NCBI GenBank assembly: GCA_965287045.1
Contig: OZ336885.1
Location: forward strand, 36,890,001 to 36,954,000
Direction: 5' to 3'
Length of the DNA: 64,000 nucleotides
Source: Carcharhinus amblyrhynchos
Taxonomy: Eukaryota
Shown in pieces: positions 1-64,000 of this stretch; positions within the stretch are counted from its first letter, which is position 1, and each line of letters begins with the position of its first letter. The position numbers and the translations under genes are program-made. Under the pieces are notes generated by a model that was given only the letters and a program-made list of their open reading frames with translations, did not search any database and was not told where the DNA came from.

Positions 1-3000
1 TTGCTCATCAATGTGTAGAAACAGCAAAGCTGTAGCACTGCTGATTTTAAGGGGTTAAAAGCTGTTGGTAAAGAGATCGTGTGCGTCATTTAGAACAGCT
101 TTGAGAGAACCAAAGCAGCTTGGCAAAAGATAGCAATGAGAATAATTTTGGTGCTGACAATGCTCTAAAGCGAAAAATAATAAAACTGTACACAAATTAC
201 ATAACACATTAGAAGTTGACTCTTCTAAACATCTTCCACTTTAACCTCAATTACTAACTTTCCTTTTGATATGTATTTATATGTTTGTAATAAAATAGGT
301 CTATAATCAAGACTTGAGCTATATTGCGCATATTCAGAAAAAAACAATAATATTCAATAGTATAAAATATTCAGACAAAAGCAATAATGTTACATAATAA
401 CGTTCAGGGCCAGCTCTATAAAGAACAATATTCCTTACGGTGATCACAAAAGTTTGGAATCATGGAAGTAAATTAAGTATGTAAATTTATTTGTACTTCA
501 ACACATTATTACTCCAAATGGGTTCTCATAACTTTTAAGATTTTAGTTTTTAAATGTATGAATTGTAATCTCAAATAAATGGATTGTCTAGCTTTGTCCT
601 GCTTTTCTGATTTATGGTTTTTATTAAGTGCTATTACTAATGTGCTTTTCACTACAGAAAGGGGGAAATGATTATGAAAAGGGATTCTCTGAGGGATGAC
701 TAAATTAGAACGTATATTACATTTATCAAGATTATATATTGCTGTAATACACCTTTTTAAATAGCAAAAATTTCAATTTGTAATATAGGACCCAATGGGC
801 TGTTTTATGAGTTGTGAAAGGATTTATTGGTTCTTCTATTTTTTTGATTATAACATTAAATCAAAGATGGGAGACCAATTGTAGAGGACACAGGAAACAC
901 CATATTGAGAAGCAAAAGCTGGGAGATGGTTCTATCATTGATAAATAATAGGCAGGATAAAATAATATTAAAGAAGATTCCTTCAGATAGATTTACAGTA
1001 AGAGTCAATCATTTCTGAACAGTAGCCAAGCTTAAGTGTGATTTTTTAAAGGAGAAAGAAAATAAAGTAATGTGCTTACAATGTAAGATTTAAAAAATGC
1101 CATCCCTATCATTTATATTCCATCGCAATTAATGGCTTCTCGTTTCTGATCCCTACTTTACAAGCTATTTACATCAATTGGCAGTATTCATAGTCAATTA
1201 TAAAACATATGATACACCCTCTAACAAATCAGTGATGTTCTTTATCATCGGTTATTATGGAATGAAAATACTGTAAGAAGCACTTGGAGTTTAAGCAAGC
1301 TAAATATAACATAATACAAAATTAAAATAAAGTCTTCTTGAAGAAAGCCTCTTTTGGGCTTCCTCAATTCTACATTCAACACATCAATAAAACATTTTGA
1401 AGTTCTATTATATCACTTGGGTGTTAAGACTAAAGGTTAATATGTTTATTTATAAAGCAGAATAGACTGATTGATCTCTAATGAGGCACTAAATTACAAA
1501 CTATTCATGTGCTGGGGCTTTCAAAATAACTGGGTTCCCATAGGAAAACCAACATGCTCAAGAAATAGTTCTTTTTTTAAAACAGTTTAACAAAATGGGG
1601 GAATGAGCAACCCTTACCATGTGGATGGAAAACTTTGGGGGTTTAGTGCTATTGTCATATAATCACAATAGATAATTTATAGTGCCAGTAAATTAAAAAT
1701 TTATTTATTGCCCCAGTATATGGCAGTTAGAATTAACAAATTCCTGCTGTCCATTTATCCTCCCACCAACTGTTGGAATCACGTTGGAAAGGAATAATCT
1801 CCTACAGCGCAAGAAACATAAGGATCACTTCAGTAGGAGGGGTGCGGGTGGGCCAGGGGAGCTTCACAATGGATCAAAAACTGGTTAAACTATCCACTCC
1901 ATTGGACCTGAAAGATCAGCAGTAAGTGTTTTTCTCTATAGTCACTGGGATGTTGGTATAGTACCAGTGCTGTGAGACATCAAAGGTTCACAAGGTTTGA
2001 AACCAGTGTACTACCAAAAACATTGGGTTAACAATTATTTACTGGACACTCCTGAGTTTTGAGTAACAATTAACCCTCAGATCATATTTATTCTGTAAAA
2101 ATATGCCAGCTTTACAAATGGGGAAGAAGGCAGTCATTTAGTTTGTTGTCCTGCACTTAGTACCAATTATAACGGTGATAAGAAGCAATTGTAACAATAT
2201 TTTGCTCTAGATCCCAGTGTCAGGAAGGACATCCTGTAAAATGAAAAAATAAACATTATGCAGAGGACTTGAATACCTCAAAGTCTGCATTTCCAACTAT
2301 TTGGGACACCAGGTTGATTATGTCAAGCTAGAGATGGTGACACTTGGAACAACCCCATTGCCACATTATCGATAACTATCAATCTTTGAAATATTGCAAT
2401 CAACGGTTTAAAGAAGAAATTAAGAAAAATAACAATATTCAATTTGTGATACGTACAAGTGTTGTACTATGGCTTTCAACAAGGATGATTAAAGCTCCCA
2501 AAATACTGACCGTAAATCTGGAAACTTGCCTGGGCATTAGATAAGTTTGTACTCTGAACTTAATAACTTTTAAAAATAAACACATATACACCAGATATGT
2601 TAACCAACAGATAGTCAATATTATCCCTGTGAAAACTTAATAACTTCACTCTCAGGTTTTAAAAAGTAGACTCAACTGTTAAAACAAACTAGTAGCATGA
2701 TGTATTTCTTGTAATAGCAATAAGATTTTTTAACTTCTATAACTGTAAAATTATTTAAGTATACACAAAAGGATTTATTTCTTAAAAGCTTTACGCGTTA
2801 ACAACTAGATGTGCAATGACTGATGATGTTGGTTAAATAAATCAAATATTTGGTGAATCAGCATAAATATTAGTTGCTGTTAAGATATCACAATTTTCTC
2901 ACAATAAGCTTGTGAGTTTGGAATGTGACTTTGTTTCGTAGTTGTATCACCAGTATCCCAGGATGTGGCAGGAAAATATCAAATACAATCCATTGATGCT

Positions 3001-3204
3001 AACTGTACTCATTAAATAATGGTCGCAGTCCACTGGACATGGGATAATGTACTATGCTTAATGGAAACCTTGTTTTCTGCTGATCATTCACCAATTACTG
3101 CTGCTCAATATAAACTTGTTGTAGCTCTTTTAATATTCTGTACCCAGTTGCTGCGTGCAAAAGAAAATGTTTCTTCTCTTTACTGAAATGATATCTACAC
3201 CCCA

Positions 3205-4395
3205 AGGGTTAAATTTTGAGGAAAGATTACACAAAGTGGGTTTATAACTTCAGAAAGTTAGGGGTGATTTAGATCATTTAAAAGCTTGTATCCATTCTGC
3301 TATTCAATGAGTTCATAGCTGACCTGCAACCTAACTCCATACACTGCCTTTGCCCCAAAACACTTAATTCTCTCAGGCCAGGATTTAGATCAGGGCTTAT
3401 GAGGAGAAACTGAGTAGACTGGGACTATACTCATTGGAATTTAGAAGAATGAGGGACAATCTTATAGAAACATATAAAATTATGAAGGGAATAGATAAAA
3501 TAGAAGCAGGGAGGTTGTTCCCACTGGTGAGTGGGAACCAGAACCAGGGGGCGTAGCCTCAAAATAAGCGGGAACAGATCTAATGACTGAGTTGAGGAAG
3601 AATCTCTTCACCCAAAGGGTTGTGAATCTACTGAAATCCTTGCTCAGTGAAGCAGTTGAGGTTACCTTATTGAATGTTTTTAAGATAAAGAAGACAGATT
3701 TATGAATAGTAAAGGAATTAAGGGTGATGGTCATTAGGCAGATAAGCGGAGCTGAATCCACAAAAAGATCAACTATGATCTCATTGAATGGCAGAGCCAT
3801 CCTGAGGGGCCAAATGGCCTATTGTTGCTCCTAGTTCTTATGTTCTTACGATTTGGTGAGGTTTTCATGATATTATGGAGAACAACCACAGTAAGTAGTG
3901 AGATTTCTGCTGGTTGGAGACTCTCACAATGGGAGGGAGCATGGTTTAAAAATTAGGGCCGGACTTCTTAGTAGTGACATTGGGACACGCTTCTACACAC
4001 AATGGATGGTGCAAATTTGGAACTCTCTTCTGCCAATAGCAATTAATGTTCCATCAGTTGTTAATTTTAAATCTGAAATTAGCTGATTTCTTTGTTAACT
4101 AAGGCTAGAATTCTCTGACCTCACCTGCAGCTGGGCTTCTCTGATCTCGCTGCTGTGAATGGAGATTTGGCTGAATACCAAATTCTCCATTCCCGCTGGC
4201 ACTGGGGGGGGGGGGGGGGGGGTTGTTGGTGGTGGTGGTGGTGGTGGAGAAGAGAGGGTGTGGGGTGGTATATCAGACTGGAGAATCCTGGCCTAAGAGA
4301 ATTAAGGGATATGGGCCAAAGGCAGTATATAGTGTTAGGTTGCTACAAACTCACTGAATGGCAGAACGGACACAATGTTTTAAATGGTCTAATCC
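3205..4395 (+). mobile_element. Nested CR1/HER1-type LINE 3' fragments (older copy interrupted by a younger CR1 at ~3390-3848 and a MITE)
   Basis: CR1 ORF2 C-terminal motifs (YEEKLSRLGLYSLEFRRMRDNLIETYKIMKGIDKIEAGRLFP...FTQRVVNL) and a CR1 3'UTR ending TTCTTATGTTCTTA. A second copy (FYTQWMVQIWNSL) resumes after it. Confidence 0.85.
4103..4293. mobile_element. PIF/Harbinger-like MITE with TAA target-site duplication, containing a G-run/(GGT)n tract
   Basis: TAA at 4100-4102 and 4294-4296. Imperfect TIRs GGCTAGAATTCTC / GAGAATCCTGGCC. The flanking CR1 3'UTR is continuous across the insertion. Confidence 0.7.
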
Positions 4396-5013
4396 TGTTT
4401 GGAAGTTTTACCAGTGTTCAAAGTGGCATGGTACAACATACACCAGTACAGTGTGCAACTTATAATGAGCGGAGATCATTCTGACACTATGATCTGGGAT
4501 GCCAAATTGGCAAAGATGCATATTCTTACAGTTAACCAGTTTATTCAGACTAGCACTTTACAGTTTCACTTCAAATCATGGCTGGGTCTTGTCTACAAAA
4601 ATGGCTGCAAAATATTTTTGGGGTGCTTCTCTTGTTATTAAAGAAGTCACAGAGAAGGGCTTCTCTCTTGAAAAGTTAAAATAACCAACGAAGTGGATCG
4701 CAGATCAGTCCGTTTATGCAAGTTTGAGTGGAAACGGGTGTGGTCCAATTCAATGAAAATTAACACGTGTAAACTAAAAATACAGTTTTTGGACCCAATA
4801 AGGGCTCTGAATGAATGGAAACAATGAGGAAAAATTGCTAAGCTGAAGTTCCCAAGATGATTAGTCAGAGTAGCCAACTTCTTGCCAGCATATTGTTCTG
4901 TGCAGCTGAATGTGAACCTTTCGGTTGACCCATTGGTAAACACAGGGCGTCACTGGAAGTGTAGAGAATTTCCCAGGTTGTGCTAGGAAACATTCATTGT
5001 GAAATTGTTGAGT

Positions 5014-5072
5014 CTAAGAAGACTGGCTTGTTGCAGTGAGTCCAGAAAGATCTTTCCTTATAATTTCATTAA
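5014..5072 (-). CDS. NFATC2: NFATC2 terminal coding exon, (V)NEIIRKDLSGLTATSQSS*
   Basis: Strong acceptor tttcttttgtttccctcttttgttgcag|TT AAT GAA ATT ATA AGG AAA. A phase-1 join to the LDD-G exon gives the NFAT C-terminal LDDVNEII motif (human NFATC2 VNEIIRKEFSG). Stop TAG at 5016-5014. Too short for the ORF track. Confidence 0.95.
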
Positions 5073-5364
5073 CTGCAACAAAAGAGGGAAACAAAAGAAA
5101 TCACATTAAATCACTTGCGCCAGTTTTGGAATGCAATTACATAGTCAAATTCACGTACTAATCATTAATAAGTACATTTCTCAATTATCAGATAAAAGCA
5201 AATCTAACATTACATGAAGTTTAAGAATAGTTGTAAATCTCACAATAAATCAAAATGAAATAAGTCACGACACAGAGACTGGCTAAAGCACTGCAAAGGT
5301 GTAAATTTAACTTTCAACAATGGCATGAAAGAAGCCATATTGGATTTGGTGTCTATTATGAATT

Positions 5365-5935
5365 CATCAGATCCATCCCATTATTAACCCCATCAGATCC
5401 ATCCCATTATTAACCCAGCTAGATCCATCCCATTATTAACCCCATCAGATCCATCCCATTATTGACTCAGCTGGATCCATCCCATTATTGACCCCATCAG
5501 ATCCATCCTATTATTGACTCAGCTAGATCCATCCCATTATTAACCCAGCACAGGTCCAACCCATTATCAACCCAGCTATATCCATCCCATTATTGACCCA
5601 GCTAGATTCATCCCATTATTGACCCCATCAGATCCATCCCATTATCAACCTTGCCCAAACCCATCCCATTATTAACCCAGCCTGGATCCATCCCATTATC
5701 AACCCGACCCAGATCCATCCCATTATCAATCCAGCCCAGATCCATCCCATTATTGATCCATCCAGATTTATCCCATTATCAACCCAGCCAAATTTATCCC
5801 ATTATCAACCCAGCCAAATTTATCCCATTATCAACCCAGCCAGATTTATCCCATGATACACCCAACCTAGGTATTTTCCATTGTACACCCAGCTCGGATA
5901 CATCCTGATACACTCTCAGCATGGATACATCTCAA
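5365..5935. repeat. Minisatellite, ~26-bp unit (CAGCTAGATCCATCCCATTATTAACC / CATCAGATCCATCCCATTATTAACCC), about 20-22 copies
   Basis: Direct tandem repetition is visible, and the units degrade toward 5935. Confidence 0.95.
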
Positions 5936-7830
5936 AGTTTTCATTTTTGTTCATCTCAACAGAAAGAGAAATGATGAACTGTCTCTACTAGGCAGTGGGT
6001 CCAAGATTATTCATTTTATACCATTGCTTAAAGTTAAAATTGCCCTTACTCTGCCTGTGCCTGGATGTTGGTTTGTGAATGATTCAAATTTATAACATAG
6101 TGCTTACAAGTCAACTTCAACCCTCCACAGGGCTTTGGATTTCAAATCATTTGCTGTCTAATATTGTCTTCTTTCTGTCAAGTGGTTATGAATATACTTT
6201 ATCTCTCCTGATCTCTGCCAAGGATGTAGCTCTTCTACATCCACTCAGATGCATATTTCAACTGTCAATCTAGATCTGAGCCCATTAATTTTATATTTCT
6301 TTCCCCTCCTTCCCCTCTTTCCTTCAGCTTTCTGTAATCCAGTTATGCCCTTTTTCATTTTTACTTTCTCAGGAACTACACTCAGGTCCTCAAAAGCTCC
6401 CATTCCGCCCACTAACTTTCACTGTTCATTTGCTGGCATCTAAGGCTTAAATACCCCTGAGATAAGTCCTTGACTAACCCCTGTGCATCTCTTGACATTC
6501 TCCATGGAGCCTGCAATTTTTGTTGTCACTTCACAAGTAGTACCCTAGTTGTCTTGCCTACCTTTGTGTTCGAGTTACCTTGAATTGACTTTCTGCCCCA
6601 GTCACTTTACCTATCTGCTGTCCTTTGGACTCTCCCATCAGATCTATGACTACCAGCCCTTTCTGTGTTCCCTTCCATAATGGCTATTCATTTGGAACAT
6701 GGGCCTTGTCTTAGCCTTGCAAACTATATCTAATGATTAATTTTGTCGAAGTAGGAGCTGAGTCATAAAAGGGGAACATTTTAATAATCAGATTTGCATT
6801 GTAGCATAGTGATTACCGACATAATAAAATTCATTCTCACATGCAGATTTTTGATGACAAAATAAAAGTATGATCCCAGGTAGGAATGAAAGCTGAACTA
6901 CAGAAATAAAATCACAATGCAAAGAAACTAAGTTGTGCGTTAGAAATTTACACTGGTGCATGCACAACGATCAAATGGCAGCATGTAATTTTATTTTTTT
7001 CAACAGACTAAATATCCAATATTTACAATTGGCTTCAGGTCATAATGTGGACACAATTCGCAACAAACACAAGCCTGATCATTCATTACTTTCCAAAATA
7101 AAGTCACCAGGTCAATTAGCCACAGAACCTTGCTTTAGAACTAAATCAAGAACATCTCCAACATCAGTGAGAAATGGAATTACATATTTAATCATTACAA
7201 AATAAACAAGGCCACATGTATTTGTAATCTTGCCAATAAGAAACTTATTGCGCGCTTATCTCAGCATTAGAGATTTTGAAATTCATAGATTAGTCAAACA
7301 GAGAAATACAAATTGGACGTTCACTACAGCGTAGCTCTACAAGACCACAGCAAGGTGGTGAAAGTTATTTTTCCATTCTATCAAATGTAGGTTTCAGCAT
7401 GTCTTTCTACAACTTCCTGCCTCATGTGTTAAACAAGGAAATGACAACTGTGAGTAAATGGAAAGTTTCGTTGCCCCCTCATTCTATTAATAGTTTGAAG
7501 GTGAAAGGTGTGGGCGGTAATCCTCAAATACCCTGTTTCCTCCTCACCTGCAATAGGTGAATGCAGGCACAACAGGCTGACTGTTGGTTCAACAGCACTT
7601 TGATGCTGCAGACTTTTTTTTAAAAAATGCTGCGTGCACAATCGTGACTGTTTTTCAGAACCATCAGAAGTTTGAGTAGATTCTATATGCTGAAGGGTTT
7701 AAATGGACCTGATGGCAAGATGGGTGTATTTGTTCGAGAACAACAATGTATGCCCAACAAAAAAAGGCAATGAACTAACTTACTGGCAGATGTCATGCTT
7801 AATGTATTAAAGGAAATGCCTTCCCATAAT

Positions 7831-7978
7831 TAGGTGCATTGACCATGCTAAATTCTTCCTCAGTTTACCCGAACAGGTGCGAGAGTGTGGCAACTAGGGG
7901 ACTTTCACAGCACCTTCATTGCAGTGTTAATGTAACCCCACTTGTGACAAATAAACAAACTTTAACTTCACTTCAAGT
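7831..7978 (+). mobile_element. HE1-like V-SINE, tail type B, 3' fragment
   Basis: Matches the 3' half of the full copies at 10027-10318 and 45908-46192 (GCTAAATTCT..CTCAGT..ACCCGAACAGG...TTCATTGCAGTGTTAATGTAA). Confidence 0.85.
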
Positions 7979-10026
7979 TAATTATTACAGGATAACACTA
8001 TTGTTGATACCTGAAGAAATAAGCACTGACGTCTTCCTATATAACAACAGTCACTGTTCATTAAAAGCATGTTGATGTGTAAAACCCTTTGAAAGATTAG
8101 GGCATGGTAGGGGATTATAAAATGCAAATGGTGTTGTTCTTTGGTTACTGGACACACATGATTCCTAGCAGAACCATTGTTAAATATTGTACAACAAAAA
8201 GTCTTCTATTGGCTAGGGGAATAAGATTCAATCGCAACACGTGCTATTTCTATTGTAATGGGTTGCCTCCTGGGAAGTTTTCATATTTCAGCTATTGCTT
8301 TTTAACAGCCTTCTAAATAAATGACTGTAATGACATAAAGTGCCATCAATTGCCCCATTCGCACATCTCTGTTCATTAATCTGGTAAACGAACAAGTGAT
8401 CCTCTCCATTCCCAGATTCCTTACATAGAGGGGCCCCAGCCTTAGCTAAGACTTACAGCAAAATTTAGGTGTTTCCTGCCAAATGGGAAATGAGAAGATG
8501 AGTCATTTGTAAGATCCACAGTTTTTGTTGTTATTCATGATCTTGGCAACAACACTGGAATATCATCAGCAGTTTACAGTGTTATAAGGAGGCAATAGTG
8601 AAGACTAATCTCAGTGAAGATTAGCAGATCAGTCCAACCATTCAGGTAGATATTACTGAATTATATTGACGCAGTTATATTGATCATATTGTGGAGATGA
8701 ACTCCCCAATACTAAAATGGTGTTGCCATGTCTTGAGAGAAACACCCCTTTGTATTGTCTGTCTTGTCCAACTCCAATTTTTGATTGGCAAAAATTTTAG
8801 ACCCAGAAAATCTTATCTGCACTGGCTCAAAAGTAATAAAAGCTAACGTACAAATCAGCAAAAGAGCAACAGCTAAAACACCTTCCCTGCTTGTGTTTCT
8901 GAGTTCCAGCATTTGCTATATAGTACCCTGTTATATGTTACTTAAAAGGGAAGTATAATCACAGATGCACACAAAGCTGACCACAATTTTCACAAGACTG
9001 ACAATTTTTAATGTTGATTTAGATCACACTTTCAGCACTGAACTCCTTAAAATAATCTTTCCGGGATTACAGTGGTGTTCAAGATGGCATTTTATGGAGC
9101 TTAACATACCCTCACTATAACTAGGACAAAACCCTGAAGCACCAATTTAATCAGGCTGGAGGGTGGGGACGCAGCAGCCTTCCCTCCTTAGTCCTGGTTA
9201 AGTTGTTGAGTTCCCACCCGACGCCAATTGAGTCACTTTTGTGGGCACTTCATGTCTACTTAAGGGCTTTACCCTGCCAATGGGCAGGTGGGGGAGTTAG
9301 CATGCCGGAAGTCCAAACAAGCAAACCTGTGCGGGCTGGGAGTGGGGAGAGTGTGGTGGATCCAGATCAAGAAAGGGAGGAGCTCACCGAGAGCCACACT
9401 ACCTGTCTTTGCCTCCAGCCCCCTCCTTCCTACTCACCCGCAACCCCACAACCCTCACCTTTCATCTGGGCTCCCTTGACAATCCTGGACCTCAGTTGAG
9501 TACATTGCTGACAGCAACCACTGTTCCCATTAGCACTGCTGAACAATGTACAATTGCTGGCCTCTGACTGGCCTGTAGCTCTTAGGGAGAAACTCCTAGG
9601 GTCTTTGATCCTGAGACAGGACCTCCACTACCCACTTAATTCGATCAGCCTTAGGAGGAGATGTGCGTTCTCACTGGCTCTCCAGCTGAGACTCTTGTCG
9701 CCAGCATTAAATACTATCTATCAAGAAGCTAAATTTTAAAACTTGGAAGGTTCTGCTGTATTTACACAATATTTGTGCTATTTGTACGTCAATATTTTGT
9801 GTACCACGAGTTCAGATATTAGCCATATTGTGTGAAATGAATGCAAAATGACAGAATTTGTGAAAGATGTGAATTGAACGTAAGTGAAGCTCTCCAATTT
9901 ATTTACCCCATATTTTCTAGAGTATTCAGAGGCGATTAACAACAATATTATCAAGTCTACTGCTACAGAGTGTGAAGATGCTTCAGAACAAGAGCAGGGT
10001 TCAGAATCATTATACTTATTAGTTTT

Positions 10027-10318
10027 AAAGTTTATTTATTAGTGTCACAAGTAGACTTACATTAACACTGCAATGAAGTTATTGTGAAAATCTCCTAGTC
10101 GCCACACTTCAGTGACTGTTCGGGCTCACTGATGGAGAATTTAGCCTGGCCAGCACATCCTTTGGACTACTGGGGGAAACCGGAGCACCCAGTGGAAACC
10201 CACACAGACACGAGGAGAACGTGCAAACTCCACACAGGCAGTGACCCGAGCCAGGAATTAAACCCGGGTCCCTGGCGCGGTTAAGCAGCAATACTGACCA
10301 CTGTGCCACCATGCCGCC
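10027..10318 (-). mobile_element. HE1-like tRNA-derived V-SINE, tail type B, full length
   Basis: Minus strand reads GGCGGCATGGTGGCACAGTGG (A box)...GGTTTAATTCC (B box), then the V-domain TGTGTGGAGTTTGCACGTTCTCC and a tail ending GTGACACTAATAAATAAAC. Confidence 0.92.
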
Positions 10319-10759
10319 TGCATTATTTACTTCAAGCTGCTGTATAGTATTAAAGAAATAATTTATCAGGATGTTTTGCTAGTTACAATTCTGTTAGAAG
10401 TTAAAACTTCAATGTGACACTTCCTGTGCTGTTGATTGTGGAAAGGATTTTTATCACTTATCTGTCCCTTATCTGATGTGGATAGATTCTGCCTACTCTA
10501 ATGCGTTTAGTATGAATTTGTGTCAAATAGTGATGCAAGCAAGCACAATTCAAATTAAGACATCAGATAAGGACTTTCCCTTTAGTATGAGGCTGGCTGC
10601 TCTAACTTTTATGATTTAATTTTAGGAACTTTCCACTTCTGTGGCTAACGGCTACCAATACCACTCTATAACTGTATACTCTGCTTGGTTTACTGATCAA
10701 TGGTTAGCTGAGAGACGGAGTCTGCTACCCAATAACCATGACATCAACATCCCCTCGTA

Positions 10760-11020
10760 AACTCATTTGAATCGGCAGAAGGTGGCCATTTGGCCCACTG
10801 AGTCTGTGCTGGTTCTCTATAGTGCAATCCAGTCTGCCCCAGTCCCCACTCTATTCGCATAGATCTGCAAGTTTCCTTCAAGCAATCATCCAATTTCCTT
10901 TTGAAATCATTGATTGTCTCCACTTCCACCATTCCTGTGGGCAGTGACTTTCAGGTCATTACACGTGCTGCATAAAAAAGTTCTTCCTCAGATTCCCCTC
11001 TGCTCTTGCCCAAAGCCTTT
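10760..11020 (-). mobile_element. CR1 LINE 3' end fragment
   Basis: Minus-strand translation VEVETINDFKRKLDDCLK followed by the CR1 3'UTR GGGCCAAATGGCC. Confidence 0.8.
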
Positions 11021-11039
11021 AATCCTGTGACAACATATA

Positions 11040-11480
11040 AAAAGTTTTTTTGAAATTTGTGAGACGTGGACATCGCTGGCTAGGCCAGCATTTTAATTGC
11101 CCATTGCTAATCGCCCTTGCAAAAGTGGTGGTGGATTGCTGTCTTACCTCACTGCAATCCATGTGGGTGTAGGTACATCCACAGTGCTGTAAGGGAAGAT
11201 GTTTCAAGATCTTGACCCAACGACAGTGAAGGAATGACAATATCTTTCCAAGTCAGGATGGTGAGAGACTTGGAGGGAAACTGCTGGGTGGTGGTGTAAC
11301 CATGTGCCTGCTGCACTCGTCTTTCTAGATGGAAATGGTCATGTGTTCAGAAGATGCTGCTGAACAAGCCTTGGTGAGTTCCTGCAGTGCATCTTGTAGA
11401 TGGCAACACACGGCTACCACTGTATGTCACTGGTGGAGGGAGTGATTGTTTGGGGGTGCCAATCAAGCATGCTGCTAGAT
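11040..11480 (-). mobile_element. Non-LTR retrotransposon 3' end (CR1/L2-superclade or RTEX-like family, here 'LINE-X')
   Basis: Same sequence family as 13895-14030, 24905-25435, 31068-31722 and 40022-40560. The 3' end is of the GGGCAAT(A)AATGCTGGCC..CCAGCGA type with an A-rich tail. Confidence 0.8.
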
Positions 11481-11789
11481 TGATTAGAGTATTCCTTTTC
11501 TGTCTGTTTAAGATCAGTAAACTAAAACTTCAAATAAGTTGGACTAGATTCTTAAAATGCAATCAAGAATATACAATTCAAGCATCTCTCACACTTACTC
11601 TGATACTTCTTGCAGAAAACTCTTTGAGTCCTATGTTAGTGCATTAGCATCAGAATTAAAATCACACATCCCTGAAGAAATAACCTTGTTAAATATTTAT
11701 AAATCATAAATGATCAAGAAACCTCTATTATTTGCATCACTGTCAAGGAAGTTGAATTAACTACAGGTAGTTAGGAAGTTGTGGATATC

Positions 11790-11928
11790 TTTGGACGTGA
11801 TCTTACTGCCTGTTCATGCCATGCTCCCACTGCAGCAAGGTCGGAGAATTTGGCATCCGGCCCAATCTCTGTTCATTCTGCTGGGATGGCAAATCCCACT
11901 AACGTGAACAGTGATAAGATTCCAGCTA
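11790..11928. mobile_element. Short Harbinger-like MITE (degenerate)
   Basis: Imperfect terminal inverted repeats (GGACGTGATCTTAC / GATAAGATTCCAGC). The interior resembles the reverse complement of 4103-4200. Confidence 0.45.
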
Positions 11929-12423
11929 TTGAGTCATGTTACTGTGACCTCATCTTATGGTTTCATTTTATTGGTTGAAGAGACAATCTCACAATATCAT
12001 TGATGAGTTTTTGTTTCTGGAGGGGAAAATCGGAAAGGAATAATTACCTCAATCTACGCTCTTGCACCTTTCTGACTGCAGTGTTAGAAACGCAAGAGGA
12101 AGCAACCCGTTTGCCTTCATGACCAAGGGAACAGTGTGTATCACATGGAGATCTAAATTAGGAAGGATATTGAGTAACTTCAACTTGGGGGCATCAAGTG
12201 AACAGAAGTTGGTGCAGGCATTTCTGAACACCGACCATTAAAACAGTGGTCCATTATGTGACAAGGCACGAAACGAAAGGGGATGTAAATCACTAAAGGG
12301 GAAATTCCCAATGTTTGAGTCTCATTTATCAAATGTCGGCAAGCTGAGAGCACTGATACAGAACTCAGAGACAGCTTTTTGGTTGGGGCATGAGGGAAAT
12401 GAGACAGGAGTAATGATTGAAAG

Positions 12424-12512
12424 TGTGTGGGGAAGTGGGTGTGTGTGTGGGGGGGGGATTTCGGTGGGGGGGGGGGGGGGGGGGGGGGGAGGTGCCGGTT
12501 GGTGGTAGTGTG
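12424..12512 (+). repeat. (GT)n / poly-G low-complexity tract
   Basis: A G run of >20 nt with flanking GTGTGTGTG and GGT repeats. It explains the poly-Pro/poly-Gly ORFs in the track. Confidence 0.9.
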
Positions 12513-13135
12513 GATGAGCGAACAGCAGAGCAGAACATTTTGTGGGCCTGGATGAGGAGTTGCATTCTTCCTTACTCCGAAAAAGGTCTTCTGGAGAATA
12601 TTTTAGCTCCTTCTCTTTTAGGCCAAGGGTCGGCCGTTCAATGCCTTTTACTAAAGGGCTGAGCATGCCCAGTCTTACACAAAACTGGTACTTGGGTCCT
12701 ACAATAGATGAAGGACCCCAATTTAAATAATGAGTTCAGGCTGTCACCTATTTTGGGCAAATTGGCATTGCTGGCAATTTTGAGCTCTATGAAAATTGTA
12801 TTGGGTGGGTCTCAAGCAGCTAATGAACAGTTGATTTTTCAGTAGGCATGATGCAATCCACTAACAAAAACAACCATTCATATTTTGTTAAAAGGAACAC
12901 AGAAATTCCACAATGGTGGTAATGAAGCTACAATACTGTAAAACTCTCTTCCACTTTTGACAAAACCAAAAGAACCATGGAATGGAAAAAGGCCATTTGG
13001 CCCAGAATTAGTTGTCTTCATAACTAACCCGAACATGGTTTTGATTTTGATTGATTAAAGTTCTGTGTAAGTAGTCAAAAGAGAAAATGCTGAAAAATCT
13101 CAGCAAGTCTGAGAGCATCTGTAAGGAGAGAAAAG

Positions 13136-13174
13136 AGCCGACGTTTCGAGTCCAGATGACCCTTTGTCAAAGCT
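13136..13174 (-). ncRNA. Minimal (PLE-type) hammerhead ribozyme motif, U3-A8 core variant
   Basis: Minus strand: AGCU-UUGACAA-A-GGGUC-AUCUG-GACUC-GAAA-CG-UC-GGCU. Helix II is GGGUC/GACUC, helix I is AGCU/GGCU, and the triplet is GUC. Confidence 0.65.
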
Positions 13175-13222
13175 AAAAGGCATAAAAAGTGGGAGATATT
13201 TATACTGTAGTGTGAGGGAATG

Positions 13223-13580
13223 AACATAGAACATAGAACATTACAGCGCAGAACAGGCCCTTCGGCCCACGATGTTGCGCCGACCAGTTACAAAACAATG
13301 ACCCACTAACCTAAACCAATCCCTTCTCGTCCATAAACCTATCCACGGATCTCTTAAACGCCCCCAAACTAGGCGCATTTACAACTGCAGCAGGCAGGGC
13401 ATTCCAATCCCTCACCACCCTCTGGGTAAAGAACCTACCCCTGACATCCATCCTATAACTACCACCCCTTAATTTAAAGCCATGCCCCCTCGTGCTAGAT
13501 TTCTCCATCAGAGGAAAAAGGCTATTACTATCCACCCTATCTAAACCTCTAATCATCTTATATGTTTCAATAAGATCCCC
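13223..13580 (-). mobile_element. CR1/HER1 LINE 3' end, relatively young
   Basis: Open translation IRGLDRVDSNSLFPLMEKSSTRGHGFKLRGGSYRMDVRGRFFTQRVVRDWNALP. The tail is (TTCTATG)n and CpGs are retained. Confidence 0.92.
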
Positions 13581-13734
13581 AAAGATGGGTCATTGCCACA
13601 AAAGCAAGGGGAAAGGCTGCTAATGGCAGCCCATAAAGAGATTAGAAGCTGTGAATGGCCAATAGCAGAGATGCTGAAATCAAAGGGTAAGCTGTGAAAG
13701 ATGAAGGTAGAGAGGGAGACTCTCTACCAAAGAC

Positions 13735-13858
13735 ACTCTACTAATATCCATTACAAGCTCACTGACTGTCACAGCTATCTGGACTACAGCTCTTTGCACC
13801 CTACATCCTGTAAGGACTTCCTCACAGCTCCTTCCTCTCCGTTGAATTTGTTCTGATT
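13735..13858 (+). mobile_element. Penelope-like reverse transcriptase fragment (degenerate)
   Basis: Translates TNIHYKLTDCHSYLDYSSLHPTSCKD, matching the PLE YxKPTDxHSYLDYxSxHP motif. Orientation is opposite to the adjacent PLE end. Confidence 0.75.
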
Positions 13859-13894
13859 TCCTTCCTTTGTGTGACTAGCGTCTGATTTGCGAAG

Positions 13895-14030
13895 AATTTT
13901 TTTTATTCATTCTTGGGACATGGGTTTCACTGGCTGTCCAGCATTTATGACTATTTCCCTTGTTGCCCTTGAGAAGGTGGGTGGTGAGTTGCCTTCTGCA
14001 ATTGATGTTCTGCAGGTTGGCCCACAACAT
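13895..14030 (-). mobile_element. LINE-X 3' terminal fragment
   Basis: TTTTTTATTCATTCTTGGGACATGGG...TTGCCCTTGAGAAGGTGG, shared with the copies at 31068 and 40022. Confidence 0.75.
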
Positions 14031-15344
14031 GATGCAACATCTATGTTTTCAATACCTAAATATGCTTGAACTATTATTCAAGTTCAAAATTACCAATTGA
14101 AAAAAAAGTACCTCATAACTATTTTCGGGAACCATTGCTTGCGTCTTTTTAATGATTAAACTGCCTAACTACAGAAGAAATCCCATCATGTTAATCTCAG
14201 AAAATAAAAGGCAGCATTTAAATAAGGCTGCATTCAGAACAATCGTGAATGGCTGGATGAGTAATTAAGCCGATAAAATACTTGCAGATGCCTTTCTGAG
14301 TTGTGCCAGATGTATTCTCTTCATTCTGGTATATATATAGTTTGTGCGCGCACACATGCGCACTTGTATTTTTTTTTTGTTTTTTTCTATATTTAAATTA
14401 CCACCCACAACTTGACTAACTTCTTAACTACAAATAAAACAAGTTACAACAAGCTCCAGCATGTTTCAAAAAAACAGCAATACCAGCCAGTGAATGAAAT
14501 TAAAACCACAAAGTGTTAATGTGTCACATTGGAATATTTGAATTTTATGACCATATAGTGGCAAACTGCCTGATTGGAGAGAAAGTCAGTCCTTTTTTTC
14601 CTGAAATAACTTTCAGATGGAGAGTAATAAGGGTCATATGACAAATACTTGCCATTAATGCAGCCTTTTAGTCTCCATGGTACACGCAGCCAAAGTGTGG
14701 TATTAGATTGCTTAGCAACGTGACTAACAACCAGTACAGCCCCTGTTGCAATGTTTTTGTTTACTGTTTTAAATATTGAACTTTATAGAGAGAGTTACAC
14801 CGTTTGCAGTTGGGCAGTGTAGAGCTTCTCAGGGAAGTGGTGTTCCAAGATCTCCGGCTGCTGAAAGTAGTGGAGATACTGTCCTGAGGCACTTGGTGAT
14901 TCGTTTTGGTGGCCTGTTGATTTGTTTGTTACCTAATTTGGGCCTCTTATCACACGACCTTCTAATCTGACTCTGCTGCCAAAGGCTTCACTGCTGCTCA
15001 GTCACACAAGTGACTGGCTTCCTGTTTGTTTCAGGAAGTCAAGGTGCAGTGGAGGGTCTCACACATTCAGCCACAGTTTTATTGAATTAGCCTGCGTTGG
15101 AGGCGAAGTGTTTTCATAACGTAACACCTGAAAATTCCTTAAAGAAACAGCCACCGTGCGGTGGTACGGCACATTTGAATACCAATGAATTACTTTGGGA
15201 TGGGGTTTATCAGATTGATTCCAGAATCCCACAGACATTGAACTGGTGTTGCTGTAGACTGGCAGAGTGTAGGCCTTCTAATTCCCAGCGGAGCAAAGGA
15301 ATCATGGAATTGTTATAGTGCAAAAGGAGGCCATTTGGTCCATC

Positions 15345-15732
15345 AGCAGGAATTTTACCGTCCTGCCCGTCAGGGAATCGGAGCACGCGAGGGGCGGACC
15401 ATAGAAAGGTCCATTGAACCCCGGGCAGGATTTTACAGTTTGGGTTCCCGGCTTGGGGTCACTATCTGTGTGGAGATTGCATATTCCCCTTGTGTTTCCA
15501 CCAGGTGCTCCGATTTCCTCCTACAGTCCAAAAATGTGCAGGTTAGGTTGATTGGCCATGCTAAGTGGCTCCTTAGGGTCAGGGGGGTTAATAGGGTAAA
15601 TATGTGAGGTTATGGAAATAGGGCCTGGGTGGGATTGTTGTCACTGCAGACTTGGTGGATCAAATAGCCTCCTTCTGCACTGTAGGGATTCTATAGATTC
15701 CATGGGATGAGCAATGCTGCAAAATCCCACCA
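15345..15732 (+). mobile_element. ~125-bp MITE interrupted by a 5'-truncated HE1 SINE (tail type A, ~15441-15700)
   Basis: The MITE halves match the intact copies at 48020-48145 and 51844-51965. The insert has the V-domain and a GGATTCTAT tail. Confidence 0.8.
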
Positions 15733-17112
15733 ACTGTGTCTGCACCAGCTCTCCAAGCAGCATTGTGGCTACTTTCATTTTCCTGCGTTATGCCCATACT
15801 CCAGCACATTGTTTCTATTCAAGTAATGATCTAATGCCCTTTTGAATGCCTCGAATCATCATTATGCTGGCTTGAAGTACTAGCTTGTGAGTGCCATTGG
15901 TACTGACTATCAACCCCACCAGCAGCGATTCATATTTGCCTTAAGGAAACCAGAAAGCAGAGAGAGAAAACACAACTGAGCTCAAAAGAGGGTAGTACGT
16001 ACCACCAGTAAAAAGAATTCAAATCATCACAGCATATATCAAAATGAACATCACACCGACTTTGTCTAATTTTGTATTTGAAATGACTGTACCACTGGGC
16101 TCCCAATCAGAGACAAGTTGCTTGTAGGATATACCAAATATCATGCATGCTCATAGCCGCAGAAGGTGATTCAAAAGGAAGGTGCTGTATATTACACGCT
16201 ACCAGATTCAGAACACCCTGAGCAGAGTCCTTGGAATATATCCCACATCCTTCTAGCCACAGTTTATGAGTGGGCTGGGGAAGCCAAGGCAGAAAGTAAT
16301 TTGCAAAGAAGGCTTTGTATCCTAAAGAGAAAGAAAAAAATCCCTCACTCTTAAACAAACCTATGGTGTGGTTAATGAGGCCTTCGCTTCCTGAGTAAAT
16401 TTTTGTTTGGGAAGTGAGGAGAGCCAGGAGTCAGCCACACTTTGGTGTCATACCCAATAACACAAAGATGTGTTGTCAGACAGCTTACATCATTCATTAC
16501 ACTTCCACCAGTGAACAGAAGTTTGCCATTTTTGTTTCAAAAATATTTTTCTACGGTTAGGAAATATAATTTTCAAAGGTATGAAAGGTCAGGTATCACT
16601 GAAGCAAACAGACCAGAAACCAATTTAAGGCAATCACAAGCAGCAACTGTACTGAAGAAACAAGTACGGCAATAATCTGATAAAGTGAGTACCTTAATCA
16701 GGCCAGCAACAGAATTTCAAACAGTAGTGAAATCAGCAATGCACTCTGTGGATTATGCTTTACATACTTAAAAGAACAGAAATTGGCAGGGTGACAGAGC
16801 GGCGGGGAGATAGTGGTGGGGGGGAGAACAGAGGATTGGGACTCACTGATTAGCTTTTCAAACAGCTGGCAGAGATACAATGGATTGAATGGCCTTTCCC
16901 TTATGATTTTCTGCTGCTTCATCCATGTGGAGGCTGTGCAGCTACCAGTAATATAAATTGTGCCCAAAGTGGGCTTTCTCAAAAGGCTGTATAAATAAAG
17001 CATGCTGTATGCAAAGCCAGTTAGGAAGTAATTCATTATTATAGCGTGAGTCCACTGACTCCTCAAAGCTACTTGGCTTAGAAAGTCTGCCCTCAGCTTA
17101 AGGTGGAAATGA

Positions 17113-17182
17113 GCTGCGGCTTAGTTGGTGGCCACTCTTGCCTCCGAGTCAGAAGGCCGTGGATTAAAGTCTCACTCCGGGT
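17113..17182 (+). mobile_element. tRNA-like head of a DeuSINE (SacSINE1-like) fragment
   Basis: GGCTTAGTTGGT..CACTCTTGCCTCCGAGTCAGAAGG..GTGG.TT.AAGTC.CACTCC. The same head appears on the minus strand at 33035-33080. Confidence 0.55.
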
Positions 17183-18069
17183 GAATTTTATAGTGGGGTA
17201 GGGGATGCGTATTGTGCATCCACAGAAATGTCAGTCAGCAGCCAGCAGGAAAAGAGCAAGTATGACAAGCGTTGATCCTTTAGAGAGTGACTCTGAGGAA
17301 TTAATAATGGAAAATAAGGAAATTGTGAATCAATTGAATGGATATTTTGCATCTATCCTCAGTGTAGAGGATACAAATAACACCTCAGACATAATTGTGA
17401 ATCAGACAGTGAAATGGAGAGAGGAAGTTAAAACAATTGCAATTGCCATGGAAAGTCTACTGAAAACATTATTAGAGCTAAAAGCTGATAAGTCCCCAGG
17501 TCCTGATGGACTTATTTCAGGCTCTTAAAATAAATGACTGCTGAGATAGTAGATGCCTTAATTTTAATTTTCCAAAATTGCTTAGCTACTAGGAAGGTCC
17601 TGTCAGATTGAAACTAGCAAGAAGGAGGGAGACAGAAAGACAAAACTACAGGCCCATTCGCTTAACATCTGCCATCGGGAAATTGCTGGACTCTATTATT
17701 CAGGAGGTTATTGTGGGACACTTAAAAAAAATCTCAATCCAACAGGCAGAGTCAACATGGCTTTGTGAAAGGGAAATCGTGTTTGACGAACTTATTGGTA
17801 TTCTTTGAGGAAGTAACAAGCAAAATAGATAAAGGGGAACCTATAGTTGTGCTGTACTTAAGACTTCCAGAACACCTTTGACACAATGCCCCATAAAAGG
17901 TTGCCATGCAAGATAAGAGCGCTTGGCATAGGGGATAACATTTTAGAATGGATAGAGGATTGGTTAGCTGAAAAGAAATGGATAGAGATAAATGGTTCAT
18001 TTTTGGGTTGGCAATATGTGACCAGTAGAGTGCCATAGATAATGGTGTGGAGGAATCAGCTTTTTACAA

Positions 18070-18380
18070 AGACAACATAGTGGTTCGTACTGCTGCCTCA
18101 CAGCACCAGGGACCAGGGTTCCGTTCGGGTCTCAGGTGACTGTGTGGAGTTTGCACTCTCTCCCCGTATCTGCATGGGCTTCTTCCGGGTGCTTTGGTTT
18201 CCTTCCACAGTCCAAAGATGTGCGGGTTAGGTTGATTGAGCATGCTAAATTTCTCCTCAGTGTTAGAGGGGTTAGCAGGGTAAACATGGGGATTATGGGG
18301 ATAGGGCCTGGGTGGGATTGTTGTCAGTGCAGACTCGATGGGCCGAATGATCTCTTTCTGCACTGCAGGGATTCTATGAT
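18070..18380 (+). mobile_element. HE1 V-SINE, tail type A (CR1/HER1-like tail), nested in CR1
   Basis: tRNA-like head, V-domain, and the tail GACTCGATGGGCCGAATG...GGATTCTATGA. Confidence 0.9.
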
Positions 18381-18640
18381 ATTGATCACTAAGATGAAAG
18401 GACTGAATGTACAGTTGCTAAATTTGATTATGATAGAAAGATAGGTAGGCAGGTATATTGTGAAGAGTCCGCAAAGGGAAATAGGTTAAGTGAATGGGCA
18501 AAAATTTGGTCGATGGAGTATTACATGGGAAAATGTGAACTTGTCCACTTTGGCAAGAAGAACAGAAAAGCAACATATTATTTAAATGGAGAAAGAATTA
18601 GATAAGAGGGATCTGGGTGCCCTGGTACATAAATCACAAA

Positions 18641-19748
18641 TTACATGGGATACAGGTAATTTGATAAAGTGGATTAAAAATTGGCTCAGTTGTAGGAAAC
18701 AGAAGGCGATGACAGAAGGCTGCTTTAGTGAAGTGGAAGCCAGTGTCCAGTGGTGTATCATAGGGATTTGTGTTGGGCCTTCTATTATTTATCATTTATA
18801 TAAATTACATTGACGACTATGTGGGGGGTAAGTTTGCAGGTGACACAAAGATTGGACGGGTGGTTAACAGTGAGGCAGAGTATCTTGGGTTACAAGAAGA
18901 TATAGACAGAATAGTTAAACGGGCAGATAATTGGCAGATAGAATTTCAACCTGAAATGTGTGAGGTGATACAATGTGGAAGGAGTAAGTTGACAAGAAAG
19001 TACTCAATAAAAGATAGGACACTAGGAAGTTCTATGGAACAAAGGGACCTTGGCATGTTTGCCCACAGATCTCTGAAAGCAGGACATATTAGTAGGGGGC
19101 GAAAAATGCATATGTGACACTCGCCTTTATCAATCGAAGCGAGGATTACAAAAGCAGGGAAGTCATGTTGGAAGTATAGAACATTGGTAAGGCCACAGCT
19201 AGAGTACTGTCTGCAGTTCTAGTCTCCACATTATAGGAAGAACATGACTGCACTGGAGAGGGTGCAGAGGAGATTCACCAAAATGCTACCTGGGTTGGAA
19301 CATTTAAGTTATGGAGAGAGGTTGCATAAGCTTTGTTGTTTTTATTGGAGTGTTTCATTGAGGGATGACATGATCGAGGTGTACAAGATTATGAGAATCA
19401 TGGACAGAGTGGATAAGGAGCAGCTATTCACCTTAGTTGAAGGATCAGTCACAAGGGGACATAGGTTCAAAGTGAGGGGCAGGAGGATTAGGGGGGAATG
19501 TAATGAAAAACATCTTTACCCAGAGGCTGGTGACAGTCTAGAATGTGCTGCCTGGGATGGTGGTAGAGACAGGTTGCTTTACATCCTTTAAGAAGTATCT
19601 AGATGAACACTTGACACATCATAACATTCAGAACTTTGGACTAAATGCTGGCAGATTGGATTAGATGGAAATTCAGCTGTTTCTAATGTGCCAGCGTGGA
19701 CTCGATGGGCCAAAGGGCCTCTTCTGCTCTGTATGGTTCTATGATTCT
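18641..19748 (+). mobile_element. Second CR1 subfamily copy nested inside the older CR1
   Basis: Has its own RT motifs (LFIIYINYIDD..KFAGDTKIG; LERVQRRFTKMLPG) and its own 3' tail TTCTATGATTCT. The host CR1 breaks at ...GTACATAAATCACAAA and resumes at AAAAGTCAGTATGCAG. Confidence 0.88.
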
Positions 19749-21089
19749 GTGAAAAGTCAGTATGCAGACAATACAAGTGATTAGGAAGGCAAATGGAACA
19801 TTGTTGTTTGTTGCAAGGGGAATGAGTTATTATATTGGAGATATTTGCTACAGTTTTAGAGGATGTTGGTGAGGCCACATCTGGAATACTGTGTACAGTT
19901 TTGGTCTCCTTATTTAAGAAAGAATAAATATTTTAGAAGCAGTTCAGAGAAGGCTCACTTGACTGATACCTGGGATGGGGATTTCTTTATGAAGAAAGAT
20001 TGGACATGCTGGCCCTGAATCTGGTCAAGTTTAGAAAAATGTGAGGTGACCTTATTGAAACATATAAGATCCTGCGGGGATTTGACAGTGTGGATGCTGG
20101 AAGGATGTTTCCCCTTTGGGAGAGATGAGAACAAGGGACACAATTTAAAATTAAGGGGTCTCCCATTTAAGATGGAGGAGACATTATTTTCTCTCAAAGA
20201 ATCATGAGCTAGAGCCCTCAGACAATAATGGAGGCAAAGCAATTGAATACTTTTAGGCCAGAGGTCAATAGATTCTTGACTGCAAGGAAGTCAAAGATTA
20301 TAGGCGGTAAAATGTAGAGTCGAGGCCACAGTCAGATCAACAAAGACCTTATTGAATGGTGGAACAGGCTCCAGGTGGCAAATAGCCTTCTCCTGCTTTT
20401 ATTCATGTGCTTTAACAGGGCTGCCCCACTGTGATAATATGCTGGGGGGGGCCTTAAAGAGATGAAATGGAATTTCCGCCCCACCCTGGCATCAGAAATC
20501 CTGTCTATTGAGAACACAGAGATGCTACCAGATATACCGCAAATACAGGCACCACCAATGTGAAGCAGGCACACATGCTTTCTGAGAACATATAGATCAT
20601 ACAAGGCTATATTCAATTATTAATTGGTCCAAACTTAGCAAGGATTGATTGACAGGCAGCTGAGTAACTGCAGCAACCCCAGAATATAGTAATGGTCATT
20701 ACTGGGAATGCGCAGAGTCCTGGGATGAAGACTATGGATACCAGACTTCAAGGTAAGTCCAGGGGTTTTGGTCAGGAAAGGAACAGGAATCCTAGCTAGG
20801 GGTGGAGTGAGGGAGGGTTTGGGTGTTGGAAAATGCAGGAGAGGAGGGGAAGGTATCATTCTGGGTAGGCCGCACTCCATGAGGGGACTGCCCCTCCCTC
20901 CTCTGCCAAGGGAGGCACCCCCGTTCCTTTTCCCTTTTTACCCCAAGTCAGGAAGGTAGCAGGTTGGCCAAATTCTTTCCACCTTCCTTGGTGCACAATA
21001 ATAGGGGAGAGAACTCAGAGGCAGACAGAAAGGTGGTGGGTGAGCCGCCTGTTTTATTCCACCATGAGCATAAAAGCCAATACTGAAAC

Positions 21090-21255
21090 TCAAGTGTGGT
21101 ACTGAGAGAGTGCCATGCTTTTGGGGGTACTCTTAGAGGAGATGAAAGATCCCACAGAATTATTTTAAAGAAAAGCAGGGAAATTAGCCCAGGTGTCCTG
21201 GCCAATCCTTATCTTTCAAAAAAACACCACAGATTATCTGGGAATTATCATTCCA
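21090..21255 (+). mobile_element. DeuSINE (SacSINE1/AmnSINE1-like) Deu-domain fragment
   Basis: GTACTGAGAGAGTGC...AAAGATCCCA...AAGAAAAGCAGGG...GGTGTCCTGGCCAAT...CAGATTATCTGG. Confidence 0.65.
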
Positions 21256-21261
21256 ACATTT

Positions 21262-21440
21262 CATGGAATTCCCTACACTACATAAGAAGGCCATTTGGCC
21301 CATCGAGCCTGCAATGACAACAATCCCACCCAGGCCGCATCCCCGTCACCCAACTATTTACCCTGCTAATCCTGCTGACACTAAGGGGCAATCAACCTAA
21401 CCCGCAAATCTTTAGACTGTGGGAGGGAACCGGAGCACCG
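21262..21440 (-). mobile_element. HE1 V-SINE type A, 3' half
   Basis: Reverse complement of the type-A tail and part of the V-domain. Confidence 0.85.
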
Positions 21441-21559
21441 ATTTAACCCCTGAATGACTTAGCACTAATTTTAAGATTGCCCTCTTGGTCTGATTTCCCC
21501 CACCAAGAGAAATGGTTTATCTGTTTCTACTCAAATTTCTTTGCCATTTTAAACATCCC

Positions 21560-21810
21560 AAGTTAAGTTTATTTATTAGTGTCACAAGTAGGCTTATATT
21601 AACACCGCAATGAAGTTACTGTGAAAATCCCTTAGTCGCCACACTCTGGCGCCTGTTTGGGTGCACTGAGGGAAAATTTAACACGGCCAATGCACCTAAC
21701 CAGCACGTCTTTCAAACTGTGGGAGGGAACCAGAACACCCGGAGGAAACACACGCAGATACGGGGAGAACGTGCAGACTCTGCACAGTGACCCAAGCTAA
21801 GAATCGATTA
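21560..21810 (-). mobile_element. HE1-like V-SINE type B (head truncated)
   Basis: AAGTTTATTTATTAGTGTCACAAGTAGGCTTA...GAGAACGTGCAGACTC. Confidence 0.88.
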
Positions 21811-22544
21811 AATCACCTGAAGGGAACAAATTTAGAAGGAATAATAATGAATTACCAATTAAATTTTTTGGGCTCCCCAACTCCCCGACAGAAATATCCG
21901 TTCCCACGCAAGCTGTTTACCATCCTAGTTTCAATCCTGGACACACCCTTGAGGCACCAGCAACATTCCCGACTCCCATTTGTGCCATTTGGTTCTGTTC
22001 AGGCTGTTTTGCTTATTGTGCAAACTGCAACATTTCTGCGAAACCACAGTCTCATAATGCTGGTGCTGAGCATTACCTGATTATTTACTGTTGCTGATTA
22101 ATTGCTGACACGTTATTCCTGCGAGCTTATGAACTTAATTAGGTAGCAGTTGAGTGTGGTGCCGATTCGCTGCGGGTTTGTTGGCACATTCCCACCTGCA
22201 CCATAAGCAAAACTTTGAGCAAAACCACATGTCCAAAATTAATGTGAGGCAAAAAGAATGTCTCTCGGATTGAAGTCGGGATTGTTTTAGCTTGAAGTCT
22301 CACAGCTACATAAGAAATGAATAAAATTGAAAGAGGAGTGGGATGATTGCTAAAGGCTGCTTCATACCACTTACAAAGGGAATAATTTGTAAGCCACAAA
22401 GAGGTGAAAGGGAAAATAACCACTAAAGTCTGACAGCCGAGCTCTGCTTACATTCACTAATGTTATCCATGGTTTCTTTCTTTCTTTCTGTAGAGTCTTC
22501 TTTTTCTAAGAGATTCTGTTTATGAGAGTTATTAATACAGTAGG

Positions 22545-22882
22545 AAAGATAGAAATCATCAAATCCCAACAGTGCAGGAGACTATTCGGTCCATCAAGGC
22601 TGCATTGACAACAGTCCCACCCAATCTCTATCCTTGTATCTTTACGTATTTACCTGTCAATTTCCCTGACAATAGGGAGAATTTAGCATGGCCAATCAAC
22701 CTAATCCACATATCTTTGGAGTGTGGGAGGAAACCGGAGTAACTGGAGGAAACCTAAGCAGACATGGGGAGAACTTGCAAACTTCACATGCACATAGTCA
22801 CCTGGGTCTGGAATTGAACCTGGATCCCTGGCGCTGTGAGACAGGGCAGCAGTGCGAACCACTGGGCCACCATGCCGCCCGG
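22545..22882 (-). mobile_element. HE1 V-SINE type A, full length
   Basis: Head GGGCGGCATGGTGGCCCAGTGG on the minus strand, followed by the V-domain and type-A tail. Confidence 0.88.
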
Positions 22883-22979
22883 GGTGGTAGTTAACAATGA
22901 GGCGGCTGACTTGCTGACACAGCCCTGCTATGCCACCATCTTCATCTGGGCTAACGCTTGGGAAGCCCTGCTACACATC

Positions 22980-23680
22980 CGATTCAAAGGTGGAACAAAG
23001 GGAACTTGGCATGTTGGTCCACAGATCTCGGAAGGTGGAAGGACATGTTAGTAGGGTGGGGAAAAAGGCATGCGAGACGTTTGCCTTTATCAATCAACGC
23101 ATTGATTACAAAAGCAAGGAAGTCATTTTGGAGTTGTGTAGAACTTTGGTGAGGCCACAGCCAGAGTACTACGTGCAGTTCCGATCGCCACATTATAAGA
23201 AGGATGGGATTGCACTAGAGAGGATGCAGAGGAAATTTAGAAGGATGCTGCCTGGGATGGAGCATTTAAATTATAAAGAGAGATTGGATAGGCTTGAGTT
23301 GTTTTTGTTGGAGCAGAGAATACTGAGTGGGCGACCCGATCGAATGGATATGGAGCAGCTGTTCCCCTTAGTTGAACCTATGTCATGAGAGGACATAGGT
23401 TCAGGATGAGAGGCAGAAGGTTTAGGGGGGGATGTGAGGAAAAACATTTTCACCCAGAGAGTGGTGCTGGTCTGGAATGAACTGCCTGGGAAGACGTCAG
23501 AGATAGCGTGCTTCACATCCATTAAAAAGGTACCTGGGTGTGTACTTGGCACATTATAACATTCAGGGTTATGGGCCAAATGCTGGCAGATGGGATTAGG
23601 TGGGAATTCAGGCGTTTCTAATGTGTTGGTACAGACTCAATTGGCCGAAGAGTCTCTTTCGCACTGTATGATTCTATGAA
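22980..23680 (+). mobile_element. CR1 LINE 3' fragment (same subfamily as 18641-19748)
   Basis: The 152-aa ORF contains LVRPQPEYYVQFRSPHY..LERMQRKFRRMLPG. The tail is GTATGATTCTATGA. Confidence 0.92.
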
Positions 23681-23892
23681 TCAAGCATCAGCCTCATTAG
23701 ACCTGGGAGATTGAGCTCCTCTGGCATACGTTGGTACTGGGTGCAGTTTTAAAGGCCCATATGGAGGAGCTTGTTCTCAGTAATATCTGTTTTTCCAGTG
23801 GAAAGGGCCCCAAAAATGTATGTCTAATATTTTTTCTCTGCAGCCAGGAGTAGCAGCTGCGCTGACACAGGCTTCTCAGGGCTTCACCATGA

Positions 23893-24190
23893 ATAGCACA
23901 GTGGCACAGTGGTTAGCACTGCTGCCTCACAGCACCAGGGACCCAGGTTCAATTGGGAGACTGTGGAGCTGCACTTTCTCCCCATGTCTGCATGCATTTC
24001 CTTCAGATGCTCCGATTTCCTCCTACAGTCCAAAAGATGTGCAAGTTAGTTTGATTGGTCATGCTAAATTGCCTCTTAGCGTCAGGGGGCTAGCAGGGTA
24101 AATATGTGGGGTTAAGGGGATAGGCCAGTGTGGGATTGTTGTTGGTGCAGACTCAATGGACTGAATGGCCTCATGCTGCACTATGGATTC
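23893..24190 (+). mobile_element. HE1 V-SINE type A
   Basis: GCACAGTGGCACAGTGGTTAGCACTGCTGCCTCACAGC head and type-A tail. Confidence 0.88.
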
Positions 24191-24904
24191 TCAAAAATAA
24201 TGTGGATCGCTGCTGCCAGGCTCCCTCCCTCCGCGATCTGTTTCTGCCTCCCCTTGACCGACTGTGTCTATTTGGGTTATGCAGCTTGCCGGCAATATGT
24301 TATTGGAGTCCTGCCCTCAATATGGACTGGGTCTTCTGCCAGAGGAATTGGATGGCAAGCTGGCTGCTTCTTGATTAAAATCTCCCCGAGCCTTTCTTTC
24401 AATTCATAAAATTGATGCAAATTTGAACTGTGATTTTCTGTTGTTTGTCAATTCATAAACTGTTTGTTTTATGGGAAAGTTTCTCAGCTATGGAAAGCTA
24501 TTAGAATGCGTTATTGACATGAACTTGACCCCAAGTGACAACATTAAAGCAAACACAAATCAAAGAACCTCCAGCCTTTCAAAGCATCACAGAATAAAAA
24601 ACAGCCAGCATTGACTCGATTCATTTCTTACCTTACGCTGATCAGAACAAGTTGGAATATGTGCTGAAATCTTCTGAGAGAAGGCATTATGTCAGCAATG
24701 AATTACTTGGACAAAACAAACATTCAAGTGGTCATAGGAATTGACTTAGTTAAGGAGCAATGGTGAACCTTTTGAAATCAGCTCACACTCAGCGTGCAGT
24801 CATCCTTTGCCACATTATCCAAATATCAAAGTAGCATTCGCTTATTTATTCATTTTAATTCTGCTAGGAATTTTGCAACGCGTGACTCATCTCCTAACTC
24901 CCCA

Positions 24905-25435
24905 AAATCTGTCCACCACCTACAATGCAGAACTCAGGAATGTGATTGAACACTCTTCATTTTGCCTGGAAGCTCCGACAGCAATCGAGAAGCTTGACTC
25001 CACTCAACACAAAGCAGCCTGATAGATTGGCAGCCCGTCCACCACCAGAAACATTCACTTCCTCACCACCAGTGACAGTGGCTACAGATTGTACCATCTG
25101 CAAGATGCACTACAATAACTTTCACCACATGGCTTATTCGACAACACCTTCCAAGCCTACCTAGAAGAACAATAGCAAGCACATGGGGGCAGTATCACTT
25201 GCAAATACTTTTCAAGTAACACTAGATCCCGACTTGGAGCTAGATCACCCTTCCATCATCATAGTTGGGTCAGAATCCTGGAATTCCTTCCTGAGCAACA
25301 CGCTGAATGGACTTATACCACAAAACAGTATCACTTCAGCAAGGTCACCGCCACTTTCTCAAGTATAATTAAGGATGGGCAATAATGTCGGTTTTGTCCA
25401 TGACTCCCACATCATCCCATAAATTAATTAAAAAC
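24905..25435 (+). mobile_element. LINE-X ORF C-terminus and 3' end
   Basis: Translation TTYNAELRNVIEHSSFCLEAPTAIEKLDSTQHKAA (degenerate YKAQVRSVMEY...LDxIQxKA RT C-terminal motif). The 3' end is AGGATGGGCAATAA. Confidence 0.78.
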
Positions 25436-25602
25436 AAACTTGCATTTGTGTTATAATTCCAAAATAGTATAGGTCAGAAGGAATCAGGAAAAGTACAGAG
25501 TGAGAGATAGCAAAGAGGGACGATTCAGAGGCAAAAGTTAGGATCAAGTTCCATATTGTGGAAGCCAAGCTACCTGTAGCAACCTCAAGCTACCTGGCCA
25601 CA

Positions 25603-25955
25603 GAGGAAGTGATGACCTAATGGCATTATTATTAGACTATTAATCCAGAAACTCAGCTAATGTTCTGGGAATCCAGGTTCAAATTCCACTATGGCAGATG
25701 GTGGAATTTGAATTCAATATATAAAAAGGAATTATGAACCTACTGAAACCATTCTCAATGGTCTGAAAAACCCATTTCGTTGACTAATTTCCTTTAGGGG
25801 AGGAAATCTGCCATCCTCTCCTGGTCTGGACTATACGTGACTCCAGAGCCACAGCAATGTGGTTGACTCTCAACTGCCCTCCAACTAAGAATGGACAATA
25901 AATGCTGGTCAACCAGCGACACCCATGTCCTATGAATGAATGAATGAATGAAAAA
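25603..25955 (+). mobile_element. tRNA-derived SINE sharing its 3' tail with LINE-X
   Basis: A-box-like TGACCTAATGG and B box GGTTCAAATTCC. The tail is CAATAAATGCTGGTCAACCAGCGACACCCATGTCC followed by (TGAA)n. Confidence 0.8.
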
Positions 25956-27649
25956 GGACAGGCGGTCAGGACTCACAATAATGCAAGAAATGTGTTGGCA
26001 CATAGGACTAAAGGAAGTTGTGAACACATGAGAGGACAAGGCCATATAGGGATCTAGAAAGGAGAAAAATGTTTCAATTCACTGTGTTCAGATAAGAGGG
26101 CGATGGGAATTTTTGAGCAGTGGAGTCATAAGCAAACAGTTTGGACATAATGTGGGTGGTGCACTTAGCATGAGTTACCTATGTCATTGTCTCAGGTAAC
26201 CGGTGTTCTTGTCAGGAAAGAAGATCTTTAGATCTGTTTTCAAGGATCATCAAGTATTTGCAGTTCAGCTACACGGTTAAACTTCCAAATATTCTGCGGT
26301 CATTTCATTACATGCATGTGGTTTTCAATTGACCCACCCAAAAGACGAATACCTTTCACTTCATGAACATGCAGGAAGTTTGACACATCATTTTTCCACC
26401 CCCAATAGTTGTCTGAAAGTGCAAAGCTTCCTATTCTTCTCCTTCTATTGGCTCAGGATGGACCTCCTTCTGTTGGTGGTTCCAGTTAACTTGTGTGTAT
26501 GGTAATGACTAATTGAAAACTGACTTTTTTTCCTTTTTAAGCATTATTGTGGGCATGTGAGACAATTGCTGCATGATTTCCTGCCAGAATTTCTGCCATT
26601 TTAAAGCTGAATAAAGAAACTATTATTTGATCAAAAACCCACGTACAGATTTCAAGCAGTAAATAGGTACTTTTTATTTACTAATTTCAGATGGGTATGT
26701 GTGAGCTACTAAGATTTGCATGTTAAATGTTACAATATTTTCATTCTTATATCTTCTTACTGTTGATAGTAGGGCACAAGATCTGTGGTATAGATGAGAA
26801 TTATGTATGTTGCTTCTTGCAACCAAAATACACAAGCTACTCACCTCACAATCACAGTTCACACATCACTCTATCATTATTAGACTTGCTTCATTGCTCC
26901 ATTTATTCTCCTATACCACAGTTTGCTAACATTAAATTAACACATTTACTTTATATTTTTACACAATTAACTTGGCTCAAAATGTTGAAGTTTTAAATAA
27001 AGATGAATCTGGAATAAGTTGTGACCCATTTCAGAGCAGGCTTGAAGGGCCAAATTTGCCTGCTTCTGCTCCTAGGTTCCTACCTAGCAAAGCTTCTCTC
27101 TATGTGTGAAATCAGTCTAGTCACACACTAGCTTCCAGTAATCTTTAGAAATGCAGGGACAGAAGTAATATTTTCAAATTGTTATCAGGATGTGATTTTT
27201 TTTAAAGCTAGAAGATTGACCTCCTCTCAATATTGCGCCAGTGAATGGAAAAGCAGGCAGTTTGCAATGCTTAAGCCATTGCAATGGTTTCCTGAGCAAG
27301 GTATGAAACTGATACATATTGAGGTTGACAGAAAAGTACCCTTACTGAAAATTTTCAGTATGAATAGTAATAGATATTACGCATAAAAACCCCCTGAAAT
27401 CAATAATGCACAGTAGGCATGTGTAGGAATCATATGCTTCTGTGCATCCTAATGTGAAAAGAAATTGACAAATGTTACACTAATACATATTGGGAGGGGA
27501 AAATAAGTATACATTTGATGAAAATACGTTGAACAGCATAAATATACCGTAATAACTTAAGGTTCAAATACTTTCTTGAAAAGTAAGTGTGGGTCGATAA
27601 AGCCATAAAAAGGTCACATAGCATTTGAATTTGCTAAATAGAGGCACAG

Positions 27650-28520
27650 AGGGTTATTCTCCGGCCTCACTGAGTCTGGAATAGATCACACTGATCCCAG
27701 AGGATAGTGTGAGGACCTAAAAATCGGTTTCCTGCCTGGCACCAAACAGATTGCAATTCATCTGGCCTCGTTATAGTGCCATGAACCAGACTGCACTCAG
27801 AAAGGGCGCGAGGGTGATTAGCATATTTAAAGTGGCATTTAAATATGCATAGCCCGTTTGAATGTCAGCACACAGAATTCTCTGGTGTTTGGGCGCGGAA
27901 TAAGAATGGCGAGAATCACTGCTGATCTCCATTAGTGAAGACCTGGCATGATGATCATACACTAGGTCTCCACAATGAATTCGTTGGATAGTAGGTGGCA
28001 TGGCCAGGCAGTGCCCACCTGGCACAGGCTACCAGACAAACGTGCCGTAGCCACCAGACAGCTTGACATTGCCACTTGGGCACCGCCAGTGTGTCAGTTG
28101 GGCAGTGACAAGGGGATGGGGCCATGATGGAGAGGGGGTGAGGGATGTTGTGCAGGGTCTGACAGGGTGGGAGTGGTCATACAGAGGTGGATCATAAACC
28201 TGGTCATGATTTGGAGCATGTCGGGGGTTGGGCAGAGGGACCCATTGGGAGGTCCCGATGCCCTTGATCTTGTGACATGTGTCCGGGAGGGATTGGGGGA
28301 ACATGCCTCTGCTAACGGAGAGGCCCTGTTATCTATGGGGGTGTGAGGGGTCTCCTGGTATGCTGTGAGATTGGGGCACCCTTGTGAAAAAACACCTGAG
28401 TTCTCTGCAGCCGGGCTCACTGGCATATTTAGATGAGCACCGTCATAATGGCTCAGACCTCCCAACTATCCAAAAAAGTGATTGCGTGTGAGAGGATTGC
28501 GGTGTGGAGCGCAACTTAGA
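27650..28520. mobile_element. Unclassified GC-rich non-autonomous DNA-transposon-like remnant (Harbinger-like end)
   Basis: Begins GGGTTATTCTCCGGCC, resembling the MITE TIRs. It has a sharp GC shift and the internal quasi-palindrome GCATATTTAAAGTGGCATTTAAATATGC. Confidence 0.45.
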
Positions 28521-31067
28521 GACTAGGGCAGGTCACTCCTGTTTTGTCACGGTTATGACACTTGAAAATTTTAAGGGAGAATCCCTCCCACAGAGTACAA
28601 ATGTCAATGGTTTGTATAAACCATTGGTTAAGGTCACAGTTGGAGTGCCAGCTATAGAAAGGGCATTCGGGTTTTAAAAAACATTGGCCAGATGATGCCT
28701 TGCAGTTATGTGGAGAGTCTTGAGATACAGGAAGTATTTCAATTGGGAGCACAGAACTTAATGGGACAGCCAGAATAAATACAACATCAGATTGCATAAG
28801 GGGGATAATGTGGAGCTAAGTTTATATTCTATTTGCATTTACAGCTTGTTAAAACTGATTGTTTCGTGTTGGAATGATATGACCCTCGACAGTTAATTAT
28901 TAATTATTTGATTTGATAAATAATGAAAATCAATATGACAATCTCTTCAGACTTCTGTATCAGGTTGAGATGAATGTCATGTTTATTAGTCCCATTTGAC
29001 ATGAGTATCCTGGGAGGCTAAATTTCTATTCTGCATTCGTTGCAACCCAGCGCGTAGCTGCAACTCACCCGAGTCGCCAATTCACATAGCGGTGACGCTT
29101 GTACCACTAGGCCCTTGGCTGTAATTTTTTTTTAATCACATTTGTCCTTTCACCCATAAAAAATACTATTGATCACAAGTCCACACAATATACGACAAAC
29201 TGCACAGCCTGCTTTTGTGTTGCAAATGGATACTCGTGATAGAGTCCCATGTGTTGAAAATCTATGGTCTATTGACATTATACTGAATGGAATTTTGCAT
29301 TGCAAATGGTTACACAGCAATATTAATTTCCATCCTTGGCACAGTAGATTCTTTTCAACCCAATGAAATAACATTCCAAACATTGACAATGTTTTCACAT
29401 TTTAATAGCATCTATGTGTGAAATTTTAAGCAAGGGGTTTAGACAATACAGCACCAAAAATGTGAAATCCACCCCATGGCAAAAGTGCCTATTTGTGGTT
29501 TAAATGGGGCAGGTATAGGAGTTGTAGGGAGCAACCCATTCTTGAAAGGCAAGTTGGTGGTTACAATATATTGTGTGCCTCATATGTTAACGGCCTTTTA
29601 GATTTAATGACTGCAACTTGGATATCCTAGGGTTCGTCAAACCTAACTACTCAACTGAGATGAGAGGAGCTGAAGAGATTACCCCTACCCCTTGCATCCG
29701 AGACCCCAGTTCCTCAAACAGCCTCCCTCTGTATGAGCGATAAAACCAACATGATCTGATGCACCACTCCCCTACATCAGCCGGACCTCCAGGCTGCCCA
29801 CAATCTCAAGCCCCTTACCATGATTTCCCTCTCCACGATGCCCCTTCCTCTGTGGCTGCAACCTCCTAGCACAAGCCTACCCACTCTACAAACAGATAGT
29901 CTCTCAATCTGTCTGGTGGAGTAATAGAGGAAAAGAAGTTCAGAGAGGATCCTGTCAGTAAGTTCCTCAGGCCCATTATGTTGCTGCATTTCAAGGGTTC
30001 CCAGCCAGTGTAATATATCCACAACTGCCCCACCTCAGCTCCCTTCTTACCACCCCATAAAGATGTGTATTGTAGATTTGGTATTCCCCACCCTAACACT
30101 GAGGTTTTATATGTTACTATTTGACTACGAGACCATACAGCAATGCTGAACTCGTAGGTGGTGTTTGCATGCTTTCAGATACTCTGCGACATTTGTTACT
30201 GTGCGTCAGTTGCTGTGGTTTGAGAATTTTCCAGTACACGGGTAAAGAGCTGACAGTGCATTCACAAATTTTACTGAATACCTGCCTCACTATCATTGCC
30301 CTTGCTGGAAAGAACCATAGATACTAGAAGCAGGAATAGGCCATTCAGCCCTTTGAGGCTGCTCTGCCATTCATCTTGAACGTGGCTGCTCATCAAATTC
30401 AATATCCTGATCCCCCCCTTCCTGCAATTTTCCTTTGATTCCTTTAGCCCCAAAAGCTATATCTAATTTCTTCTTGAAATCAGACAATATCTTGGCCTCA
30501 ACTACTTTTTGTGGCAGTAAATTCCACACATTCACCACCCTCTGGGTTGAAAAAAGTTTTCCTCACCTCAGTTCTAAAAGGTTTATCGCTTATGCTCAAA
30601 CTATGATCTCTTGTTCTGCACTCCTCCCCTATTGGGAACATTCTTCCTGAATCTACCCTGTCTACCCCTGTTAGAATGTTATAAGTTTTTATGAGACCCT
30701 TCTCAATCTTCTAAACTCCAGTGAATGTAATGCTAACCGATTTTAGTCTCTCCTCATTCCAGGAATCAGCCCGGTAAATTTTTGTACTCTGTCTATAGCA
30801 AGGACATCCTTCCTCAGATAAGGACACCAAAACTGCACACAATACCCCAGATGTAGCCTCACCAACACCCTATATAATTGCAGTAAAACATCCCTATACT
30901 CAAATTCTCTTGCTATGAAGGCCAACATACCATTTGCCTTCTTTACTGCCTGCTGTACGCATGCACTTAGTTTCAGCGATTCATGCATGAGGATTCCAAG
31001 GTCTCATTGAGTATCCACCTCTTTCAATTTACACCCATTCAAGTAATAATCTTTATTCCTATTACTT

Positions 31068-31722
31068 TTTGTTATTCATTCGTGGGACATGGGTGTTGCT
31101 GACCAACATTTATTGCCTATCCTAGTTGCCCTTAAGAAGGTGGTGATGAGCTGCCTTCTTGAATCGCTGCAGTCCACGTGCTGTGGATTGATCCACAATG
31201 CCGTTAGGGAGGAAATTCCAGGATTTTGACCTAGCGACTGCGAAGGAATATATTTCCAAGTCAGGATGGTGAGTGGCTTGGAGGGGAACTTGCAGATGGT
31301 AGTATTCCCATGTATCTGCTACTTCTAGATGGAAGTGACTGTGGTTTTAGAAAGTGCTGTCTAAGGATCTTTGGTGAATTGCTGCAGTATATCTTGTAGA
31401 TAGTACACACTACTGCTACTGAGTGCAGTGGTGGAGGGTAAGGATGTTTGTAGATGTGGTGCCAATCAAACAGGCTGCTCTGTCCTGGATGATATCAAGC
31501 TTATTGAGTGTTGTTGGAGCTGCATCCATCCAGGCAAGTCAAGAGTATTCCAGCATACTCTTGACTTGTGCCTTACAGATGGTGGGTGGGCTTTGGGGAG
31601 TCAGGAGGTAAGTTACTCGCCACAGAATTCCTAACCTCTGACCTGCTCTTGTCACCACTGTGTTCATGTGGTGACTCCAGTTTAGTTTCTGGTCAATGGT
31701 AACCCCAAGAATGTTGACAGTT
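31068..31722 (-). mobile_element. LINE-X 3' fragment nested in CR1
   Basis: Longest copy of this family in the window. The minus strand encodes ICKAQVKSMLEYS*LAWMDAAPTTLNKLDIIQDRAA. Confidence 0.85.
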
Positions 31723-31974
31723 GGGGTCCCAGCACAGACCCCTGCAGAACGTCACTAGGCACTGACTGCCAATCAGAAAAAGACCATTTATGCCAATGTT
31801 TTGCTTCCTATTTGTTAACCAGCTTTCTATCCATCTCAACACATTACTTGCGATCCCATGTGCTTTAACTTTAAACAGTAGTCTGTTATGTGAGACCTTG
31901 TTGAAAGCCTTCTGGTTCTCCTCGGTCTACTCTACTAGTTACATCCTCAAAAAATTCCAATTGATTCATCAGAC

Positions 31975-32292
31975 ATCATCATAGAATCATAGAAACCCTA
32001 CAATGCAGAAAGAGGCCATTCAGCCCATCTCTACGCTGACCACAATCTTATTCCTGTCACCCCACATATGTACTCTGCTAATCCCCCTGACACTAAGGGG
32101 CAATTCAGCATGGCCAATCAATGTAACCCGCACATCTTCGGAGTGTGGGAGGAAACCGGACCACTGGGAGGAAGCCCACGCAGACATGGGGAGAATGCGC
32201 AAACTCCACACAGACAGTGACCTGAGGCCAGAACTGAACCCGGGTCCCTGGCGCTGTGAGGCAGCAGTGCTAACCATTGTGCCACCGTGCCG
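31975..32292 (-). mobile_element. HE1 V-SINE type A, full length, nested in CR1
   Basis: Head ACGGCACGGTGGCACAATGGTTAGC and tail (TTCTATGA)n on the minus strand. The CR1 sequence continues either side. Confidence 0.92.
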
Positions 32293-32937
32293 TCTCTTTT
32301 GTAAATCTATGCTGACTTTGTCTGATCATACCACTGTCTTCCAAATGCCGAGTTACAAAATCCTTGAAAACAGACTTGAGCATTTTTCCCCGTACTGACA
32401 TTAGGCTCACTAGTCTGTAGTTCCCTGTTTTCTCGCTACCTCCCTTTTTGAATAGCGGATTTATATTAGCTACCGTCCAATCTGTAGGAACTATTCCGGA
32501 GTTCAAAGAATTTTGGAAAATAACCACCAATGGATCCCCAGGGCACTGTGTTAAGTACTCTGGGATGAAGATAATTAGGACCTGGGGATTTATCCACTTT
32601 CAATCCCATTATCTTTCTCAAAACCATTTCTCTACTAATGCTGATTTCCTTGAGTTCCTCACTAAAATACGTTGTTCTCAGCACTCTGGTACATTATTCA
32701 TGCCTTTCTTTTTGAAGACTGAAGCAAAGTACAAATTTAATTCCTCAGCCATTTCTTTCTTCCCCATCATGAATTCTTCCATTTCTGACTGTAAGGAGCC
32801 TACATTTGTTTTTGTCAATCTTTTGACAAGAGTCAAAGGGTCATTTCCTTTATATGAATGCTGGCTGACATGTGGCATCAAAGCTTCTTTGTCCCTATAT
32901 TTACAGTTATTAATGATCAATGGAATCAGATCACACT

Positions 32938-33085
32938 CTGTTTAACATCTCATCTGAAAGGCAGCCCCTCTGACAGTGCAGCATTCCCTTAGTATGGCTC
33001 TCTGGAGTCAGCATTGAATAAGACCCCAGAGTGAGATTTTGGTCCCACAGACTTGTGACTCAGAGACGAGAGTGCGACTGCAGCG
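32938..33085 (-). mobile_element. DeuSINE 5' fragment
   Basis: Minus strand: CACTCTCGTCTCTGAGTCACAAG...ATACTAAGGGAATGCTGCACTGTCAGAGG...TTTCAGATGAGATGTTAAAC. Confidence 0.65.
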
Positions 33086-34427
33086 AGGCTCACACATCTC
33101 TGTTTCTCAGTTGTATATACTAATTGCTACATCCTGCTCTCAGAAGACTGTAATACACGTGAAAATTTCTGAAACCCTGAATGAAAACATCTAAGCTAAC
33201 ACGAGGTACATGAGGCAGAAATGAGGGAGATTGTGTGATGTATATGAAGGCAGATTTACTAATATGGCAAAAGTAGAATTACAGAATGGTTGAGGAACAG
33301 AAAGAAACCATTCAGTCAGCCCTGTTTCTCAAAAAGGGAAAACCTGGTAAAACTTGGACATGAAGAGCATCAGTAAAACTTGCCTGAACTGGTCTTTTAT
33401 ATCTCAGAGTGGAACGCCAGCATTACTGGTGCCAGTGTTCCTGATTTTTACTTGCAATTGAAAATTTTGACCTATGTCCCTCTTCTAATGTGTCCATGAG
33501 AATGGCACCCTTAGGCCTACTCACCTGCCTTTTCCTGCAACCCTGAAAATCTTTCCTCTTCAGATAATTGTCCTATTCTCTTTTGAAAACCACAACTGGA
33601 TCTGCCTCTACCATACTCTCAGGCAGTGCAGTCCAGATCCTGACAATCACTTTGCAAAAACATTTATTTCATTTCGCCATTGCCTCTTTAACCACTGTCG
33701 TTTGCAGCTCAGAGAAGAAATAGTTCCCTGCCTTTTTTTAAATAAGTCACTTGAGAACTCTGCAACTCTAAAGGATTTCGAACAGAAAAGTTGGTCACAT
33801 GTTTGCTAAATAACTAAATATTTATGTACCTGTCATAGCGAGCAGTCCGAAAGATCCCAGAAATCATATTGTTCAAGGTACAATTGCTGTGTAGCTACCA
33901 ATCTCAGATCCACCACCTGCTTGTGGTTTGGACTGTCTGATCCAGCAGAGAGTTCAGCATTAAGTGCTTACACACATGTGCAGAACCTCCATATCCATCA
34001 ATTAAATGTACTCTGCACATGGGCAACAGTATATGCACTCTCTAAACAAGCTCACATTGACATTACACAGATAAATCTTCCCTTGCAGCTTTTTCAGCAC
34101 AAATAATTGTATGTACAGACTGCACATTTGGAATTTGCCATGTGCATCCCCTAATTTCTATCTATTCATTTTAACGCAAAATTGTGGGCGTCACATGCAG
34201 GTCTGTAATCATACGTTGTCCTGGCGATGTGGAGTTCCATGTCGGGACTAGTCACAGATTAAAATAAACCCACCACATTCATAAGAACATCATTATGGTC
34301 TTGGATCCCAAAACAGTTTGATATCACAATGGAATCATCCTCCATGTGGTGTGAAACCCATGCAGTGAGATTGCCTACTCACTGACCTGTCACTATTCAT
34401 ATGTGCAGTCTGGCCACGTGCGACAGA

Positions 34428-34672
34428 GAATACTAGAATCCCCACAATGTAGAAGGAGGCCTCTCAGCCCACTGAGCCTGCATCGACAGGCCCTATATCC
34501 TTAACCCTTCACACCTACCCTGCTAATCCCCCTGACACTAATGGGCAATTTAGCATAGTCAATCAACTTAACCCACACATCTCTGAAGTGTGGGAAGAAA
34601 CTGGAGCACCAGGAGGAAATCCATGCAGACACAGGGAGAACGTACTTACTCCACACAGACAGTGACCCAAGG
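34428..34672 (-). mobile_element. HE1 V-SINE type A (head truncated)
   Basis: V-domain and type-A tail on the minus strand. Confidence 0.85.
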
Positions 34673-36984
34673 AATATATCAATCCATGACATCTTGGTCA
34701 ACACAAAAATTACCCTTTCAGTTTTTGTCTTGGTATATCTAATAATTCGAAAAAAGAATTGACCCAGTTACCTTAGATTTAAAATAACAAGAAAAACAGT
34801 AAAAGTAGACTTTTTTGTTTTTTCAAGCATATCTTTAGTGCTGTTCTCTGGACATCTCTGCTGCTGTGGTGCATATTTTCCATTTTCCACAAACCAGTTT
34901 GACATTCCATCAAGGAAATGGCAATTTTTTAAAAACTTTTTTTTAAAAAAATTGCAAATTGGAAAATATTTGCAATACAGCAAAGGTCATGTCCCTCCTC
35001 TTATAGCACCTGTAATACAATCGGTAGTTCAGTTTATTTTTGCAGCTGTCCAGGCCGTGAGAATTACCCATCATACAAAAAAAAATTGTCAAATGTTGTC
35101 ATCTTTGCAAGACTTCCGTAGATAGACTTCCAGAGCTGACCAACGTTATTTCATTCAGAGTTTTCACTGAATAAACAAAAAGCTAGATAAACTTATTACC
35201 TTTTTGGACACAGTAGCCGCTAATGACTCATAGTGAAATAAGGAGCAACTATGTGAGGCCTGTGGAATGTGGGTGGTATCAGGGAAAACATTCTATCACA
35301 TGGCAACTCCAGTACAACAACATTAACTTATCAATCATAGAGCAGGATACTAACAATAGACTGAACTAAATGGAGACTTTTTATGCCTGTGGTTGCTATT
35401 TGTTTTTTTTCCCCAGTAATCTCAACAGAACCCTTTCTTAAACTGGCAAGTAGATTACAAGTATCAGCACTCACTAAACAGAAATCCCAATATGATTTTC
35501 ATTAAAGAATAAAACACAAAAATTGCTGAATGTCAAATTCTGAGGGCTACCTGCAAACCAAACCCTCATTATTTTTTCTATAGTTGGTCCAGAGTTGAAG
35601 AAAATGATCAAAAGGTTTAAAGTTTGGCACTCCAATAAGTGAATAAGAAGTACAGCAGATAGCTGTGCACAGCAGTTTACAAGAGCTGTTTATAGAGGGG
35701 GGAAGTCTTGTTAAGCAATGCAACAAATTTCTGCAAAGTGCCCTTGTGTGTTTAATTTTTTCCAATAACTTTTGCCACTGTAAACCTTCTGTAGATCAGA
35801 CATTTTGGAGGCAAACAGCTGAAAATAGGAGTTTGTGGGGGGGTGGTGGGGAGTGGATCATGCCAGATTGGCAGAGCTTCTCATGTGGAAAAGAATGCTC
35901 TCAAAGGTCCCCCTACAGAATAAGAGAGAGTCAAGCCAGCAAGCTCGGCCAGAAATAACAAACAACGGCTTTCCCCATCCTTCCCGGGCAGTCAGCACCA
36001 GAATATTACAACGGTTGCCATAGAGCTTACTTTGCTATCATAACAAATTGGATATGTGCAGTTATAAAAGAGTGCACTGTATTTTGCAGACTTGAAAATT
36101 AAATTTTTGTTGTTTTGTCAGGGCTCCAGTTTATTTCTGTCTGGGTGCTATAGACAGGGACTCCCCGAGTTATAGCTGCAGTTTCCCTTCTCTCACTCAT
36201 AACAGGCCATTTTTACATCCTTTTTTTTTAAATGAAGAAATTCACACACTCCGAATGTAATCTGGTCTCAATTCGATGGTCAAAATTAGTCTACAATACA
36301 TTTTTTAAAAAGTATATCCCACATACTTTGCCTGAGTGGGCTGCAATTCAAAACTGTCAGGAATCAAATCTTCTCTACATACCTTATTAAAGTGTTCCAG
36401 CCTTTGGAAGAAGTCCCATGTAGTTTCTGTAAAAAAAACTCAGTTTCACTGGTGCAACCTAGTTTGGTAGGCCCTCAAATAAAAATGTAGTTGATTTTCA
36501 CAATTCTACAATAACCTTCATTACTGACTATCCTGACAATCATTTATCCATTATGACAAGGCTGGAATATCAAAAGGAGAACATCTTCGCAGCTAGCCCA
36601 CCTGGGCCAATAAAAGATAAGCTGTTTCTTTGGATGCTACCCATGACAATAATGCACATACTGGAACCTATGTAAAACAAACTGCAAGAGCAATACTTAG
36701 ATGTGTAAACTGGCCTTGATCGATTTAATATGCATGGGCTAGGCTGCGCTGATTTAACAGATACAATTAGATATGTTTGTCTGGATTAATTTCATTATTA
36801 AGTACACTGCACGCTAATATTTAGATAGATCAATTGTGAGATTAGCAAGAAAAACTCTTTCTGAATTTAAGTAGAAGGGCAACAATGCACAGAATTCAAT
36901 ACAACAAAAAAATACAGGGATTGCAAAAAAGCAACAGTGATTACAAAGGCTAGGTTGTGCCCATGTTGATAGTGTCATGTCTTA

Positions 36985-37880
36985 ATCATAGAAATAGAAG
37001 TAGACTATTAAGCCTCTCAATTCTGTTCCATCCAACTTTGAAATAATGATAGTTCTGCATGTGAACTCCATTCGCACATCTCAGCTCTGTGTCCCATTAA
37101 AACCATCATTCTCTGCTTTGGAAATTTCATTTGACCCAGCATTCACAATCTTTTGGGAGAATTCTGCTGGATTTCTGCTACACTTCATCTGAATGGGGTC
37201 CCTCGAAAGCACTCCTGTAAGGCCTAGTCCTAATCTTAAAAGCATATTCTATTATTCTGGATTCCCTCATCAGGAGGAATACCTTTCTTGATATCGACCC
37301 TATTAAATTTCTTTCTCATTTTAAAGATCTCAATTAGATTGTTCTCATCCATATATTTCTGGTATAATTCTGGGATTATCCCATCCAATTGGATTACTTT
37401 CAACCATATATTTCTGGTATAATGCTGGAATCTTTCCAATTTAACTAGACTGCTTCCAACCATATATTTCTGGTATAATTCTGGGGTGCAGTACCTGAAA
37501 CAGAATACTCTAGTCCAAATGGTTTCTTACCAAGGTTCCCTACAACATAGCCATAATTTCTTCACTCTTGTATTCCATCCTTTTATGAGGCAATGACCAA
37601 CATCATGTTAAATTTTTTGATTAAGTTTTGTACCTGTACATTAGTTTATTTAGTGATTTCTTTGCATGGGCATCTAAATACTTTTGCTCCTCCACAGCTC
37701 CTAGTCACTCTTTAAAAATTAATCCAATTTGTTTATCCTCAGATCAAAAATGCAGGGTTTCACACACACCCCTCCCCTCCCACTACTGACCTTCTTTCGC
37801 CACCATTTTTCCATTCACTTAATCCATATCCCTTTCTGCAATTTATCCACAGATTGCAGCATCTCTTAACTCAGTGTCAG
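36985..37880 (-). mobile_element. Old CR1 LINE 3' fragment with an internal ~55-bp triplication
   Basis: NLIEIFKMRKKFNRVDIKK motif and a CR1 3'UTR at 36985-37100. Repeats start at 37349, 37404 and 37460. Confidence 0.75.
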
Positions 37881-40021
37881 ATTTTTGCAGAGTCGGGAAG
37901 ACTCGACAGATCTTTAAGAATGGCAGGCAGGACCTGGATACAGAGGTCCTGCTCCCCTTTCCAATAGATTCAATTTTTGCCAGTAGGGGAAAGAGTCGCG
38001 GTGTGATTTGTACAGGTCAGAAACCCAAACTCAGTGGGAACATTTAAACTTAGTACTGAATTCAAACAGACTCGTTTTGGTTGTTCCAATTATTTAAACT
38101 TTCATTGTGGGAGGCATAAATTTAGGGAATAGTGATAAGCATTCTTGACAGTCATATGTAGCATGTTTAAGTGTCAGGAATGTTTTTAAAATTCCCTGCT
38201 CTTTAAACTTAGAAAAATTAGGCTCAAGCTACTAATGAGAGTTCAAAAAAATACCACCTACTGGATTACTTTGATTGACAGGCCATCTGCTTTAGGTTAG
38301 AATAAACTAACCATCTGTTCCACAATTTCAATAGAATTCTTTATGGACATTTTTCGAGAGCTGTTATCATTATGAATGATTGACTGAGTTTCAAATGTTG
38401 GTAAGGAGGGGGCGAGGGGCAGAGCACCTAACATCTTCCAAGACAAATATACCTTCTAATTAGCCCACATAATTTACTGGATTGGTGGGCACAAGTTGAT
38501 CCTGTCCCCATCTCTCCCTAGTAAAATGAATCCTTTCAACTTAAGTGGATTATCAAGTTGATACATTTCCATTACAGTAATGAATACACATCCCTCAGCA
38601 TTGTTTAAAAATTTCAGTATACAATTATTAATTCATTAGTCCATCATATCAATATATATTCCAATTATCCGATAGGTTTACAGCATACAATCAGATAATA
38701 TTATGGATAGGATACTAAGCAATCAATCAGGAATGGTTAGAGAGCTTATCAGAGCAAAATACATGAGTGAAACTGAAAAGGTGAGACCATAGTGTTAAAT
38801 AAAATGTTAGGTTGCCAATGAAAATGGGGTATTTGGATTTGAAACCTTGATGACAAAATGTATAATTTTATGCTCAAAGAACTAAATTAACAAATTTTCT
38901 TCAGAAGGTAAATCAGCGCTCAGTGTCATTGCTTAACTTTGAGAAAGAGATGAAGATGTCTTAAAGAAATCTAAGGAACAAGAACATAAAAGAACAACAG
39001 AAAGGAAATTTCCAGGGATAATAAGATTGGAAAATTAAAATATTTGGGCTCTAATCATACCACATAAAGGTGGTGATTATTGTTGGCTTGTCTGCTTGCT
39101 AAAAAGCTGACCACGATAAGGCCTTCAGCTGAAATGCTGCTTTAGCCAGTGTTTCCCACAAAAAATCCTTTGGTGAAGGGGCTGACTAGGAATGCTCCCC
39201 CTCAAATGATCATCAAGGGGCTAATTGCCAATTAAATTGCTTCTAGCACTCATTAAGATGGCTACACAACACTTTGTTAATTCAAACACTATTGTCACCA
39301 CTCTCTCTTAACAGCTGACTGGGAATGAACAAGTGCAGTGTAAAAGTACAACCACTAGTTTTTAGTGCCTGATCCATTCATAACAGTAATCAGTTTGATT
39401 TTAAATATTAAATTTATATTATGTCAAAAAATCTCAAGAATGAACTGTACAAAGAAGAATTTTGGAATACAGTATCTGCTATTTTTCTGGGCAGACCTGT
39501 TTGCTTGTCTAAGCATTGCTATAACTGGTCTCAGGATCACTTGATCTGGGAGAGCTCAAACTTAGTCCTGAAACACTGCAAAGTTAAATACATGAACATT
39601 GAGCACATGAACTAGGCAAAAACAGCAATCACATCTCATCAAAGCCTTCAAAAGGAGAAAAAGAATGGGGCTAAGTTGACTAATATAAGTTGGTTAAAAA
39701 TATACTCTGGACCTTTCAAACAAATCAAAAGGACCTAGTTAGATTTAATAATGAGAACTGAAGTGAGAAAAGAAACTATCAGTTTGAAATTATAAGTGAA
39801 AAGAAGTGTTTTTTGTATATCTGGTGATATCCATCCAATGACATGAAAGGAACTTTGGGAGGAAACAGTGCGAGTGCTGGCAGGAACATTTTATCATAGC
39901 TCAGAGACAATGGTAAAACAGCTGACATAACAACACACTTGAGAAAAAGATTATCTCAAAGATTAGTTTTGGGAATGTGCTGGAGGTTCTTATAAGAAGT
40001 ATGATTAAAGGCAATTTGACT

Positions 40022-40560
40022 CTTTTTTTAAAAAAATTAATTCATGGGCCGTGGGCATCGCTGGCTAGGCCTGTATGTATTCCCAAATCTGATTGCCCTT
40101 GAGAAGATGGTGGTAAGCTGCCATCTTGAACTGCTGCAAGCCCTGTGATGCAGGTGCACTCACAGTGCTGTTTGGGAGGGAGCTCCAGAATTTTGACGCA
40201 GCCATAGTTATGGAACGGTGATATATTTCCAAGTCAGGATGATGAGTGACTTGGAGAGGAACATTCAGGTGGTAGTGTTCCCATTTGTCTGCTGCCTCTG
40301 TCCTTCTAGATGATAGTGGTCGTGAGTTTGAAAAGTTAAAGATTATTTATTAGTCACTTAGGCTTATATTAACACTGCAGTGAAGTTACTGTAAAAATCC
40401 TGAGTCGCCAGACTCTGGCACCTGCTGACACTGTGCGTCAGTGGTGGTGGGAATTAATGTTTTGTGGACAGGATGCCAATCAAGTGGGCTGCTTTGTCCT
40501 GGATGGAACTTCAAGTTTTGTTGGAGCTCTACTCATCCAGACAAGTGGTGAATATTCCAC
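40022..40560 (-). mobile_element. LINE-X 3' fragment with an inserted type-B SINE tail (~40335-40425)
   Basis: Homologous to 31068-31560. The internal segment ATTATTTATTAGTCAC..AGGCTTATATTAACACTGCAGTGAAGTTACTG is the type-B tail. Confidence 0.82.
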
Positions 40561-40867
40561 TAGATATAAAATGGAACACAATAAGCAAGTTCAAAGTTTG
40601 CGCTTGGTAATTCAAATCTAACACATTCACAAGTTCATACTTCTGCATTAATTATCAACTAAAATGCAATGAATGTCATCCATTCAGATCTCTGGCAGAA
40701 CTTAGAAGATTCATCAAAGGAAAATTGTTGAGAAGTTTTAAAAAGGAAGACATAATTAAAGTGATTTAAAAGGTAAAGAACAGTTATGAATGGGAAATAA
40801 TCCAGATAGAAATAAAAGGCTAACTTAGGGCTTGAGGAACATGTGACCATATGAAAAAGGGAGAATA

Positions 40868-41180
40868 GGCATGTGGTCAGCACTGCTGCCTCACAGCGCC
40901 AGAGACCCAGGTTCAATCCTGGCCTTGGGTGACTGTCTGTGTGGAATTTGCACATTGTCCCCATGTCTGTGTGGGTTTCTTCCGGGTGCTCTGGTTTCCT
41001 CCCACACTCCAAAGATCTGTGGGTTAGATGGATTGGCCATGCTGAATTGCCCCTTAGTGTCAGGGGGATAAGCAGGGTAAATATGTGAAGTTATGCAGAA
41101 TAGGTCCTGGGTGGGATTGTGGTCAGTGCAGACTCAATGGGCCAAATGGCCTCATTCTAAACTGAAAGGATTCTATGATT
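40868..41180 (+). mobile_element. HE1 V-SINE type A
   Basis: Head, V-domain and tail GGATTCTATGATT. Confidence 0.9.
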
Positions 41181-41560
41181 TGGCCCCTCGAGCCTGCTCT
41201 GCCATTTAATAAGATTGTGGTTCATCTGATAGTAATCTCAAATCTGCATTGCACTTACGCATGATAATCTATTACCTCCTTGCTCACCATGATGTCTTTA
41301 AAATATTATAAGATTTTGGGCAGGATTTTCAGGCTGCAAGCGCCCCAAGACTGGGAATTCCCACCTGAGGTCAATGCTCCTTTAACTGGTCTGCCAAATT
41401 TTCTGTCCTACACGCTACAGCTCCCATGGTGGGTGCAATGGAAAAATTCCACCCTCTGTTTTCATTGCCTTTTCAGGAAGAGAGTTTCAAAGATTAACGA
41501 CTGTCTGAGTGCAAACAATACACCTCACCTCTGTTTTAAATGAGTGACCCCTTATTTTAA
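41180..41560 (-). mobile_element. CR1 3'UTR fragment interrupted by a ~137-bp MITE (41318-41455)
   Basis: CR1 tail GGCCCCTCGAGCCTGCTC..CCATTTAATAAGAT. The MITE has ends GGGCAGGATTTTC / GAAAAATTCCACCC. Confidence 0.65.
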
Positions 41561-44500
41561 TATGTGTGTGTTTGTGTGTGTTTTTTTCTACACAACACAA
41601 CCATAAGTCATGTCAGAGCATTTAGTCCTCATCACGCAGTGGTCACCATGTGGTTAACCACAGTGGCTCCACTGCAGCTTGCACAGTGGAAAGCTGCAGA
41701 ACGAAGAGATCAGGATTGCTGCTGAGATATTGGGCATTGACCAGAACGATTCCCCACCTGTGATGACATATTGAAGAAATGAAATTTATTTTGGTTGACA
41801 TGTTGCACCTACATAGTGATGCAAAGTAAATAGCATCCTGCAATCCTAGTTAAGCTTGCTTCACCTGCTTCGCTACAGCAAGGAACCATATTCACGAATG
41901 TTCATCACCTTCCCAGACACTGGCAATGTGATCTTTTCCCTTCCTCAGATTGGAGATCTGCCTGCAGCCAGTGACAGATTTCAGTGAGGACACCTTAGTG
42001 CAATGCAGATGTCTATCAGTATTCCTTGCTGGGGCACACACAGGCAAATTGCTCGCTAAACACATTGAGCAGATAGAGCTCTTCTCCCCTTCCTCCACCT
42101 TCCAGCAGTTTGTCGTGTTCTGTGTGGCCTCCGTTTCGTCTTTCCAACATGTGTTTTTCTAAGATGCCCATGTCTGTAAGGAACTGCTTTGTGTGGAAGT
42201 CTTGAGTCAGTCAAAGTTCTTCAGTGCCTGCCACTCCGCTCCTTGTTGTAGTCTATTGCAAATTTATACCACTATAGAAAGCAGCAAATGCAAGTAGAAT
42301 TGAAACGATGGCCAGAAGAAATCAGTGACTAACTAACCTGGAAGTAGTTGATGATCCTTTGAAATAATACTGGTGTGGCATTCTTCCTGTTGCATGAATG
42401 AAGGTTCAGCTGTGCAAGGCTAAGAGAGGACTGAAACAATGAACTCCAAAAATTAGCACCCTCATTGATACGGCATCCAATACGATTTATCCCAAACGTA
42501 TGCGCAGAGCAAGTGCCATTTTAGTCCTATAACAGCACACAAAGAGCTCACTGGTCTAGATTCTAATGCTGCACTTGAGCTTACAATCTACAGTGCTGAC
42601 CCTTACAAAATGTGAAACGTGAAGAAATTGAGAATGTGAAGTAACGCAACATCAAACCTTACTGGTAGCGAAATGCTGCAACCAAGGCGACAAATGAAAT
42701 TGTAAAGTGCACCATAAATACTTCAGAATAAATGTTCAAGGGAACAATGTCTTAGTTGAAAATAATCAGTACCAGAATGCAACAATAAGAAACTACTAAG
42801 TTATTTAAGGTTTCGACAGCCATCTCAGTCCAATGATAGCGCAATGTAGCCTTCTTTAGTCATGGGCCCAAAGAGTGAGTATCACCAGGTAAGTTAACCA
42901 TAAGTATCCCAGTTGAATCAGGTGGGCACACCTTTCATCAGCAGTAACTAGATAGTGATTAAAAGGGGAATGCAAGGTGATTTTCTTTCTGTTTGGGTCA
43001 TAGATATTGTGTCTAACCATAGTCACCACCCCGCCATCCATCCCACCTCAACGATCTGCTTGGTAAATCAGCAGTGGTCAGAAATTGAAACATTATGGTC
43101 TTTATAGTTAGGTAACAGACTATCTACAACTGAGTCCTGGAGGAGCGTGGAACTAAGCAGGTTTTGCTGAATGTATTTAAACGTTTCTTCGCAGGTTGGA
43201 TTTCTATTCTGAAAGGCAGCCAAGATTTAAATGCATATGCTACTACAATAAAACAGTGAGACTTAGCTTCTCCCGTGCACAGGCAACACCACAAGTTCTA
43301 TCAGATTGTAAAACTCCAGGGTCTACATAGTTAGCTTCACCACAAAAGCTTTAGTGGAACCATAATGAGGTGCGCAAAGTTCTTTGAACAGTGCCCAGAT
43401 AGAATATCACTTTGATCGCTAGTCCAAGGAGAGATGAAAAATGGCACTTTCGGTATTAATCTGTGATTAATAATTATGCATAGAATATGCAAAAATATTC
43501 CAATCGCCTTTTGAAAACTTCCAAAGAAAATAATGACTTCATCAGATTAATGCTGATAGGGATGCAGTGTTTACTTAAAATACCTAATGAACTACACAAC
43601 CGTATTTCAAAAACACCTCATGAGGTAAAACTATGAGGATCTGGGGAGTCGAGTCCATTGCGTTTTCCTTTCTAAGAAACATGTGCAAAGATATCACCTT
43701 TTATCCTTGAAACTGTCTTTCAGAAATGATGCAGGATTTGCATTTTTACCTAAACTGTAGGAGTTTCTGCTTTGTACGCTTGTAAGTACTTGAGGCTTGA
43801 CTTCCCCCATGCCAGTTAATGCTACTGATTGTAAGTCCCCAACTGTGGACATAAAAGAGGGTTTAACACAACAGCATTTAGTGATTCTCCCCATTCCCTT
43901 CACTCTGCCCGAGTGCCAGCCGTTACAACGACATTTACAGTGTCTTCAGTTACTCTGAGGAAACATTGGGAAAATTCTGAATATTTTGTGATGAGCTAGT
44001 TAACTCTCTCAAAACTCAGCAGTGTGGACAAGATAGAAAGTACAAAACATTTAGAAAATTGTTGAAAAAATATTAACCGTAGCAGATTCTTGGTACTGGC
44101 CAGGCAGGGAACCACAAAGTGAGTTGTGTTTGGCCTCAAGTTGAAGATCAGGAAAAGAAATACAGGATAATTCAACCTTGGAGGAGCAAGCTATGACCCA
44201 TCTCCCATCCGTATCAAGTACAAAATGGCAGCTGTGGCAAAATTAAAGGCTTGACTTCAGTGTTGTTAATTCATTTGCATGTCATTTAAAGAGGGGAGGG
44301 GCTTACGCTAAGTGAAAAGGAAAGGGTGGTTTCTTCACAACATTAACTCAATACATCTAATGCTGTTTTTAGTACCAAAAACAGAATCAGCAACCAATCT
44401 GAGACAAAATGGCTGGTCTGTGAAACTTCTGACCAGATTAAAGCCTTTTGTGAATCAGGCAGCTTCAAATTGGTCTTCAAAGCCATCTTTGAACTAAGAT

Positions 44501-44937
44501 TGGGAAATCTGATACATATGGAACTTACTATCTTCTCACACATGAAAAACAGCTACAACAGCAGTAAACAGTAATTTATGGGGACATCGCAATTACCATT
44601 TTTGCACTAAATCTAAACTTGTTACCTAACCCAAGATGCCCACATAATGTGTAAAACTATTTGAGGCAGAAGCCCCAACTTTGTATTGTTAAGACCAAGA
44701 TCCAAGTCACCAAATGCAATCTTGGCTGTAATTTTTCTCCTAGTTTGCTTTCTTCATCTGCGTTGGGGCTTTAATTCCCAGGGTGAGGAAGGGCATGGAC
44801 ACAATGGATTTTCCACAAGAGAACAGGAATTTGGGAGTAGAACTTGCTTCTGCTCCATTCTAAATTCCAATCTGGGATGGGGGAAGCAGTCTGATGAGTT
44901 TTCTGTCCTCTCCTATTACATCTGGCAGAGACTTTGA

Positions 44938-45240
44938 GGGCACCACGATGGCACAATGGTTAGCACTGCTGCCTCACAGTGCCAGGGACCCAGGTTCAAT
45001 TCCAGCTTCGGGTGGCTGTCTGTGTGGAGTTTGCACATTCTCCCTGTTTCTGCGTAGGTTTCTTCCCACAGTCCAAAGATGTGCAGGTTGGGTGGATTGG
45101 CCATGCTAATTTTTGCCGAAATGTCAGGAAGGTTAGCAGGGTAAATACATGGGGTTAGAGCCTGGGTGGGATTGTGGTCACTGCAGACTCGATGGGCCAA
45201 ATGGCCTTCTTCTGCAGGTAGGGATTCTACGATTCTATAA
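44938..45240 (+). mobile_element. HE1 V-SINE type A
   Basis: Head GATGGCACAATGGTTAGCACTGCTGCC and tail GGATTCTACGATTCTAT. Confidence 0.9.
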
Positions 45241-45907
45241 AGTCCCAGGCCACCCAAAGAAATCCAGCCTGTCCATCCAATAAAAATCTGATGTAGGTGC
45301 AATGCTGCACCTTAAAGGCTTCAAGGCTGCCTGAAAGAAGAACAAATGATTCTAGATAGACTCTGCCGTGCCTTTACAGGTGTGATAATCCACCTTGTTT
45401 CCTCTTCCTTCACATGAGACCCTCTAACAACCAACTTCCTGTCACTTACCTGCAAGCAGGTGGATGTCCAATGATAACTGGGTCTTCACCTGCCTGGCAG
45501 CTGCTGGGCACCCCCTTCTTGTGGACCATGAAACATTAAAACCAGCCCAAAACTGAGGCTTGGGCCCGTGAATGTATTTCAAACTTGCTTGGCCACCCAC
45601 CTGCACCTCTTTGCTCTGGATTGACTACTAATTTCAATGCAAGTCCTTTTCCCACTGTGCTGTAGATCTGGCTTGATAAAGTACAGTCATCGCAAAATAA
45701 ATGCAAAGTTTGGGAACCCTAAGATGGGAAGCTTTGTAAGCAAGGTTAATCAATTCGATAGGGAATTTCACAGGGCCGCAATACTGCAACCACTTAAAAG
45801 CTGTTGCAGCCAATTAGCTGCTGTCATATGAATATAATGAGTAATTTTTGGTTTTGTTATAGGCTAGACTTTCTCAGGACCAAGGCTATCGCTGACAGTG
45901 AGTTTAA

Positions 45908-46192
45908 GGGATGGCATGGTGGCACAGTGGTTAGCACTGCTGCCTCCCAGGACCTGGGTTCAATTCCTGGCTTGGGTCACTGTCTGTGTGTAGGTTCTTC
46001 CTGTGTCTGTTTGCTATTCCTCCGGTTTCCTCCCACAATCTGAAAGACGTGCTGGTTAGCTGCATTGACCATGCTAAATTCTCCCTCAGTGTGCCTGAAC
46101 AAGCGCTGGAGTGTGGCGACTAGGGGATTTTCAAAGTAACTTCATTGCAGTGTTAGTGTTAACCTACTTGTGACTACGAAATAAACTTTAAG
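45908..46192 (+). mobile_element. HE1-like V-SINE type B
   Basis: Head GGCATGGTGGCACAGTGGTTAGC and tail CCTACTTGTGACT..AAATAAACTTTAA. Confidence 0.9.
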
Positions 46193-47643
46193 CTCAGCTT
46201 TCCCACTCAGTAACAAAAAAACTGGATCAAAGGTCTTAATTATTAACAAAAAGTCACGCATCTTTATATCTTTAAAAAAATTTTATGAAGAGATACGAGG
46301 TGAAGTTCAACTTTAACATCCAAGTAAACAGAAACTCCAGTTTTAAAAGATTATTATAAGAAAAACTCAGTTACATTGATTTAAAATAGGTTAACACTTA
46401 CAGAATGAGATTGATACTGATTCCTTTAGCAGCAGTACACTACAAAACCTCTTAACTCCTAAATTGCAGCCACGTCTCAAGTATACAGCTTATAGGTGGA
46501 ATACAGCATCTGCTACACACAGTCACTTAGTTTTATAAATCACTTACTTGTGTGCAAATTAATTTTTAAAGTAAGAATTATGAAGAGAGTTTTACTTGTA
46601 AGGTATTTGACTAAGAGTTATTGGAAAATAGAAGCCATTTCCCCTGATGCACATTATTGAGTAGAATTCTAATAAGCAAGCGTGGGATTTGTTATAGCTG
46701 CTTTATGACAAAGTAAAACCTAGTTGAGGTTTTAGATATGAGAGCATTATAAATGCAAACAAAAGTACAGATTGGTTGTGAATTATACTGACGCATCAAT
46801 CCATTCATGGTAAATATGATTTTCCAATAACACCCCAATTTCAGTTACAGAGTCTGTCAATGAACTGTGTCCACTGTTATAATTAAGATGTGCAAACTCC
46901 AGCAAATACAGGGTAGTCAACATAACAACAAGCTGATTGAGATTAAGTGCAGATATTCAAACAATGGGAAATATTTTGTGGTTTGTAGATAAAGGGACTG
47001 ATTGAGAAGGGCCAGGTTATATTGGGCTCAGCTGAGAATGCTTTGAAAATCACTCTCAGTGGAAAGAATGTGGGATTTATAAAACCTTGATACACATTTC
47101 ATGAGCTATCACAACCTCTTTCCCCCTCAATTCCCTTCCTTAACTTTCTTCTCACAAACGTAAACTCAAACGATTGAGTGGCTGTAAGCAGCCACATGTA
47201 GGTAGGGTGAGAAAAACTGCAGATGATATTAGTCATTGCCAAAAATGTGATATGTATTCTGACGATATTAATAGTTTAACTATTTTTGATTTGAAAAAGT
47301 GTTGATAAGTGTGTTTTATTTCTATGTGAAGGTCAGATGATCTGAATTCTACACCTAGAAGCAGTAAGTTGAATAACCTGCCTTCGTACTATGTGGCATC
47401 TATCGCCACTCAATTCCCATCTATTTTACTGTGGTGCATAACCAGAAAGATCACCATTATTCAGTTCAGATGGTCTGAATTCAAATGCAAAGCTCAAGCA
47501 AAAGCAGAATGTATGTGTGATTTTTTGGGCTATAGGAAACCCGCTCTGATTTAGTGTCTATTTAGGGATGGTTTAGTGCAGTGGGCTACCAGGAACTAGC
47601 GTGAGGCTCCCTCAAACTGATTTCATACAGCACCCTTGTGGCA

Positions 47644-47880
47644 GGAGGTCTTGTAGCACAATGGGTAGTGTCCCTATCTCTGAGCCAGAAGCTCCAGGTT
47701 CGAGTCCCACCCCAGGATTTGATGGTCAAGGAAGGTGCATTCATAACACAGTCAAACAGTTTGAACTTCAACCTGCAAATCTGCCCAACATGCCAATAGC
47801 TGGCAGTAAGAGTGGGACAGACTCCTGGAATGTTGTCCCTTAAGCTATAAGCCCACGGCAACAGACTAGCTACCTGTTTC
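47644..47880 (+). mobile_element. Unclassified tRNA-derived SINE
   Basis: A box TAGCACAATGG and B box GGTTCGAGTCC in a tRNA-like head, followed by a non-tRNA body. No intact acceptor stem. Confidence 0.65.
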
Positions 47881-48019
47881 AGGAATCGCTAGATATGAAA
47901 ACAGATTAAAATCTGCCTTAGTGCAACACTAGGTGCAGGAAGAGAATCGGAATTGGACCCTTGCTGCAGTAGAAAAAGACTTCCATCCAGTCTCAAATCC
48001 CAGAAGTAAGAAATTACTT

Positions 48020-48145
48020 GGGAGAATTTTCCCATCCCGTCCACGGGAATCAGAGCGAGAGAGAGGGGCGAACCATGGAAAGGTCTGTTGACCTCGTGCA
48101 GGATTTTACGATTTTGGGATGAACGGGGCCATAAAATCCCATCCA
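48020..48145 (+). mobile_element. ~125-bp MITE (Harbinger-like TIRs)
   Basis: Ends GGGAGAATTTTC / TAAAATCCCATCC. Colinear with the copies at 15345 and 51844. Confidence 0.7.
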
Positions 48146-49424
48146 TTGCGTCTAACCCAATCCCTAAGAACCTCCAACGGTAGGCTGCCAGTAAATGGAC
48201 ATATTCCAGCACTAACAGAATAAGAAAATATATATTCATCAGCGGAGTAGTGTGTACTTAAAGGAAGAACATTAACAAATTCTAAGCTGTTCTAATGATG
48301 TGTACGAATTATTTGATTTATTCAATGCACTTGTCCAAAATATCACTTTGGACTTAATGCTTGTTGTTATCATTCGGTATTAATTGTCAACACTCAAAAA
48401 AAAATGTGCTAATTTCACTTATTTATTTTCCATGCCAACATGGTAAACTAAATTAAGTTCCAAAACATTGCAAACAGAATTTTTAAAATATTTAAATCAT
48501 ATATTTTTTACATTTAATTCATCAAGCTTACTATTCCCTCAATATAATGCCAGCAGTGGCCTCCCTAAATTATCCTCTTAGAGCAGGAGCCTCCAAACTA
48601 CAGCCCACAGCGAGCTGCATCCAGATCGGAGTTTGGAGACTGCTGTCTTACAGAATAGTCCAGTCCAATGCTGGCATCTCCACATCATATCCAATTAGAA
48701 ATATGAAAATTCAACAGGAGGGGGGCGTTTGACTCAACCTCTGTGCCTACCAAGAAAGAGCTGTCCCACCAATCCCACTTTCTAGTTTCTGGTCTGTAGC
48801 TTTGGAGTTCATGATGGTTCAGATAAATATCCAAATACTTTTAAAGTCAATGATTGAAATGTCAGTGGAGGAAGAAGGGTTAAAGAACCCAAAGAAAAAA
48901 GGAACGCAAGCTTATCCTTACTAACATTGGAAAGTATACGGCTAGAAAAGACTAAGCAGTTCCATCAGGCCAGATACAAAACAAAATGGATTCCAAAGTT
49001 GAACAATGGATCTATTTTGCAATCCCTCGAATTCCATTTACTTCAGTCTTTTTCTTAAGATCATAGCTGTAAGTTTCAAGGTTTACTGCAACAAGTAATA
49101 ACCTTTCATTTTGTAAGACAATGGCTTGCACTCTGATAGTGAACTCTGTATTAAACACTGCCCAATGTGGTTAAAATCACAAGAACACAAGAAAGAGAAG
49201 CAGGAGTAGGCCACCAGATCCTTCAAGCCAGCCCTGCCATTCAATATGGACATGGCTGATCTGTGCTGGCCACAACTCATTTTCTGTGCCATTTCCTTAT
49301 AGCCCTCTCAATCTTGATCTATCAAATATTTATCCACCTCCACTCAGAATACTTCCAATCTATTTACACTCTTCCTTAAATAAGGTGGCCAATTTCACTT
49401 TTGCCCATGAAGGTACACTGTTGA

Positions 49425-50058
49425 AATTAGCACCTCCTAGTTGGTGACCTTGTCTTGCCAAGAGATATCAAGGATACATCTGGGACAGCGAAGGTGGAAA
49501 CTGTTCAGTCTTTTCTCATACCTCCAAGTCTCACCACTGCAGAGGAGTATGATAAAGAAGCAGGCTTGATAGGCTTGCTATTTGGTGTTCTCAGCCAGGT
49601 TGCTGTGGTCCCACATTCGCTTACTCAGCTTGAATATAACAGCTACAGCTTTTGTGATACATGCGCTGATATCAGTACCAAGTGGCAGATTTTTGGTGAT
49701 TGTGGGCATAGATATGTGAAGACATCAACAAGCCCCAACTTCACGTTGTCAATGCTGATAGGTGGCGGTATCATAAAATCCTGTGCTATGACATTTGTCT
49801 TCCTGATGCTTGTGATCAAATCAAATTCTTTACAGACACGAGAGAGTCTGCCCATTGCTGCTGCCAATGTTCCTCATGTTAGTACGACATTATCAGTATG
49901 GAGCAACTTTCTGATGAGGATTGGCTGAACAGTTTTCTGTTAGTTATGGTATATCAGAAGACATCCTCTGTAGATGACCAGAACGCATATGACAGCAACA
50001 AAAAGAAAAATGTGCCCAAGAGTATCAGAGCCAGTTTGAGCTTGCTATGGATCACTGT
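49425..50058 (-). mobile_element. RTE (BovB-like) LINE RT fragment
   Basis: Minus strand MGRLSRVCKEFDLITSIRKTNVIAQD..PPISIDNVKLGLVDVFTYL...RLNSFHLRCPRCILDISWQDKVTN. Confidence 0.85.
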
Positions 50059-50357
50059 GGGTGGCACAGTGACAGAGTGGTTAGCCTCACAGTGCCAGGG
50101 ACCTGGATTTGATTCCCAGCTTGGGTCACTGTTTGTGTGGAGCCTGCACATTCTCCCCTTGTCTGCATGGGTTTCCTCCGAGTGCTCCAGTTTCCTGCCA
50201 CAGTCCAAAAGATGTGCTGGTTATATGCAGCTGGCATACTAAATTCTCCTTCGGCGTACCCAGACAGGCACTGTAGTGCAGTGGCTAGGGGATTTTCACA
50301 GTAACTTCACTGCAGTGTTAATGTAAGCCTACTTGTGACTAATAAAATAACTTTAAA
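50059..50357 (+). mobile_element. HE1-like V-SINE type B
   Basis: Head, V-domain and type-B tail. Confidence 0.88.
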
Positions 50358-51843
50358 AGGTTTCAATGTTGACCCATGATTGCTGATCTTATGTTGATTG
50401 GAAGGAGATCACATTTTCTCCAGGAGTTTAAATAGACTGCTTCTGTACACATGGTTTAATGCCTTGGTGAAATTGATGAAGATAATAGATACAGGTCTCT
50501 GTTGTTCACAGTATTTCTCTTGTAGCTACCAGACTAAGAAAATCATGTCACTTGTAGATTTTCAAGTTCTGAAACATCAGGATTCAGGACAGAAATGAAT
50601 AGAATTGTTAAATGCAATTCCAAAAACACCAGTAAAAAATCTTGGAATTCCATGAAATCAAAGTGGACTATGGCTTATCCCATCACCCTGTTACTGATTT
50701 CTCTCGGCATTCCTCAGCTTCCGTCAATGTCTGCATTCATCTTGTTGTCCTGTATTTTGGGCTTTGGCCCATCACTAGGCTTCTTATCTAATAAGCAAAA
50801 TTGCTAATAGCCAAGGGAAAGCTCGAGGAAGGGAACCAAGAGTGACTTGCTTTCTTAACTTGATTGTTTGCAAAGCCAAATGAAAATATAGCTTTCTAAT
50901 TCTTACGATGCATTCTTCCTTTGCTCAAGATACCTGCCCGTCACAAGAAGGCATTATGTATGAAGAGCAGAAATCAGCATCATGAACATAATGCACTCAC
51001 AATACTAGTCCTTAGTCTTTAATATATCCTCAGAAGAAAGTCCGGTCAGAAATATAGTTAAGCTATATTACAGGCACAGCAGCTTTAAATATGTAATTTA
51101 CATCAATGGAATTTATATTAAGGAAATCATTGCAATAATACTCCTAAATAACAACTTGCCTACTATTCATGATAACCATTGCTGCCATCATAGTATCCAC
51201 GAGTATAAATAACTCAATCGTACGGTCAAATCTCAACATCACAAACTCATGGGAAGTGACAACTTATTTTTTTCAAAGCATTGCTTTATTGAGACTTTGG
51301 AGCTTCAGCAAGTACTAGGGAGTGGCCCTTTATAATGGATGCTTTGTAGCAACAGAATGTGCTATAATGTGATTTGACTGTGACATTATAATCTGTCTCA
51401 TAAATAATAGCCTTACTGTTCACATGAGGTTTGTATTATGATCAATTGCATACATATGATCACCATGCTGTTTGAATCCTTTTTTATTCCACAACGATAA
51501 TGTTATAACTAACACACGCAGCGACAAACAAACTGGAAATGATTCTGGATATCTATGTTAAGCACGAAATTCAGCTAATAGCTGTTCATTAGCTCACTCT
51601 AGTTATTACTACATGTTTAACTATTTTCATTTGCTCTCATTATGCAATCGGTTCAATAGTGTTTGTTTTAGATTGTTTCATCGTTATTAAAAGAGATGCT
51701 TATCACAAAAGATGTATTTTGATGATGCTTTTTTAAGTTGGCAAGTTTTAGCTACCACCCTGTATTCTATTAAAGCAAACAATATATCTTAAAAGCTTTG
51801 CATTCAACGTATCTTCGACAAGGTTGACCGCATCTCCTTCATG

Positions 51844-51965
51844 GTTGGAATTTTACTGTCCCATCTGCCATGGGATTCGGAGCGGGTGAGGGGCCATGGA
51901 AAGGTCAATTGACCTTGGGCGGGATTTTATGGTTTCAGGGTAAGTGAGACCATAAAACCCCGTCC
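51844..51965 (+). mobile_element. ~125-bp MITE (same family as 48020-48145)
   Basis: Ends GGTTGGAATTTTAC / ATAAAACCCCGTCC and the shared interior CCATGGAAAGGTC..TTGACCT. Confidence 0.7.
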
Positions 51966-51969
51966 AATA

Positions 51970-52500
51970 TCTCTCCTCCATTGATCAGCTCAGTGGGACT
52001 ATACTCCCTTGGTCCCACTTTTGCCTATCCAATTGTACCTGGTGCATCACTAGCAATGGCTTCTCTTCCAGCCATGTACCACAACAATTCCCCAAGGATC
52101 TTTCTTTTCCCATCTCCTCTTCTGTATCGGTAATATTATTTGCAGGCATGAGACCAGCTTCCATATACATGTAGATAAAGCTGATCATTATCTCTCTTTG
52201 TTTTGTCAGACTTAAAACAACCTTTGTCCGATGAACATTAAGTTCCTCCAACTAAACACTAAGACTGTAGCAATTGTCTTTTGTCCCCGTCACAAAATCA
52301 ACACTCTCACCACCAATTCCACCCTGTTCCTTGCTCAATTGTCTTTTGCAAGTGTCTCACTCAACCCTGAACTGAGTTTCAGGGCCATTTCACCTCCATC
52401 ACTATGATCTACTCATAATATGTACAGACACTCATCCCGATCTAAGTTTATCTACATGAAACTTTCATCCATGCTTTTGTTATCTCTAGCTACAGCTACC
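51970..52500 (+). mobile_element. Degenerate L2-type LINE fragment
   Basis: Motifs FLQLNTKT and ETFIHAFVISS (L2 LVHAFVTSRLDY-like). Confidence 0.6.
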
Positions 52501-52519
52501 CAGTTGGTTGGGTTGATGT

Positions 52520-52760
52520 GCTCAACATACACAGAGCCTGAGGACACATGCCAACTGACTCAAGAACAGCTTCTTCCCTGCTCCCTTCAGACTTTAGAAT
52601 GGACTTACCTCACATAAGTTGACCTTTCTCTACACCCTTGCTATGACTATAACACTACATTCTGCACTCTCTCTTTTCCTTCCTTACGTACAGTATGCTT
52701 TGTACCAAATGCAAAAAGCAATACTGCATGCTAATACATGTGAAAATAATGAATCAAACA
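52520..52760 (+). mobile_element. Rex1/Babar-like LINE 3' end
   Basis: SLRTHAN*LKNSFFPAPFRL (Rex1 RLKNSFFPxAIRLLN-like), then a 3'UTR ending TACATGTGAAAATAATGAATCAAA. Confidence 0.6.
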
Positions 52761-53171
52761 GAATGCAGATTTGAGGTTACTATTCGATCAGCCATGATCT
52801 TATTAACTGGCAGGGTAGGCTCGAAGGGCTGAATGGCCCACTCCTGCTCTTTGTTTGTAAATTTGAAGTGCATATCTGCAGAAGCATCAACATGGTGCTT
52901 CAGGATGCTTCTGTCACCCTGGCATTAGCTGAATCATACAGGGCACAAAGGATGAATCTCTGAGTTAGTTTTAGCAAAGGCAGCACTAATGGCACAATAG
53001 AGAAGAAAGAAAATATCAGTGAGGCATTTTTCTCCTGATTACTGATATCTGTTAAAAATGTACATGTGCTGCCGTTAACAAGGGACACAATCAGGATTGA
53101 TATAATGGCCTATCCACCACTGGGATCTTTAAGTCCCACTGAAAGTTGGTCTGCCACATTCCCCGCAGCAG

Positions 53172-53488
53172 GTTTAAGTTATTTTTTAGTTTATTTATTC
53201 GTGTCACAAGTCGGCTTACATTAACACTGCAATAAAGTCACTGTGAAAATCCCCTAGTCGCCAGACTCCAGCGCTTGTTTGGACACACTGAAGGAGAATT
53301 CAGCATGGCCAATCCACCTATTCAGCACTTTCAGATTGTGGGAGGAAACCAGAGCACCTGGAGGAAACCCACACAGACACGGGAGAACGTGTAGACTTCT
53401 CACAGACTGTGACCCAAGCCAGGAATCGAACCTGGATCCCTAGAGCTGTGAGGTAGTAGTGCTAACCACTGTGCCACCGTGCCACCAC
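53172..53488 (-). mobile_element. HE1-like V-SINE type B, full length, apparently inserted in a small MITE-like remnant
   Basis: Head GGTGGCACGGTGGCACAGTGGTTAGC and B box GGTTCGATTCC on the minus strand, plus the type-B tail. Confidence 0.9.
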
Positions 53489-53774
53489 AAATCCTGCCAC
53501 AGTGATAACGGAAAATCACGGCCAATGCCTCCATTATTCAATCACTTCCTGACAGCAAGACTTAGGCATAAATAGTTTAGATATGGTGCCAGAGGGAGCT
53601 TGTAGAGGTGAAGCCAATGAAGATTCAAAACATTCAGCAGATGAGGGGATAGAATGCTTGATAGAGAAACTGAATAAGCATTGCCTTTCTGACTTTGTAT
53701 ATATCTAATCTCCATATCCATAGATCTAAATTAGCACAAGGGTAACCAGAACAAATTATTGAACTATTTCCATT

Positions 53775-54135
53775 CTTCTTGTTTGTCCTTCCAAGCGAAG
53801 ATGATCATGTTAACATCTGGGCGTTTGATAGGCTCCCAGTGGGTACGGAGAAGACTGTTCAGGTCGATTTGTACCTGGAATGTTCTGTTGTAATTAGAAT
53901 AGGATACACAAGACAATTGAGTTTTGGGGGAGCTGCCAACTCAGGATTTCCTCTCCTGCCTTTGAAATGTGCTTGCTTTTGAAGGAGACCGCACCTTGTT
54001 TTATCTCGTGCAGTGATCCTGGATAAACTTCTGCCAGAATTTAGGGTCGATATCAAAACTCCGAAGTGAATCTGACAGAATATCCTTGTAGCATCCCGTT
54101 TGATTGGAATGCACCCTGGACTCAAGCTTACTGTC
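53775..54135 (-). mobile_element. RTE LINE 3' end fragment
   Basis: Minus frame CYKDILSDSLRSFDIDPKFWQKFIQD...NRTFQVQIDLNSLLRTH resembles the RTE C-terminus (RYKDxLK.SL...IDP..WE.LAQDR; degenerate C2H2 IGLxSHLRTH), followed by a short 3'UTR. Confidence 0.7.
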
Positions 54136-55609
54136 AAAGACTTACTTTAGTAAGCGAGTGTCAGGCACTCTGGTTACATGACCAGCGTAGTTCAGGCACA
54201 AGTAATATATAAGTAGAATGAATGTGAAGTATTTGATACTTGATATAGACATTTAGGCTTATTTACCGTATACGTAAATAGGAATTTTCATATCGGAGGT
54301 GATTTCCATCTGAATAAACTGACAATTCATGAGATTGGAGGAGTTAATCCACGTAAATCCATTCAGCAGTGATATTAATTCCATATGCTTTTCATTATCA
54401 GATATCAAACTGGCTCATCCATTGACCTTTCGGATGAATGATCCCATTTGCCAACAGAGTTTGGTGTTTAGGAAATTAGGTTGCTGAATAGCTTCCAGGA
54501 ATCGCAGATTTAAAATCATCTCCATTATTCCTAGCAGGTGTGTTTGTTCATGATAAAGGTGCCTAAATGCAGCAAAAAAGCACGTTGCCCCATCTAACTT
54601 GCAATTGCAGATCAGATTTTCACAGATGAAAATTTCAAGAATTAGAAGTTAAAGTAAAGAAATGTTTGCCACATAATTTCAGCTCCATGCAAGTTTTAAA
54701 CGGGTATATGGGCCAAAACTGCCTATGAACTATTCAATCACTGCAGGCTTCGTGACCAGCCAATTCCTGTCCTCACCTGACATCACAGCGAGTTAACAAA
54801 TTGTGAGTGATTCATTTTGCAAATCTAAACTAATGTAACTGACCTTTTTTTAATCTCAGCTACTTATTCTGGAAAAATCACAACTATACCACATGGAATC
54901 TTTTAGGACTCCTAAGACTTTCCAAAAGAGGTTTTGGACACGAACCAGATTCTTTTCGTGTTACCTTTGAACTGTGTTGTAAGCCGACCTTTTAGCTGTT
55001 GTACTTCATGTTTTCAGATCCTTCTATATGAGCTTTATGCACCTCATAAAACTACATGTGTTTATGTGTTTTAGAAACTATCAAAAAAAAACTAAGCACG
55101 AACATCAGTTAGAAATGTAATGATCAGAGTTCTAGGTAACACAGTGGTTTAGGCTCCGTTCAGCTCCCTGTGCCTAAATGACTCTTGTGGTGACTCAAGT
55201 AAATGTATTCAAATGGATTACAGCTGACCATTTGCCTCAATGCCGGGTTTCGAAAGCTGCCAATGGGTATGGCTGAAGTCATTAGCACCTACCATCGAAT
55301 CTTTCCCATGGCAATCTATACTCCAAGGCGAGGTCCAAAATAATTCTCCAGATAATCTCTTTCGAATCAGAAAAATACTGATAAAATGACAAACAAACCA
55401 ACTCTTTACTAATCTTTAAGTGTCATGTTACTCCCATACAGGGACCCAAATTGGTCATGGGCAAAATAAATACAAAGTACAGCATGAATCATTAAATTGG
55501 CAAGTGCAATTCTGTGGTGGAATTGACACATCTTTATATCATGAAAATTGCACTACCATTACAGAAAGGGAAACATTTCACCCCGTGTGCTTTGACCCAA
55601 ACAATCATG

Positions 55610-55834
55610 GCAAACAGTCTCACAACACCAGGTTAAAGTCCAACAGGTTTATTTGGAATCATGAGCTTTCGGAGCACTGCTCCTTCATCAGGTGAAGATT
55701 CAACGGTTCATCCGATGAAGGAGCAGTGCTCCAAAAGCTTGTGATTCCTAATAAACCTGTTGGACTTGAACCTGGTGTTGTGAGACTTTTTACTGTGCCT
55801 ATCCCAGTCCAACACCGGCAGCTCCACATCATGG
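55610..55834. mobile_element. Non-autonomous Penelope-derived inverted-repeat element with a 13-bp target-site duplication
   Basis: Direct repeat CCAAACAATCATG at 55597-55609 and 55835-55847. ~80-bp inverted arms at 55616-55696 and 55707-55787. Tail CCCAGTCCAACACCGGCAGCTCCACATCATG, with a related tail at ~48660-48688. Confidence 0.85.
55660..55694 (-). ncRNA. Minimal hammerhead ribozyme motif with canonical core
   Basis: Minus strand: CAC-CUGAUGA-A-GGAGC-AGU-GCUCC-GAAA-GC-UC-AUG. The plus-strand copy in the other arm is mutated (CCGAUGA...AAAA). Confidence 0.7.
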
Positions 55835-56384
55835 CCAAACAATCATGTCTTTGAACCTAACTGAGATAGATAAAACATTTTTCTGATGAGTACTAATTCC
55901 AAACGAAATGAATGTCCCATTGCTGACTGAGCGAATACAAATGAAATAGATTGCTGTTACCTATTGCTATTAGGGTAATATCAGTTAAAAGGGTAATTAT
56001 ATTATGTAGTGCAGGAAATAAAAAAAATTGTGACTGAACAGTGTGGAGGAGACACTTCTCAGAAGTTAAGATCTCAGGTACAAATTTAGATAGGGAGATT
56101 TCGATATTGCATTTAATCCTTTCATTTTGGAGCTGGAAGAAGTTGATGCTGTAAGCGAACAAAAGTCAGTACAGGGAGAGATAGTCTGACAGGGGCTAGG
56201 AAACCTGTCATTCCTCATCTTTATGAGTTCAAAATGACAAGAGATACCTGCATGAGATTTTGTTTTAAAAAGAGATTTGTGATACTCAACATTTTCATTT
56301 TTTAAAAAAATCTGTATCATATTTTGTAAAGGTTCTTGTACTTCAGTTACACCAAGAACTTTATGACAAGAATTTTTTTCTTAC

Positions 56385-57239
56385 CATCATCCAGGTACGC
56401 CTGGTCCAGATTCTGTGGTTCCTGCTTCACTGTGACTCCGGTAACTGGATGTTCCTTCTCTTGCTGATCCAGTATCAATGATGTAAGCTGAGTTGGTGAA
56501 GTGCCATTTTTGGAAACCTTCTGGATTGCATTGGAATTTTGCTGCTGCTGCTGCTGCTGGATCACGGCCGCATACTGATTTGGATTACTTTTTTGCACAT
56601 GGTGTACTGCTTGTGGTGTAGTGGACCGCACAATAGGCACATGGGCATCATTCTCTGAATATACCTGGCGCTGGTAATCCTGGTGGCTGCTGTATCTCAG
56701 CTGCTGGCTGGTTGGTGAATGGTGAATCAGAGAAGATAACTGCGGATGGGTTGGGGAGTGTTGGATCAGAGATGACTGATGATTGGTTGGAGAATTGTGA
56801 ATCATGGAGGAAGACTCGTGGTTGTTATGGGAATGATGGATTATGGTGGAGGACTGATTGGTTGGAGAGTGGTGCGTCATAGAAGACTGGGCAGGTGACC
56901 CAGCGTGCACCAGCACTGATTTGTGGCCATCTTGAATTATGGGAATCGATGGCCCCATAACTGCAGATGGTTGATAGCCAAGATGATTAGGGCTGCCATT
57001 TTTGGATCTCTGATAGACAACCCCTGTTGGATTCTGCTGCTGGTATTTAGAATCATGTGGAGAAAATCCAGACCGACAGGAAGCCATGTTTCCCCCAAGG
57101 CAGGAAGTGGGGTTAGTGACCATTACTGGAGTCATGGCCTGCTGTGAAGAATAGAACTGAGACATGGCTCTATAATGTCCAGTGGTGCAGAAAATGGCTT
57201 CTTCACACTCATCAGTAGGTTCTGTTTTAATAATAGGTA
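56385..57239 (-). CDS. NFATC2: NFATC2 large C-terminal-domain exon (855 nt, phase 1-1), VPIIKTEPTDE...VKQEPQNLDQAYLDD
   Basis: Acceptor tttatttcag|TA CCT and donor GAT GAT G|gtaag. Matches human NFATC2 motifs IKTEPTDE, YQQQNP..YQRSK, HRSVLVHAGS and IKQE-QNLDQTYLDD. Confidence 0.97.
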
Positions 57240-59116
57240 CTGAAATAAATAACATGGAAAGTACATTTATTCTCAGCTCATGTTAACATACTTACAACTA
57301 CTGAACAATATGTAGTCACAATACAAATTAGTTAAGCTATTTAATACTTGGTCTTTTAAAAGCCCAGGGCCAATAAATTTGCTATGCTGGTGTACACGAG
57401 GTAAATACTTAAAGGGAAAGGAAAGACAACCAGTAAGGTGCATGCGATGAGGGGAGTGGGGTTTGTGGGGAGGAGAGGGGGGTGGTTGGTGAGGGTGAAG
57501 AGGGGGCAGAGGAGACCAACAGTCAAGTTGAACAGTGATTGGTAGAAGCCAGTGGTTTGAATGTGAAGCCAAGACTGAACACTCCTTCATCATCCAACTC
57601 CATATTTAGGCACACATTTTTATTCCTATCTTTATGTTCGCAGTTTCTCAAAAGTTCAAAGGCATTTTGACCTGATTTCCCTGAGTGCAACTGGCCTGGC
57701 CCCACCCATGTTACAGGCAGCCCGGTTAGGCACAGAGGACCTTAAGCAGGTGTGTGGCTTCGCATCTGCTTATGGAAATGAGCAAAAGCCATTTTGAGCC
57801 ACAGGCCTTGGAGACTTCCAAACCAACATGGTGGAAACTTCTGGTTTATAACCAGCCTGTGATTCCTTCTTGTCAAGTTGGATGTATCAGTTTAGTATCA
57901 GAGAAAACAGCTGTGGCACCATCACATTTTCAGCCCCAAATGTTTCACTTAGAACGTTGCTCAGAGGGGTTCACATCAGATGACGTTTGTTATATGATAC
58001 CCATATGAAGTGAAGAGCTTCAGTGTTTAGAATATTCCTTTTCAATATCAATGAAAAATATTTGCTTTAAAGCAAGCACGTCTTCAAATTCATGATATGA
58101 GTAGAATAATGAATGGCATTACATCTTTAGATTCAGACTATCCTACTGCATTCCATTCAATGAGGCGCTGGAAAGTTATTGCCTGTTTAGCTAACCTTTT
58201 AGAAATATTTTAAGGTGTTCTTTGCCCTTTTTACAAAAGCAATCCAGCTTCTGTATTTCACATCACTCTCGTAAAATGAAGCTAAATTGCTTTGTTAATG
58301 TAGTTAAGTTGCTAATGTACTTTCACTGGCCCTGATAATTCGGAATGTTTCTGCTATTAAGGCTGGATAGGAAGCAGAAAAGTGCTTTCGGAACTGAACC
58401 CTTCCTGTGCTGTACAGGATAATCCTCATATCTCCAAAATGCAGCAGCGCATCGCAACATTTGAACTTGTTTCAGAGATCTTATTGATTAATAGGTGTGC
58501 AAGCAAACGTGTAGATATTAATATAATACAGATTTGTAATAAATATGGATCTCAGCTTCTTAAAAAAAAATCAACTGCCTCATTATAAACTGTATTCAGG
58601 CTTTATGGACGCAGTGGTCCTTTTCTTATGTAGCAATTCAAATAGTGGAAACTAAATTTAACCTAACCTATTTCTCTGAAGGTTTCAACTAGCCCAAATC
58701 AAATTAACTAAAATTGTTCAACAACCTCAGTTCATTAATTACCCTGAAAGAAGTTGCTGGGGCTTTCTGGATTTTAACTTTTAGCTACATGCACAAACTA
58801 ACCACCAATCATGCTCATAACTAAGAAAATGTGCACAATATGCATTTGTTTGACTGTGGCTTGGCTTCTTCCATAAGCTTTAAGGATAGCTGAAAGAAAA
58901 CCTGGCAACATTTGCATTGAGTTAGCCTGGAGACATGGTTCTGACTGCAGCTGGGTTTTTTTTCTCATTCAATTCCTTGTCCCAGTGTAAGTCAGGTGGT
59001 CAGTATGTTTCATCCAAACACCAACTTGACCCTGGCTAAACCAAGCAACTCTCTGGATTCAACTACGTCGAACATTTAGGACTAGGGAATCCATGATGTT
59101 TCTTCACATCATTTAC

Positions 59117-59246
59117 CTGCAGGCAAGTACACAAATCTCTGTGGTTGGCTCCTTTTCCTTTTCCCATTGACAACACAGAAGTTCACCTTGGCTGCTGTGC
59201 GGATATGTTGGTTCCGATAGCGGGGAATTTCAACAAAGAGAATGCT
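59117..59246 (-). CDS. NFATC2: NFATC2 exon, IPT/RHR-C domain end with NLS: SILFVEIPRYRNQHIRTAAKVNFCVVNGKRKRSQPQRFVYLPA
   Basis: Acceptor ttctctatttag|AGC and donor GCA G|gtaaat. 130 nt, phase 0-1. Contains the NFAT signature NGKRKRSQPQ. Confidence 0.97.
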
Positions 59247-60699
59247 CTAAATAGAGAATAGCAGAAGGTAAAAATGCAGCCACGAAATGAAACCCTATTC
59301 ATTCTTTTGCCATTTTTTGCAAAAATTCTACAAAATGCAACAAACAGGTTTGTTTCTATTATTCCAGTAACCAGTTTGACGGCGTATTTCTTCCCTTTAA
59401 GAATAAAATTGTGGTTGTACTACCCATCCAAAATGCTCATTCTATGCTTATTATTATGTTTTATTGCCTAATGTTTTGCAATTATTATGGAGCTCCGTAT
59501 TCAAACTTAGCTGAGAGCTTAACTGTGGGATGGTAGAAGGTGTAACAGCGTTGCATTTGCTACGCAACTTTCCAATTTGGGTCCATTTGCTAGCAACAGA
59601 CAACTCCACAAACTCAAGATCCTCACTGAAGTATCAAAGCTCTTGATCTTTTCTTATCAGTAAATTAGTGCAACTTTTACAGAATTAGATCAGTTTGCAT
59701 ATCATTTGTTCTACACTTTGCATGGTAAGCAAAACATCACAAAGGATATTAGAGTCATGACTGAGTAATCAGTGACTGGTGGACCATTCTATTTGTGTAA
59801 AAAAAAAATAGAAACTGAGCACCCTGAAATGGTCAATGCCATTATGTCCTCAGGAATACCCAATATTGTAAACTTCAAATCATGGCTAGGCATTCAGTGT
59901 GAGTGCACTGGAAGTAGTATACATTTGACTTGGGGACTGAAAAATCTGAGCACTGCAATCATCCACTTCAATAATGGAAGGTCATTGACAGAGATCTGGG
60001 CGCAGGTTATAAATCTGCCCTCCCAAGAAGTAATAAACATTAAATGCTGCATAGTGCAAAGGTCCATAAAGATTGAGAAAAGTAATGTGATGCTTTAAAA
60101 AAGTCCATAAAATTGAAAATGCTGCTCAACTTCAGTCATGCAAAATTTGAGAAAGTAAGTGAACATTACATGGATAGATTAAATTAGATTAACATTTTCC
60201 CTCATGTGTACCTGGAAAGGAAAACTCTATTAATGCAGTAATAAGCTTCCATAAAACTAATTACACTCCACAGCGGAATACCTTTATGCTTTATCATTAC
60301 TGACACCTCTTTAAATACATATAACTTGATGATACTCGTAAGATCTTATCAGAGGCCAACAGAGAATGCCATTCTGCTAACTTCGCCTGACCTGATTTTG
60401 GGGTGGCTGTGCCAGTAGAATTCCGGCATATTTTACCAATTTGTGCCTTAATTGATTAAAAAAACTGCAATATAATCAACCATCCTTAGCAGAGTTATTG
60501 ATCATTGTAACTTCATAAAAATCTGAAATGTTGACCTTAAAAGCTACATCAAAATGGAATTTGCATAAAACTATGTTAATACATCTGGCCTGGTTTCTGT
60601 TGCTTATCCAGCCTTCAGAGAATTAAATAAATCACCTTGCTGACATAAAAATCATTAACATGGCGAGTCCCAACCCACCTGCTTACATTAGGCAATGCT

Positions 60700-61040
60700 T
60701 AGGATTTTAAACTTGTGTTGACAGAGAACTAGTATGGATGAATGAGGACAGGAGTAATTGGTGTGCAAGACTTGGAGTGGGACCAAGATATGGGCACTGA
60801 ATTTTGAACAATTTGAAATTTATGGAGGCAGTGGCCAATAGGAGGAATATTGGATAAATCAAACCAAGAAGTCCATCAAAGACGTAGCTAAGGGTTTGAA
60901 CAAGAGTGGTGCTGAGACGGGAACAGATATTGCATAGTTGAGAACGTAGGATGTGAGGTTTGAAGTTAAGATCTAGGCCAAACAGGTTGGTGTACACATT
61001 CGTTGTGTCTGATTGGGTAAGGGAATGATCTCTCTGATAT
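60700..61040 (-). mobile_element. Degenerate L2-type LINE fragment
   Basis: Minus strand NLFGLDLNFKPHILRSQLCNICSRLSTTLVQTL...INFKL resembles an L2 RT C-terminal region. Confidence 0.5.
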
Positions 61041-62111
61041 TTAGGCGGAAGAAATTTTGACCCATTCACAACTAGGGGCAGCATTTAATGGAGGAGACAA
61101 GGGATCTAACCTATCAGCTAGAGAGTCGGTGACGGCCCTGCCTTGCCTTCTTTACGGAAAGGTCTACTGCAATAAGTGCCATTCAGGCATTTAACTGGAC
61201 AGCAGCAGGGGAAGAGTTGGAGAGGGGAGGAGGAAGGTGGTGTTGGAGTGTGGGAAGGCAGGAACCGCGCTCAGCATTCCTCACCTCCCAATGTCGGTTT
61301 CCTCAACTTGGTACTGAGTGCCCTCAAACAAGGAAACCCCCTGGGAGCCCACAAGCAACCTTGCATGGGTTTGCTTGTTGTGCTCCCCACCTGGTGATAC
61401 CCCTGTCTGTCATTGAGTTAATACCAACAGTGGAAGGGTGAGACCTTTAGTTGGGCATTAATTACCCACTTAAGGGCCTGCCTCAATTGGTGGTGGGACA
61501 GGGAGGCCAACCACGAGCCATCCCATTATGAACATAGTCGGATGGAGACAAGAAAGTGGTGAGATCCCCACTCATCATCATCGGCAATTAAGTGCATCTG
61601 AAAGAGGGCATTAAATCCCACCACGCATGTGAGGCAAGCTGTCTGACAGCATGAAGATGGTGGTGGGGATTGTGGGAAGTTATGCAGAAGTAGAACTACT
61701 TAAAAATGGAAGCTTTGCACATAGATGATCTATAATGGCAACAAAATAGTGACAATTATACACAAGTCCTCAAAAGGATGAATATTCTACATTAGTGAAA
61801 AACCTATTTAACTGTAGAAGAACATTTGTTTTAATCTGGCTGAAATCAAGTTACCTCAGATGTATAAGTGTGCTCAATTCTGAATCTGCTTTATTCCTGA
61901 CAAATGCTGTTCTAATTATTGGCAGTTCAGTATAATTATCTTTATTTAAAATATAAAACAACATATCAGCAAATTTTCTTTAGTTTCTGCAACATTTATA
62001 CGACTTTCAAGGGTTAATAATATTTACTTAAATTTTAAAAGTATTACGAAACATCCTTTCCTCAATAAATTCTTACTCAAGGTAGAACATCCTTTTCAGC
62101 TTTATACTTAC

Positions 62112-62167
62112 AGGCTGGCTTTTATCTTTATCCACTGTTGCCTCTACCTCCCATATCTGTTGTCCAT
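62112..62167 (-). CDS. NFATC2: NFATC2 exon, IPT domain: (D)GQQIWEVEATVDKDKSQP
   Basis: Acceptor tttctttcag|AT GGA and donor CAG CCT|gtaagt. 56 nt, phase 1-0. Near-identical to human DGQQIWEMEATVDKDKSQP. Upstream exons lie beyond 64000. Confidence 0.97.
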
Positions 62168-63007
62168 CTGAAAGAAATGATTGAGCACCATTAATAATCA
62201 AAATGAATGATAACGTAAGTCTATTTAGAATTAGTATTATTCAGTGTCAAATGTGAGAGTCGATGCCTCTGTGTGCATTCTTAGAAGATCTAACATTATT
62301 CATTGAATCTACCAACACAAAATCAGCTGAATTTTTCCACCAAGATATACATTATTTGAATATTTCATACCACATAATGAAGCAAATGGCTCCACAGAAC
62401 ATATATAATGTGCGAAGAAACCACTTCCCATTAAACAAGGAGGTTTTGCAAACAGTAATTTGAAAAAAAAAGCCAATTCAAAGTGGCAGTTGCCTTTTAT
62501 TCTTATATCCATCAATCCAATATTTTAATTTGCATCATCAAATTTATAGTTGGCTTTCCAACACAGGTGTATGACTTTTACAAGTCTGCTAACCACATCA
62601 AAATAAACCTATTGTTTTAATGGGTCGCTGTTGGCCCAGCAGTAGGCCACAGAGGTGGTGATGCCCATGATACAATATCATGTTATCATCAGACATGCCA
62701 GTATTCCTTGTAGCAATATTGGTGTGACAAAACAACATAACCATGCCACAGATATGCCCTGCTCAAAATATAGTGACTGTTTTAGCCTGTATTCCAACGA
62801 TGCAGTAAGTTTATCAGAAACTGGTTGCATATTACAAAGGTGAGTGCAGGAGGATGATGCAATTAGTTTACTTTCTCAAGGGGCCTCATTGAAATATAAT
62901 GGAACCAAGAAGATATTTTCTTTCCTATCAAGAATCCCTGACAGTTAGATTCAAGAGATCTTGGGATTGTTGCTGTGTACACGAGATCTTGGAGGTAACC
63001 AATGGGG

Positions 63008-63305
63008 GTGGGATGGTGGCACAGTGGTTGGCACCACTATCTCAGAGCCAGGGACCTGGTTCAATTCCTGGCTTGGGTCACTGTCCGTGTGGTGTTTGCA
63101 CATTCTCCTCGTGTCTGCATGGGTTTCCTCCTCGTGCTCTGGTTCCTCCCAGAGAAAAGATGTGTAGGTTAGGTGCACTGGCCATACTAAGTTCTCCCTC
63201 AGTGTACCCAAACAGGCGTCGGAGAGTGGCGACAAGGGAATTTTTAACAGTAACTTCATTGCAGTATTAATGTAAGTCTACTTGTGACACTAACAATTAA
63301 ACTTT
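63008..63305 (+). mobile_element. HE1-like V-SINE type B, full length
   Basis: Head GATGGTGGCACAGTGGTTGGCAC, B box GGTTCAATTCC, V-domain and type-B tail. Confidence 0.9.
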
Positions 63306-64000
63306 GTTTTACTTTACAATGGTGCAAATACATGAAGACTAATATACGAGTAATAAAAGGTATTGAAATTATAATTGTGGGCCTGGGATTGTCCAGTTAA
63401 TTGGGCTTATCAGATATTAGTTCCAAACACTTAGCTTGTGTGAAATTCCTTTGCCTGCTATATTTAAAGGAGAACTTAATTTGGAAACGTAAACAGGTTC
63501 AGCTTTTGCATTCTAATGGCCAAAGAGCTCAATTTGAAAGCAAAAGCATTTAGAAAAAGACAGATTTGACACACCGAGGATTTGAATTACAAAAGTGACG
63601 CTGCAACATTAACAGATTTGTTCTGCTGCCCAAGTGGAAGCCATGTTAAATCCAATATTCCCTGTTGATAGTTTTAGTTAAGAATGCCATATATGTTGGA
63701 TCCTTCATGCTTGCATGTTAAGTGGAGCAGGCATTGAAAGTTAAGGAAGCTTCACTGACATTTATTTAGAATGTTGTACTTTCAATTGCTCTAAGTCTGT
63801 ACTTTATTTCACGGAATGATTGTCTGAAATAGAAAATCCATAATGTTCTGAATGACAACATTAGCCTAATGTAAGATATGTTGTATTGAAGCTGGTTCTA
63901 ATTCATTTTACAAAAAGTCCCATACAATGACTCATTTCTAATTATTCACCACATGCCGTTTATTTTAAGAAGCTATAATTATAGCTACATTTGGTATTTT

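Follow-up and report, generated by a model that had tools for sequence, protein, structure and literature searches.

Head-to-head leader copies of a Penelope-like element in a shark NFAT intron: a hairpin probably joined from two separately primed cDNAs

The locus examined here raises the question of what a short, ribozyme-bearing hairpin represents in an intron of an NFAT gene of a shark: a mobile unit that is copied as a whole, a device acting on the host transcript, or a by-product of the integration of a larger element. In the window, meaning the whole 64-kb stretch of DNA that was analysed, the insert consists of two head-to-head copies of the leader of a Penelope-like element (PLE). These very probably arrived in one landing as two separately primed cDNAs which were then joined, and the duplex predicted to form between them would keep the hammerhead inactive.

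The insert is 225 bp long (55610–55834) and is flanked by two identical 13-bp repeats, CCAAACAATCATG, at 55597–55609 and 55835–55847 (13/13), as the original prediction had claimed. They are a putative target site duplication (TSD), recognised from the duplication itself; no empty site was found among the joints and pieces listed from seven DNA runs of other organisms. The two arms are 85 nt each, 91% complementary and 10 nt apart, in good agreement with the arms of ~80 bp and the loop of ~10 nt first described. The inverted arm (55612–55696, minus strand) is a Penelope leader copy without tail which is sense on the NFAT pre-mRNA strand. Its 5′ end lies at -4 relative to C3 and its outer end is the short end of the family. 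It carries a minimal type I hammerhead (55659–55695, minus strand) with an intact core, C3 at 55691 and a predicted cut after 55663, and an AATAAA (55648–55653, minus strand) predicted to be paired in the hairpin (unpaired probability <=0.13). A 10-nt centre filler (55697–55706), found at the focal locus only, separates it from the tail-bearing arm (55707–55791, plus strand), a second leader copy with a broken hammerhead (55708–55744, C3 at 55712) and an AATAAA at 55750–55755. On this arm alone follows the one-sided Penelope 'tail' of 43 nt (55792–55834, plus strand), which makes the insert asymmetric and ends in the ATG (55831–55833) of the autonomous ORF. The insertion is reduced to two leader copies. 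Each arm has its AATAAA and there is no ORF, as had been claimed.

The outer junction of 6 nt (55610–55615) is ambiguous, being either a decayed arm end or a short filler; it is similar both to the template end and to the right-hand junction. The end of the TSD matches the end of the tail (ATCATGG), and the six nucleotides after the left TSD look like the right junction (55604–55615 and 55828–55840). It is possible that the primer on the top strand initially annealed to the tail cDNA, in which case the tail arm would be the earlier of the two. Elsewhere in the same intron, 29 nt at 48660–48688 match the tail at 86%, a tiny second remnant of the family without a hammerhead.

The parent of these arms is abundant. 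A 28-nt pattern from the tail matches the 2.9-Gb genome exactly at 6,696 sites, a count that takes in segmental duplicates, as does that of the 3,060 matches to the pattern of the nearest subfamily; reversed control patterns have none. In long copies (L145, L147, L158) the arm sequence forms terminal repeats ~3 kb apart. The reverse transcriptase (RT) domain (PF00078, RVT_1) was recognised with an E-value of 8.5e-10, RVT_1 being present in L149 and L145. GIY-YIG (PF01541) scored above cut-off in the C-terminal frame of L149, one of the three C-terminal pieces scanned from these frameshifted copies. A C-x4-C-x2-C linker precedes the GIY-YIG motif in the conceptual protein P0002, and a Cys-rich linker between RT and endonuclease (EN) is given as the mark of Neptune elements (PMC3846280); by its linker the parent family would be of the Neptune type. 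The tail ends at the start codon of the RT ORF, and the long copies continue from that ATG. Since the long copies carry the same sequence around the RT and GIY-YIG ORF, and since the tail ends at its ATG, each arm is the leader of the element, running from the start region through the hammerhead, the AATAAA and the tail to the ATG. A Penelope-like origin and a head-to-head pair of minimal hammerheads, one motif per strand, had both been proposed from the letters alone. Both proposals are supported, the source being the leader of a 3-kb RT and GIY-YIG element with thousands of copies.

How such hairpins arise can be approached from their relatives. For the census the 3,060 subfamily matches were taken in order of position up to the 70th, which confines the sample to contig C1; L111 was dropped as a duplicate of L110, leaving 69 loci. 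Detection of arms was conservative and missed some that are visible (L063, L066, L069 and L070, for example). An inverted arm was detected in 38 of the 69 loci. In a sample that had been selected for one tail, 36 of these 38 arms stop 5–20 nt past the anchor without a tail, the remaining two ending at 31 and at 45 (two tails). TSDs of 8–16 bp flank 25/38 hairpins, 5/31 other copies and 4/69 shifted controls. A tail at one end only, an inverted truncated copy and a TSD are what is expected of endonuclease-bearing (EN+) PLEs.

The original prediction had taken the hairpin for a non-autonomous unit mobilised as a whole, and had proposed a count of genome copies with the same ends and distinct TSDs as a check. 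Such a unit would be transcribed and retro-copied from a retrozyme- or SINE-like master gene. The outer ends are indeed common: a search with the whole element returned 40 scored hits, all of them hairpins with the focal outer ends, each with its own flanks and many with TSDs, although hits of this search are biased toward query-like hairpins and were excluded from the frequencies. The centres, by contrast, are different in the 30 of these hits examined, and a 25-nt pattern of the focal centre matches the genome once, at itself, with <=2 mismatches allowed. Shared ends thus come with a unique centre, where a SINE or MITE would have many copies sharing both ends and interior. Centres and arm lengths vary widely, the arms are independently truncated and are the leader of the autonomous element, the fixed outer ends are accounted for by fixed RT start sites, and the focal arms bear no one-strand A-to-G scar. 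Copying of the whole unit could nevertheless produce the identical centres that do recur in the family, of which there are at least seven perfect-palindrome pairs among the first 100 matches listed of a related subfamily. However, one short centre shared by L080, L081 and L090 faces either way with respect to the tail and is not confined to one subfamily (L080 versus L081 and L090), which favours repeated joining over copying. Taken with the unique focal centre, these observations leave whole-unit mobilisation very improbable.

Fold-back self-priming, in which a single cDNA or antisense RNA serves and the second arm is copied from the first, has a better claim, and head-to-head junctions have been read as self-priming on antisense RNA by Arkhipova et al. 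2013 (PMC3846280). At the focal locus both arms end at -4, and 8 of the 33 hairpins with a centre gap of <=45 nt are nearly symmetric, with no more than 3 nt between their arm 5′ ends. Arms belonging to one insertion also share more subfamily variants than arms of different insertions do (21 shared over 20 loci, 1/10,000 permutations). Such sharing fits a single RNA or source, or else conversion at a later stage or activity of the subfamilies at different times. Against self-priming, the tail arm is longer by >10 nt in 10 of the 33 and the tail-less arm by >10 nt in 6. The latter cannot come from one-strand fold-back; neither arm could have been copied from the other, which calls for either a template switch or two syntheses on an RNA template. 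Tail-less solo copies exist as well, making the short end an independent start, and the focal centre is filler and not template sequence. As a general account self-priming is therefore unlikely, albeit possible for symmetric cases such as the focal hairpin, and the joining of two separately primed cDNAs is preferred.

A number of individual junctions deserve mention in their own right. The palindrome pairs of the related subfamily (on C1–C3, for example C1:44877886-44877919) have GGTGAATTCACC as their perfect junction, the product that would be expected if two cDNAs, each with its end at the predicted +1, had annealed by their terminal AT. The centre fillers of L059, L073 and L003 often repeat nearby arm sequence, and templated insertions of this kind resemble polymerase-theta end joining. 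In L089 (C1:18255318-18258346) the tail-less arm runs ~400 nt into the coding end of GIY-YIG, turns back for ~90 nt and is then connected to a tail arm of very short length, a template switch in several steps. L069 (C1:10574417-10577445) holds a mini-hairpin, ~500 nt of the 5′ end of the ORF and a second leader, and is an internally deleted two-leader copy. The near-identical tandem hairpins L049 and L050 (C1:6615994-6616324), 303 bp apart, were apparently duplicated along with a host tandem repeat.

The ends of the arms carry further information. The hammerhead core is reached by 66 of the 107 arm ends, and 45 of these 66 stop in the 12 nt just upstream, a density of 0.057 per nt as against 0.003–0.024 in ten other bins (p = 3e-13 versus the highest). 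In longer copies the A of ACTCACC has a TATA-like box 31–32 nt upstream of it, and the peak is covered by an Inr-like CCACTC. The site of the predicted start is judged here by the consensus spacing between TATA box and start. A TATA box with TCACT has been noted in a rotifer pseudo-LTR (pLTR; PMC3846280), and in Drosophila transcription of Penelope begins within the upstream pLTR, though from a TATA-less promoter (PMC2377424). Where the template C before this A is absent, a G takes its place in 65/100 cases (hand count over the first 100 listed of 1,547 matches), compared with 25/100 in a control one base further up (first 100 listed of 1,741; Fisher p = 1.9e-8). In work on L1 an untemplated G at the 5′ end has been interpreted as possibly copied from the mRNA cap (PMC9341517); PMC4729875 and PMC5174737 also mention untemplated G, and their accessible text adds nothing to the argument. 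One copy, L193, extends from G-ACTCACC across the leader and ends 25 nt beyond the ATG. A pile-up at the hammerhead cut itself was considered and rejected, 5/91 arm ends falling at +26 to +30, much as at neighbouring positions. Among 22 G-preceded ends that were inspected (L164–L193), 17 have a T before the G and unrelated sequence further up; the T may be a second added base or reflect an annealing preference of 2 nt.

The pile-up at the predicted start, together with the extra G, may mark RT run-off at the mRNA cap, a reading for and against which the evidence is about evenly poised. Extended to the hairpins, it would make them paired 'strong-stop' cDNAs: both nicks would prime at two starts beside the AUG of a capped mRNA, the cDNAs would run off the cap ~90–130 nt later, often gaining a cap-derived base, and their ends would be joined. 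We would give this an even chance. A tentative alternative is that RT stalls at the structure of the hammerhead, or that joins by microhomology are preferred at a short near-palindrome. It draws on the position of the pile-up at the 5′ strand of helix I. It draws further on the 7–8 of the 22 inspected ends which, by eye, could have taken their G from the partner arm or from the target or TSD, on the weaker excess of G in a second subfamily (39/100 matches listed, p = 0.048), and on the fact that none of 13 long copies starts exactly at the predicted site, 5 running beyond it and 8 stopping downstream. Both focal arms end 2 nt short of the predicted start. On the other side, ends cluster once the motif has been passed and not at helix II, the TATA-like and Inr-like elements are suitably placed with respect to the peak, ~14 of the 22 ends have no such source for their G, and the G is far less frequent one base upstream. 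A literature search, with incomplete coverage of subscription papers and supplements, found no description of cap run-off or twin priming in PLEs or of a palindromic Penelope family in sharks, and the pile-up at a predicted start with a non-template G is possibly new.

Returning to the joining of two separately primed cDNAs, the course of events at the focal locus can be sketched. The GIY-YIG nuclease would place staggered nicks ~13 bp apart. Each 3′ end would then prime RT on an uncleaved element RNA, one at a start on the ATG side and one ~35 nt upstream, and both cDNAs would halt near the 5′ end of the RNA, in this case 2 nt short of the predicted start site. End-joining of the cDNAs with a 10-nt filler would follow, the TSD being filled in, and later decay would have occurred mainly at CpGs. 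Precedent for several of these steps exists in an anole PLE, which has been shown to cut and extend both strands of its target, to begin RT at two internal sites, one at each boundary of the tail, and to use an uncleaved RNA as template (PMC11167929). The hairpin layout itself has already been published (PMC8557442, PMC3846280, PMC2377424). An inverted truncated copy with a one-sided tail is typical (PMC8557442), and in the accessible text of the same source the formation of the inverted ends and tail of PLEs is called undefined.

Whether the insert matters to its host depends on its setting. The penultimate coding exon of the host gene (56385–57239, minus strand) is predicted from GT/AG and frame, with the donor GT starting at 56384, 537 nt from the edge of the element, close to the ~550 nt originally estimated. 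The intron, by its predicted borders, spans ~51 kb from 56384 to an acceptor at 5073, the last exon lying near 5072. Searches of PDB and Atlas with the low-complexity penultimate exon gave nothing useful, and the gene was named from one of the Rel-domain exons upstream. Among the 11 PDB hits of the latter NFATC2 is best with 77 bits, NFATC4 follows with 34 bits, and NFATC1 and NFATC3 are absent. The host gene belongs to the NFAT family. The earlier naming of NFATC2 therefore stands as to the family, and the paralogue is likely NFATC2. Within the penultimate exon a CAG run (56539–56560) encodes poly-Q of a length that varies among related organisms. The reading frame stays open for 12 codons beyond the donor and then meets a stop (56347–56384, gene strand), and an AATAAA-type signal on the gene strand at 56117 is nearer the donor than the insert; a short intron-retaining isoform, independent of the insert, is conceivable.

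The insertion is old and shared with related species, as contigs of other organisms bridge its junction. Of seven DNA runs from other organisms, four (A, B, D and F) have contigs that extend 32 nt across the left junction, and in a fifth, G, the overlap is 29 nt. At the right junction the contigs of A, D, F and G cover 24–27 nt of the tail, short of the 31-nt bar. Runs X7 and X13 had no junction coverage, and contigs break inside the repeat. The flanks differ by 1.5–8%, and by 1.5–6% for the four runs that bridge the left junction.

The minus-strand motif reads CUGAUGA-A-GGAGC/AGU/GCUCC-GAAA-GC-UC. It has the CUGANGA, GAAA and UH elements, helix II and the palindromic 15.1–16.1 region, but it lacks the helix I pairing next to the cut (2.1–1.1): position 1.1 (55662) is an A opposite C2.1 (55692), giving a C·A mismatch beside the scissile bond. 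The core had been called perfect, which is accurate for the core motif and not for helix I. The A at 1.1 fits CpG decay, and 1,004 arms genome-wide combine an intact core with G at 1.1. The plus-strand core is broken in just the way described (CCGAUGA, AAAA). An Rfam scan returned no hammerhead family at E<=5, the motif being minimal and without helix III. The minus strand is predicted to fold at -149.7 kcal/mol (z = -16.2), with 0/200 shuffles as stable. In the folding model hammerhead helices I and II have a pair probability of 0.0 in the full context and in three co-transcriptional prefixes. With the arm alone helix II forms (0.6–0.8) and helix I stays at 0.0. The head-to-head layout means that the antisense arm is always transcribed ahead of the sense ribozyme, hence the absence of the hammerhead stems from these folds. 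Minimal motifs are thought to act as dimers, a single minimal hammerhead having shown no cleavage in vitro (PMC4209133), and a search of the 64-kb window for a second motif matched the focal minus arm alone. On these grounds, together with the mismatch at 1.1 and the unpaired stems, self-cleavage of the NFAT pre-mRNA at the insert, as first suggested, appears unlikely. The outcome preferred in the original prediction, a long duplex in the pre-mRNA that masks the ribozyme and keeps it inactive, is the one predicted here.

Co-option of the insert to regulate NFATC2, either by self-cleavage or by intronic polyadenylation which removes the last exon, would be favoured by the presence on the pre-mRNA strand, 0.7 kb below the donor, of an AATAAA and an intact catalytic core, and by the retention of the insertion in several related organisms. 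The focal arms are in addition the least diverged of 20 pairs (0.081 as against 0.095–0.247), a rank inflated by the choice of this locus for its clean look; this is a weak hint of constraint or gene conversion, and the value is also in line with the divergence of the flanks. The mismatch at 1.1, the unformed hammerhead stems, the predicted pairing of the AAUAAA, the lack of a dimer partner in the window and the nearer signal at 56117 all speak against co-option, which is highly improbable. Run X19, guessed to be RNA, gave contigs of the family only, the flanks in the focal intron lying outside its coverage. Judged by its fold, a role for the hairpin as a substrate of ADAR or Dicer is plausible. 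Intronic inverted repeats can undergo ADAR editing, and a duplex of 85 bp could do likewise. Most likely inert at this locus, the insert is probably a neutral inverted repeat of the intron that would serve at most as a substrate for A-to-I editing.

The focal locus is one of thousands of dead insertions, and regulation of NFATC2 by it is unlikely. Were the pre-mRNA cut or polyadenylated at the insert, an immune transcription factor would lose its last exon, though the evidence is against this. Its value lies in being a record of how PLEs integrate: independent truncation of the arms and a G-bearing pile-up at a predicted capped start offer a concrete alternative to self-priming. If paired run-off cDNAs are indeed the source of the hairpins, head-to-head inverted pLTRs would be explained without an antisense template, and thousands of junctions would map the transcription start of the element and directly test PLE integration.

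A number of parallels can be drawn with known systems. In L1 twin priming both target nicks prime cDNA, resulting in a 5′ inversion within one TSD, as is proposed here; L1 inversions, however, copy non-overlapping parts of the RNA, whereas the focal arms copy the same 85 nt from fixed starts and without poly(A). Insertion units of EN+ PLEs consist of a pLTR, an adjacent inverted 5′-truncated copy, a one-sided tail of 30–40 bp and a TSD (PMC3846280, PMC8557442). The focal family shares the head-to-head copy, the tail at one end, a similar TSD length, TATA- and Inr-like motifs in the pLTR and the start of the ORF at the end of pLTR and tail. It departs from the units described in the accessible text of these sources in that the focal insertion lacks an ORF and is reduced to the pair of leader copies, and in that mini-hairpins of this kind account for over half of the sampled copies (38/69). 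With Poseidon PAc of Anolis, studied in vitro (Frangieh et al. 2024, PMC11167929), it would have in common the two internal RT starts bounding the tail, the cutting and extension of both target strands, the uncleaved RNA template and a hammerhead near the ORF start. The PAc starts lie 111–118 nt and more inside the ORF, as against at and just before the ATG in the focal family, which has a Neptune-type Cys linker where PAc belongs to Poseidon; the accessible PAc text describes neither joining of two cDNAs nor run-off at a capped end. Like the minimal type I hammerheads of metazoan PLEs (Cervera and De la Pena 2014, PMC4209133), the focal motif has no helix III, a palindromic AGCU, a bulged base before helix II and a short helix I, and close opposite-strand pairs of such motifs are described in Schistosoma (PMC4209133). 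It differs from those described there in its mismatch at 1.1 and in being, as predicted, locked by its own antisense arm. Finally, non-LTR retrozymes (Li et al. 2026, bioRxiv 10.64898/2026.07.22.740005) are, like the focal insert, short, non-coding and PLE-derived with a type I hammerhead, but they are described as head-to-tail tandems with at least two motifs on the same strand, whereas the focal insert is head-to-head with one motif per strand.
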